Source: Octopus vulgaris
Taxonomy: Eukaryota
Assembly (NCBI GenBank): GCA_951406725.2
Contig: OX597827.1
Coordinates: 25,730,001-25,794,000, forward strand
Length of the DNA stretch: 64,000 nt
Reading direction: 5' to 3'
Shown: positions 1 through 64,000 of the stretch, piece after piece
Position numbering within the stretch: position 1 is the stretch's first letter
Layout of the letters: each line of letters starts with the position of its first letter
Position numbers and translations under genes: made by a program
Notes under the pieces: model-generated
Told to the model about the DNA's origin: nothing
The model's input: only the letters and a program-made list of their open reading frames with translations
Database searches by the model: none

Positions 1-107
1 AACACTTCCAATCAGTTAAGATCAGAAGCCATGAGAGCCACTGCCTGGTACTGCATCAGGGCACTTGGTACTGCATCAGGGCACTTTATTATTATTATTA
101 TTATTTA

Positions 108-495
108 TGAAGCTGGCAGAATCGTTAGCACGCCGGACGAAATGCCTAGCGGTATTTCGTTTGCCGCTACATTCTGAGTTCAAATTCCGCCGAGGTCGAC
201 TTTGCCTTTCATCCTTTCGGGTCGATTATGTAAGTACCAGTTACGCACTGGGGTCGATATAATCGACTTAATCCGTTTGTCTGTCCTTGTTTGTCCTCTC
301 TTTGTTTAGCCCCTTGTGGGTAGCAAAGAAATAAGTATTTCATTTTACTGCTATGTTCTGAGTTCAAATTCTGCCGAGGTCGAATTTGGCCTTCATCTTT
401 TCGAGGTGAATTAAATAAGTAACAGTTACGCACTGGAGTGGATGTAAACGACTTACCCTCCCCACAGATTTCAAGCCTCGTGCCTATAATAAAAT
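108..495 (+). mobile_element. tRNA-derived SINE (family A, Meta/MESC-like core), dimeric copy
   Basis: Head agctggcagaatcgttagcacgcc, B-box-like gagttcaaattcc, core gtcgactttgcctttcatcctttcgggtcga...aagtaccagttacgcactggggtcga. The core recurs at ~350-440, and the copy ends in (ATT)n. The same sequence recurs more than 10 times in the window. Confidence 0.85.
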
Positions 496-630
<135 letters not shown>

Positions 631-636
631 CTTTGA

Positions 637-815
637 AGGCGGTTAGGTAGCAGAATCGTTGGCTAGCAGGACGAAATACTTAGTGGTATTTCGCCCGTCG
701 CTACGTTCTGAGTCCAAATTCCGCCGAGGTCGACTTTGCTTTTCATCCTTTCAGAAATCCTGGGTCGATGTCATGGACTAGTCCCCTCCCACAACATTTG
801 AAGCATTGTGCCTCC
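637..815 (+). mobile_element. SINE family A copy
   Basis: ggcggttaggtagcagaatcgtt...gagtccaaattccgccgaggtcgactttgcttttcatcc. Confidence 0.8.
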
Positions 816-1053
816 AGGAAAAAGCATTATTACTATTTTGATGAAAACTTACTACTTATTTTGCAGAATACGATGGAAAGTATTAGTTGTCCACAGCCAG
901 TAGACTAAGGTGACCCTTGTTTACTGGTTATGTTTAAAGAATCCTGTGGAGAACTCTTGCAGTTCCAGGCAATAATGATTTTTGGAGGTGTTCTAGCTTT
1001 ACATTTGTACTCGTCCTTTTGAGCCAGGCTGGTTGCTGAGTGCTCATACTTCC

Positions 1054-1117
<64 letters not shown>

Positions 1118-1133
1118 TAATAACAATAATAAT

Positions 1134-1185
<52 letters not shown>

Positions 1186-1192
1186 TAATAAC

Positions 1193-1253
<61 letters not shown>

Positions 1254-1286
1254 GTAATAATAACAATGATAATAATAATAATAATA

Positions 1287-1336
<50 letters not shown>

Positions 1337-1383
1337 GATAATAATAATAATAGTAATAACAATAATTACTATTATTATTATTA

Positions 1384-1453
<70 letters not shown>
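1054..1453. repeat. (AAT)n tract directly followed by an (ATT)n tract
   Basis: (AAT)n to ~1365, then the complementary (ATT)n to ~1453. Confidence 0.97.
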
Positions 1454-1454
<1 letters not shown>

Positions 1455-1461
1455 ATAAAAA

Positions 1462-1880
1462 GGCAGTGAGCTGGCAGAATCGTTAACAGGCCGAACAAAA
1501 TGCTTAGCTGCATTTCGTCCGTTTTCACGTCCTGAGATCAGGACATGAAGGTCCACTTTGCCTTTAATCCTATCGGGGTCGACGAAATATGTAGCGTTGG
1601 GGGTCGATCATTCCACCGCAATATCAGGCGTCGTAACTATGATAGAAACATGACAATTGGAGGACTGACAGAATTGTTAGTGTCAGGTGAGTGGGGTTGA
1701 CTACTACTTGCAATATTTGTTCCGGCTCGTTACCATTCGATTCCAAATCCCGCCGTGGCCAACATCGCCTTCCAACCTTTATCGTGGTCGTTAAAATAAA
1801 GTACGAATCAAGTACCGTAGCCGATGGTATTGACTCAGTCCTCCCCCTAAAACTGCTAACTTTGTCCCTACATTAGAAAT
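1462..1880 (+). mobile_element. Two degenerate SINE family A copies
   Basis: ggcagtgagctggcagaatcgttaaca...actttgcctttaatcctatcggggtcga; a second, more diverged copy starts at ~1660. Confidence 0.65.
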
Positions 1881-3280
1881 GATTATTATCTGAAAAACTT
1901 TTACTGATGTCATGAATAAAACAAAAATCGAATATTAATCTCTGAACGCCATTATCAAGTGTAACTATGATGGTGTAAGTCCTAATTTGCAAACGTGTTG
2001 TTTTGTTGATTTGTTCAGTTTTTCTGAAAATTACTGCACGTGTATTTTTGGTGAAATTTTATTACTTTAAAAATATTACCATTAAATAAATGTGATATAT
2101 ATTTTTTACCCTAATTTTGTTGTGGCAATATTCAGTATAGTCTAAGTTTAACTTGTCACCAATTCTAAAAAGAGCGACATTAATGCAGAGTACATTTCTA
2201 TTAATCGTATCTCTGATGTTGCAGGAATTCTACGTTGTACTTAAATTATGTTGAGTGTGTTTTTAAACTTAGAGAAAAAAGAAAAAAAAAGAACAAAGCG
2301 GGATAGGTATTTAATATAATATTAAACAATAATAATATAAGGAAGAAATAATCTCTCAAAAGATTTGCCAACAGTCTATAGTTTTAACATAGTCAGCCAT
2401 ATTGGAATTCAAAGGTGTTGAATAGTTTAAATTTATTTAAATGCTTGTTTTATTTTGCTTACTTTTACTTCATACCCATAACTGCTGAATAGTCATAGAG
2501 ATAGGCGCATTTTAAGCATCTCATAGTAATAGGAAGCATATTCCTGTAACCATAATGCATTTACGAAAATAACTATTCGTAAGAATCTCGGAGAAGATTA
2601 CAGCTTCCATATCGACTAATGACATATAATATCTGGTATTTCCACGTGCGCCATATCTTAAATTATAGATGTTTCCGCTTTCAACGTTTAGGTCGACAAT
2701 GTCTTATCATAATTAAATTTTTGTTTTGATATTATTATACTTTATTGAAGTTTATTTTCGTTTTAGAAATGATACAAAATTTCAGTGATAGGAATCAATA
2801 GTTGATGGTCAATGGTGTTAAATGCTAACAATGTATTATTCATAAATGTAGAAGCAGACATTTTAAAATTGCATATTATCTCCGTACTGTAGTTTAACAC
2901 GTCATGCTAACATCATGTACTGATATTTAGAGTTACAGTTGACAGAAACGTCTGCTGTGTAGGACTAGCAGCCGATAAATTTCTGTCTTCTCTATTAATT
3001 GAAATATACACGAAAGATATACATTTTGAATATTGGCCAAGAGATAAATGTTTGTTAATGTGATACACACTGCACAGAATTAATTTTTCAATAAAAACTG
3101 CATTTAAATATACCTTGCGTACACGGGTACTGTAAACAAATAAAAACTTTATTATAAAGCTACGTGTTCAGAATATTATATAAGTTTATTTATTACGTGG
3201 TTTCGAAATGTTTTAATTCTCCTTCGCTTCTTGAAATTAAATGATAGTTATAGCCAAAAACGTAAGCACAAAATTGGTGC

Positions 3281-3352
<72 letters not shown>

Positions 3353-3944
3353 ACACGCACACACACGCACACACACACGTATGTATGTAAACGTATATGC
3401 TTAGAGGTATGGTGAAACGAAAGTGTATATCTCTGCAAAAGATGATAGCTATGAAGTCATTGGACAGCAAATTGTAACATCATACATGATAGTCGTAACT
3501 ATTAAATATATACATAAAACAAGTATATATACTGGCGTAGTCAATAACAATACTTATATTGTAACATCATACACGATCTTTGGTTTAATATTGTGTAAAA
3601 AATATTTATTAAGCTTAGATATTATGATTATTGTGAAGTAATGTTAACCTGTACGGTTAAGTATTTCTTATTCTTTTACCATTTTGTCTATTTTTAAAAA
3701 AAACCTTTAATCTACGGTCATGTTGGGATAACATCCTTAAAGGTTTAGTCGACCACATTGGCTCCGGTACTATATATTTTTTAACGGCTGATACTTGTAT
3801 CGATCATTTGGTCGAACTACTAGGTCAAGAGAGAAATAAGCATGATTAAACATAAACAGGTATAAGTATACATTCATATATACACACATACATAATTTAT
3901 ATATACATACATACACACATTCGTACCTACATCCATAAACACAC

Positions 3945-4014
<70 letters not shown>

Positions 4015-4073
4015 GTATATATATATGATTATATATATATATATACATATATATATGTATATATATATGTATA

Positions 4074-4167
<94 letters not shown>

Positions 4168-4669
4168 CATATGCTTGGCTCTTCTCGTTTACAAAGGTTG
4201 TTGAAGAAAGAACATGAAGATACGCTCTTACTTCAAACTTTCTTTTTACATTTCAAAAAATAGTCATACGGTGGATATTTCAAAAGAAATCTACACTATG
4301 TTTTCCAGCTGATGACCGGAAACTTTGAGAACAGGAAATCGGAGCTTTTCACTTATTGTGTATTACAGAATTCTCTCTATTTTTTATTTAGGCATGTGAT
4401 TGTGAATCAACACAAATTTACATAGATACATCAATACATACATACATATATACATACGTACATACATACATACAATACAGTCGCAATTATTGAGGACTAA
4501 ATTTTCCCCTATAGTTTATATTTGGTCTAGCTGTTTACATTAATGTATGTATGTATGTATGTATATATATATATATGATATGAAAACAGGAAGATAAGTT
4601 TCCCCGACATGGAATGGATATCTGAGGACAGAATATTTTGGGGTTAAAATCAAGTTAGAGCGTTATATT

Positions 4670-5390
4670 TCGGGAGAAACGTTAGCACGCTGGGCGAAAT
4701 GCTTAGCTTTATTTCGTCTGTCTTTAAGTTCTGAGTTCAAATTCCGCCGGGGTCGACTTTGCCTTTCATCCTTCCGGGGTCGATAAATTAAGCACCAATT
4801 GCATATTGTGGTCGATTTAACCGACTAGGCCACTTCCCCAAAATGTCGGGCCTTAGTCACTGCTTCAAATGAAATGAAATAGTAGAATGGTTAACCAATA
4901 CATAGAAGAATAAAACAAGCTTCTCCATATTGTGTCGTCAGTATTAGTTTAGAACAAAAGCAGGGATCTGACACAACGCTACGTGCCGAGCTAAATGCTT
5001 ACCACCTTTCTGTGCGACTCTACGTCCTGAGTTCAAATTCCGCCGGCGTCAACTTTGCCTTTCATCCTTTAGAGGTCGATAAAACACTAGTTGAGCTCTG
5101 GGACCGATGTAATCGACTTAGCCCCTATTCTGAAATTGGTGGCCTTGAGTCAACGTTTGAAACAAGTATTAGGTTAGAATAAGGCGGTGAGCTGGCAAAA
5201 TTGTTAAGACGCCGGGAAAAACTCTCTGAAGTATTTCTTCCCTCATTAGGTTCAGAGTACAAAACCCGCCTGATTCATCTTTGTCTTTCAACCCACGGGG
5301 TCCATAGAACAAATACCAGTTGAGCACTGGGGGTTTGGCTTATTCCCTCAGCCCAACTTGCTGGCCTTTGCTCAAAATTTGAAAGCAATA
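4670..5390 (+). mobile_element. Cluster of three SINE family A copies
   Basis: Heads or cores at ~4675, ~4965 and ~5183, with gagttcaaattccgccg...ctttgcctttcatcc or a diverged version of it. Confidence 0.8.
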
Positions 5391-5560
5391 TTCAGTTAGA
5401 AAGCAGTCACACACATTTTTCTTTTTTCTTTTTGTATTTTCATATGGCAGAAAGTTTTAAGCTTGACAGAAGGACGGAGAAATTCATGTATACACATGTA
5501 ATGGATTTAGTTCTATTTCTCCTGTTTTTCTAGCATTTCACATACGTGCGCGCGCATGCG

Positions 5561-5612
<52 letters not shown>

Positions 5613-6176
5613 CGCGTAAACAAAGCCTGAAATATTGCTTGGAGATACATGGCGTATTGTATAAATATGCATGTTCAAGTGTCATTAAAGTACGAAAATA
5701 ACACTTTCGGTTGCGTATTGAATTGATATAGATATATATATGTATATATATTTGCGCGCACATAGACACATGTATAAATGTATGTATGTAGTCGAAAGGT
5801 TGCCACCGCACCCTTTTGCAGCTTACAAACTTCGCACTATCCGAGGTAGTGCTAGTTAAACTTGCTCAAGGTGCCACGCTGTAGTAATTAACCTGAAATT
5901 ACGAGGTTAGGAATTTCTTAAGCACGTGACAATGCCCGCACATAGATTAGATCACATCTCCTCCAACTTTCAAATTAATCCCTATAATGGTGATAAGATG
6001 AATTTAGCCTCAGCAAAATTATAATATATCGTATTAGAAGAGAGTGGATGTTGTACATGAGAACTTGATATTATTGTCTTTATTCCTGTGGCAATTAGAG
6101 TAAAGAAATGTATTATGCGTTTATAATGATCTGGGGAGAGAATGATCTCAATAATTAAAGAATAGCTGCAGATCTG

Positions 6177-6640
6177 TTATCTTGTTTCAGTCATTAGATT
6201 GTGGCCATGCTGGGGCACCACTTTGAAGAATTTTTAGTCTAATGAATCGACATTAGTGCTTATATTTTTATTTTAAACCTAGTACTTACGCTATCGTTGT
6301 CTTGGAATGAACCGTTAAGTTACGCAGACGTAAACACACCAGCACCGGCTGTTATGTGATGGGGGAAACACAGACAAAGAGGCATACACATTTACACACA
6401 AATACAGTCAAACAGAGACACACACATACACACATACTCATACACATACATACACATATACATATATGTACATAATGGGCTTCTTTCAGTTTCCGTTTAC
6501 CAAATCCACTCACAAGGCTTGGATCAGCCCGAGTACATAGCAAAAGACACTCGCTCAAGGTGCCACGCCAATGGACTGAACCCGCAACCATGTGGTTGGG
6601 AAGCAATTTTTTTTCTTTTTATCACACATCCAAGTCTGTG
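6177..6640 (-). mobile_element. tRNA-derived SINE (family B, OK-like) with internal (CA)n
   Basis: cttgtttcagtcatt...ggccatgctggggcacc...ctttcagtttccg...aaggtgccacgc...actgaaccc...catgtggttgggaagc. Further copies at ~8990-9330(+), 11130-11280(+), 35630-35760(+), 36665-36820(+), 47265-47645(-), 56490-56790(-), 57545-57625(-), 60180-60495(-). Confidence 0.8.
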
Positions 6641-6696
6641 TTTGCATATATCAATAATAGATATAATTCAAAATATGAAGTCGTAGAAATATTAAA

Positions 6697-7105
6697 GGCG
6701 GCGAGCTGGCAGAAACGTTAGCACGCCGGGCGAAATGCTTAGCAGTATTTCGCCTGTCTTTACGTTCTGAGTTCAAATTCCACCGAGATCGACTTTACCT
6801 TTCATCCTTTCGGGGTCGATTAAATAAGTACGATTTATGCACTGGGGTCGATATATTCGGCTTAATCCGTTTGTCTGTCCTTGTTTGTCCTCTGTGTGTT
6901 TAGCCCCTTATGGATAGTAAAGAAATAGGTATTTCGTCTGCTGTTACGTTCTGAATTGATATTTGGTCGACTTTGCCTTTCATCCTTTCGGGGTCGATAA
7001 ATTAAGTACCATTTACGCACTGGCGTCGATGTAGTCGACATTATCCCTTTGTCTCTACTTGCCCCTCCCCATGTTTAGCCCCTTGTGGGCAGTAAAGAAA
7101 TAAGA
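6697..7105 (+). mobile_element. SINE family A, multimeric copy
   Basis: Full head ggcggcgagctggcagaaacgttagcacgccggg, followed by two core+tail units. Confidence 0.88.
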
Positions 7106-8433
7106 AATGCTAATCCTTATGATTTTGATAGTTGCTCATTACTTTCACACACTTTCCAAGCTGCAAAGGTTTGCACTATGAAAACTGAGCTCCTTTTGTC
7201 GTGCATGACATGAGATTGCTTTGAGCTGTTGACGAATAACTAACAAATAAAATTATGCTTCACACACTTGAGACGGTGCACACTGGATGCATAAATACTA
7301 TGTTTCATCTAACAAAGAAAACAAAGGAGGATGTAATGCGCCACTCGAAGTACAGGAAAAAATTAATGTCAAAACGACATCAAATGACACTTTGCAGTCG
7401 TAAAACATGCGGTAATGTAGTCCTGATTATTCAAATAAATGAAATGAAATGTTCACGTCCGGAGCCACTTTCCTAATAAATCAAGTCAACAGACCTAGGA
7501 TACGAAAATACGTTACGCCTGGGGTTACGCCTGGGGTTACGCCTAGGAAGTCATCTGGGGAGGTTCAACATTTAGAAGCTAACAGATGATCTGCCATGAG
7601 AAAAGAGCAGTCTCTACTAGGTCAGTTTACCTCCTAGTAATGATATCTAAGCCCGCGTTTTAAATAGCTTGAAAATGCGAGACACGGTAGTTAACGTATA
7701 TGTGCAATGTCTGATAAAAGAGTTGTTATAGTAATGGTTAGTGTTAACTCGTAGCAAGAAGGTTAAGATTGTCATAGCTGGAGGATTACAAAAATAACTA
7801 CGAGAACAACGATACACAATCATATTTTATTGTCTTCAAAGTCTTACAGAAGCACACTTGTCCATTGAATTTTGCATTGATTGCAGATCACATGTTGAAA
7901 TGGCTTTACTTCTTAAATAGAAAATGTCTTCGTTTCATAAATATGTGCTTGTGTGGGTTTCTGCTAGCGAGTGTTTATCTAAAACTCTTGCGAAATCACT
8001 TATCATTTGGAGACTTCTGAAATAACAGCGACTTACACAAGTGAAATGATGTAAAACGAAGAATTCTCATGCGATCGAACAAGCGAGCTTTCCCCTTTTG
8101 ATACACTAATTTTCTATTAATTTCTTATCTAATTCGTTTATCAATCGATGTCTCTTGAGAAACTGTGTAATTGTTGCTACACTGGCGCATCTAACTAACA
8201 CGCCATTACGTCTAACGCTACCAATGAGCAAATTATAATATTTCTGGCCAAAGTCATTCAATAAAGCCTGTCATATTCTCAGATGATCACAAGGATTTTA
8301 TCAGAAATATTACACACACAACGAAATTGGATTTGTATTTAACTGAATAAACTATTAACATTAATACATTTATTGATATTAAACACTTTTTTTTAGCAAT
8401 AATGATAATGTTTTTGATTATAATCACTGCGAA

Positions 8434-8630
8434 GGCGGCGAGCTGGCAGAAACGTTAGCACGTCGGGCGAAATACTTAGCGGTATTTCGTCTGCCGTTAC
8501 ATTCTGAGTTCAAATTCCGCCGAGGTCGACTTTGCCTTTCATCCTTTCGGGGTCGAATAAATAAGTACCAGTTACACACTGGGATCGATGTAATCATCCA
8601 GCGTGCTAACGATTCTGCCAGCTCGCCGCC
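8434..8630 (+). mobile_element. SINE family A copy capped by an inverted SINE head
   Basis: ggcggcgagctggcagaaacgttagcacg (8434) and its near-perfect reverse complement cgtgctaacgattctgccagctcgccgcc (~8602-8630). Confidence 0.85.
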
Positions 8631-10191
8631 CTAATAATTTTAATAAATAATACTTAGAAAAGTATATGAAACGTTGTATTATCTGATAAATTTTATTTTG
8701 TGACCATAATTATAATTTGCTCTTTGATAAGTTTAGCCGTAATAGAGTGTGAGTTAGATACACGAGTAAAGGAGCAATTATGCAGTTACTCAAGAGACAT
8801 GAATTTATAAAGGATAAGAATTTAATAGAAAATATGCGAACTGAGTGAGGACTAACATCAATTTTCATTGGCGGCTCTAATTTCTATAAAAAGTCTGTAG
8901 AGATACATTTAAAAAGCCTCTATCTGAGGTTGATTCAAACCTATAAAACCTCAGGCGCTGACTCGGACACTCATTAGAGTTACTGACATAGGTGTGTGGA
9001 TAAGAGGCTCGCTTTGTAACCACAAGGTCCCGGGTTCAATCCACTGCACTGTACCTTTTAACCATGGCTTTGGATCCAGTGATGGAAACTGAGTTTAAGC
9101 TCACCAGATGTGTGTGTGTGTTTGTTTGTGTTTATGTCTGTCCCTCCCATTGCATGAGCACAGGTGTTAGTTTGTTTACATCACCGTAGCTTAGCAGTTC
9201 AATAAAATAGTAAGATAGAATAAATACTAGGCTTACAAATAAGCGCTGGTGTGACTGCGTTCCACTAAACATTCCAAGACACTGCTCCATCATGGCCTCA
9301 GTCAAATAAACGAAACCAGTAAAACAGAAAGATGACCGAGCATGGTGTGATGGTAACCGCATTAGTGGAATAGTTTGTGCATTATTGAACTGAGATCGCA
9401 TTCTCTCTAAACCAAAATGAGTAGGCAAGCAAAAGAGCTGGGTTACTAGGGACATAGAACAAGAACACGTTTTTCAGCCTTTGTAGCTTGGAGGTGTACG
9501 TAATATTAAAGTAAGATATCTCTAATTTTATCTTTACGAAAACGCTAGTCTAACTAGTTATATTGGCTGATAGCAAATACCTAATGCACTGATAAGAAAA
9601 CTAAGAATCGAACTTTCAGAAGTGCTAAGTAATTAAAGGGAAAAATTAAAACTAATTAACGATAATTAAATTTGTGTTTAAAATAATTATCTTTTAATTA
9701 TCAATGCTATATTTATCGATTGAGGTGTTTTATAAAATGTTATTAATACTTAGATATAATGACTTTTCTGTGTAGGCAGCTACTGCATAATATGATGTAG
9801 CACATTGATCCGAATGCACTAAGATGGCAGTTTTAAACAAGGTGCAACCGAGTGGGGTCGAATCTTAAGTCTTACGTAGGAGTTTGTATATTACCCCACA
9901 CACATACACAGACACACACAAACACATGCATACATATGTATCTGTGTGCGTGTGTGAAGGCGCATGAACTTGTGATTAGAGTGCACCACTCAGGATCGCA
10001 AGGTTGTGATTTCCATTCCCATCGAGGCGGTGCGTTGTAATTGCTGCGCAAAACACTTCGTTTCACGTTGCTCCTGTTCAGTCAGTTGTGAAAGGATAAC
10101 TCTGTGACCAGTTCAGAGGTGATCCTATCTCGCCTGCCCAGCCAGTGGGGTGACGTCATTTGAAAACTGATACAATATGACGAAGTACAAA

Positions 10192-10755
10192 GGCGGCGAC
10201 CTGGCAGAAACGTTAGCACGCCGGGCGAAATGCGTAGCCGTATTTCGTCTGCCGTTACGTTCTGAGTTCAAATTCCGCCGAGGTCGACTTTGCCTTTCAT
10301 CCTTTCGGGGTCGATAAATTAAGTACCAATTACGTAATGGATTCGATATAATCGACTTAATCCCGTTGTCTGTCCTTGTTTGTCCCCTCAATGTTTAGCC
10401 CATTGTGGGCAGTAAAGAAATAGGTATTTAGTCTGCCGCTACGTTCTGAGTTCAAATTCCGCCGAGGTCGACTTTGCCTTTCATCCAATTGGGGTCGATG
10501 AATTAAGTACCAGTTACGCACTGGGGTCGATGTAATCGACTTAATCCGTCTGTCTGTCCTTGTTTGTCTCCTCTGTGTTTAGCCCCTTGTGAGTAGTAAA
10601 GAAATAGGTATTTCTGCGTTCAAATTCTTCCGAGGTCAACTTTGCCTGTAATCCTTTCGGGGTTGATAAATTAAGTACCCGTTGCGTACTGGTTCTGATT
10701 TAATCGACTGCTCGCCTCCCAAAAATTTTGGGCCTTGTGCCTAGAGTAGAATAGA
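10192..10755 (+). mobile_element. SINE family A, trimeric copy
   Basis: One head followed by three B-box/core/tail units that restart at ggtattt (~10422 and ~10607). Confidence 0.88.
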
Positions 10756-10807
10756 AGAAGACGAAATGCATTGTAACCAACAAGGTATAACATCCGATAG
10801 CATAGTC

Positions 10808-10957
10808 CAGTGCTCCGCAACCGGCGTGCCACGAGACAATGCTGAGTGTACCGCAGTGTAAATTGAATATAATTTTTTCCCCGTAGTTCAAGTGTGCCGC
10901 CAAATTTTGAAAGGAGTGTAAGTGTACCACAAGTGAAACAACGGTTGCGGAGCACTG
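10808..10957. mobile_element. hAT (Charlie-like) MITE, 150 bp
   Basis: Perfect TIR cagtgctccgcaacc / ggttgcggagcactg. The 8-bp flanks gcatagtc and gtatattc match at 6/8, consistent with a decayed 8-bp TSD. Confidence 0.85.
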
Positions 10958-11022
10958 GTATATTCGATAAGCAATACACACACACGCACACATATATGTA
11001 AATGTATATGTATGTGTGTATA

Positions 11023-11093
<71 letters not shown>

Positions 11094-13297
11094 ATTTGTG
11101 TGTGTATCTATGTTTGTGTTTGTCCCTACCACCACTTGACAACCGATGTTAGCGGTTAGGCAAAACAGACCGATAGAATAAGTACTAGGCTTACAAAGAA
11201 TAAGACTTGGGGTCGATTTGTTCGACTAAAATCGATGCCCCAGCATGGCCGCAGTCAAATGACTGAAACAAATAAAAGAATATGTGTGTGTGTGATTTAT
11301 GCATTATTCTGGTTCATTTCAGAATTTCTTGTCAAGAGAGAAAGAGCCGGTTTCTAACCTAGATCTAAGGCTCACTCATTGGAATTTCAAAATCAAAAAC
11401 AGGGTGTTTTTGTATGTATGTATGTATGTATGTATGTATGTATGTATGTATGTATGTATGTATGTATGTATGTATGTATGTATGTATGAGCAGATTTGTA
11501 TGTTGTTTTACGTATGTATTCTCATGCATATAGTTGCATATCTAGACATGCTCATATATATTTAAAGGATAAACTTCTGGAAGGTTTTACAGGTTTTTTA
11601 CAGTTCCAATTATGGATTGGATCTGTAGTCTTCAAATCAGCTTTCTCCTTTCTTGTTTTGAGAAACCAAATTTCTCAGGACTGGTATTTATGCAGTGTGT
11701 TACATAACCCATTGCTCCAATAATTACAGATATAAACCTGAATTTGTAATCTACATAAAGTAACTGCAAATTCCTCAATAGGAATGTGCACAGTTTCTTT
11801 ATCGCAAATCATTGTATGTGAGTATGTATGGATATATGTATGTATGTCTTCAGACAGATTTCTTTCGAAATATTGTTATTCAAGCAGTAATACCAGTGTA
11901 GATTTTTGAATGTGTTCACCTGAAATCACCATTAAATCTTACACAAAACTTTTAAGTACCCTGGATCCTATTCTACACGTTGTTAACTCTTCTGGCATGT
12001 AAAAAGTGTTGATGAGTCATCGAGGGATTCCTAGTGTGATATTTTCGATACCAATGGGTTGTGTAGTAGCTGTCTTTGTTTAGTCCCTAATCAACCCCGA
12101 AAGGTCCTACGGTCGAAAGCTTTCAAAAATCAACGAATCCGTTTACTTCTCTTCAGATATTTTCTATACAACTGATATTAATATGTCAATACCGTTTTAA
12201 AAGTATTTCTGAGACCTGAAAATTCTATCCTTTTTACGGGTTAAACAACTGCATTAAGTTTTCGTTATTGGTTGAAGATAATTTCCATTGCTCAAAAACT
12301 TAACGACGTCACATAAATCGACAAGAATGAGTTGTTTAATTTTTTTCGTATGAGGTTGAGCTTCAGGCTTTTAACAATGCTTTGAGAATATTCATCGATG
12401 GGAATTACTACACTTCAGATCAGTGGTTACCAGACTGTTCCCCAGGGAGTGTCGTTTGTATTTACATAACATCATTTTGAAAGATTTGCCTGTATGTCCA
12501 GTCTTCGACTCATTTCAGTGACACCAAACAATCTCTTTGTGAACCATAACGGATTCGCGGACTAAGGTTAAAGAGCGCTGATGAGTTTTTAGGTATTTAC
12601 TGGAAGGAATAAGCAAAGCAATTAACAAAATGTAAGAAATTTGGTAGTAGTCCCACAGCGTGGCACCGTCGGCAAGATTGTTTTCTACTATAGTCTCGAG
12701 TCGATCATCCTATATTCTACCAATACCACTATCAACACTTACCTCTACCTTGGATTTTCTTTACCTCTTGGATACTTACCATTGGCTGCACCTCTCTTTC
12801 GCGGATCAAAGTGACTTTGCATTGATGTGAAATCCTTAAAAAATATACCACGACGTCTACACATTTCTCACCTTGAACTTTCAACCTTGAACTTGTTCGC
12901 ATAAACTGTCCCGTTTGTTGTATTTTTATTTCTTCTTATATTACCACTTTTTTTACATTCATTTCATGCTTCCCACATTTTCCTGAATTTTTGTTCTCCT
13001 TTCCGTCTTTCTTCCCTCTCTGGATGTCCATACTCCGTTTCCTCTGCCTGCACCCCCCTTTTTTTGCCTCCCCCTCTCTCTGCTTCCCTTCTTTCTTTCC
13101 CTTTTCCGTTTGCCCCGTCTTTTCTGCCCCTATCGCTTACTTATCTAGTTTTTTCATACGATTATTATTTTTTTGTTTTTTTGAACGTTTGTTTTTTCCC
13201 CTTTTTTCGCTATCCTTTTTTTCTATTTTTTTCATACGATAATTTTTGTTTTTTGTTTTTTTTGTTTTTTCGAACGTTTTTTTTCCGCTATCCCATC

Positions 13298-16205
13298 ATG
13301 CCGGATCCTAGGTCCTACCTCCTCACCCTCCATCACCGTTTGAAGGATCATCTACGTTCGCTTCCTGTATATTGCCTTCAGCCGTCCGTTAATCTCTCTC
13401 TACTTCTTTTTAAAAAAACCCGCTTCTCTAGCCATGTCTCTTTCCTAAGCCGCTGCCTACATCACCGACTCATCCCTAAAGGTTTCCGCCTCCACTTCCA
13501 CCCTGCTCTCCACTCGGATTCTTCCATCTTACCCATACTCCGCACCACATCTTACCGCCTTATGCGGGCCACCATTCGCTCCAATCTCTCCAAACTACAT
13601 GCCATCAACCGCCTTCTTCCTCCTGCTTTCTCCACCTTCTTCTCCTCTCTGCCGCCTCTCTATGCTCCAAACACGCTACGCTTCATTATCCATTTGAATC
13701 AACTCTTCCATCAATTTCTTTCTGATACCAAACTTCGTAAACTCCAATCACTCTTCCATTCCACCCTACCCGACGCCACTACCCCAACTCCTCCACCACC
13801 CTTCTCCCCTCCCGATAGGCTCCATCCACCCACACCTAACCCCACTGCCCCTCCCTACAACCCCTTCTCCCCTCCCGTTAGGCTCCATCCACCTACACCT
13901 AACCCTACTGCCCCGCCCAACCACCCCCCACACACCTCTCCAATCCCTCCCCCTCAGACCTCCCCGAGACCTACCACCCCTCCTACTTCTATTCCATCCA
14001 CCCCTTCTCCACTTCCGTCTGTTGTTACCATTCCCCCCGATCTTCCCCTCTCTGCGGCTGAACGCTCCGTCCTTGGTAGGGGTCTGCGTTTCATCCCCCT
14101 CACTCCATCCTGTAAGGAATTCCAGACGCGAGTTGATGTCCACAGCTTTGTGCGCCGTGTCCGGTTGGGTGCGCATTACCACGACTCGCCACCCACACCC
14201 AACGAAGAGGACGACTGCTTCACTGGCCTGGGCCGCCGACCATCCCCGTGGACGCCTGCCCCTGGCCAGATCCTAGCAGTGGATCTTTTCGCGGGCGCTT
14301 GTCAGCGTGCATTGGAGCGGTTCAACTTCTCCAGGCGCCAACGCCGCCTCAACATCTCCCCGGCTGAGCTCTTGGCTCTTCGTTCCCTCCAACGGCGCGC
14401 TGACATTATCATCAAACCGGCTGACAAGGGTGGAGCTGTAGTGGTGTGGCGCGCGGACCTCTATAGGGCCGAGGCTTTCCGCCAACTCAATGACACCTCC
14501 TTCTATTCCCCTTCTGCCCTCTAACCCCACACGTAGCTACCAACAGACGGTATCCTCTACTGTCCAAGACCTCATCTCGTCCTCCCGTCTCCCCCGCACC
14601 GCATCCAACCTAATTGTGCGAACCCCACGTACCCCCACCATTTACTTCCTCCCCAAAATCCACAAACCCAACAACCCTGGCCGCCCCATCGTCTCCGCCT
14701 GTAACTGCCCCACGGAGCTCATCTCTAAATACCTCGACCGTGTCCTTGCCCCCCTAGTGGCATCTCTTCCCTCCCACATCCACGATACCAACCATGCTCT
14801 CCGGCTTTTCAACTCTTTCTCCTTTCCTCCCGGCTCCTCCAAAATCCTTTTTACTATGGACATCCAAAGCCTCTATACTGTTATCCCTCACCACGAAGGA
14901 CTGCAGGCCCTTCGACACTTTCTTGACCTCCGCTCTAACCCTGTACCTGATACCTCCACACTCATTCGTCTGGCCGAACTTGTCCTTACTCTGAACTGCT
15001 TCTCGTTCGCGGGCGAGTTCTACCATCAGGTCTCGGGAGTGGCCATGGGAACGCGAATGGGCCCCAACTATGCGAACCTGTTCGTTGGCTATGTTGAGGC
15101 CCAAATATTCTCTAATTTCACTGGTCCCACTCCTGAACTATATGGTCGTTATATTGACGACATTATCGGTGCCACCTCACTCTCCCGCGAACATCTAGAT
15201 TCCTTCCTCTCTTTCGTCCAATCTTTCCATCCAGCCCTCCGCTTCACTTCCACTATCTCCAACACCTCTGTCTCCTTCCTCGACATTTCGGTTAGCATTC
15301 TTCACTCCACTCTTACCACCTCCATTCACTACAAACACACAGACTCACACTCATACCTCAACTTCTCTTCCTCCCACCCAGAACACACCAAGCTTTCCAT
15401 CCCCTATTCCCAATTCCTCCGTCTACGTAGGCTCTGTAGTGACGACCATGACTTTGAGACTCAGTCTCAACGTATGGCTCACCACTTCCCCTACGTGGAT
15501 ACCCCCTCACCACTATCCACACCGCCCTTGCCAGAGCACGGTCCGTGGACCGTGTATCTGCTCTCTCTCCCCGAACCCGCCCTGCAGTCTCCCGCCTCCC
15601 TTTTCCCCTCACTTACCACCCCACGACCCTACGTCTCCAACGCACCATTCTTCGAGCTTTCCGTCATCTCCACTCCGACCCGTCCACTTCACACCTCTTC
15701 CCTAACCGACCCCTCCCCTCTTTCAAACGAGCCCACAACCTTCGAGACCTTTTGGTCCATAGCTCCTTCCCTGACCCTACCTCCCAACCCGGCTCGTTCC
15801 CCTGCTCCCGCCCACGTTGCCGCACTTGCCCTTACCTCTCCAACACCACCCGCCTCACTAGCACCCACCATCGACCCTATCCCATCATCCACTCCTTCAC
15901 CTGCACCTCCAGCAATATTATCTATTGCATCTCTTGCTCTCTCTGCAATTCCTTGTACATCGGACAAACGGGACGCCGCTTGGCTGACCGGTTCGCGGAA
16001 CACCTTCGTGACATCCACCTTGCGAACGACACACCGGTCTCACGCCATTTCCGCTCCACCGGTCACTCCTTGCAACACCTATCTGTGTTCGGTTTGTCCT
16101 TACACAGAGGCCATCCGGATTCCCGTTTGCGCCGTGAACAGGAATTAATCTTCTCTCTTCGCTCTTATACGCCATTTGGTCTCAACTCTCCCCCTCCTCA
16201 TCTAA
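13298..16205 (+). pseudogene. PLE polyprotein: reverse transcriptase + Cys linker + GIY-YIG endonuclease (frameshifts at ~14510 and ~15490, probably also ~16192)
   Basis: Motifs SHVSFLSRCLHHRLIPKG, IKPADKGGAVVVW, YFLPKIHKPNNPGRPIVS, TMDIQSLYT, GVAMGTRMGPNYANLF, RYIDD, FLD, CSRPRCRTC, IIYCISCSLCNSLYIGQTGRRLADRFAEH, REQELI..L....PFGLN across ORFs 13064-14524, 14490-16148 and 15545-16546. ATG at 13298. Confidence 0.93.
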
Positions 16206-16552
16206 CCCCCCCCCTTTCCCCCCTCCTCACCTATCCTTTCTCCCCCCGACCCCTACTTCTTCAGTCCTTCATCCTTTCACCCCTACTCCCCTTCCCTTCT
16301 TCCCTCTTTCTCCCTCCCTCTTCCCCTTCCCTCTGCTCCCTCACTCCCTCTCTCCCCTTCTCTCTCCCCCTCTCCCTCTTTCCTCCTTCATCCCCCTCAT
16401 CCCCTTCCTTCTCCCCCATCCTCTCCTCTCCCCCCTTCTCCTCCCCATCTTCTTCCCCTCCCCTTCTCTCTCCCCCCTCTTCTCCCCTCCCCCTCTTCTC
16501 CTCACTACACCACATGACTTTACACATCACATCACATCACATATGATGTGCC

Positions 16553-16890
16553 ATACTAATACACACACCAACTAATACATACTAATACGTACTAATACAT
16601 ACTAGTACATACTAATACTTACACCAACCCTATACATACACACGTCCAGACCCCGCATACGCACTTATACTCTCTCTCACACACACACACACACCTATAC
16701 ATACTAATACGTACTAATACATACTAATACATACTAATACATACACCAACCCCATACATACGCACGTCCAGACCAATCTTACGCACTAATACTCTCTCAT
16801 ACACACACACACACACACACACACCCTTATACATACTAATACATACACCAACCCTATACATACACACATCCAGACCCCTCCCACGCACTT
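16553..16890 (+). repeat. Tandem repeats in the PLE 3' region
   Basis: (actaatacat/cgt) 10-mers plus about three longer units containing acaccaaccc...catac...gtccagacc. Confidence 0.85.
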
Positions 16891-17060
16891 TTAGCTGGTC
16901 CCTCAACCCATTTATCAACCCTATTATCTCCCCTTATTTCGCTCTCGCGTCTCATGTTTGATCTTTGACCTCTGGCCGAAATCAGATCGCCATGTTGATT
17001 CGTTAGCTACTGCACGCATTTTTTTCTCTCCTTCTTTCTGTGTTTTTCTCTCTCTGTGTA

Positions 17061-17098
17061 TCTTTCTGTTGAAGAGCGTAGGCTCGAAACGTTAAAGA
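17061..17098 (+). ncRNA. Minimal hammerhead ribozyme-like motif of the PLE pseudo-LTR (variant core)
   Basis: tcttt-CTGTTGA-a-gagc(gtag)gctc-GAAAC-GTT-aaaga: stem I tcttt/aaaga, stem II gagc/gctc, palindromic ACGT stem III. The core is CUGUUGA rather than CUGAnGA. Confidence 0.7.
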
Positions 17099-17301
17099 CT
17101 TGTTTTATTTATATTTCCTGAGCGCCATACTAATACAATTGTTCGTTTGTTTTCCACCTGCCTTCGTCTTTTGTTTATTTTCATAAAGCTTCCCGTTATA
17201 TATATATATACATACATATGGCCCCCACCACCCCACTACCGTTTGACAACCAGTGTTAGTGTGATTATGTCTCTGTAACTTAGCGGTTCGGCAAAAGAGT
17301 A

Positions 17302-17912
17302 AATTGTCATGCCGATACCTGCTCAGAGGCCTACGCAAAGTTGCAGAAAGTGTATGGGGAGGAGTGTATGAGCAGCACAGAAGAGTACGAGTGGTTCACA
17401 CGTTTCCAAGATGGCCGAAAAATGTCAATAACAGCGAAAGTTCTGGGAGACCCGCAACCAACAGGACTAAGAAAAATATCACAGATGTGCGTGAACTGTG
17501 ATGAGGAAATCGCCGAATCACCATTGGTGAGTAATCAGATGAAGTGCAGTATAGTTACGGTTCAGTTCAATCTATTATCAGTTAAGATTTGGGTATGAGA
17601 CATGTGTCTGCCAAGTTTGGGCCGAAACTGATTTCAGCTGACTTGATTGTGTCGAGAACGATGACAACTCTTTGAAAACTTTTCGCAGCCAAAATTTCAT
17701 ACAGGTCCTCTACTCAACTTTCTCTGTCATGATCAATGCGCCAGTCACACACTACGCACTTCCTTCCAAGCATTGCTGTAAACAGCTGAAGTGAGCTAGA
17801 ACGTTAACACTTAAAACGCCTGCATAGGTCAGTATGTGCCAAGCAGCTTTCCGCTGCGGGCTTTAGGCTCGTTTCTATGGCAACAGTCTCGATACTTATT
17901 GATCAGATAATA
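17302..17912 (+). mobile_element. Mariner-family internally deleted element (transposase HTH fragment)
   Basis: Translates DTCSEAYAKLQKVYGEECMSSTEEYEWFTRFQDGR, SGRPAT and DLGMRHVSAKFGPKL (mariner N-terminal HTH and WVPHEL-like linker). TIR-like end cagtctcgatacttattgatcag...ta. Confidence 0.8.
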
Positions 17913-20294
17913 TATTTTAATTTTGTTAATAACTTCAAAATTTAATCGATAAAAGTGTAATTCATCTATTAATGGACTGAGTATGGTGGGATGCGCTCAA
18001 TCACAACTTCGTGAGTTTGATAATATCCCATCGGAATACTCAGGCACCTAGACTCTAATTCAGTTGACATGTAGCCAAGTTGATCGAACAACAAAATTAT
18101 CATCAACGAAACCGACGGAGATCCATTATTAAGAAAAGTCATTAAGATGCAATAATTTGCATTCGTTTTGTCTCTACAAACCATTCAGAGCTGGAATATT
18201 CGCTGGATCTTGATCTAAAATAAAAAACTGCCTGTCTGATGCAATCGTGCCAGTGAAGAATATCAGGCCATTATAGATGACTATGGTATGAATGACTGTC
18301 AAATATTGTCAGTGAGAACATGTCAAAGAATTTTGGGGAATTTTAGTTGAATTTTTGTGAATTTTGGTGAATTTTTAGTTATGTGTTGCTGTTGATTATA
18401 GAAAGAAATTTCACGTGCATACGTCAGTTGTACAGAGACGGTGAATATTGTGTTTAATGTTTATATTCATGTATATATATTACTGAGACGCATTTTGAAA
18501 CTTGCTAATCATTTCGTTTCTTCTAAAGAATAGAATTAAGTTTATACAAATCTTTGGCAAAGTGGCAATTTTTCCCGTACAGTATTTATTCACTACTGTA
18601 AGTAATCCTTTTATACTTTTTTCAATCAAGAGCCTTGCCTAAAATATAAGACATCTCGCGAGCATTCTAACAAAATACATACTTTATTTCGATTTGAATT
18701 TTCAATACCTATTATCTTTACTGACACAATTCATCATTAATTTCTACAGATTCTTATGGTTTACGAAGATTTAAATATGTTGCAATAATTTAACATTATT
18801 TTCTGATTTGAAGTCATTTGTCAAATGAATGCCCTCCCAGAATCAAAGTTAATTAAGCATCAAAACCTCTACATAATGATTTTTAAAAATTGCTTGCTAC
18901 ATTGGTGTTATAAATTCGCTGCAGATAGTATATATTATTTGGTCGTTTGCTTGTGGAGGCGAAAATGAATTGTCTTGTTATCCCGAATAATTTAGATTTT
19001 GTATGTATAATCATTTGAATACAACATTATACATACATTATACATAACGTATGTATAACATTATACAACATTATACATAAGATAGTGAATGTAGAATGTA
19101 CAAGTCTTCTTTGTATGAAATACTTTAATTATCTATACGAAAATCATTCATGCTTCTTAAAGATAGGGTACGTAGGAAAAAGCGAGATCATCTTATCTAT
19201 AAACTGGCCGATAAAGTTCTGTGCCGCACCAGAGAACTCGAAATCTCAGTTTTTTTATAACGCTTTGTAAAATTTCTAGAAAATTCGACCAGACTATATG
19301 GCGGGAAGATTTCATTTCACATGGTTGCTCACTAGCCGATCTGATTGGTACCCTGTATGGCAACGCAATGAATCATTCGAAAGTGTCCTTGACATTTATG
19401 GTAGTAACGTATACCGAGTTTTTTAGTTGAGAAACCTGAAAGCAATAGTTCAAGACACAGCAGCAACTTTGTTACACTCCCTTTAAATTTTCAACATAAT
19501 ACTCCATCACAATATGGATTATCGGATTAGGTGTTACGAGAAAATCCATAAACTTGAATAAATTCACAAACTATTGGATGCCTAATACTAAAACAATTTC
19601 AGCATTATTACATCACAAATACGATGTGACAACTAATCACTACTTGCTTCGAAAAAGACTATTTTTAGACGTGAAGTATAATTTTTCTACGTTAATGTTT
19701 TTCTTATTGAAAATAACTAAAATTTGATGAATTTTGTTATCGATTCACACATTATAAAGAGCACTGAGACTGTTTGAACTACATTATATTTGAGTAGACA
19801 CGTTCTTGGATTGTATATCTGAATTATTACCCATAAATTTCAATAAACAATCTAACTATTACATTCTATGGTTAGATGATTAGATTTTTATCTGCTACTT
19901 AAATTTATATATCCGTTAAGTATTTTTAAATATCAAAGCATGATGGCGTTCTTGCTGAAATGTATTTCGCTAATCATTATCGAATGATCAAGTTCCTCCG
20001 AAATGTTCTTCCATCTTTTTGAAATCAGTTCTTCACTATAATATTAGCGAGGAATTAAGGAAGCCATAATGAATACATGGGCTATATACATTTTCATTGC
20101 GAATTATCTGAGATAATTTTTCATCTGCTACATTTAATAAACATAAAAGTGAAAGAGAGCAAACTAAACGTTCTGACACTTCATGTCTACGAGTATTATG
20201 TTTACAGATTTCTAAGACTAATCAATATTGCCTTTTCCTATATATGATGATTATTTATATATATATATATATATATATACATATATATATGTAT

Positions 20295-20346
<52 letters not shown>

Positions 20347-20495
20347 GTTTATATATTATAAAATATATGCATACGTACACATATATCTATATATTTACGA
20401 ATACACATTTATATATATATAATAAAATATATGCATACACACACATAAATATCTATATACGTACATAAACACATACATACATATATGTATGTATG

Positions 20496-20535
<40 letters not shown>

Positions 20536-20667
20536 AAAATATATACATGCATACACATGTATCTATGTATTTACGCACACATATATGTGTATATATATAT
20601 AATGAAATATATGTATACACACACATAAATATCTATATACGTACATACACACGTACATACATATATG

Positions 20668-20716
<49 letters not shown>

Positions 20717-21328
20717 AATCACCGAGAAGTGCCATGTATACTTTCATGTTTATATACACACATACACATGTACATCTATATACACACGGACGCATAAGCG
20801 TAGGGTCGATATAACCTTTGGGAAAAAGCGTTTTAGGATGTAAAACTCTTAGGATCTACTCCTCGGTAATTTTGTTTCATCAATATATTAGGATCTGGCG
20901 ATGTTATATTTGCTGCAAATTTTACCGAACCACGAAAGGTCAGAACAACCACGAACAAAACAAAAACGAAAAAAACAAAAACAATAAAAATAGCAAAAAT
21001 AACAAAAGCAAAAAGAAACAACATGAACTAATAAAAGGAGAAGATATGCTTTAACATAAAACTGGATTTGTTTAATGCATATAGTGATTCGACAATTCGG
21101 AACTGTTGAACAATACCGCTGGATAGAGGTGGTATGAGTCATATCGAAAGATGCAACGAGGAGGGCAAATGAAAAGAGAAAGATAGAGAGAGAAATAGAG
21201 AAGGTGAGAGAGAGAGGGGTGAGAGATAAAGAAAGAAAGAAAGAAAGAGAAAGAGAAGGAGAGAGAGAGGGAGAGAGATAATATGATACACACCGTATAT
21301 ATATATATATATATAACTATATATATAC

Positions 21329-21378
<50 letters not shown>

Positions 21379-21510
21379 GTATATGTGTATATATATATAT
21401 GCATGTATGTATGTATGTATATATACATGCATACTATATATATATACATGTATATGTGTATATATGAATGTATGTATGTATGTATGTATGTATGTATGTA
21501 TGTATGTATG

Positions 21511-21546
<36 letters not shown>

Positions 21547-21547
21547 C

Positions 21548-21594
<47 letters not shown>

Positions 21595-21692
21595 CACACC
21601 GGAAGAGAGGCGGTATTGGAAACGTAGGAAATAAAAGCTTGATATATGCTGAATATACCATCGCCCTAAAAGAGTCATTGCGTTAGATTTTA

Positions 21693-21746
21693 CAATAACA
21701 ACAACAACTACTACTAATACTACTGCTAAAATTAATACTACGTGAG

Positions 21747-21815
<69 letters not shown>

Positions 21816-21900
21816 GTAATAACAATAATAATAATAGTAATAATAATGATAATAATAGTAATAATAATAATAATAATAAGGATAATAATGATAGCAGTAA

Positions 21901-21934
<34 letters not shown>

Positions 21935-21968
21935 TGTTGTTGTTGTTGTTGTAGTAGTAGTAACAGTA
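21693..21968. repeat. Compound (AAC)/(AAT)/(TAG)/(GTT) microsatellite
   Basis: Direct reading. Confidence 0.95.
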
Positions 21969-23082
21969 ACAAAATGCCATGATAAAATGAGGGCAAGAAA
22001 GCCCTTACTTGGCAAATACTGGGATAACTATACAGAAAAGAAATGGAGAATGTAAAACCCCAACAATGGTGGTGAATCGGAGGACAAAGCAGAAACTAAA
22101 AGATTCTCAGTTGCGGTCTGAGATTCTTAATTGAGGCCTCACCGCAGGAAACCCCCAGAAACACAGAGAAAAATACAGTAAGTACCTGCAAAATACATGG
22201 TAATGGGGAAGTCGTGGCTATGAAGGAATATATCCTAAGGTATGACAGTGTTGGCTCGTATATATACACCGGAAGCTAAGCTAACACCATGGAATGACAA
22301 CAGGAGAAAGATGATATAGGTACGACCCAGAAAATCATATCTCTTTAAATTCAGAGGAGGAACTCCTGCGCAATTGTTCATCATCAGATAAATAGCAGAA
22401 AATTTCCCTTCCAAATTGTACATGAAAAAATTAAAGAAGTCAGAATTAAAGTATATTTGATCAGATATCTGTCAATCCAAAGTGACTTGGTGAACAGGAT
22501 CTAAAATAAAACAGCGAAAACGCGTTTACCATTACTGTTTGACGACCAGGTAGAAAGAAAACAATATATATATATATATACATATATCAGTTTGTATGGT
22601 TGTGTACAGGTAATTACATTAGTCAATGGAATAACATCATAGTCTTAGCTTCACGTTTTCATTTTGTATGCCTTGCAATAATAATAATGATAAAAGTTCT
22701 TTCATGTTTTCCTCAATCTTCAGGCTCATGTAGCAGCAGTGTTAACTGATAACTGTGAGTGACAATTGATAACTGTGATGGGTTGATTGAATCGATCCTT
22801 TAAATACCTTCCAAAATGCTACAGCAGGCTGAATTTGAGGAGATTCTTATAGAAAAATTTTAATCAAATAGCGTGCTCAAGAAAATGACATGGCTTCGTG
22901 AGCACGTCAACACACCTGTCCTTATCTGCGCACATTCAACGAAATATTTTAATCAATTACAATCTGAGGTACTGAGCAGAATGTTTGCTGTAGCCCATCT
23001 TTTACACCAAGACAACGTGTACATAATATCATGTCCGATCAGTTAAGATCAGAAGCCATGAGAGCATTATTATTATTGTTAC

Positions 23083-23180
<98 letters not shown>

Positions 23181-23181
<1 letters not shown>

Positions 23182-23593
23182 CTTTCAGTAGTTTTATTTT
23201 TATAGCGTGCTTTCACTTCACTACCGAGCGCAGCTCTGTGTGCCTTGGGTATGTGCTGTGATTTGTTGTGATGCTCTGATGGTTATTATATGGAAAGTGT
23301 TCTGCGTAGGATGTGTGCAGTGCCTAGTAGTGCAAGTTTCTGTATGTTATATGTTTTTGTGTTATGTTTGTGTTTGTGTTATGTTTGTGTTATGTTATGG
23401 TGTTTTTGTTTTGTATTTGTCTGAATATTTTTTTATCATGCCTAATGCACCTATTATGATAGGAAATGTTTCTGTTTTTAGATTCCACATTCTGGTTACC
23501 TCTTTTTCCAGGTCTTTGTATTTTGAAAGTTTCTCCATTTCTTTTAGAGATACGTTGTCATCTGCCGGTATTGATACATCAATTAGAAAGCAT
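23181..23593 (-). mobile_element. 5'-truncated RLE-type non-LTR retrotransposon (R4/Dong-like) 3' end
   Basis: Minus-strand translation KCFLIDVSIPADDNVSLKEMEKLSKYKDLEKEVTRMWNLKTETFPIIIGALG matches the restriction-like endonuclease C-terminus. Bracketed on both sides by (TTA)n. Confidence 0.88.
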
Positions 23594-23611
23594 TTATTAT
23601 TATTATTATTA

Positions 23612-23743
<132 letters not shown>

Positions 23744-24099
23744 TTGATTGAGAGAACAATACATCCCAACAAATTACACTGGAGTACAAATATACGCACA
23801 CCAATATACCCACCTTGAGACCCGTCTGATAAAGGTCCATCAGGTACATGCATCACTGCCGTATGTGCGTGACATACTGATCTAATATCGAGACAAGCAA
23901 CGCATGACCTTGCAGGTGAGGCCCAGGTAGAATTTTTCAGTTTGAGTAGCCCATCCCGCTCAAAAGGTTCCTGACTAAGGGTTGTTTAAGGAATAAGACC
24001 AAAACATCCATGTTTCCAGAGGTGAATAATTCAAACCCGAAACAATCCTTCTCAACACATGGCTATGATGCTCACCCATTACTTCTACATGTTATCTCG

Positions 24100-24785
24100 A
24101 CTTCACTTGAGTTGTATAGTTTGTAAAATGAGAATATTATAGGCATTCCCTGATCATGTTTCTAAAGGCATGGCGAAAATGAAGGTCTCAAATTTGTTGT
24201 CAATATACTTGTGAGCGGTTCCTATAATCAGTTTCCTCCCTGGAGAATATGTATCCTTTCACATTTCAAGCATTTCATGCATTGAATAAGATTTATACTC
24301 TTATAGGTCATATTTGCATTTGTTAATATTCTTCCGGCGTTTGTGTCAATATACTGACCGGTATATATAAACTGATATGTATCGCATCATTTGTCACTAT
24401 CCTTGTTGTTCTAGTCAAATTTTATATTTGCCAATAACCTTATATTTCGTAACTTTGATAATAGACGTTTAATTCGGTGACGCTAAAGATATTTTGGCGA
24501 CATGTTTTGTGTGCATCTACAAATGGTTTGATATTTTATTCTTGTATTCTTCTTTCATGCGTTGTCCTCCATTGTTCATTAGGCATTTTTTTTAGCACGT
24601 TGTATAACATTTTATATAGGTAAAGATAGAAATTTTTCTTCGATTAGAAATCCTTAGAGTTTTCTGAGATGTTTGCATCTGGAATTTCCTTCATCAAAAA
24701 TGGTACAAATGCTTCTAGTAAGACTGTATGGAATATAACGCTTTGTGTGTGTTGGTTGGAAATGTTCAGGCAATGATATCTCTGA
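24100..24785 (-). pseudogene. Highly degenerate Penelope-like RT thumb / GIY-YIG fragment
   Basis: Manual minus-strand translation from ~24781 gives HCLNISNQHTKRYIPYSLTRSICTIFDE, similar to the PLE H.KHTKRNIPYSLARRICTIV motif. Remnants resembling YIGQ..RNR...QQI occur near 24190-24260. Confidence 0.6.
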
Positions 24786-25704
24786 AATTTACAAAGCTGA
24801 ATACAGATTCTACACGTGAGTGCTGAACACTTTCAAATTCTCTACAGATTTCGGCCAGGTTGGAAAGCAACCTTCAAGGCATCTATCTCTTCCATACACC
24901 TGTGTGTGTATGTGTGTGTGTGTACGTGTATATGTATGTGTATGTGTGCGTGAAATAAACAAACGGAACACTCATTTACCGTACTTAGAGTTTCCCAACA
25001 TACGAGTGTTCCAAGTTTGTGTAATATGCTAAATATATTCCCCTATTTTAATGTTATTGAGGGCAACTCTTTTGTTGTTTCACATGTGGTTAATCGTTTA
25101 TATACATATATCTGTGCATGAGCATGCATTCTCAGACACACATACGTATTATACACGTGCCTTTTAAGATACACATTCATATACGTGAGTGCGTGCATGT
25201 GTATTTGTAAATGTGCATTCATCTGTGTAACCATGTGTATTGCTTTCTGTAATTACTTTATTCTACAGACTCTTCAAATACATTTTCCTTCTTTTTTCTC
25301 CTTCTCAATTCTATCCTTTATCACTCGTTCACTCGGCTCTTGTACTATTCTCGCATTCATTTTTCGGTCTTTTCTTTATATTAGCTTTTCTTCAGTACTT
25401 GCCAATCTGTTTCCTTATAAATCCCTTCACTTACCAACAGGCGTTTAGCTGCCCTCCATCATCTCTTTCTATCTATCTATCTATCTATCTATCTATCATC
25501 CCCTCCCTCTCACCCCACGGTCTTTTTGTGTCTGTCTCTCTCTCCCCCTCTCTCTCCCTCTCAGTTTCTGTCTCTGTCTCTGTCTGTCTGTCTGTCCGTC
25601 TGTTTGTCTGTCTCTCTCTCTATCTATCAATCACTTTATCTATTTACCTATCTCCCTCCTTCTCCCGCTCTTTCTCTCAGTCTCTATCTCTCTGTTTCTG
25701 TGTC

Positions 25705-25858
<154 letters not shown>

Positions 25859-26482
25859 TATGCCCTCACAAACATTTCTAACTCTCCCTGTGTTTCTCAT
25901 TTTTAACCCATTTACCAATCTGTTTACTTTCTTTCTTCCTCTTCGTCCCTGCTCTCAAACATTTCCTAGTATCTGTTTAGCTCTCTCCATCTTTCTTCTT
26001 AATGTTACCTCACCTTTTACATCCACCCCCATACATTCTATCCGCTTTTCTTTTTCCTCCACACCTCTTCCTCTCCTCATAACATATTTCATTTATGTTT
26101 TGCGTCGCTTTTCCTCTCTAGTTTTACATCATTCTCTTATATCTCCTTTCCTTTCATATATTCGTTTTCCTCTCTCACTACAAACACACATACACGCACT
26201 GCCACACACGCAAGCACACACACACACACACACACATTCACACACTCACACACATACACACACAATCAAACGTACACGCATACACTCATACATATATTTT
26301 CCGCCATCACTTCCCCCACTTCTTCGTATGCCTTTTCAATTTAAGGATGTAAGTCGCACATAATTTTTTTTCCCCATTCGAAACATATTTTCTTTTCACG
26401 GCACCCAATGTGACATTTTCTCAACCTTTTATACATTTAACTCCCTCTCCTGCTCCCCCTTTCTCTGCCTCCCCCTTATATA

Positions 26483-26531
<49 letters not shown>

Positions 26532-26890
26532 TTGTGTGTGTGTGTCTGTGTGTATCTGTGTGCATGCGTGTATGTATGTATGTATGTATGTATGTATGTA
26601 TGTATGTATGTATGTATGTATGTATGTATGTATTTGTATGTATGAGTGGGTTGTTCTTTCCTTCTATTTTCTGAACTAAACGTTGTGAGGTTTTCTTTAA
26701 AACAAATGTCTAACTACGTCAGCTCCTAATTACATCACTCCTTCCTTCAATCTCACCTTTCTTCGCTTTCATATTCACATTTTCTTTCCTAATCAGTCTA
26801 TTTCAATATTGCATTTCACTCCTAATTCTTCTCTTTCTTCTTCAAACATTCCCATTATATCACTCTATCATTTTCACCCTTTCTCCCTCT

Positions 26891-26942
<52 letters not shown>

Positions 26943-27099
26943 CACTCTTGCTCTCCCTCTCTTCTTTTAATATTTTTCTCTCAATCGTCCCCCCTCATCA
27001 CTTTTCTCTCTTTCAAATTCGTCCTGAAAGCAATTGCCACTGGCTTGATTAGTTCCTTAAAGTTATCCTCCACGTTCTAGTTCATTAGCAGATATATCA

Positions 27100-27235
27100 G
27101 TTGCCAATCGTGTCACGTGTACACCTTCGACCGTTTCCATGGCGACAAGGCACAGCAGGCTTTAGCGATCGTAAGCATCACAAAGCAAGCGGACTGCTAA
27201 CTTGCATCAGAGAATGAATGGCGCATGCACGCTTT
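27100..27235. promoter_or_regulatory. Candidate promoter/enhancer motif cluster (CCAAT, E-box, RFX X-box, NRF1-like)
   Basis: ccaat 27104, gtcacgtg 27112, gtttccatggcgac 27133-27146 and gcgcatgcac 27221, all in non-repetitive, CpG-containing sequence. Confidence 0.35.
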
Positions 27236-27965
27236 TATATGTAGCTACACTATGTCTGTACCTCCTTTAATCGCTTCGACACCACGTTCTATTGCCGTGA
27301 ATCTAAATCAATCCGCTTCTTTTACTAGATATTAACACACTCTAGCCTTCTGTTTAAAAGTGTATGTCAACAAACACACCCCAACATTACATGCATAAAT
27401 ACACTCATACACATAAGGCGCTAATACACACAAACACACAGATATAGACATAATCGTATATACACACTCAGAGATACGCACGCCTATTACAATCTCCATT
27501 CCTTTCGCAATATCCTTATGTTGCGCTATCTTATCTCTATATCAATTTGTCTTGTTTTAGTTTTCAATTTATTAGTTTCTATGGCAGCAATACAGGTAGA
27601 AAAGAAAAGAAAATCGAAACAGAGAAACAGAAAAATAACCAAAAAAAAAAAAAGACAGAAGAGAAAACATGGAAGAAATATGAAGCAATCGATAACGACG
27701 AGAGTACGGTGGAGTGAACGTTATGTAATAGTTATAATAAAGACATTATCTAATGTTTAATTCAGGTGGCTCACACACTTCATAGCAAATAGATAGACGT
27801 TCATACGTTCATTCCTGCGTATATATGTATACACACAAACTCACTTGTGCAGGTAGAATATGTATACATTCATAAGCGTATAGACATACATACATACATA
27901 CATATATATATGTACATATGTATGTATGTATGTAATATATATATATATATATATATGTATACATG

Positions 27966-28020
<55 letters not shown>

Positions 28021-28119
28021 CTTACAGGCACGTACACTCTCACACGTTACAGAAACACGTATATATTCATAGATAAATATAGGTGTACATTAAATACATA
28101 CATATCTATAGAAACAGGC

Positions 28120-28181
<62 letters not shown>

Positions 28182-28446
28182 ATACATATACGTGTATATA
28201 TATACATGTCAATGTATATATATATGTATATATATGCACATGCATATATTTGCATACATATAGAGATGTATTGATGCAAACACAAATACGTGCAACTAAA
28301 GTGGTAAAGAGAGAAAGAGAAGGAAAGAAAGACACACACACGTACACTCACAAACGTTCATATTTGATTCACAATCACATAACCTCACTTCTACTCACTC
28401 TCTTTTTCATTCTATTTCTCTCGCTCTCATTCTCTCTCGCTATCTG

Positions 28447-28540
<94 letters not shown>

Positions 28541-28570
28541 CATCCATCTCTCTCTCTCTCTATCTATCTC

Positions 28571-28635
<65 letters not shown>

Positions 28636-28739
28636 TCATATTTATGTATATAATAAGTATATATATATATAAATACATACATATATATATATATATATAC
28701 TCATATTTATATATATAATAAGTATATATATATAAAAAC

Positions 28740-28770
<31 letters not shown>

Positions 28771-28812
28771 CAAATATATATATATATACACTTATAATTA
28801 TATATATAATAA

Positions 28813-28878
<66 letters not shown>

Positions 28879-28932
28879 ATGTGTTATATATATATACACA
28901 TACGTTTGTTTATTTGTTTAGAGTGTATATAT

Positions 28933-28986
<54 letters not shown>

Positions 28987-29366
28987 GAGAGAGAGAAATG
29001 TCTATGTGTTGACATACAACAAAAAAAACTAGCTGACACAGTAGTTGTTCGGTATAGCACTAATACTGAACTGATCGAAAAGAAAAAGAATAAACAAAAT
29101 CTATTCTTACGTAAGAAATCTCTTCTCTTATCACTATTTTTATAACATTACTATTATTTTTTTTCTGTCTCTGGAAATTGAATACGTCATCTTTATAGCC
29201 TCTGCGACGCATCATATACCTTTTAACATTGTTTTCTCTCTATGTTTATGATTCGCATATGAGAAATTATCTACTAATGGTCGAGTGTGTGCTAGACATG
29301 CATGCTTATATGTATATGTATATGTGTGTGTGTGTGTGTGTACATGTGATATATAAATATATGTAT

Positions 29367-29443
<77 letters not shown>

Positions 29444-29624
29444 GATAGATATATCCTTGTGTCCCGTGTTTCTTGTATTTGTAATTGGGTATACTTAAGC
29501 AGAGATTAGGGAGACAGAAGATAGACAGCTATTTCATCACATGTATGAATACACACACAGAGAAACACGCACACACACAAACATACACGCAGATACACAC
29601 ACACACGCACACACACACACACAT

Positions 29625-29680
<56 letters not shown>

Positions 29681-31585
29681 CTACGTGCATACACGCATAT
29701 ATTAATAATATTATTTATCTTTTCTGTTGCTTTGTAAATATATCAAATTATACATTTATCTATATACGGTCTCTCTATACGTCTATGTATAAGTTCATCC
29801 ATATATTTATACATATAAGGACATGTATATGAATCGTTATATACTCACATGTTTGAATATATTAGTAAACTATAAATGATGAATGAAGAGAGCAAGGGCT
29901 GGAAGTCCATGTTCCTATATTTCATCTCTTATATATGTTTTATTATTTTATTGTACATGATGTCACGCTATAATTGCAATCCTTAGGTGTACCTCAAAAG
30001 GGCAGCATACATAATCCCCTACCCCGTTCTCCTACCCGTCCTTCCACTGGTCTTGTACCTCCCGGGTATTTAAAAATTGACAATTGCATATTTTGTGACA
30101 TCATGTATTACCGAACACTGAAACACATGTAACGGATGTAATAAAGGAACACCAAGTTGAAGCGCATGTTCCCTTCTCTCATTATTAATGTGCTCTTTAT
30201 ATTACGTTGTAACCTCCCTCAGATCGCAGAGCATCCGGGTGATCACGCAGCGGTGGAAATCTATTATGGTTACCAATAACAGGAAAAAGTTGAACATTCA
30301 ATCTGTCGCTCTATCGAGAAAACTATCAAATGTTTTTACATATCGATGATCACAATGAACTTACATTCTTCCCTTGATCACGCACTTCTGTTCCATTTGA
30401 GACCGAAGCTTTTTACTTTATCATCTTCCAATCTTAGAAATTTTACGGACAGTTTTTTCTGGTTTTTTTGCACTACTGAACAACAGAATGGATTCACCGA
30501 TTAGACTTTCAGAATATAGTGCCCAGAAAAAACTTCTGTTATCATCTGATTAATGGAAGCACAATTTATTGTTAATAATCCTGAATTGTAAATTTTGAAT
30601 GAAACTCTTAAGTTTTCATTTTTTTTATGCCGAAGACCTGCCAAATGTGGAATCGTAAAAAGGCAAATTTATTCCGATATTCGTCCGGAAATAATATGGA
30701 TGTGTTGTGTATAAAATCCCAAATATATCACTATCAAATAAAAAGTTGTTCAGCAGCGTTGGTGAGAATGTTAGAAGCGCATTTCTCCATCATTGAACTT
30801 AGTCAGTAGACTCTACTCACTACCAAGCGCTGGCGTTATCTATTATAATATATTATTGCTTTTCTTATGCGTAAAAGATTTTTATTCGCCCGTGTAATTA
30901 AGTGCAATATCAATGAATTTTAAACCACTGATTTCTATATCGTTGAGAGTCGATTTTGTGTGAAGATGCAGTTGGCAGCGAGTACTGACAAAGCTCACGA
31001 AACAGAAATAAGTAGCCAGTGATCCCCCAAACGCTGCTGGCTACATTTACATGCTATTTTATATGTTTTGAACACAGCACGTCCATAAATATTAACTCTG
31101 GACAATTAATAGGATTAATTTGTCTTTTCGCAATGTATTTGCATTAAGTATGACACACAGATGGAGGCACATACACTTACACACGTACGCGCACATACAC
31201 ACACGTATAATTATGTAAGCATGTATATATATCGGAAACGTTAATAGATTTCACAGGTTCAGGTGTAAATTTATTTTTAAAAAAACGGCAAAGATAATAC
31301 TTTCAGAAAGGCATAAGAGAGACAAGCAAGAAATATTTACATTTTTTATCAAAATATCCTCCCAGTTTCATCGCTTTAAAGACGATTTATTCATGCCGAA
31401 CTAAAAGAAAATATAAAATTGTAATAATTTAAATCAAACTAAACTCTTCTTTCATGATACCAGTTTCGGAAAGCCAAAGCATGAGATCTTCATGGAGGTG
31501 CTGGCGTTTCATTTCTTTCTGCAGGTTGATGGGTTGAAGTGGTAGTCATAGCAAGATTGGACCTGTCTGTCTGTCTGTCTTGCTG

Positions 31586-31678
<93 letters not shown>

Positions 31679-31701
31679 GTATCTATCTATCTATCTATCT
31701 A

Positions 31702-31755
<54 letters not shown>

Positions 31756-31885
31756 GGTATGTAGAAAAATACAACATGGACAAGAACGTATAACTCTTAG
31801 AAGACGATACAATAAACACGGACAGGACATTCGAAACCCTCAGTCTTCAGTCAAGAACCGGATCATCGTAGTAATTTCGGCTGAT

Positions 31886-31916
<31 letters not shown>

Positions 31917-31958
31917 AGAGACCAACGTGTACGTACGGTGCGTATATATGTATATAAA

Positions 31959-32072
31959 AAGGAATGCAAAAATTGGGACAAGAACACAAAACATCCAGGC
32001 AGTTGTTGTCCCTTTTTCTGTATCTTCTAGCTGTTTGGATGTTTTGCGTTCTTGTCCCATTTTTCGTATTCC

Positions 32073-32074
<2 letters not shown>
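31959..32074. repeat. ~46-bp inverted repeat between (TA)n tracts
   Basis: aaggaatgcaaaaattgggacaagaacacaaaacatccaggcagtt vs agctgtttggatgttttgcgttcttgtcccatttttcgtattcctt. Confidence 0.9.
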
Positions 32075-32111
<37 letters not shown>

Positions 32112-32114
32112 TAA

Positions 32115-32504
32115 TATTGTATAGAGGGCATTAATACACATAAAGGCTCACACTAAGAGGGACAAAGTCATTACTACCAAAATTACACTAATCATACCTA
32201 AATGCAGTTCTTCAAAGTAAGACATTTAAAAAAATGAATTTAGTTCTGTATCACCGTGATTTCACATTTAACTTACGTCTTATGATCCTCAGCAGAACTG
32301 ATTCTGAACACATCATAAATAAACCACCAACCTTACCTAGCGAAGACGAACAGACATCTATTCACTCCTGCCAAGCACATGGAATGTTTATAATTCATAT
32401 ATTCGGTAAATGGCATTTAGGTATGATTAGTGTAATTTTGGTAGTAATGACTTTCTCCCTCTTAGTGTGAGGCATTTATGTGTATTAATGCCCTCTATAC
32501 AATA
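32115..32504. repeat. ~91-bp inverted repeat with ~205-bp spacer
   Basis: 32115-32205 (tattgtatagagggcattaatacacataaa...atcatacctaaatgc) is the near-perfect reverse complement of 32413-32504. Confidence 0.92.
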
Positions 32505-33819
32505 TAAATATAATTAATTTGTTCAAAAGAAAAAAATTATTTTCGAATTCTTTTCTTTTATGAGGTTTTCACGCTAACTACCTGATAATTTCTTGTTAAG
32601 ATCCCTTATTAAGAAGTTATCCTTAATTGTTAAACTTATATATATATATACATATATATATGAAATTATATATATTGGAAATTTTGATTCGTATATTAAT
32701 GACTGGAGAAAATTTTGATAAATCAAGAATTCGTTGTATAATTTTGATATATCCCGATCTGTCTATGTTAGCCTGTGTTACTTAAATATTTTGATTCATT
32801 TTGTTTAAATTATGCAAGTTATTTAGGCCATAAATGTGTTCTACTCTTTTGGGGTATATCTAAGTCCCTTGCTTCTGGAATGAGGGAATTGTTTCCTGAT
32901 GACGGTCATTGGACCAGAGCACATGTTTGTCGACTGGCCACACATCTACTGATATTGAACTTGTCCTTTTCTTTAATGGCGTATCATCATTGGAGAATTC
33001 TCGAATTTTGAAATTATCTCCCCTTCTCATGGAGAGCTGGACTTATCTACCCTTTGGTAAATATGATACATCCTGCAGAGAATGAAGGAGATGATAATAA
33101 ATCAAGAATGTTTTCATTGTATGGTATTTGATATACCTGTATTTATCTTTTAAAATGTTCACTGTGTGGAGAATATAAATGTTCCAAGAATAACTCATTG
33201 ATGCTATCTGCAATAAAAAGAAAAAAAAACATGGTCACTTTGAGATAGCATATTTAAATTCTAGACTGACGAAACGTTATCTAGAAATAATTATGGCGGG
33301 ATTGACGAAGTTAGTAAATGGCTAATATTTCTTAAATTAATTCGGTAATTCTGAAAATAGGTCAGTACACAAAAGTATATTTAAATAGGTATACCTACTG
33401 ACATTTGTATAAGAACACTATACTAAATATACCGATTTATGTAATAAATAGCACATTCTTGACTAAATATCATTTTCTGTAACTAAGAAATTAAAAGATT
33501 AAAAAAATCTCAGAAACCCAAGAATGAAGACATATCTAATACCTGTCAATGAATATCAAATCTTCCTTTCAGCTACTTCACTATTCCTCTCACCTCTCTC
33601 TCTCTCTCTCTTCTCACTCTCTTTCCCTCTCTTTCAGAAGTACCTTCATACATGTGCACATGTACACGCACAGATATATATATATATGTATGTATATTTA
33701 TGTGTGTTTATAAATGTATGAGTGTTTGTGTGTGTGTGTGCGTGTATATATATAAATATAAATATAAATATATATATATACATATATATGTATATAAATA
33801 TATAAATATGTAATGTATA

Positions 33820-33886
<67 letters not shown>

Positions 33887-33990
33887 GCATATGTATGCAT
33901 ATATGTGTATAAATCTATCCCCTTATCTACTCCGCTTTCGCTCTTTCTCTCTCTCTCCCTCTCTGTCTGTCTGAGTCTCTCTCTCTCTCT

Positions 33991-34038
<48 letters not shown>

Positions 34039-34981
34039 ACATGTAAGTATATATGATATATACATATGTGTGTGTACATTCACACGCGGGTGTATTTTTG
34101 CTCGGTGTATGTGTTCCTATATATGTGTGTGTGTATGTGTGTGTGCAGGTGTGTGTCTATATGTAAATGATACAATTTTTCCTATGTGGGATTTGAAGTG
34201 ACCTAGTTCTACTGGGACCGTATCAGTCGAAACAAAACTAGCTACTGATGAAGAAAATATATTTCTTAAGAAAAAAAAAAGAAAGAAAGATAGAAAGAAA
34301 GAAAGACTAAAATCAATAGAATTATCATCAACTAATGGAAATATATTAGTTATGGAATTACTATTTCAATGAAGATTATCCCTTACAGCTGCACTGGCAT
34401 AGATTTGTGTGTTTGTTCTTTGTTTAATTCTTTGTTATCTTCAAGCCTTACGCTTTATACGTTGGTGATGCTAATGATAGTGATGACGTTAATGGTTTCG
34501 GAGTCAATGCTAATTTTGCTGCTCGTGATGTTGCTGCTGTAGATGGTAGACATGATGCTGATATAAACCAATCAACCAATGAAAATCCATAGCCTTGGGA
34601 GTCCGCAGATGAGCAGCCAGAGACGCTGTTTCGTTGAACTGCGTCATCACCTTGTAAGCAGAAGCTGATAAGCTGGTAGTGCTTATCTCCTCGTCTCTTC
34701 CTTTGGTTGGCCGTTGGCTTCCCTATGAGAGATTTTCGTAATTTGACAAATTTTATTTTTATTCCTACACCACCTTCATGCTACCCCCCCCCCGCCACAC
34801 TCTTTTATTGATTGAAGGGGTTGAAGCGAGTGAGGGCATGCAATTTAGAATACTCGAGCAGCAAGTAGGTTGTACTGTATCACATATTAATAGTAGCAGG
34901 TAGAACAGGATTTTAACCAAATGAAAAGGAGGTGTAACTAGTATGGCACCTGTAAACCTGTATATATGAAGATATATTTAA

Positions 34982-35020
<39 letters not shown>

Positions 35021-36215
35021 AGTTACCTTCTCTAATCATACTGAAACATAAGGGCCGGTTTCCCGGCGCATAAATTCCCCACCTGGGCGGAACGTGTTGC
35101 TCAAAAATCACAACGCGTTGCTCAGTCTAGTAATTGAAACCACAATCTTACGGTTATGAGTTGAACACCCCTAACCATTAAGCCACGCGCCTCTACACTG
35201 TTGTGAAGCTATACTAGGCTATTAACATATCGTATATTTTCATATCGTGAAAGCCCGTGGCCTACTGGTTAGGGTAGTGTGCTCACGATTGCTAGAACAT
35301 GTGTTCGATTCCCGGAGAGGAAAAGCGCTTGTCAAAATGCGCCGATCACAAATACGCTTTGGATCGTTTTAGCTTCTGAACGGTGCTCACCTACTGGCTA
35401 GGCGAGCGGGCCAACATTCTCCCTGATCGGAAAGCTAGACTGTCTTCAGGTAACACATCTACAGCTGAGTGGACTGGATCAACGTGAAATGAAGTGTCTT
35501 GCTCAAGAACACAACACATAGCTCTGTCCTGGAATCGAACCGACGACTAAGCAGTCGTGATAGTAACACCCTGAACGCCAGACCATGTGACATCACATGG
35601 TAGAAAATACATAAGGAAAATACTGTCAACTTGCGGTTCGGTCGAACCTGGATTTTTCAAAAATATATATAAAGGTTGATTCGTTTGACTGAACCCGTTA
35701 AGGTGGTGCCTCAGCATGGCCGCAGTTCAATGACGGAAACAAGTAGGAGATAAAAGCCAAAAAAGAAATGAAATTCGAAGAAAATGATTATGTAAAATCT
35801 ATGACGGAAAGCAGTAGAGAATGGTTAAAGGAGAAAACCTTCAGCTCATTGGCAAAGTAGCCGATGTTTCACATCATTATATATTATTGATATTAAATAT
35901 GTTGCTGTGACAACAAGCTGTTGAAAGCAGCGGTTCTTAAATTGATGGTAATGTTGTAATAATTACGGTATGATGTTTGGTATTTAAGCTTCTTTTCAAT
36001 TGTATTACACACGCGCACACACTTGAATTTGCCTGCGGACCACCGTACATAACTACACATGGAAAGAGACCAAGAAACGTACAGGTGGGTACACGAACGG
36101 ATACATATGTACAGAATCCTATAGACGTAGACGTGTTTCTCTTTTTATTTGTGTGTAAACTTGTCTGTATGTATTCGTGCGTTCATACAATTCTTACATA
36201 CACATACAGATACAT

Positions 36216-36515
36216 GTGGAGGCGCAATGGCCCAGTGGTTAGGGTAGCGGACTCGCGGTTTCGATTCACAGACCGGGTGTTCTGAGTGTTTATTGAGCGG
36301 AAACACCTAAAACACCACGAGGCTCCGGCAGGGTTTGGTGGCGATCCGTGCTGTACTCTTTCGCTATAACTTTATCTCACTCCTTCTGTTGGCCTGCTCG
36401 CTTAGCTAGCGGGGCGGCGTCATTTGAAGGCTAAAACAATGCGAAGCGCATTGTCACCAGCAACGTGTAGCAACATCTGACAGCCTGGTCGGTCATGGTG
36501 ATCACAGTGATCACA
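36216..36515 (+). mobile_element. tRNA-derived SINE (family C, OR-like)
   Basis: tRNA-like head gtggaggcgcaatggcccagtggttagggtagcggactcgcgg; related heads at ~45355 and ~58728. Confidence 0.75.
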
Positions 36516-36829
36516 TATAGACACGTATGAGTTATACATATGAATGTATACAGCGGTATATATATATATATATATATCATTGAAGACAAGACTCTCATAC
36601 TATCCTAGTTTGTATGTGTGTGTGCTTGTGACACACATCTTAGATTTTAAAATTGCACAAACAGAAGTGGCTGTGTGGTAAGAGGCCTGCATCCAGATCA
36701 CATCGTTCCAGGTTCAGTCTTACACTATGCCACTTGGGCAAGTGTCATCTACTATAGCTTCGGGCTGGCCAAAGCCCTATGAGTGGATTCGGTGGACAGA
36801 AATTGAAAGAAACTCACCGTACACACACA

Positions 36830-36872
<43 letters not shown>

Positions 36873-36876
<4 letters not shown>

Positions 36877-36921
36877 TCCACCTGCCTTCGTCTTTTGTTT
36901 ATTTTCATAAAGCCTCCCGTT
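36873..36921 (+). mobile_element. Extreme 3' tail of the same PLE family as 12.7-17.2 kb
   Basis: gttttccacctgccttcgtcttttgtttattttcataaagcctcccgtt is nearly identical to ~17149-17197. It lies between (CA)n and (TA)n. Confidence 0.9.
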
Positions 36922-37861
36922 ATATATATATATATATATATTGTGAGTGTCTATACACATGTGTGTGCGTCGTTGTTACTAGTAGCACTTTGACACTCCC
37001 CTCACCTCCGTCCTGTCCCCCATTGCTACCGCCCTTAAACTCCGACTTTAGGTTCCGTTGCTGACTCTCTCTGTGTTTGTTTGTTCGCCCACGCTGCTGC
37101 CATCATGGTTGTTGTTGAGCCTTTCTTCTCTTTGAACCCCCACCAGTGATCGTCTATATGTTGTTTTATGCTTCGTGCAGTCTCTGCAATGCAAGTAGCT
37201 GCCTTGTTTCTGCAGAAATTTCTAAGCTTGATGCGTTCATTTATGTTTAATATGTCGAAGTGCACTGGGACATTGACTTGTAAAATCACACTTGAGTCCA
37301 CGGATACGAGCAAATTAGAAGGCACTGGTAGAAATAAATCTATGCAACATCCTTGATAATTCGTGTGCTTACAGAGATAAAATTCCAGCTGACATGTTTC
37401 ACTATACGCTTGCAAATATCTGATTTGGTGTTTACTATATAGAATCTGATGTTCTTGGCCTGACTTACCTGCTCAAGAAGGTCAAATCACATGAACTCAC
37501 CACTGTGGCAGACAGCAGGCGTGCATTGAGGCTTCGCGAATCTTTATGCAGGAAACCTATATGCAGAAATCTGTCCTGATCGACAAAATTTAAGCAGCGA
37601 ATGACATTCAAACCCGCGTATGGAAAAACGCATTTCATATAAATGCACATTTTAATCATCTCTGCTTTGTGTCCTTATACTGAATTAATTCCAACTTTTC
37701 CGGCTTCAACATACAGCAGCAAACGTGCTTTGTGTTTTCTAAATAAGTACAAAGCTACACATCAATGCAACAAAAACATACATATACGTATAAAGAGATA
37801 GATAGAAATAGAAACAGATAAATAGATAGACAGAGCAAGAGAGAGAGAAAGAGAGAGATGG

Positions 37862-37900
<39 letters not shown>

Positions 37901-38099
37901 AAATGCATAAGTGTAACCAAGAATGTTAAAGCGTAGTCGACGTCAAGGGGAGAGAACTACCTACAATTCTAACAGCTCGCATCTCACGTCTAATTATTCG
38001 ACTTCAACGTTACCGATCGTCAGTCATTGTATTCTGATGATCGAGAATGTGAAATTCGAATAAATAGGTGAGAAACTCCAGTTGTGAATTATATATATA

Positions 38100-38275
38100 A
38101 TATAATATAATATAATATGATAATATTAGTTGGTTGTCATAAAGAAACTCAGTTTCGGTTACCGGGGCTGAAGTCTGCTCCGGTATCTCATCAGGTTTCT
38201 TTTTTGTCTTAGTCACTGATGAAATGCCGGAGTTTTATTATGACAACCAACTAATTGTCACATATTATATTTATA
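38100..38275. mobile_element. Inverted pair of hammerhead-bearing PLE pLTR-like fragments
   Basis: Minus 38202-38141: aaagaaac-CTGATGA-gataccgg...ccggtaacc-GAAAC-tga-gtttcttt, then atgacaaccaactaat. Plus 38216: CTGATGA-aatgccggag...tatgacaaccaactaat (internally deleted). Confidence 0.65.
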
Positions 38276-38881
38276 GAAAAATTCCTCTATTTTACATATC
38301 GAGGTCTCATTCATTCTTTTGTTGTCATATTATTATTAATATATATATATATATTTCAAACTTTAGAGGTTGTATATACAAGAAACACAGGCAGTATATA
38401 ACTTGTATTCTGTTTATTATTCGTCATAAATATGTGAAATTCAGAAAAAGTAATATTATGTGGATGGTCATTTTAAATTTATATTAGTGTATGAAATTTT
38501 AAAAATTGAAATGAAAATTTATAAAACGCACGTATTGATATTTCAGACCATCATGTTTTAGAATGTTAATATACTTTCTACCATTAGCATAAGGCCTGTT
38601 TTTTTCCGTAATCGACTGGTACGTAATTTATCGACCCCAAAAGTATGAAAAGTAAAGTCGACGTTGGTGGAATTTTAACAGAATGCTAATATACTATCAT
38701 AAAACTGTGTTGTTTCAAACTTCTTTTACAGTATTTCAACACAAATTATTTTTCTCTTCTATATTAGGTAGAAAAATTTGAATTAAAAATAGTTTGGTTT
38801 AATCTAAAACATACCAAACAATTTCGTTTTTGATTTAGTTTGCAAGATTCTTTATGAGAGTTCGTGTGTTGAAGCATATTA

Positions 38882-39101
38882 TGTTGTGTCTGTGGAGTGT
38901 CATTCTCTTTTAGTGCCTTATACTTTAACACACTCACCGGTAAATTTTCCATTTATTTCGTTTTACGGACAGATTCGACGACTATTGAAAAGGTTGCAAG
39001 ACGCAACAAAAGTTTTAGAAAAGAAAATACGTGGAAATTTCATCGGTGAGTGTGTTAAATTATAAGGCACTAAAAGAGAATGACTCCCCCCAGACACAAC
39101 A
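38882..39101. mobile_element. MITE-like element with ~70-bp inverted arms
   Basis: tgttgtgtctg...gtcattctcttttagtgccttata...acacactcaccg vs cggtgagtgtgttaaattataaggcactaaaagagaatgac...cagacacaaca. Confidence 0.8.
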
Positions 39102-40439
39102 GACTACCAAACAATATTATTATTTAGCTTCTTATACTTGAAAAACCATAAATGTTTCATTAAACTCTCTTCTTCTGGTATTCCGAATGTATAAGTTTGT
39201 TGAGTCTCTAGTGTTTTAAATGAATTTGCTGTCATACCGATGTGCGACAGCGATGATAACGATAACGAATTTTCATAGATATTAGCGAAACAATTTGCTT
39301 ATATTCTCTGAATTACAGTTATAATTACTTGTACAATGGTAAATATAAATATTCCAATATTTTCATATTATTCACGGACTACAATGAATGAGCGAAGGTT
39401 GATGGTATTGAATAGCTTAATTTTGTGTGAAATTTTTACCTACTTTTCTTGCAAGAATTACTAATATAAAAGATGGACGCTTATTTTTTTCCCAATCTGG
39501 GAAGCTAAAAATTTATTAAATATAATTGATTCAGCTGCATGTTTTTTTTTGGTTGATATGCATTGTATATTCTTCGCACATTCTGATAAATATACCCACA
39601 TATTTAGATGGTGTATTTCTATCATATCCTATGAAAATACCTCTCTTAATAGGGAAACATACGTTAACAATATTGGATTGAAATCTAGCGGTTTCAGATA
39701 AACCATAAAATATCATACGATACTCTGCCGAGCAAGATGAAGGATTTGTTATCGATGTGATAACAAATCAATTTATGATAGGATAGATTCAATGTTTAAT
39801 ATACATTTACAACACTACGAATCTATCACTTGTCAAGATTGTACGCAAATTTAGATACGCATGTAAGGCAGCTGATGCATAATAACGCTATCTACAATAT
39901 CAATTGACACCTTTAATACAAAATAAAAACTTACACGCAATGCTTTTCATTACGTAGATTCTATATAGAATAAAATGTTTATCATAAGACACAATCTGTG
40001 AATATTGAATAAGTATAGTTAATTTCTTCTTACCGACGTAAGCCAACATAAATTTTGGATTCCACAGGACTATCCGAATATGAAAATCTTAAAATATCAA
40101 TGATATGCTTTATGTGTATTTAAAATAAAATCGTTTAATTAGTTTTGATGTGATATTAATCTTCATTGCACATTACCTCCGCTAAGAATGGAACCTACAA
40201 GATAAACAACATTTACATTTTATACTTACTTATAAAAGCAACTTTTTATAGATGTATATATTGATTGTAATCCAAACGGTTATCCAGACATATAAATTCA
40301 TAGACAATCCAGGTCCAAGCAGCCATCCATTAAATGCTTGTGAACATCTAAAGTTAAAAATAAACGACTTCAATTATGACATAATAATACGTGAAGCTGA
40401 ATCAAAGAACCTATCTCACATTTCCTCTATTTGCATCCC

Positions 40440-40590
40440 GACATGTTTTTTTACTCCTCATCTATGTTTTCTGACGAAGAGGGTAAGTTCGAAACATTAA
40501 AGAACTCTTTCCTTTTTCCTGAGCGTTAAATCAATATACGCTGTTTATCGGTCTTTCGCCTCGCCTTTGTGTTGCTTTTGTATTTTGGAC
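40440..40590 (+). mobile_element. Diverged PLE pLTR remnant with hammerhead core
   Basis: gtttt-CTGACGA-agagggtaagttc-GAAAC-attaaaga...ttcctgagcg...aata, collinear with 17061-17190. Confidence 0.7.
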
Positions 40591-40665
40591 TATCTATTTG
40601 TCTGTCTGTCTTTCTGCCTGTCAGCCTGTCTATCTGTCTGTGTCTGTCTGTCTGTCTATCAATCC

Positions 40666-40726
<61 letters not shown>

Positions 40727-40746
40727 ACTATTTATCTATCTATCCA

Positions 40747-40841
<95 letters not shown>

Positions 40842-43800
40842 GCGTGTGTCTATGTGTATGCATGTATGTATGTGTATGTATGTATGTGTGGGTGTGTTTT
40901 AAAACCATTTTAGTTTTTTCCAGATTTTTGTTTTCATATCAGTTCTTGCACTTAGTTTGTTACATATATATAATTTTTATATGCACACCCCCACCCCCAC
41001 ACACACGTGTGTGCGTATGCGAGTGATTGTGTTCTGTGTGCGTATGCGAGTGATTGTGTTCTGTGTGCGTATGTGTGTGAGTGTTTCTCGGTGTATTTTG
41101 AAGTAGTGTAATGAGGAGTGTCAAAATATCTTTTACGATTTAGGAAGTCAATTGTAAATTTCTATTACTGAAACAGATTGTGTCTTTAATTAAATATTTC
41201 TATTTCAACTTGCGATTTTGAAGATCAAAAATTTATAGACTTTATGAGGGAAGTTTTAATACGCTTTGTTTGAGCTAGATTTGCATCGTTAAAGGACGCG
41301 TAAAGTTTAAATAATTGGTTTCTGTTTGAACTAAAAAGAAAAAGAAAAATACTCAATGTGATATTTCACAGAGAACACTTTTATAACTATACTTATAGCG
41401 TATAGAATTTCATATCTCAATATTAAAAGCTGATGTCAACTATGAAAGCGTAAATTTTATTAAGAGAATCGAGGAAAAGTATTAGTTGACATCGAATGCT
41501 TATTTAAATAAGTTGTATAAGAATGTATATTGAATATTCTCACTACAAAAATATACGTTCATCTGTTGAAATGGCAGAAGAATTTCAATTACAGTTTTGT
41601 ATGGGTGGTGGATTTTTAATAGAGGCGCTCTAAAGTTCTCTTTAGAAGCTCTTTATAGGAAAAATTACAAGCAAATACGCACATATATAAACACGCACAA
41701 ACACACACACACACTCCTACGCAGACACACACACAAATATATAGAACTTTAATCGTAATACATCCCAAGATTAAGTTTCATACTAAGATATGTGAAGCAA
41801 TCATCAGATGTCATATTGAATAAGTTTTTATGAAGTTGGTGTCGAATAAACAGTGTTATTGGTATAACATTTTCCTCTTTTGCATTTCGAATTGAAACGT
41901 TTTATGTGGCATAAAACATTTCATATAAATATTAGGGGCGTGTTATTAATATTGATCATTAAAAATGAGTGAAAGTAAAGTGGAAGAATATCGATAGTGA
42001 AGAACGCAGGATGTACGATTAAATAAGAAGAGGATCTGCTATATCGAAGCGTTTAAGGAAATTCAAGATCTTATCCGTTAATAATTGGGTTAAACATTTT
42101 TAGAGAAACAGGGGCAATATGAGCCTATTTCACAAACAGTTAAATATTCATTCTCTTATACAGAATGAAGCCTGCGCAGTTAGAATTTTGAAAATACATG
42201 AAAATTATTTTCTTAGAGACGATAGCAAAATCTCGAGAACCTATTACTGGAATAAACCACAGAGGAAGTGCGTGGGATTTATTTCTGAACTTCCCAATGT
42301 CTTGCAAGATACTTGACAGAATTGCCCATATATAAACTGCACTCTCTTTTGGTACTCATGTCTAACTCTGAACCGATGGAAAGTAAAATTTGCCTCGGCA
42401 GTATTTGAACACAAAGTGTAGACTTTTGAAAGCAATAACGGCGAAGCAGTGAAGTTTTAGGGCTTCATAGCTAAATGCCTAGTTTTATATGTATATGTTC
42501 TTTCTTATTCCAAGTTCAAAATCTTCCTTTTGCAGGAGCTCCACCCACAGAATTGGTACTGCAAAGATGGCGTAATCAAAGGAAGTTTTCTTTTCAAATC
42601 TACGAAGTCATAAAAATAATGTAACGTGAGTTCACAAATTACTCTGGATATTTGGAGCACGTGGAAGGTTTTACACACACGATCACATGTACCCTTAACA
42701 TATATGGACAGAGATACAAACACACACACATACACAAACACGCACACAGACACACATTACTGTGAGTTCCAGCGTGTGCATTGTTAATGTCCAAACAAAG
42801 TATACATGTTATCAATAATACGCCATAACGAACTGTGCATTGATAATGTTTTTACAATCAAATACATTTTTCTTTCTTTACACTATTTGCATACTTCAAT
42901 AGCGATGATGTACAACAACTTCATTTATTTTGGGTACACAATATATGCCGTCGAAGTTTTTCTTCGAGCCCCTTTCAATATTTTCTTAAGTTTCCTGTTC
43001 CTTTGCAGGTTTAAAATGATACTTAGCATATTTCAGCATATATGATGAAGAATTTATGTGAAGCCAACAGAGAAACGATGTTTTTTTTCTTTTTATCCTT
43101 TTACTTTGAAATTGTTATACAGGATTTCTTTCAATTTATATAGGCCAATGTTGTTAATTCGGCTTTTGTACTAACACACTCTTAAATATATCCTTCACAG
43201 TGATTGTTATTCAAACTCTAATATCTGACATTATGTAATGTCAAAGCTGGTAAATTAATTTTAAGGTTTAAAAGCGTTGCAAATGAACATGTTGAATATA
43301 ATCGATGCTGAATATCGTTAGGATACATCAACCCCAGAACATTACCAAATAACAATGCCAGGGACGATTAGAAATTGTAGTATTGAGTATTAGAATCGAT
43401 ATTAGAACTGAAACAAAATGCCTGTATTGGCAAATTAGATTGTGTATTGAAAAGGGTTTGATGCCAAAGTAAATAAACAATAATAACAATAAATATAAAA
43501 TAAGTAAATATATACAAAATAAAAGTCAATTCACCACTCCTCTGGTTGGCAATCTCCTATTTCTACTTCTCTGCTAACCTTTATTTCGTTTATTTTATTA
43601 CTTTGATAATACACATCAAAACACATAGATGCATTGTTACTAGGATATGTAAACAATCTAAAACAATTAATACATCAATCAATGTTTTCTTTTTTTTCTT
43701 CACAAATTTGATACAAAATACTAAATTTCTTAGTTTAGGGTTTTTTTTGTTGCTAACAATGCGAATTACTTGATTTTCATTTGATGTACATTATTTACTT

Positions 43801-43885
43801 GTTGCTTTTGCAAACAATATCAAGGGATGGAAATTTCGTAATGGTAGCAACAGCTTATTTAACATAGACCAATTAAATTAGTATA

Positions 43886-43954
<69 letters not shown>

Positions 43955-44215
43955 ATGTCTATATATATATGTGCATGTATATATGTATGTATATATATAT
44001 ATATGTATATATATGTATATGTATACATATATATATATACACACATATATATGTATATATATTTATGTATGTATATATATATATATATATATATATACAC
44101 GCATATATATGTATATATATTATGTATATTCATATGTATATATATATATGCATGTATGTATATATGTGTATGTATTTATATATGTATATATATGTATATA
44201 TATATATGTATACAC

Positions 44216-44253
<38 letters not shown>

Positions 44254-44477
44254 TTATGTATATATGTATATATTTCAGAGAATTGAACAATATTTTATTA
44301 CATAAACTAATCGCGAGGAAAATATTTTTTATTAATCAGCGACAAATGTGCCATTGCCTAATTCACACAGAAACGAGAGTTCTAACGTTCCAAGAAGAGC
44401 TTCCCGATGAGCATAACGTAGCCTCCTTACCAGAAGGTACCACACTCCACAACTTAGAAAAGTATTCATATTCGCAT

Positions 44478-44683
<206 letters not shown>

Positions 44684-44849
44684 CGACCACTCCTTTGTCA
44701 CGCAGTGTAGATGGAAAATGCACCGGAGTGTTTAGTTATCTCTCAAGTGACAACAAAGACCTTAAAAAGATAATACTTTCCTTAAATTGCGCAGAGTATA
44801 ACGCAAGACTGATTTTGTATGACTCCAATCATTCATCTTATTCCCAAAG

Positions 44850-45850
44850 AATTAAGAAGCCTTGAAGTGTCAATAGCCTTGGCCCTTATTCACTGGTTAC
44901 GACTGGTATTACTTTTACAATACCCCACCGCATTCCAAACAGATCTATATTCAATTCGGTGTACTCGGTGACATTTTCCAATCCCTTTAATCGCAATAAA
45001 CATGTCATTTGAAATTACTTTGTCAATGATCTGACAGTATTTATCTTTCTGGTTCAATATAGCAATGTCCGGTCGGTGTTGTTTAATTAGTCTATCAGAA
45101 AATCATAATCTCCGTATATCGTTCTCTTCCCGTTCTCTATCATTATTTTACTGGGCACGCACTCATATCGGTTCTTCATTACCTCGTATTGGTATTTGTT
45201 ACAAAATCCAGTGAAGGGACAGACTTTATCATGGTGGTATTTATTTTGCACGAGGCCATCACATATACTTAGCAAGTGAGCTTTTTTTTACATTCTTTTT
45301 TCTAGAGTCTAAATTTCTGGGTGTCTGAAATTTTGTAGATGTTATACTTCAGTGAATGGAAACGCATGGCCTCGTGGTTAGAGAAGCGGACTCGCAGTCG
45401 AGGGATCGCGGGTTTGAATCTCAAACCGGACGATGTGTGTGTTTATGAGCGAAATACGTAAGCTGCACGCGGCTCCGGCAGAAGGTACTGGCGAACTTCT
45501 GCTGACTCGTTCGCCCCAACTTTCTCTCAATCTTTCCTCCTGCAATTTGCAGCTCACCTGCGACGGACCGGCGTCCTGTCCAAGTGGGGAACCTATACGC
45601 CGATGAAACCAGGAAACTGGTCCTTATGAGCCAGGCATGGCTCGAGAAGGAACGAAGAACAATACTTCAATGAAATGGTAGTAAGAGCTTGGTCATGTGC
45701 TGCATTCATAAAACTTTCAGTGGTACGCTGCAAATTGCCTTCTTCAAGCCATGTCCATGATGCTGTTTTGTCCTTGATATCTTTCAAATTGACCGTGCAA
45801 TCTCATTTGTAGAAGATTGTTTCGCTTCTCTTCAGTCATAGACAATTATG
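44850..45850 (-). mobile_element. Degenerate RLE-type (R4/Dong-like) LINE fragment interrupted by a SINE
   Basis: WTWLEEGNLQRTTESFMNAAHDQALTT (45593-45787), HHDKV...YECVPSKIMIENGKRTIYGDYDFLID (45087-45275), then IKQHRPDIAI (endonuclease RPD motif). Confidence 0.75.
45357..45662 (+). mobile_element. SINE family C copy with probable TSD
   Basis: tRNA-like head tggcctcgtggttagagaagcggactcgcagtcgagg...gggtttgaatc; flanks tacttcagtgaa and tacttcaatgaa. Confidence 0.78.
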
Positions 45851-47998
45851 TTTGATGGAGTATATAGCAGCAAAGTTAAAGAGGTTATTTTGGCTTCCTA
45901 GTTACACATACAAAGTGTTTCGACTCGTCACACCGTCTAGGAAAAAAGAAGCCCTTGAGAAATTTGTATAATGTGAAAGTGTCTCTTTGCATGTAGGATT
46001 TAATGGAAATGAGGATAAAGCGTACACCGATCCGTGCATTGTAAATTAGCGGGTGTTTCTCACTCTCTCTCTCTCTCATTCTCTCCATCTCTCCCTCTCT
46101 CACACACACACTGAGTGTATGTACTAGAGATACTGGTGGGAGGGAAAATGTCCGTTGTAACAGCAAGTGCTCTGTGAAGTTTAATTCAAAATGTGCAATA
46201 AATAGATGGCATAGTATACACGACAAATGAAAAGATACATCGAATAGATTTAGCTGGAGATGCTGTGAAGTGCTAGAGATGATATAACAACACCACTGAA
46301 GTTACACATTTTCTATCATTTAACAGTTTAAAAAAGCTGGCCGTGACCAACAGTATAAAACTGGTGAATTATAAACAATGCAACTAAGGGAATAATATTA
46401 TATTGTATTTACGCATTTCGTACAGTAGACCAGAATATAAACATATTTCAAATTCTATATATGTTAAATAAATATGGAATAGACTCTTTTACAAATGACA
46501 TATTTTATCATTGCTCTATAGAACATTCAAACCCCTTGTGTCTAGAATAGACAGAATTGTCTCCAGCTTAGAAATTCAATCTTCAACGTGCTGCTAAAGA
46601 ATTATTTGAAAATATCAACTGACTTTTTTTTCTCGTAATACCTTAAAGTTTAATTAATTCCAACGTGCCACATAACGTCTATATCATTTCCATTCTTTAT
46701 TATTTTATTATATTTTTCATATTGTTTCTAGTTATATGGTTTCCAAAATTTATCTGAAGGCATAAAGCACACAAAAGAAAATACTTCTAATCTATTTTTC
46801 AAGGAACCAATATCTTTTCGGAATGTAAATATTACAATATGACGACTACAAGAACAAAGAAAGAAAATTAAACAAAACCTATGCAACGAAATAAATAACT
46901 AGAAGAGTAATTATACATTTCTGGTGATAGTGTCAATGGTAATAGAAAAATGCGTCATTTAAATATTCTATAGAATATATATTAGTAAGAGGAACCAACA
47001 GAGTTGGAGATGCAACAGTTTCTTTTTTCAACTGATTAAATACGGAACTTTAGTCACATATTTACAGAAAACATATATATACTTACTTAAGTATACATGT
47101 ATATGTGTGTATATAAATACGTATGTATATATATATATATGTGTATGTGTGTGTGTGTGTATAACTATGTATGCATGTAAATATACATATATATATATAC
47201 ATTTATAAGCATATATATATATACAGGTATGTATAAATACACACACGCGCCTATATATATTTTCACTCCTTTACTCTTTTATTTGTTTCAGTCATTTCAT
47301 TGCGGCCATACAGGAGCATCGCCTTTAGTTAAACAAATCGACCCCAGGGCTCATCCTTTGTAAGCCTAGTACTTAATCTATCGGTCTCTTTTGCCGAATA
47401 GCTAATTTACGGAGATGTAAACACACCAGCATCGTTTGTCAAGCGAAGGTGTGCGTGTGTGTGGGTGAGGGGATAAACACAGACACGCAAACATGTACAC
47501 ACACACACATACACACATATATATATATATATACGGCGGGCTTCCTTCAGTTTCCGTCTCAACTCACAAAGCTTTGGTCCGCTCTAGGCTATAGTAAAAG
47601 ACACTTGTCCAAGGTGCCACGCAGTGGGACTGAACCCGGAACCATGTATATGTATGCATGTATGTATACATATATGTATATGTATGCATGTATATGTATA
47701 TGTATGCATGTATGTATACATGTATGTATACATATATGTATGCATGTATGTATACATACATACATATGTATGTATACATACATACATATATACATGTATG
47801 TATATATACATACATACATAGATACACATACACTTACACACACACACACACATGAATTTGAAAGCATATACTATCTGGACATAATAGATTTCCATCCGTT
47901 AGCATCAGAAACACGTACTTCGAGCAACAGAACTCTACGTACATAACACGATGCTTTTAATACAAATGTTTGTATACAGGAAAAACATAAAGCATCTT

Positions 47999-48215
47999 AA
48001 AGTGTACTAGCCATCTCAATATGGCTAACCACTAAGGGTGGGTGTTACTGTAGCTTTTAGCCCCAGGAGATCATCGTCTCCAGCTGGCTTTAGGCACACT
48101 TTCTGTGCCCTTATGGTATTTGCAAAGGGAGGTCATCCCTCTCTCGTAAACCTAAGCGACACGCACGGACTGCAGTTACTAGGTTTTTGCCTGTCTTCAG
48201 CGTACGGCAGTCACC
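47999..48215 (-). repeat. Hammerhead-containing terminal repeat, copy 1 (3' of the LINE, same sense as the LINE)
   Basis: Reverse complement of 53719-53934 with one 1-bp indel; its first 50 bp are also repeated directly at 53669-53718. Confidence 0.95.
48162..48206 (-). ncRNA. Type I minimal hammerhead ribozyme motif (degenerate copy)
   Basis: Minus strand: CGTACG-CTGAAGA-CAGG-caaaaa-CCTA-GTAAC-TGCA-GTC-CGTGCG. Stem I CGUACG/CGUGCG, intact CUGAAGA and GUC site, GAAA mutated to GUAA. Confidence 0.78.
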
Positions 48216-48476
48216 GGTTTACGATTAATTCTTTATTACGATTATAAAATCAGTACATAGAAGAACAATACAGGACATACATACAAAAAACAGTTAAGTG
48301 GTTCGTTTAAAAATTTCCACAATATATGGATTATTCATTATACAAAAAACTGTATTTAAATTGTCCTTTGCATTGACTAATATAACATTACATTAGATTG
48401 AAATCTTACCGATATATTTTAAACCCCGGCAACCTATAAAGCCTCGCAGCTTTCCTTTCCTCTTCTCCATCCATAG

Positions 48477-51400
48477 TTAAACTGGGTTTCTGACACCCAC
48501 CTTTTTCGCCACTTCCTTCCATCTTTTTTCATACACACCTCGTGGTAAGGTCTTCTTTTCCAGCCCCATTTTGCTCTTCAGATGATATCTGAAGTAAGTG
48601 AGCAAGCCGGGGCCTGAGACAAAGGATCCTATTGCGACTCCTTCCATTCTTGTACGCCACATGCATTCTTTTACTACTGCAACCGTGCAGTGAAAACATG
48701 CCTCACCTTCCTTCGAGAGTCCAGTTGGCGGTATCATCTTAATCATAGACTCAGCCGACAGCTGTACTCGTTCCAGATGTGATAACACGTGTTCTGCGTA
48801 ACTTATCAAGTCTGACAACTGCCGACAGTGTACAAAAGCGTGCTGGACGGTTTCATCGTCCAACCCGCATCTTGGACATGTCAGTGGCACTGAAATTCCG
48901 TGCCGCGATAACTTCTCGCGAACAGGTAAAGCATTCCTATAACACTGCCGGGCCAGGGATCTTTGGAAATTATCCAAATACCCCGTCCTGAAAGTCTTTT
49001 TAAACAGGTTGGTAAGCTGGTCCTCGTCGAACCCCAGAGCCCCTCCTAGGATGTCGTCGTTCTTTGCCTCTACCAGCCTGCTATAAAATACCGAGATGGT
49101 ATTTCCGCAGCCGACCTTGCCCGCCTTGTGGATCAGCGTGAGTGCCTGTCGGCGTCTCCTTTTACCATAAAGTCAGATTCCGTCTTTTGAAGCAACCGGG
49201 TTTAAAATTCACGAAGGAAGCCGGTCTCGGGAAAAATTCTCCTGCCAGCGGATTCCACACCTTATCACCCTCCAGGTGGTGCCAGAGATGCTTCAGCCTC
49301 AACGCATGTCTGCGCATCATCAACCAAGGCATTCCTAACCCACCCTTTAACGGTTCCTGGCAGCAAACGGAGCGCCTCACACGTGGCTTTCCTCCCTTCC
49401 ACAAAAAGCGGAAAAGGATTCGCTCCAACTTGCTAAGCCATGAATCGGGGCAAGGGACAACGGTCAGGCGGTAAGTGATTACAGATGCAATGAACATCTG
49501 TACCACCTCCGCCCTTCCTTTCAAGGACAGAAACCTTCCGGACCAGGTCCGTACTATGGCCTCCACCTTGTCCGTCACCTCACTCCAATTCCTCTCCGTT
49601 TGGGGGTCTGGCCCAAACCAAACTCCTAGCAACTTAACAGGACCATCTGTCCAGTGTCCCACGGCACTGGACGATATCGACTTGCTCCTCCAGGTGCCGA
49701 GGCACAAGCCAATCGACTTGTTCTTGTTAACTTTTGCTCCTGCCACCGCCTCGTATCCTCTGATAGCATCTTCTACACAAGGTAGCTGAGCCTCATTGGA
49801 CACGATGAGGGTGACGTCACCCGCATAAGCAGAAACCGTCCCCCCGCCTCCGATCTCATCCGGGTTACTTCCCAGCCTCTACAACTTTCGCAGCAATGGC
49901 TCGAGAGCCAACACGTACAAAAGTGATGACAAGGGGCACCCTTGACGAACTGAACATTCGATCGGAAACGGTTTCGTTAGGTAACCGTTTATCTGGACGG
50001 TGGACTTGATGCCGCTATACATAGCGGAGATCCACCCGCGAAATTCAGGGCCCAGTCCAGCCGCTTCGAGGACCGTCGCCAGGTACTTATGGTCTACCCT
50101 ATCAAAGCTTTACTTTGGTCTAAATGGACCATTACCCCGCCCTTGCCGGTTAATTTACCCACCCTATCTAAAGTGTAGCGTATAAGGTGAAGATTTCCTG
50201 GATCGACCTGCCTGGAATTGCACATGTCTGTGCTTTCCCTACAAGTTTCTCCACGACAGTCGTCAACCTTTTTGCCAACACCTTGGCCAAAATCTTTAAC
50301 TCTACATTAAGTAGAGTTATGGGCCTGTAATTACTAATGTTATCCCCCTTGCTCGGATCTTTCTGGATTAGCGTCACCACTCCTCGGCTTACAGAACTGG
50401 GAATTCTCCCGTTCTGCTGCCAGTTCGCGTAGACGCCTGCCAGTATTCCCCCGAACAAGTCCGGCATACTTTGATAAAACTCGTAGGGCAGACCATCCAA
50501 CCCCGGCGACTTCTCCCCGGCGCATCCGGCCAGTACCCCCTCTATCTCCGCGGGAGTGATCGCTCCTTCACAGCACTCCACCTCACGCCCCGAGAGCCGC
50601 GGTCCGCCGGCTAGGAAGTCCTTTAAGGCCCTCCTCCGCTCCAGCGACCCCCCCCCCCCCTGAACGCGCGGGCGAAATGCTGGTGAAGAAACTTTTGCAT
50701 CTTCTCCTGTCCATAGATCTTGTGTCCCTTTTCGTCAGTTAAAGACTTGATTGAAGCTTTGTTACCTCTCTGACTCTCCACTCGACGGGCCCATCCGGCA
50801 ACGTTAATACCTTCTCGTTTCCCTGCGCGTAGCTTAGCTCTAACTCTGCAACCTTCGTGTTTGGAGTTAAGGTGACGGTACAATACCGTCCTTGCCGCCA
50901 TCACTCCGGATGCAGAGCCAGATTCCATTGCCTCGTTTAGATTCTTAACTAAATCGTCCTCTATCCTAGACCTATCTAACCTTAGCTGATTGCTAAATCT
51001 AATGGACTCTGAACGAATGGGTCTTTTGAGGGAGTGCCACCATCTATTGTTAATGATGGTGCCACACAATGCCCTCTGTACTAACACCTTAATCCGGGTA
51101 CGGAAGTCTTCACAATTCAAAATAGACTTGTTCAGCTTCCAGTACCCGGGTCCCTGTCTATGGCACTTATCTAATTGCACCCTACAAGTCACAAATTTGT
51201 GATCCGTGTAAGGCACAATGTGAAACTGTGGACAACTAAACGTATCCTTATCTCTTTTCCTAACGAATATCCTATCTATATACGATCTGCGTGAGCCGTC
51301 ATTGTTACTCCACGTCCACTGTGGAACGATCGGCTCATCCAGTCGATAACGGTCTACTAGATTAAAGCTCTCTAGTAGACCCTTGAGGCTAGGGTTCCCC

Positions 51401-51864
51401 TTCCTATTGGTTGAGCCAACACTGTCGACCCGCGCTTCGAGGACAGTGTTAAAGTCCCCTACAAAGACTACCGTTTTCGACGTCACTAAAAAGTGCTCCA
51501 GATTCCGAAAAAACCCAGACTGCCTACACTCATTCGGAGCGTAGACAGCTACCAATCTGAAGGACTGTTTACCTACGTGGGTCACATCCAGAACGACCAG
51601 CCTGCCTTTTGGGTCCAGAAAGACAGTACTTACCTGCAAGTCCAAGCTCTTCCTGATAAGACTGCCACGCCCCTTCCTCCTCACGGCTAGGAGAAATAAA
51701 TTTCTCGAAACCATTTAGAAGAGGCGAGAACGCTTTTACCCGCTCATCTTGGACTCGGTTACAATTGCTTCGTCCACTCCGTGTGTCGTGAGGTCGTTCT
51801 GGAGAAAACTTTGTTTCCATTTCGACCCCATTCCACGCACATTCACACAAACCAGCTTTACCAT
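48477..51864 (-). pseudogene. Tx1-type ORF2: apurinic-like endonuclease, reverse transcriptase, C-terminal zinc finger
   Basis: ATG at 51864 gives MVKLVCVNVRG (APE start). Further motifs: VYAPN, VFVGDFN, SYIDRIF, TDHK, GPGYWKLN, KSPGLDGLPYEFY, NYRPITLLNVELKILAKVLA, VRQGCPLS (~49930), SAYAGDVT (~49820, YADD altered), GGLGMP, CPRCGLDDETVQHAFVHC. Multiple frameshifts. Confidence 0.93.
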
Positions 51865-51891
51865 TGTCGGGGAGAGAGAAAAAAAATAAAC

Positions 51892-53292
51892 TTACGGTTG
51901 GGACAGGGAGCATGACAGTTTAAATCTGCATGCTTCCCCTTCTTCCTCCCTTGTGGAAGTAGCTGCAGGGCTCTTAACCGGCGTTGCCATCGGGCTCTGG
52001 GTAGGTGTGGTTGCCGGGGTTATAGTAAGTTTGCCCTCCAGTATTTCGTTAGTTACGTCTCTGATAAGGTTATTTTTTAAATGTTCTGGGAGTGTTTTTT
52101 CCTTCCACTCGTCTTCCTTTATTTTTGCAAAACGAGTGGTCGACTTAGTGTTTGCAGACTTACTGAATAATTTCAGTTTTGAAAATTTAAAATACTTAAA
52201 CACTCTATCGTTCCTCTCGTCGAATGCTACAATCTTTTCATTTTTTTAAATCAATTTTTTCCAATCTTGTTTTATGGGGAGGGGCTTGGCGAACTGTGTT
52301 CCAATGAATACAGTGCCGTGGGGGTAGGGCTGGGGAATTTATTTGTATGTATTTCTGCGGTGTTTGCTGATTTTCTCTTTGTTTGGGGAGGAGAGTCCAG
52401 GGTATTTTCTTTTTTTCTTTTGTGTGTCACCTGTGTAAATTCCATTTGTTCATTTTTATCTTCCGTTTCGATTCACTTCCTTGTCGCAGTCTTGGGGTCT
52501 TTTTCCGCCTTTTCTTTTTCTGTGTTTGAAGCACTTTGAGGAGGGGCTTCGCTTTTTTTCTTTTTTTTTTATGCAGTTCGAGCGGACGTGAGCCTTTTCA
52601 CCACATTTGAAACACCTAGGTCTGCGCCCCTCCACTGACACTCTCATTGAAATTCCCTCCTCAATAAATACCCTATCGGGTAAGTTTTCTAGCACAATTA
52701 TTTTCTGCTTGAACGAGGAGTTCGAGCGCTTGTCCCTTCCAGTTTACCTCCTCTTTCCTTTTCATCTGCAGAATTGAGACTTTCTGCTCTACGTCGTGCA
52801 GAACCGCCGCTGCTACCCACATTATATCATATCCTCTTGGAATGTCTTCCACATATAGTTTCGCAGTTCTTTTGCCCATATAGGTAGGTAGTAACATGAT
52901 GTCCTCACTTTTTAAGGTCATCGATGAAATCTCTCTTGCCACATCAGCCGAGTCGAAATGTGCTTCAACGGTAGCGCTGCGGGCACCTCGACCGACGTAG
53001 CGAATTTTGCTCCACACCGGGGACAAGCACTTCTCTACTATTTCGTTCTTCACGTCCATTATTTTTTCTCTTTGTTACTGTAAACCTCGTACACGACTGT
53101 CTTGGCCTTTATTTCCTGTAATATTGCTTGCGGCGGTACCAGTTTTATTTCGTTGCCTTCCTTTTTGACCAAGTTCCGGTATTCGAACAACTGTTCTATT
53201 TTGAATTCCACTTCCGTTACGGTACCTTCTGTTCGCCTTTTCCCATCACAGGAAAGCCGCTCCTCGACTCCAAGTCGAACTCCATTTCTCAA
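51892..53292 (-). pseudogene. Tx1-type ORF1 (nucleic-acid binding, zinc knuckle), frameshifted
   Basis: Consecutive ORFs 53059-53292, 52673-53059, 52456-52695 (EGRRPRCFKCGEKAHVRSNC) and 51892-52203. Several breaks coincide with poly-T runs. The start codon is uncertain. Confidence 0.8.
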
Positions 53293-53668
53293 ATTATGAG
53301 AACCAATTTTTCAAGAAAAAAAAAAAAAAATTACCCTGAAGGTAATAACAATGTTTATACACAGAATTTTCAGCCCCGTAGGGCGAAAATTACTGTCACG
53401 CAACGGACAACTGTTCAATTCACGAGCAAACACAAACAACGACGAACAAAAAACGAACTCACTCAACAAAATAGGCAGCTAACTTCTCTATACGCAGATG
53501 AAAGAGGGGTCCCTAGACGAGTCAAAACACCGGTTTACGATGAAAGGAAAGCCTGTTTGCAAATACTTATGGGTTTTTCTAGTAACTTCCGTCACTGATT
53601 TCGAAAAACTGTCTGCAAGCAATAATAAATCTCTGAATGAGATGTAAACAGTAACCGCTCGACAACGT

Positions 53669-53718
53669 AAAGTATACTAGCCATCTCAATATGGCTAACC
53701 ACTAAGGGTGGGTGTTAC
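53669..53718 (-). repeat. 50-bp direct copy of the terminal repeat end, abutting the LINE 5' end
   Basis: aaagtatactagccatctcaatatggctaaccactaagggtgggtgttac equals 47999-48048 with one mismatch. Confidence 0.96.
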
Positions 53719-53934
53719 GGTGATTACCGTACGTTGACAAGAGGCAAATACCTCGAAACTGCAGTTCGTGCGTATCGCTTAGGTTTACGAGAGAGGAATA
53801 ACCTCCCTTTGCAAATACCATAGGGCACAGAAAGTGTGCCTAAAGCCAGCTGGAGACGATGATCTCTTGGGGCTAAAAGCTACAGTAACACCCACCCTTA
53901 GTGGTTAGCCATATTGAGATGGCCAGTATACTTT
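53719..53934 (+). repeat. Hammerhead-containing terminal repeat, inverted full copy
   Basis: ggtgattaccgtacg...gagatggccagtatacttt is the reverse complement of 47999-48215. Confidence 0.95.
53728..53772 (+). ncRNA. Type I minimal hammerhead ribozyme motif (degenerate copy)
   Basis: CGTACG-TTGACAA-GAGG-caaata-CCTC-GAAAC-TGCA-GTT-CGTGCG. Perfect stem II and GAAA, palindromic ACUGCAGU stem III, core CUGAnGA mutated to UUGACAA. Confidence 0.78.
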
Positions 53935-54336
53935 CGTAAAAGATGGAAGTATATAGCAAGAATGTTGCGAGTGAAAGAACCTATTTAAACGAGAATATAA
54001 AAAGGAGAAAGCAAAGTCTTCAGTGTGAGTATGTGGTTTGTGGGGTCAACCGCGTCCTCCGCTTCACTTTTTGTCAATCACTTATTCTCATTTAATTGTA
54101 TATATTTTAATTGTTTGTTTATTCATACGTTTCGTCTCATGCGATACCCTGACCTCAATGTTTATTTTGTCTGTCCCCTCTTTTTCTCAACCTTATGGTG
54201 AATAAAGAAATTCTCTCTCTCAGTCTCTTTGCCTATCCTTTCAACTACACCAGACGCCCCAGCACGAAACAGGTTTTGTGTCTCTCTCTGTCTTCCCCTC
54301 CACCTCTCACTTTTTCTTAATAGCACACCACAAAGC

Positions 54337-54391
<55 letters not shown>

Positions 54392-54424
54392 CTATCAATA
54401 CGCATGTACGTACGTACATATATA

Positions 54425-54800
54425 TGCCTGCAAGACCAAACCTGACGACATTAACCACATTATGTCCAGTTGTGAGAGAATGTCTTCCAGATGTTATCCT
54501 CCTATGACGTATGATGCAGTGGCTGAGACAGTTCAGAACAGGATCACAGAAGAAGGAAATGCCTGCAGACGATGTTGGCTATATTGAGACCGATGGGTCA
54601 AAAGAAGATTAGCGGAACTCAAAAACTGAAACAACTACATTCATGGACAAGTGATAAGGCGTTTGCCAATCGAGAACCCAAGATATACTTTCAGCTTTAT
54701 ATTTATCATTATTAGAGCAACAGGTCACAACCCCAACCTGTCTGGCGCAAAGTTTAGCTGAACCAGCTTCCTTGAGGAATGCACATAATTCCTTAATTTT
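54425..54800 (+). mobile_element. Degenerate RLE-type LINE fragment (CCHC region)
   Basis: Translates CKTKPDDINHIMSSCERMSSRCYPPMTYDAVAETV, similar to C..ETI.HI.S.C......Y..RHD.VA. Confidence 0.5.
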
Positions 54801-54804
54801 TAAT

Positions 54805-55031
54805 GCTTTATTGTCCACAGGGGGATAAGCATAGAGGAGACAAACAAGGACAGACAAATGGATTAAGTCGATTACATCGACTCCAGTGAGTAACTGGTAC
54901 TTATTTAATCGACCCCGAAACAATGAAAGGCAACGTCGACCTCGGCAGAATTAGAACTCAAAGCGTAACGGTAGACGAAATACCGCTAAGCATTTTGCCC
55001 CGCGTGCTAACGATTCTGCCGGCTCGCCGCC
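54805..55031 (-). mobile_element. SINE family A copy
   Basis: Reverse complement of the head, cgtgctaacgattctgccggctcgccgcc, plus the core. Other copies at 57838-58035(+), 58500-58705(-) and 38595-38680(-). Confidence 0.85.
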
Positions 55032-55499
55032 TAATAAACAACTGATCACGACATCTGGGACAATAACAAATCTGCACGATTTAAAGGATGGACAAAACAA
55101 GGTACTTCCCTTCACAATCTTGCTCCCAAACAGGGTCCGATCAAAATTTATTTTAAATTAAAAAGTGAAAGAGAATAACCAGTCACTCATCTGGGAAGCC
55201 CTTGAAATCAATGTTACCATGTGGGGACTATGTGTGACCCAGTGATCATAAAAAGACTGAAAGGAGATCTACAATAAAATAACGTTACTTAACACTTTGC
55301 AACTGGATCAGTGGAGGCAAAGATGCTTCTCATTTACTTGGCAATTTATGCAGCACATTGCAGAAATCACAATCTAAGTGTATGTTAAAGCAAACTCTTA
55401 CACTGTTGTACCATTGAATTACAAATAATGCTCATCTTCTATGCTCGGATGATTCCACAGCTTCCAAGAGTACAACTATTCGTCTTTGCTTAGATAAAA

Positions 55500-56135
55500 T
55501 GACAAAATTGTGGGTGTTAAGTCCCCATGAAGGCGTCTTTCTAACTTGTAAGAAGGTGAAATTTTATAAATATTACTTCATTTGTATCTAATATCTATGG
55601 TTAAAATTTCATTAACAGCAAAAATATATGAATTGTCATGGGGGTTGTGGCCCTTATGCATAGAATATAATTTCCAAATTTCGTAAAGAGCCATTCAGTA
55701 CGTTTGACTTAGTTTTGGATCATAAAAGAAATGACTAAAATTTGGGAGTTAAGGCCCACATTAGGGTGTCTTAGAATCCTCATGTGAAGTGGAAGCTTTG
55801 AGAATACTTGTTGATGTGTGTCAATTACCCATGGTTGAAATTTCATGAACATCGAAATTTATGAATTTTCATGAGGGTTCTGCCCTCTTTAAGCCATCTG
55901 AAAGTCAAACCAAACATATTGCATTATACCCGCCCTTATGCATTGAATCTTAGTTTCAAATATCATAAGGATCCATTCAGTAATTTTGGTCCATGAAATT
56001 GTATGAAACACACAGCATTACCCTTCTCCCTAGGCTTGGATTTTGTGTTCCAAATTTCATTATGATCGGTGCAGCAGTTTTCGAATGTATAAGTAACACA
56101 CGAACACATAAAGACATTGTCTTTGATATAATAAA
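55500..56135 (+). mobile_element. Possible Helentron/Helitron-associated non-autonomous element with internal tandem repeats
   Basis: Internal diverged duplication (ggttaaaatttcattaac...ccattcagta occurs twice) and end ccaaatttcattatgatcggtgcagcagttttcgaatg...acacacgaacac...ctttgatata. A similar terminus occurs at ~57380-57465. Confidence 0.45.
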
Positions 56136-56309
56136 TATGAATGTACACATATACATACATGTATATATATGAGTGTGTTTTGGAACGAAGTTTTTTTACC
56201 ACACAGCCAAACCTGCACCTATATATATATATGTGTGTATGTGTGTGTTCGCTTATGTATACACACACACACAACGAAAAATTGTGTGGGCAAACAAATG
56301 TACACATAT

Positions 56310-56352
<43 letters not shown>

Positions 56353-56871
56353 TGTGTGTGTGTGTGTGTGTGTGCGTGTATTATATAAATATACATATAT
56401 ATATTTATACACACACACAAAGATAAATTGATAGATACAACTGAGTGGGCAAAGTAAAATGAGACACAACGTAGTGCTTTTTTATGTTGATCAGCCTGGT
56501 ACTTATTCTATCAGTTTCTTCTTGTGAAACCAGTAAGTTATGGGGATGTAAATAAACGAACAAAAGTGGTGAGGTAGTGATGAGGGAGAAACACAAAGAC
56601 ACACACACAGACTTACATACATGCATTTATATACGATATATTTCTTTCAGTTTCTGTCTACAAAATACACTGACAAGGCTTTGGTTGGTTTGAGGCTATA
56701 GCAGAAGACACATGCCAAGTCACTACACAGTGGGACTGAACCCAGGACCATGTGTTTTGGAACGAAGTTTGCTACCACACAGCCACACCTCACCTATGTA
56801 TGTGTGTGTGTATGTGTGTATATATGTGAATATATATGTGTACATATTACATGTACATCTCTCTCTCTCTC

Positions 56872-56902
<31 letters not shown>

Positions 56903-57455
56903 TTATATATATATAGATATATCTACACATATACCTGTATACAGAAAAAGATATACACACATACACACACACACATATATATAAGTGCAGCTGTGGCTGT
57001 GTGGTAACAAACTTCGTTCCAAAATACATGGTCCTGGGTTTAAATTTAATTTTAAAATAATAAGGGTGAGAAATTGAATATTAATTTCATTAATATGAAT
57101 TAAAAACCAGTGGCGTAGCATGTAAGACCATAGTGGATCTTCTTCTAGCAAAATTGGTGTCCACTGTTAATGGTTCATCCCTCTTATATAATAGTTTGAC
57201 TTTAATAGCTTCAGTATTAAAGTGAATGTATCTGACATTACAATAGAGAGGTGTTTTTGTTTCACTTTTAACACGTAATAGTGAAATAGTGGAGAAGATA
57301 TGATATTGCTGTGGGCTCGCCCTAGGCAAGAAGTTAGAAATTGTTTTGCCCATGACACTACATGGACCCTAAGTAAGGCATGTGTAAAATTTGAATGAAT
57401 TTGGTTGTGTAGTTCTCAATTTTTAGGGATTCACTCAGACAGACACACATTCTCA

Positions 57456-57523
<68 letters not shown>

Positions 57524-58852
57524 TATACACACATATATATACACGACGGGCTTCTTTCAGCTTTCTTCTACAAATTCTACTCACAAAGCTTTTGGTCGGC
57601 CCGAAGCTATAGTAGAAGACACTTTTATAAAAACCAGGAAATTAATTTTTCTTCTAATGTAATTAAATAATAGATTCCCAAATTATTTAAAATATAATTT
57701 AAAATTCAATATTTCACCCCAGTTTTCAATTAAAATCCAGATAATAATTACAAACACTAAATTTAATGGCTCGATTCCTAATTAAGATGTGCGGTATTTT
57801 ATCTATCGGAGGTAGCATCATTATATATACACTGGAAGGCGGCCAACTGGCTGGATCGTTTGCATGCTGGGCGAAATGCTTAGCGATATTTCGTCTGCCG
57901 CTACGTTCTGAGTTCAAAATACGATGCGGTGGACTTAGCCTTTCATTCTTTCGGGGTCGATTAAATGAGTAGCAGTTACGCACTGGCGTCAATGTAACCA
58001 ACTTAATTCCTTCCCCTTATGGCAAAATTTGAAATAATTATATATTCACTAGGTTAGAAAACCAACACTGTAATTTATGAATCAAAATTCGCATGGACAC
58101 AACGGAGGAAAAATAGAATGTGGCGTTATGAGATTTAAATATTTAAAAAGTGGTGGAAGAGAGTGATTGACCATTGTTTTATGTATACTGTGATAAGATC
58201 GAAAAGCAAAAGTAGATGCATTATGTTACTATACACTAAAGAATGAGACAAATGCGTATCCCCACGTGGACACAAGGAATGCTCACAAAGCTTTAAGATG
58301 TCAGTGTTACCGTGAACAACATTTAGTTTATCGTCTCCAAAACGAAGCACAGGGAAATAAACCAACAGAAGATGATAAACATTAATTAACAACAAATATT
58401 CCTACGTACTAATTAATCAAGTTAATCAATAATAAAAACATCAGCATGGCCACCTGAGAAAAACACAAATTTCACATTTCATATTAGTTTGAAATTTTAG
58501 CACAAGAACAGTGAAACCGAGACGGGAGTGGTGTAATTCGATTACATCGACCCCAGTGATCAACTGGTACTTACTTTATGGATTCCGAAAGGATTAAAGG
58601 CAGAGTCTAGCGCGGCAGAATTTGAACTCAGAAAATAAGGATGGACGAAATGCCGTTAAGCATTTTGTCCGACAAGCAAACGATTTTGCCAGGTCTCAGC
58701 CTTGATTACACATGTAATATTGATTATGTGGAGGCGCAATGGCCCAGTGTTTAGGGCATAGGTCATAGGGTCGCGGTTTCGATTCCCAGACCGAGCGTTG
58801 AGTGTTCCTTCTAGCATTTTTGTTATTTAGTATACGTGTCTATATATCTATG

Positions 58853-58915
<63 letters not shown>

Positions 58916-59885
58916 GTGAGTGTATGCGCGTATGTATATATCTATCTATCTAGGGAAACCACGAGGCTAATATAACGTGCTAGTAAGTGCTTGGATAGAT
59001 TTTCGATTTCACCCGACTAACACATCGCTAGAAATATATGTTCCCATACATATGTTAGATATGATTATATTTCTAACATTCTATAAAACCCTCAACAGAG
59101 AGACTGTGAGTTGTGTAACAAAGAATATGATAGAGTTCATATATATATATGCATTTATTTATTTATTGTAGCAGATGTAACAACTATGAAAAAGATGAAT
59201 TATTATTTCGTTGATAAATGGAAATATTGTCACTAATTTATCGCACAACCACTCTGGACAAATCCCTATTTAGTCTAAAATTATGATGTTTTCTAAAGAT
59301 CTATTCCTTTTAAATTCCTGCAAAAATTTTATATCTGAAACTATAGTGAAGCTGCCATGATAAATGTTACTCAGTCTAGATTTGATACTGCAGTATATAT
59401 TTACGTAAGAGGAGATACTAAAATTGATAGATGGATACCATAAATATTCATGAGTACATGAAGACATTTCAATGGAAAATGTATAAACACAGCAGATTTA
59501 TTTTGCCATCGGCACTTACAGTATTGCATGGATTTATAATTCTCTGAAATCAGGCAACAGCAAAGCAGATGAGGGCATAGTGTATCTGAAATTTGTGATA
59601 TCACCAACGTTTCCATGGATATCTCATGTTGGTATCAGTGCATCTCATATTCAATGCGTGTTTGTATCATATAAACAGATGGAGCTCTCACTTCTTTTGC
59701 GTCGGTTTACTTTGCGATATATGAATGTTGTTACACAATTGTGTGATTCTATCAGGACTTTGAAACAATATCGCCCTGTTTCCTATTTTATCTCAGCTAT
59801 TTACAATACTGCAAAATCATTTTTGTAGTTTAGATAACCTGTTGGCCTTTTATTTCATTCATTGTTCTATATCTGATATTAAGAT

Positions 59886-59899
59886 GTCGCCATAGTAAC
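59886..59899. promoter_or_regulatory. RFX X-box-like motif
   Basis: gtcgccatagtaac matches GTYNCCATRGYAAC in unique sequence. Confidence 0.3.
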
Positions 59900-60694
59900 G
59901 TCGTTTTCATGTTGTAAGAGAATGTATGGTTTCACATTAATAAGCTTTAACTGGAATTTAAAGAAGCCCTGCAGTGATTTAAGAATCATTATTAGCAGGA
60001 ATATACCTGAAATCAACACATTGCTAACAATATTCTAGGCCTTAAGGAGAAACATGTCAAGATAGAGTGACTGACGTATTAATTCCTGACTCCAGTTCTT
60101 CAGATACATGAAGTCTTATTCCCTCAAAATAAACAATTCGGAAATAATTTAAATGAGGAAATGTATCTTTCATCTTTATTTTGTTGTTGTTTGTTTCAGT
60201 AATTAGACTGCAGCCAAGGTGGAGCACTGCCTTGAAGGAATTTAGTCAAATGAATCGACGCCAGTACTTATTCATTTTAAGCTTAGTACTTTTTCTTTCG
60301 CCGAACTGCTTAGTTACGGGGATATGAACACACCAACATCGCTTGTAAAGCGAGATAAGCACAAGAAAAAACACACATACATGCACATAAACTCACTTAT
60401 AAATGCATGTACGATTAGCTTCTTTCAGTTTCAGTCTACAAAACCCGTTGACAAGCCTCTGGTCGGTCCGAGGCTATAGTAGAAGATAGTTGTCTAAGTG
60501 GAGTCTTGTGGAGTCGTCAAATTCTTGTGGAGTCGTCTTGTGGACTCTAGTGGAGTCGTCAAATTGAAGTTCAATTTGAAGACTCCCTTAGAGTCGACGA
60601 AAACGCTAATATATATATGATTGATAAAACCATGTAACATACTTATAAATATCAGTAAATATAAAACCATCCAGATTTCTGAGTACCTCATTTC

Positions 60695-60738
<44 letters not shown>

Positions 60739-60744
60739 TATACG

Positions 60745-60878
60745 TATTTTAAAATAGTGTACATTAAACACAAAAGAAAACTACTCTTTACGAAGTTTTT
60801 TTTACATGCTAGAAATAGCAGGTAGTTTTGTTAAAGGGTAGTTTTCTTTCCTGTTTAAATGTACACTATTTTAAAATA
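60745..60878. repeat. ~46-bp inverted repeat between (TA)n tracts
   Basis: tattttaaaatagtgtacattaaacacaaaagaaaactactcttta vs taaagggtagttttctttcctgtttaaatgtacactattttaaaata. Confidence 0.88.
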
Positions 60879-60973
60879 TGAATATGTTGTATATGGACTA
60901 TTTATACATGCTAGGCCAATGGGGGTGATATGTATAACGAATATTCGCTACCCTATATATGTACCTTATATAT

Positions 60974-61018
<45 letters not shown>

Positions 61019-61367
61019 ATATTGATATATATATATATATATAATATTGATATATTGCTTGTAAACTTAATATCCTTATAACTTTCATAAATATCTGTTA
61101 ATATATTATATTCTATATTTTGTATACTATTTATATTGAATAACAGAATACATCAAATATTATTAATAATAATATTAGTAATAACTGAATATTACATGTG
61201 CTTATGGATGTAGATGTGTATGTATATTTCAGTATATATAAGTAGTTATGTATAACTGTATATGTATGTATATTTATATATCTCTCTCTCTATATATATA
61301 TTCAAATGTGTGTATATTTTGTTTATTTCATATTTATATCTATTATTATAACTTAACAGTTGTACTT

Positions 61368-61484
61368 AATGATCTCTGATGAATCCTAGAGATATATACA
61401 AGTACCTCATGTTCACAATCCACTTGAGTAATATAGGTAGAATGAGGTATTTTTATATAGTGGCTGAAGCAGCTGTAAGTTATT
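61368..61484 (+). ncRNA. Degenerate PLE-type hammerhead with extended stem II
   Basis: aatgatct-CTGATGA-...aagtacctcat...atgaggtattt...-GAAG-CAGCTG-TA-agttatt. Palindromic CAGCTG stem III; GAAA changed to GAAG. Confidence 0.5.
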
Positions 61485-61659
61485 TTACCAATATTTTACT
61501 ATATTTTATATCTTATATCTTATATGCAAAGAATAAAATGCTATATGTATGTATGTTATAATTATCAGTTTAATAAATAAATAATTTAACATTTTAATGT
61601 CCAAAAGTTGATGAACCACCTATTATTATTCTCCCCCATTTTTTATTTGCTATATATAC

Positions 61660-61726
<67 letters not shown>

Positions 61727-62252
61727 CATAGATATATATACATATATATATACATATATGAATGTATGTATATATATTATTTTTATTATTTGATTGAACG
61801 CCACGCATCCATTTCCAAGTAAGTATATACATACAAACATATATATATATATATATGTATGTATATATAAATGTATATATATATATATATATATACACAT
61901 ATATACATATATCATATATATATACATATATATCAATTCGTTTTGCAAGATTCCTGATGTGAAATCATGTGTTGAAACAGATATTGTTTTATTTCGGGAT
62001 ATCAATTCTATAAATTAGTAACGTTGGTAAAACTCTATGGTTTCTCTTTTATACATTTCTACCTACATCTTTACTAAAGCTACTGTTTCCTTCTTAATCA
62101 TAACATCTTTATGACATATATATGTGCGTGTGGTTTGTGCGTACGCGATTGTTAGTGCGCCTGCTGATAGCCAGGTCTATATAATTCCCTCTCTCTCTGT
62201 CCCTCTGTCTCTATGTAGCTATCTCTCTATTATCTATCTATCTATCTATCTA

Positions 62253-62322
<70 letters not shown>

Positions 62323-64000
62323 CACATCCATACCTACATACAATGTATATGCATATATGTACATACGTATTTATTTGTGTGTATTTGCGTGTGCGTGTGT
62401 ATGTATGCTTAAATGAACGTATGTACTCATATAAGCTCACATCCATCTATGGCGGGCGAAGTGTAAATCTGTCATCCTAATTTGTAGAAATCAATCTCTA
62501 CCTTCATTTGAAAGTTTCTTTTAGCCGATACGCACATCTGTTTGATTCTCTGAGATCAGAAACGTCTTTGATGATTACTTGGTTAAACATTGTCACTTTT
62601 AGCCTCTGAATTCAGTGAATAACTGATGAAAAAAACGTTATTTTTTATTCCGTATTTTCTCTTTTCTTTTCCTTCCTGTTTTAGTTGCCCTTGACAGATG
62701 ACTAATGAAAGACTTCGAAATTACAAGTTACTTACATTATGTCAGATCAAATATCGTCAGCCAGAACAAAAATATGTGGAAAATGGATATTTTTCTCTCT
62801 TTCATGAGCAATGATGATCGATAGTTTTCTGGTTCTAATATAGCTGCGTTTGCCGTGTATTTTCAATGGAATGCAAATTGCGCTACTTAATTTACCCGTG
62901 TCACAGTTCTTATGTCCGAGGAGTGCCCAGAAATTTGAAATCTCAAGTGAGTTCGCATTAAACGATTCTACAACGTTAAATCTAATGGTAAAATTAAATT
63001 TCATTGAGGACAACCTCGATGAACTTGCACTAAAATAAAAAGAGCAAATATACAAGTTCTTCGCACTTAACTCCATATATATTTTTTCTCTAGCGTGAAC
63101 ATTTTTTTAGCAGCTTGAGCCGATGCATAGATGGCAGACAGAGAGAAGAACACAAGGGTTGATGTAATACATGCTCAAATATATGGCATCGTAATACCAA
63201 TATAAATACTATTAAGCATAGAATCACTACCGTTGCATCAGAAATGTACGTTCGCCAGACAATAAATATCAACAGCTATTATTAGTAATAGTAGTAGTAG
63301 CGGCAGCAGCAATTGTATTAGTAGTAGTATTATTATTAGTAGTAGTAGTCTTTCTAGATCCCTACCACATTACGATTATAAATAAAAACTTGTGAAAATA
63401 ATTCAGTGGAAGCCATCGCATGAGAAACTACGCGGAAGTAAATTCTAACACACTTAATCCAGAGATCTTCAGAAAGCGAAATAAAATTAATTATACGGTG
63501 AGAAAAAGAAAATCTCACCACCATTTTTAGTCAATGATTAATTTTGTGGAAACTTTATAGATGTACATAAGATAAATCAGGCATATTTTCTCCTTATTCT
63601 ATCATCAATAGCAAACACGTATTTATTTATACGTAACTTGTTATTTCTCTTTGAAATAACTACGGAGTGGTTTTTTTAATGAGTGCAGCGTCTCTATGAA
63701 ACGAAATTATATTGTTCTAGTCTTGTACATTACTTAGTGATTCTTTCATCCTTTTATCAATACTTTGATAACGGGGGAAATGTTGCGTTTCAATTATGTT
63801 GCTAGAACAATACAAAATATGGCAGCAGTGGTCCCTGGTATGTCGAAAAAAGAAAGAAATAATATAATTGTACGAAAATTCATTTTCAATTTTGTTCTCC
63901 GTAATATTGTGCGCTATTTATTTTAGCATTAAATTAATTATTATGTTGATGAGGATACATTTACTAAGACAAAAGAACTCTGTCTTAAATATGACGTGTG

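Follow-up and report, generated by a model that had tools for sequence, protein, structure and literature searches.

In the current analysis we have identified a small clade of LINEs of the L1 group, with an APE-type endonuclease and probably of the Tx1 clade, that inserts at one fixed position and in one orientation within hammerhead-bearing retrozymes of Octopus vulgaris; the probability of this reading is put at about 0.86. The analysis started from a stretch of 64,000 nucleotides of contig OX597827.1, referred to here as the window, and was extended to its own genome (2.8 Gb). A census of LINE 3' ends was made with an exact 27-mer from the 3' end of the LINE found in the window (family A), chosen without its flank. 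All 38 exact 3' ends, each of which was inspected, adjoin the same site. The census covers exact matches only, and the older copies among the 541 first-look LINE candidates lie outside it.

The minus strand of the locus in the window carries an inverted repeat copy, a partial direct copy, the LINE and a further repeat copy. This order had been given by the first-pass annotation and is retained here, with the drawn boundaries of the repeat and of the LINE 5' UTR corrected. The 217-bp repeat, previously taken as a full unit, is part of a unit that measures 357 nt from one cleavage position to the next in a natural dimer. The 141 bp at 53668-53528, previously assigned to the 5' UTR of the LINE, are retrozyme sequence and are contiguous with the 217-bp piece in 30 fetched loci.

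The inverted copy of the 3' part of the host (about 53718-53938, plus strand) is 92% identical over 218 nt to the 3' copy (48215-47999) and corresponds, within the host insertion, to the inverted 5' segment of Penelope type; its hammerhead core lies at 53734-53740 (TTGACAA) and 53755-53766 (GAAAC-TGCA-GTT). The features that follow are all on the minus strand. The direct host segment upstream of the insertion site (53542..53718) is made up of the end of one monomer half and the 127 nt preceding the site, and in loci free of the LINE it runs directly into the 217-bp part; the partial direct repeat copy (53721-53668) measures 54 nt at 96%. The LINE (48226..53527, 5302 bp) is flanked by a perfect 14-bp target-site duplication, ATCGTAAACCGGTG, at 53528..53541 and 48212..48225, which is absent from the first-pass annotation. 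The 3' duplication copy forms one arm of a predicted stem enclosing the hammerhead in the host RNA. The 3' host retrozyme copy (47998..48211) contains a hammerhead with the core CTGAAGA (48200-48194), a mutated GTAAC (48179-48175), a palindromic TGCA loop and a GTC triplet (48170-48168), which places the cleavage position 58 nt past the LINE end.

The LINE had been described as complete. It is full-length, with an AATAAA at 48237-48232 and the 3' end AATAAAGAATTA without poly(A), but it is inactivated, both ORFs being broken. ORF1 (51893..53285, end approximate) has one zinc knuckle, and an ORF1 of about 475 aa is free of stops in other family-A copies. ORF2 (48477..51864) comprises an APE endonuclease, a reverse transcriptase and a zf-RVT domain; it has frameshifts and stops in the window copy, the first 957 aa being recovered as six tblastn pieces with four stops. 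A CCHC zinc knuckle in ORF1 is a feature of the Tx1 clade. The Pfam zf-CCHC family matches ORF1 of another family-A copy (L117) with 21.1 bits against a cut-off of 20.8, and gives no match in the partial ORF1 frame of the related family B. Fold prediction of ORF1 without an alignment was uninformative (pLDDT 38).

ORF2 matches PF03372, PF00078 and PF13966 of Pfam. Its best relative of solved structure is human L1 ORF2p (E 2e-63), followed at a distance by R2 (E 2e-22); L1 endonuclease structures match ORF2, and those of the R1 clade are absent among the matches listed. On these sequence comparisons the LINE is assigned to the L1 group of APE non-LTR retrotransposons. Among named proteins its nearest relatives belong to Octopus bimaculoides and Argonauta hians, and no Tx1-named relative was obtained from protein searches, cluster look-up or the Atlas. 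The available text of PMC4494074 sets the threshold of target preference for Tx1 elements at over 20% of flanks. This threshold for a multicopy target is exceeded by family A (38/38) and family B (13/14), and the Tx1-clade label of the LINE is considered likely.

The host sequence is present in a large number of copies, with 2327 first-look candidates for the 217-bp piece in the same genome. It is a short tandem unit devoid of ORFs with one type I hammerhead per unit, and its circular monomer has a predicted fold of -90.6 kcal/mol (z -2.6). By these features of unit and hammerhead, all read from sequence, the host matches the metazoan non-LTR retrozymes. The type I hammerhead reported in the repeat by the first-pass annotation is borne out, as the minimal motif is present and covariation between copies is seen both in the stems and at the 3-8 pair. 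Position 3-8 is a tertiary pair of the hammerhead; in 68 distinct segments it is C-G in 41, U-A in 17 and U-G in 10, with C-A, which was permitted by the pattern used to find them, in none. In 12 copies picked for diversity, 91% of the cells are paired, four pairs have changed on both sides and none of 500 shuffles scored as high; the copies are related, hence the shuffle result is not a probability. A palindromic stem III and loop is seen in 62 of the 68 segments, and 66 carry the triplet GUC. Palindromic hammerhead loops favour dimeric cleavage. Dimeric motifs are mentioned in the abstract of PMC7229834.

Comparison with Rfam at the gathering score gave zero matches within the window. A search of 13 loci up to E 1 gave a single sub-threshold hammerhead match, to HH9 in another copy (35.1 bits versus 52, E 3.5e-5), amid microsatellite noise. 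In the window the 3' hammerhead is probably dead in cis, judging from the change of its core from GAAA to GTAA, and the inverted copy has GUU as its triplet.

Inverted and tandem copies of the Penelope/retrozyme type had been described for the locus. This geometry is indeed present; both host orientations are found in seven of 27 LINE-free loci, so that it belongs to the host and not to the LINE. Host terminal ends run into (TA)n in 22 of 58 cases. In most loci the identity between the inverted and 3' host copies is 93-99%, which places them in the age class of the burst of LINE copies. No ORF with Penelope reverse transcriptase and GIY-YIG has been found between the repeats, the enclosed ORFs being of the APE/L1 type; one fetched locus has a Penelope reverse transcriptase about 600 bp from the host on the opposite strand. 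A second retrozyme family, with a unit of about 345 nt, different hammerhead stems and 2469 first-look candidates, has equal tandem and inverted geometry (L164:1300-2800, L162:5900-7100) and is 54% alike to the first in a global alignment.

A Penelope-type element is also encoded in the window itself (13298-16200, plus strand), with a reverse transcriptase followed by a frameshifted frame carrying what we take to be a GIY-YIG-like motif. It was considered as an evident partner of the retrozyme and set aside, having no significant sequence in common with it (best match 22 nt, E 0.07); no hammerhead was found by pattern in window 11500-17500. Among the other repeats of the window, a dispersed repeat of about 240 bp occurs in three copies (6696-6927, 10191-10431 and 54792-55032) that are 83-84% alike. 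A fragment at 23395-23853 (minus strand), broken by an AAT microsatellite, resembles the restriction-like endonuclease found at the C terminus of Dong/R4-type elements.

The 38 family-A ends are distributed as 33 on the first retrozyme, three on the 14-mer followed by another LINE, and two on the second retrozyme family, where they sit at the homologous position. At the opposite end of the element, a variant of the 14-mer precedes all 30 LINE 5' ends fetched from the best 40. From 41 long loci, seven were dropped on account of lacking a LINE, being nested or missing an end, leaving 34 two-ended copies. The paired 14-mers of these copies are identical in 21, differ by one base in nine and by more in four. 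The duplication follows the local variant of the host, of which there are at least five. The distance from the LINE end to the cleavage triplet is 52-61 nt in 29 of the 34 copies, and the orientation of the LINE in its host is identical in every copy examined.

The insertion site lies within one arm of a stem, the partner arm of which covaries in several host subfamilies. The 14-mer itself is poorly conserved between the host families, so it is not evident that simple reading of sequence by the endonuclease would suffice, and upstream motifs common to both hosts, or structure, may contribute to the choice of site. At one locus (L108) the 5' and 3' hosts are from different subfamilies, and a microhomology with the target marks the point at which the LINE has lost its 3' tip; this locus is probably a recombinant. 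A 5.6-kb direct repeat on C8 (L129), considered as a further filled site, turned out to be a plain local duplication.

At least two LINE families share the site, and probably a third as well. Family B has an amino-acid identity of 72-89% with family A and is its sister (SH-aLRT 100) in a quick tree of reverse transcriptases in which all relatives are unnamed. Its 14 exact 3' ends include ten on the retrozyme, three on the 14-mer followed by another LINE and one off-target (L184). Families A and B are stacked at the site in the orders A-B, B-A and A-A. A third type of ORF1 (family C) follows the site in both of its two exact genome matches, a weak indication since each was first found via family B. 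Family D, with about 60% reverse transcriptase identity and 2831 candidates, is sister to A and B together in the same quick tree and prefers another target. About one third of 30 family-D ends (L186-L215) lie directly in an element of about 190 bp that ends in a hairpin and CTAGT, which we take to be a non-autonomous Helitron. Around nine of the 30 are joined via a non-coding insert of about 300 bp, usually followed by the same hairpin-CTAGT target, and a few precede the 5' ends of other LINEs.

The first-pass annotation had left the choice between a target-specific LINE of L1/Tx1 type in a hammerhead retrozyme and a composite in which LINE and repeat move together. The former is upheld by the fixed site, by the duplication that tracks the host and by the stacking, and its predictions of 5'-truncated copies ending at the site and of many LINE-free host copies are both borne out. 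Among 32 copies (the two-ended copies minus two with another LINE behind), the LINE has diverged by a mean of 3.1% (2.1-4.5%) with a star-like tree. The host flanks of the same copies form deep clades and have diverged by 18% downstream and by 22% upstream, the upstream figure being raised by a few short hosts. In several cases the two most closely related LINEs occupy hosts that are 30% apart. Of eight truncated copies inspected, three keep the duplication (L047, L048, L164), two have the upstream host with a small deletion (L038, L162) and three have neither upstream direct host nor 5' duplication (L163, L168, L169). The contrast of about 3% LINE divergence with about 20% host divergence, the local variant in the duplication and the truncated copies with duplication therefore indicate independent site-specific insertions, and independent insertion is strongly supported as the main route.

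Upstream and downstream host distances are correlated (Mantel r 0.61). LINE and host distances also show a weak but significant correlation (r 0.16-0.30, p 0.0005-0.03), which pure independence does not predict and which counts against site-specific insertion as the sole process. Such a signal fits composite copying, in which a joint transcript of LINE and host would be the template for Penelope machinery acting in trans. This is improbable and would be a minor route at most. The three truncated copies lacking upstream host resemble 5'-truncated composites, one of them beginning at a TA repeat and one adjoining an inverted host end; the age class common to host copies and LINE burst would also agree, as would L093, which has a rare dead hammerhead core in both outer host copies and a wild-type core in the inner one. 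However, the 5' target deletions with microhomology in L038 and L162 indicate that a missing upstream host need not mean a composite. No parent-daughter pair is seen, the smallest LINE distance being 2.1%; rare alleles in common number at most four per pair (mean 0.39), and the LINEs carried by the hosts nearest to that of L169 show 23-31 differences from its LINE, where the median is 24. The trees are largely incongruent, the geometry occurs in LINE-free loci, and the three truncated copies lacking upstream host show no link to full copies in the nearest hosts. A one-off chance insertion, which the first-pass annotation had named as a possible outcome, or an assembly artefact would draw on the high repeat density of the window and nothing else, and is refuted by the 38 of 38 independent loci at one site in 2.8 Gb. 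Four public runs under four organism codes, none on record as RNA, also have LINE and host sequence in their contigs, which show presence only; the monomer-to-monomer joint found in all four occurs in genomic tandems too.

A different matter is whether the inserted LINE makes use of the hammerhead of its host. The LINE would be co-transcribed from the retrozyme and the RNA cut by the host hammerhead 58 nt past the LINE end, an addition to site-specific insertion that we hold only tentatively. It is similarly doubtful that a second cut would be made about 313 nt before the LINE start where an upstream hammerhead is present, and rather unlikely that the target-derived tail would pair with nicked DNA, fix the junction and bias new copies towards donor-like hosts. 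The near-constant spacing to the cleavage position, the constant orientation and the weak LINE-host correlation on both flanks are consistent with these steps, and R2 and L1Tc are described in the available text of PMC6765202 as leaving co-transcripts by their own ribozymes. In one family-B locus (L183) the host ends exactly at the GTC triplet and is joined to a family-C 5' UTR, a single case that may represent a deletion or the footprint of a cleaved RNA. Against the hammerhead, the 3' ends of families A, B and D lie just a few bases past AATAAA and lack poly(A), and the target of D is free of ribozymes, so the A-less end needs no hammerhead; the upstream direct hammerhead is kept in only about five of about 38 long loci.

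The window provides one hint of such use in that its 3' host differs from the inverted copy at 10 of 49 positions up to the cleavage position and at 6 of 168 beyond (Fisher p 4e-4). Five of 18 rows of the test were spurious alignments and were set aside; among the 13 loci in which the second copy is real, this skewed pattern is seen in one, and no general excess of differences between duplication and cleavage position was found outside the window. Conversion by a locus at a distance of 3 Mb would account for the pattern equally well. The dead-core hammerhead variant occurs three times in the genome versus 368 wild-type cores, and its other two copies are both in L093, which likewise carries a LINE and lies 3 Mb from the window locus on the same contig. 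This proximity favours gene conversion for the transfer of the dead core, with a read-through tail as the alternative. That a ribozyme-less LINE lineage has fixed its site so that the target hammerhead processes its RNA, as a hyperparasite borrowing the catalyst of its host, is put forward as a conjecture of low likelihood; the retrozyme would be highly expressed, the target tail would home to matching copies, and the site would be read by position or structure rather than as a fixed 14-mer.

Site-specific insertion would proceed by target-primed reverse transcription at one position and in one orientation in non-autonomous hammerhead retrozymes. The host is a tandem unit of about 357 nt in thousands of copies with Penelope-type insertion (partial tandems, inverted 5' copy and TA-repeat ends), moved presumably by Penelope proteins, and could serve as a harmless, multicopy and possibly transcribed landing site. 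The duplication suggests that cutting by the LINE is staggered by 14 bp and takes place just 5' of the hammerhead. Such cuts would duplicate 14 bp and so regenerate the site, at which more LINEs of the same or sister families then stack. Specificity is probably set mainly by the endonuclease, as is described for Tx1 and R1 elements in the available texts of PMC4494074 and PMC1919474. A transcript running a short way into the target beyond AATAAA may account for the precise A-less 3' junction.

Transposon-targeting LINEs of the Tx1 clade are already known. According to the available text of PMC4494074, Tx1L of Xenopus laevis targets Tx1D, a non-autonomous piggyBac element, and the crocodilian Tx1-Mar, Tx1-9_AMi and Tx1-8_Crp have Mariner, Harbinger and LTR targets. 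The octopus LINE resembles them in having two ORFs and an APE endonuclease, in its fixed site within a multicopy mobile element, in the comparable length of its duplication and in the tandem stacking of copies around that duplication (PMC4494074). It differs in that its target is a non-coding, ribozyme-bearing Penelope-type retroelement and its site lies 58 nt from a cleavage position, positionally conserved across hosts about 54% alike. The legend of Fig. 3 in the same paper includes an unnamed target for Tx1 ('Sat, satellites'). Keno, Kibi, Koshi and further Tx1 families directed to U2 snRNA genes or microsatellites are alike in near-absolute specificity, low copy number and a multicopy target (PMC4494074, available text), whereas the octopus target is a selfish catalytic RNA unit and not an RNA gene or simple repeat.

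The host is similar to metazoan non-LTR retrozymes, which have a tandem unit of 150-450 bp with a type I hammerhead (350-390 bp in mussel) and for which Penelope elements are proposed as movers. The accessible portions of the two sources (PMC7229834; bioRxiv 10.64898/2026.07.22.740005) mention neither an octopus retrozyme nor a LINE inserted in a retrozyme. The host, and not the LINE, is similar to Penelope-like elements in its partial tandem, inverted 5'-truncated copy, microsatellite bias and hammerhead (bioRxiv 10.1101/2021.04.23.441226, available part), but the octopus element has no GIY-YIG/Penelope reverse transcriptase and the enclosed ORFs are of L1 type. With R2 and L1Tc it would share the use of a small ribozyme to free its RNA from a co-transcript; theirs is an HDV-like ribozyme of their own at the 5' end of the element, whereas the octopus ribozyme belongs to the target, lies 3' of the LINE and is of putative use (PMC6765202, available text). 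No LINE targeting a hammerhead retrozyme or pLTR was found in the full-text literature, a scope that excludes Repbase reports and most subscription papers. A 2026 repeat annotation of octopus lists 13 recently active L1-Tx1 families, with no mention of hammerheads or retrozymes in its available text (PMC13282606).

A catalytic non-coding retroelement would represent a new class of target for site-specific APE LINEs, and the arrangement would amount to a chain of parasites in three layers, namely Penelope machinery, retrozyme and LINE. The position of the site is kept across hosts that are about 54% alike, and a sister lineage with about 60% reverse transcriptase identity prefers a Helitron-like element. 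Together these form a compact natural series on how APE endonucleases and RNA tails may set specificity, a question that bears on LINE-based targeted integration. Consensus models of a 'LINE with terminal repeats' in octopod genomes may likewise represent a target together with its insert.

Follow-up and report, generated by a model that had tools for sequence, protein, structure and literature searches.

Metazoan non-LTR retrozymes have been described with monomers of 350-390 nt in mussel and 330-350 nt in axolotl (PMC7229834), and according to a 2020 review retrozymes seem to be without promoters (PMC7761336). Animal retrozymes have been proposed to be non-autonomous Penelope derivatives (10.64898/2026.07.22.740005), a proposal on which the mussel and axolotl work also bears (PMC7229834), and the anatomy of Penelope insertions is available for comparison (10.1101/2021.04.23.441226). 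In newt satellite 2, an snRNA-type promoter has been reported (Coats et al. 1994, as cited in PMC2220036). Target-specific Tx1 elements are likewise a described group (PMC4494074; PMC8869645), while the R2 element is co-transcribed with its 28S rDNA target and processed by a ribozyme (PMC4494074; PMC7761336). In Octopus vulgaris, 13 recently active L1-Tx1 families with a mean length of 5.4 kb have been reported, and the words hammerhead and ribozyme do not occur in that article (PMC13282606).

We analyzed a window of 64,000 nt from O. vulgaris (contig OX597827.1, positions 25,730,001 to 25,794,000), in which a LINE interrupts a monomer of a hammerhead-bearing repeat. Its features, in window coordinates, are the following.

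53718..53937, forward strand: inverted, 5′-truncated retrozyme copy, from sequence comparison (the interval treated in a preliminary description of this DNA)
53728..53772, forward strand: type I hammerhead of the inverted copy, read from the sequence and the family structure
53668..53721, reverse strand: partial upstream tandem copy, the last 54 nt of the retrozyme unit, from sequence comparison
53542..53668, reverse strand: 127-nt spacer that completes the ~355-nt monomer and is not LINE sequence, from other copies and the array
53593..53599, reverse strand: ATCAGTG motif, a candidate proximal sequence element of the snRNA type, with the insertion site 57-58 nt downstream
53528..53541, reverse strand: 14-bp target-site duplication, 5′ copy, beginning with the putative transcription start
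48226..53527, reverse strand: L1/Tx1-type LINE, family A, 5,302 bp, with frameshifts and stops in the window copy
51890..53285, reverse strand: approximate extent of the ORF1 remnant; other copies encode 475-477 aa, including a zinc knuckle
48477..51864, reverse strand: ORF2 remnant with AP endonuclease, RT and zf-RVT, open (1146 aa) in locus L153
48212..48225, reverse strand: 3′ copy of the target-site duplication
47998..48225, reverse strand: 228-nt remainder of the interrupted monomer
48162..48206, reverse strand: type I hammerhead that follows the LINE, with a C3-G8 core and a cut predicted after C48168

The inverted copy (53718-53937, forward) and the copy at the LINE 3′ end (48225-47998, reverse) share 92% identity over 217 nt, and the inversion junction carries CGGT microhomology (53718-53721). 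The sequence ATCGTAAACCGGTG occurs twice around the LINE (53541-53528 and 48225-48212) and constitutes the 14-bp target-site duplication; the LINE 3′ end in the window copy reads AATAAAGAATTA, without poly(A). The preliminary description had placed the LINE at a CTTT^CGT junction close to hammerhead stem I, on its upstream side. The fixed position relative to stem I was borne out, but the LINE lies instead between the two copies of the duplication, which that description overlooked together with the genome-wide site specificity of the LINE family. It had also treated the 127-nt stretch as the LINE 5′ end, a stretch that is retrozyme spacer, continuous with retrozyme units elsewhere. AAGATG does stand at both outer ends, as had been noted, so that the empty site is nearly palindromic; it is not an alternative monomer boundary. 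Unlike other inverted insertions, the retrozyme insertion in the window has no tail at either end. Contigs of four organism codes, which may represent close or identical species, cover the retrozyme and the LINE, and one contig with a different organism code runs across the LINE 5′ junction into the spacer (window 53225-53643). All 30 bins are covered by four contig sets, two of them guessed to be RNA, in which strand, ends, level, circles and expression are not readable. The window also holds a different dispersed repeat of ~240 nt, in three copies with 83-84% similarity (6696-6927, 10191-10431 and 54792-55032).

In other genomic copies the 228-nt unit is followed by the 127-nt spacer, the sequence found at window 53668-53542, and then by the next unit. 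The head-to-tail copies proposed in the preliminary description, for a non-LTR retrozyme of animal type, were recovered at a periodicity of 355 rather than ~225: an array on contig C4 has a period of 355, 10.2 copies and 99% matches (TRF), dimers and partial tandems are present at other loci, and most copies are free of the LINE. First-look candidates for two parts of the monomer numbered 2,318 and 2,744 in the 2.8-Gb assembly of 227 contigs, which are rough lower bounds. The hammerhead repeat has a monomer of ~355 nt and is present in thousands of copies, and on its sequence organization it is a non-LTR retrozyme family.

Parsed by hand after the metazoan type I layout (PMC4209133), the family hammerhead has a 6-bp stem I, a 4-bp stem II and a 2-bp stem III with a palindromic loop. 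Among the 97 of 131 distinct segments that parsed, core positions 3 and 8 are C-G in 49, U-A in 37, U-G in 10 and unpaired in 1 (paired in 96/97), and the cleavage triplet is GUC in 92. The inverted copy has the U3-A8 core variant, with stem I at 53728-53733/53767-53772, a 4-bp stem II, a palindromic loop 3 and a predicted cut after U53766 (GUU). The hammerhead behind the LINE has GTAA in place of the conserved GAAA (48178), where other sequences carry the canonical base, and because of this core mutation it is probably inactive. The core is complete in 10/10 units of the C4 array. Across 26 diverse copies, 89.5% of cells pair, against 83.1% in shuffles and 26-44% in slid controls, and two-sided changes occur at 14/29 pairs, a type of count that relatedness inflates. 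The predicted co-fold of a hammerhead dimer reaches -32.1 kcal/mol against 2 x -11.2 for monomers, an advantage of ~10 kcal/mol that matches expectation for a dimer-dependent ribozyme. For the whole monomer, the predicted fold (-115.6 kcal/mol, z = -5.7, 0/100 shuffles as stable) is a long rod closed by the hammerhead, with a rod stem that spans the LINE insertion site; the hairpin and palindrome motifs quoted in the preliminary description are present. Rfam reported no hammerhead family in the window and three loci. The retrozyme would be expected to cleave as a dimer and to form circular RNA.

After removal of duplicates, array members and LINE-bearing copies (15/58), 43 loci were kept for a survey of insertions. 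Retrozyme copies lie on many contigs, with variable 5′ ends and fixed 3′ ends, and 58 of 59 3′ ends in these loci fall into two clusters, at monomer positions 355-7 or 46-57. An inverted arm is present at 16/43 loci, in all 16 with a ~50-nt tail on one end only, and short direct duplications were judged by eye to accompany 9 of the 16. Microsatellites flank 20 of the 43 insertions, and 25 exceed 400 nt. This anatomy is of the Penelope type, and the retrozyme is therefore most likely copied in trans by a Penelope-like element (PLE). Among 60 GIY-YIG loci (30 of 6,136 candidates with the Pfam GIY-YIG domain and 30 of 15,993 from a second GIY-YIG clade), none held an autonomous PLE carrying the repeat as pLTR; two incidental fragments of the retrozyme turned up, one of 59 nt in L214 and one on the opposite strand in L223. 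Nor was an RT or GIY-YIG frame found upstream, in sense, of a retrozyme copy in 163 loci tested, where the five RT/GIY-YIG matches belonged to four loci representing two places, with the match downstream in sense at one place and on the opposite strand at the other. PLEs with similar hammerheads are numerous in this genome; in one abundant family (781-aa frame; L168-L193) a U3-A8 hammerhead with a palindromic loop lies 0.4-1.1 kb behind the GIY-YIG domain. The window itself contains a frameshifted PLE (13300-17200, forward) with RT and GIY-YIG matches and, near 17065-17100, a different hammerhead-like motif; this element, at 13.3-16.2 kb, shows no similarity to the 355-nt repeat. A 5S rRNA copy lies near one retrozyme (L108:2561-2680).

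The LINE of the window belongs to family A, in which ORF1 has a zinc knuckle and ORF2 has AP endonuclease, RT and zf-RVT domains (Pfam). The closest solved protein is human L1 ORF2p (E 4e-64; R2, E 4e-25), and the closest named LINE protein relative is from Argonauta hians, at 63% identity. We classify family A as L1/Tx1-type, the Tx1 label being drawn from architecture and behavior. Target specificity was assessed with LINE-internal queries holding no target sequence, taking for each end the best 40 of ~180 candidates, window copy included. Thirty-eight of 40 3′ ends run straight into the hammerhead repeat and 38/40 5′ ends are preceded by the spacer; the four other ends (two 3′ ends running into the duplication and another LINE, two 5′ ends preceded by another LINE's 3′ end) are LINE tandems stacked at the retrozyme site. 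Included in the counts of 38 are two ends with hammerhead deletions, two in a distant repeat family (L154, L155), one at which the LINE is clipped and one with a deletion spanning the 5′ junction. The distant family, a ~360-nt hammerhead repeat with a CCGATGA core, is a target of 5′-truncated family A copies. Most family A copies fetched are full length, with the repeat on both sides.

Within the monomer the LINE inserts at TTC^ATCG, which precedes hammerhead C3 by 25 nt, and a duplication of ~14 bp results. Duplications agree with the host subfamily, vary in length and start 0-4 nt apart; the idea that mismatches between them betray donor-derived leaders was dropped, as ordinary decay explains them. 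In 26 full-length elements, mean divergence is 5% for LINE bodies and 16-24% for flanks. The upstream flank correlates with the downstream flank (rho 0.67 and 0.42), while rho between the LINE 3′ body and the flanks is 0.02-0.09 and that between the LINE 5′ body and the downstream flank is weakly positive (0.26-0.27, p 0.02-0.04). Since LINE bodies only ~5% divergent reside in hosts ~20% divergent, the insertions are independent. The junctions and duplications show an L1/Tx1-type LINE, unrelated to the retrozyme, that inserts at one site of the monomer by target-primed reverse transcription, independently into many subfamilies.

A sister family, B, shares ~82% identity with family A. Among 30 family B ends with loci, of 40 matches, 19 are at the retrozyme site and 4 at U2 snRNA, at Rfam model position 1; 1 has a U2-type duplication and another B copy, 1 a duplication and family A, 3 adjoin a third LINE-like 5′ end and 2 are elsewhere, off target. 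One off-target copy (L243) still lies at ATCGC, and no insertion at U1 +1 (ATAC) occurs among the ends examined. The junctions thus show a second family B site at base +1 of U2. Copies inserted in U2 nest among, and are nearly identical to, copies inserted in retrozymes, and four of the five U2 copies lie in one cluster on C3. The U2 genes with family B at base +1 (L245-L249, L267; C3:20.79-20.83 Mb; C23:43.31 Mb) are split from their upstream regions. At the L245 and L267 junctions, the U2 duplication is followed by a retrozyme-type 14-mer starting ATCG and then by the LINE 5′ end, which suggests a source copy inside a retrozyme, with an RNA beginning at ATCG; these two junctions, in one cluster, may represent one event. 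The third LINE-like 5′ end (L227, L252, L253) has a divergent zinc-knuckle ORF, follows family B ends and, in two cases, stands behind a retrozyme-type duplication. A tRNA-like SINE is apparently inserted in the family B 5′ region (L156, L041, about 300 nt behind the LINE end).

An ORF2 protein search yielded closer relatives, 93-99% identical in amino acids to L153 over the ORF2 C-terminus, with 13 presumed 3′ ends: 1 adjoins the retrozyme, 5 one repeat, 3 another repeat, 2 a further LINE and 1 something else, and 1 has no clear end. With only 1/13 ends at the retrozyme, start-site targeting does not characterize the lineage as a whole. Rfam gave no match for the other LINE targets, and the motif described below is absent from two upstream regions of the relatives' commonest other target. 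One young relative (ORF2 open, 1148 aa, many similar-scoring copies) forms head-to-tail arrays, the longest of about nine units, with a ~5.28-kb period (among them C5:29.18-29.21 Mb and C9:59.21-59.25 Mb; L254-L260, L266). Its target begins ATCTACTGAG, resembles a short hairpin followed by a T run and has no Rfam match. Other close relatives (L261, L262 and L268 on C27 and C2; L263) lie in another shared repeat, many of them at C27 22.8-26.3 Mb.

Five U1 and two U2 upstream regions all carry a related motif at -58 to -55 (TCAGTG in 3, TCAGTC in 2, TCATCG in 2). In the retrozyme, TCAGTG stands at -61 to -55 of the insertion site in 57/67 distinct copies, and at a similar distance in 8/9 representatives, the most distant families included. 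The exact TCAGTG occurs in only 3/7 snRNA regions, the shared core being 4-6 nt, and the shuffle p of 0.0015 is an uncorrected value for a short motif chosen after inspection. Judged by eye, the motif could also be kept as the arm of an RNA hairpin. Among 27 non-inverted retrozyme copies, four have ATCG as their exact start; some of these four border (AT)n, making the end uncertain by two bases. These observations lead us to favor, with some reserve given the length of the motif and its selection after inspection, a retrozyme with an snRNA-type promoter and a LINE that inserts at its start site.

The explanation that we consider best, with a probability of roughly 0.6, has three layers: a retrozyme, a site-specific LINE, and insertion at an snRNA-type start site. 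ATCG would be the start site of a promoter in the spacer, such that each monomer would drive the next, and a full-length LINE at +1 would be transcribed from the retrozyme promoter with no host gene harmed. The target is probably recognized through the sequence preference of the endonuclease, with a possible contribution from RNA-primer pairing; this would account for the spill-over to U2 +1, where the sequence is likewise ATCG. More speculatively, the hammerhead that follows the LINE at a distance of 60 nt may trim LINE read-through RNA, in keeping with a LINE 3′ junction that is precise and has no poly(A). Should all of this apply, the LINE would be a hyperparasite sitting at the retrozyme +1, taking its 5′ end from the retrozyme promoter and its 3′ end from the retrozyme hammerhead, and recently doing likewise at U2 +1; we offer this fuller picture only tentatively.

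The same site specificity might reflect a safe haven, in which the endonuclease recognizes TTC^ATCG in an abundant repeat. The site would then not be a start site, the LINE would be driven by a promoter of its own, and the -57 motif would reflect RNA structure or chance. Such a choice would be in keeping with known Tx1 families, which target DNA transposons, LTR elements, microsatellites and satellites (PMC4494074), and with the ATCGC context of L243, the lack of insertions at U1 +1 among the ends examined and the unrelated targets of near relatives. It does not account, however, for a second target at exactly U2 +1, for the constant distance of the motif in U1, U2 and highly divergent retrozyme subfamilies, or for a carried leader that starts at ATCG, and we regard it as unlikely, if with an appreciable chance. 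It is also conceivable, though rather improbable, that the repeat is the pLTR of an unseen autonomous PLE and the short copies its truncated insertions. The Penelope-like insertion anatomy, the U3-A8 hammerheads of other PLEs in this genome and the derivation of Xenopus retrozymes from pLTRs (10.64898/2026.07.22.740005) would agree with this, and the 60 GIY-YIG candidates checked are a sample of thousands; against it stand the pure 10-copy array, the 163 loci without an upstream sense RT/GIY-YIG frame, and the spacer, LINE or flank that is found upstream of units. Adopting it would alter the label, not the LINE result.

As the window resembles a Penelope element with the LINE as its body, the retrozyme and LINE might move together (as a hammerhead-repeat LINE or a 5.6-kb giant retrozyme), or the LINE might mobilize the retrozyme, and both the predominance of full-length LINE copies with the repeat on either side and the weak correlation of the LINE 5′ body with the flank could be read this way. 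Composite transposition is largely refuted by LINE and flank divergence and the rho comparison in the 26 elements. Near-identical LINEs occupy hosts 20% apart, and duplications of variable length match the host subfamily. LINE-free copies are also far commoner (2,318-2,744 against ~180 first-look candidates), and LINE-free insertions have inversions, one-sided tails and no 3′ end in common with the LINE, which makes joint movement very improbable. The preliminary description had instead joined the end of one copy to the start of another, through a 6-bp overlap, into a circularly permuted monomer of ~225 nt closed at CTTT^CGT. This overlap is a coincidence: other copies read ...TACTTTACGTTG, and the inverted copy is one A short and then enters the flank. 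The predicted 19-mer (the 17-mer of that description extended by the two bases before it) is matched exactly nowhere in the 2.8 Gb, the period is 355, and a spacer separates the units in every tandem observed. The identification of a retrozyme with a type I hammerhead stands, whereas a 225-nt size has practically no chance of being right.

The three-layer explanation relates to described systems as follows. The retrozyme alone is an extension of a known class to cephalopods, for which no retrozyme family was found in the literature searched. With metazoan retrozymes it shares a tandemly repeated non-coding monomer in the 170-400 nt range, a single type I hammerhead in each unit, a weak palindromic helix III and a highly paired fold; it differs in its candidate internal snRNA-type promoter, which would mark a promoter and a start site in an animal retrozyme, where the 2020 review saw none (PMC7761336). 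Its type I hammerhead, U3-A8 covariation, partial tandems, inverted 5′-truncated arm, one-end tail and microsatellite bias are shared with Penelope pLTRs and their derivatives (PMC4209133; 10.1101/2021.04.23.441226; 10.64898/2026.07.22.740005), from which it differs in having no ORF, no master element among the loci sampled and a tail of ~50 nt rather than 30-40.

The LINE has the ORF1, the APE-RT-zf ORF2, the fixed multicopy site and the ~14-16-bp duplication of Tx1L, Keno, Kibi, Koshi and Tx1-Mar, together with tandem stacking around the duplication and target switching among relatives, but its target is a ribozyme-bearing retroelement (PMC4494074). No LINE targeting retrozymes or pLTRs, and none inserting at an snRNA +1, was found in the literature searched, mostly at the level of titles and abstracts and with Repbase outside its scope; satellites are among the Tx1 targets listed in PMC4494074. 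The LINE thereby adds a target class not found in that literature, a retroelement predicted to be self-cleaving and probably dependent on Penelope, which would make three tiers of parasitism. Its close relatives (93-99%, ORF2 C-terminus) with different targets, some of them young with open ORF2, form a natural series for how AP-type endonucleases change specificity. The U2 site of Keno and Utopia lies near nucleotide 38. These two share a common site inside U2 (PMC4640811), whereas family B inserts at base +1.

Newt satellite 2, from a vertebrate host, is also a hammerhead tandem repeat. We know of no LINE that targets it. An snRNA-type promoter inside the monomer is reported for the newt repeat (PMC2220036) and is a candidate here. 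The likeness to R2 would lie in a reliance on transcription of the target and on an adjacent ribozyme; R2 has its own 5′ HDV-like ribozyme and a restriction-like endonuclease, whereas the ribozyme that would serve the octopus LINE is part of the target and stands on the 3′ side of the LINE.
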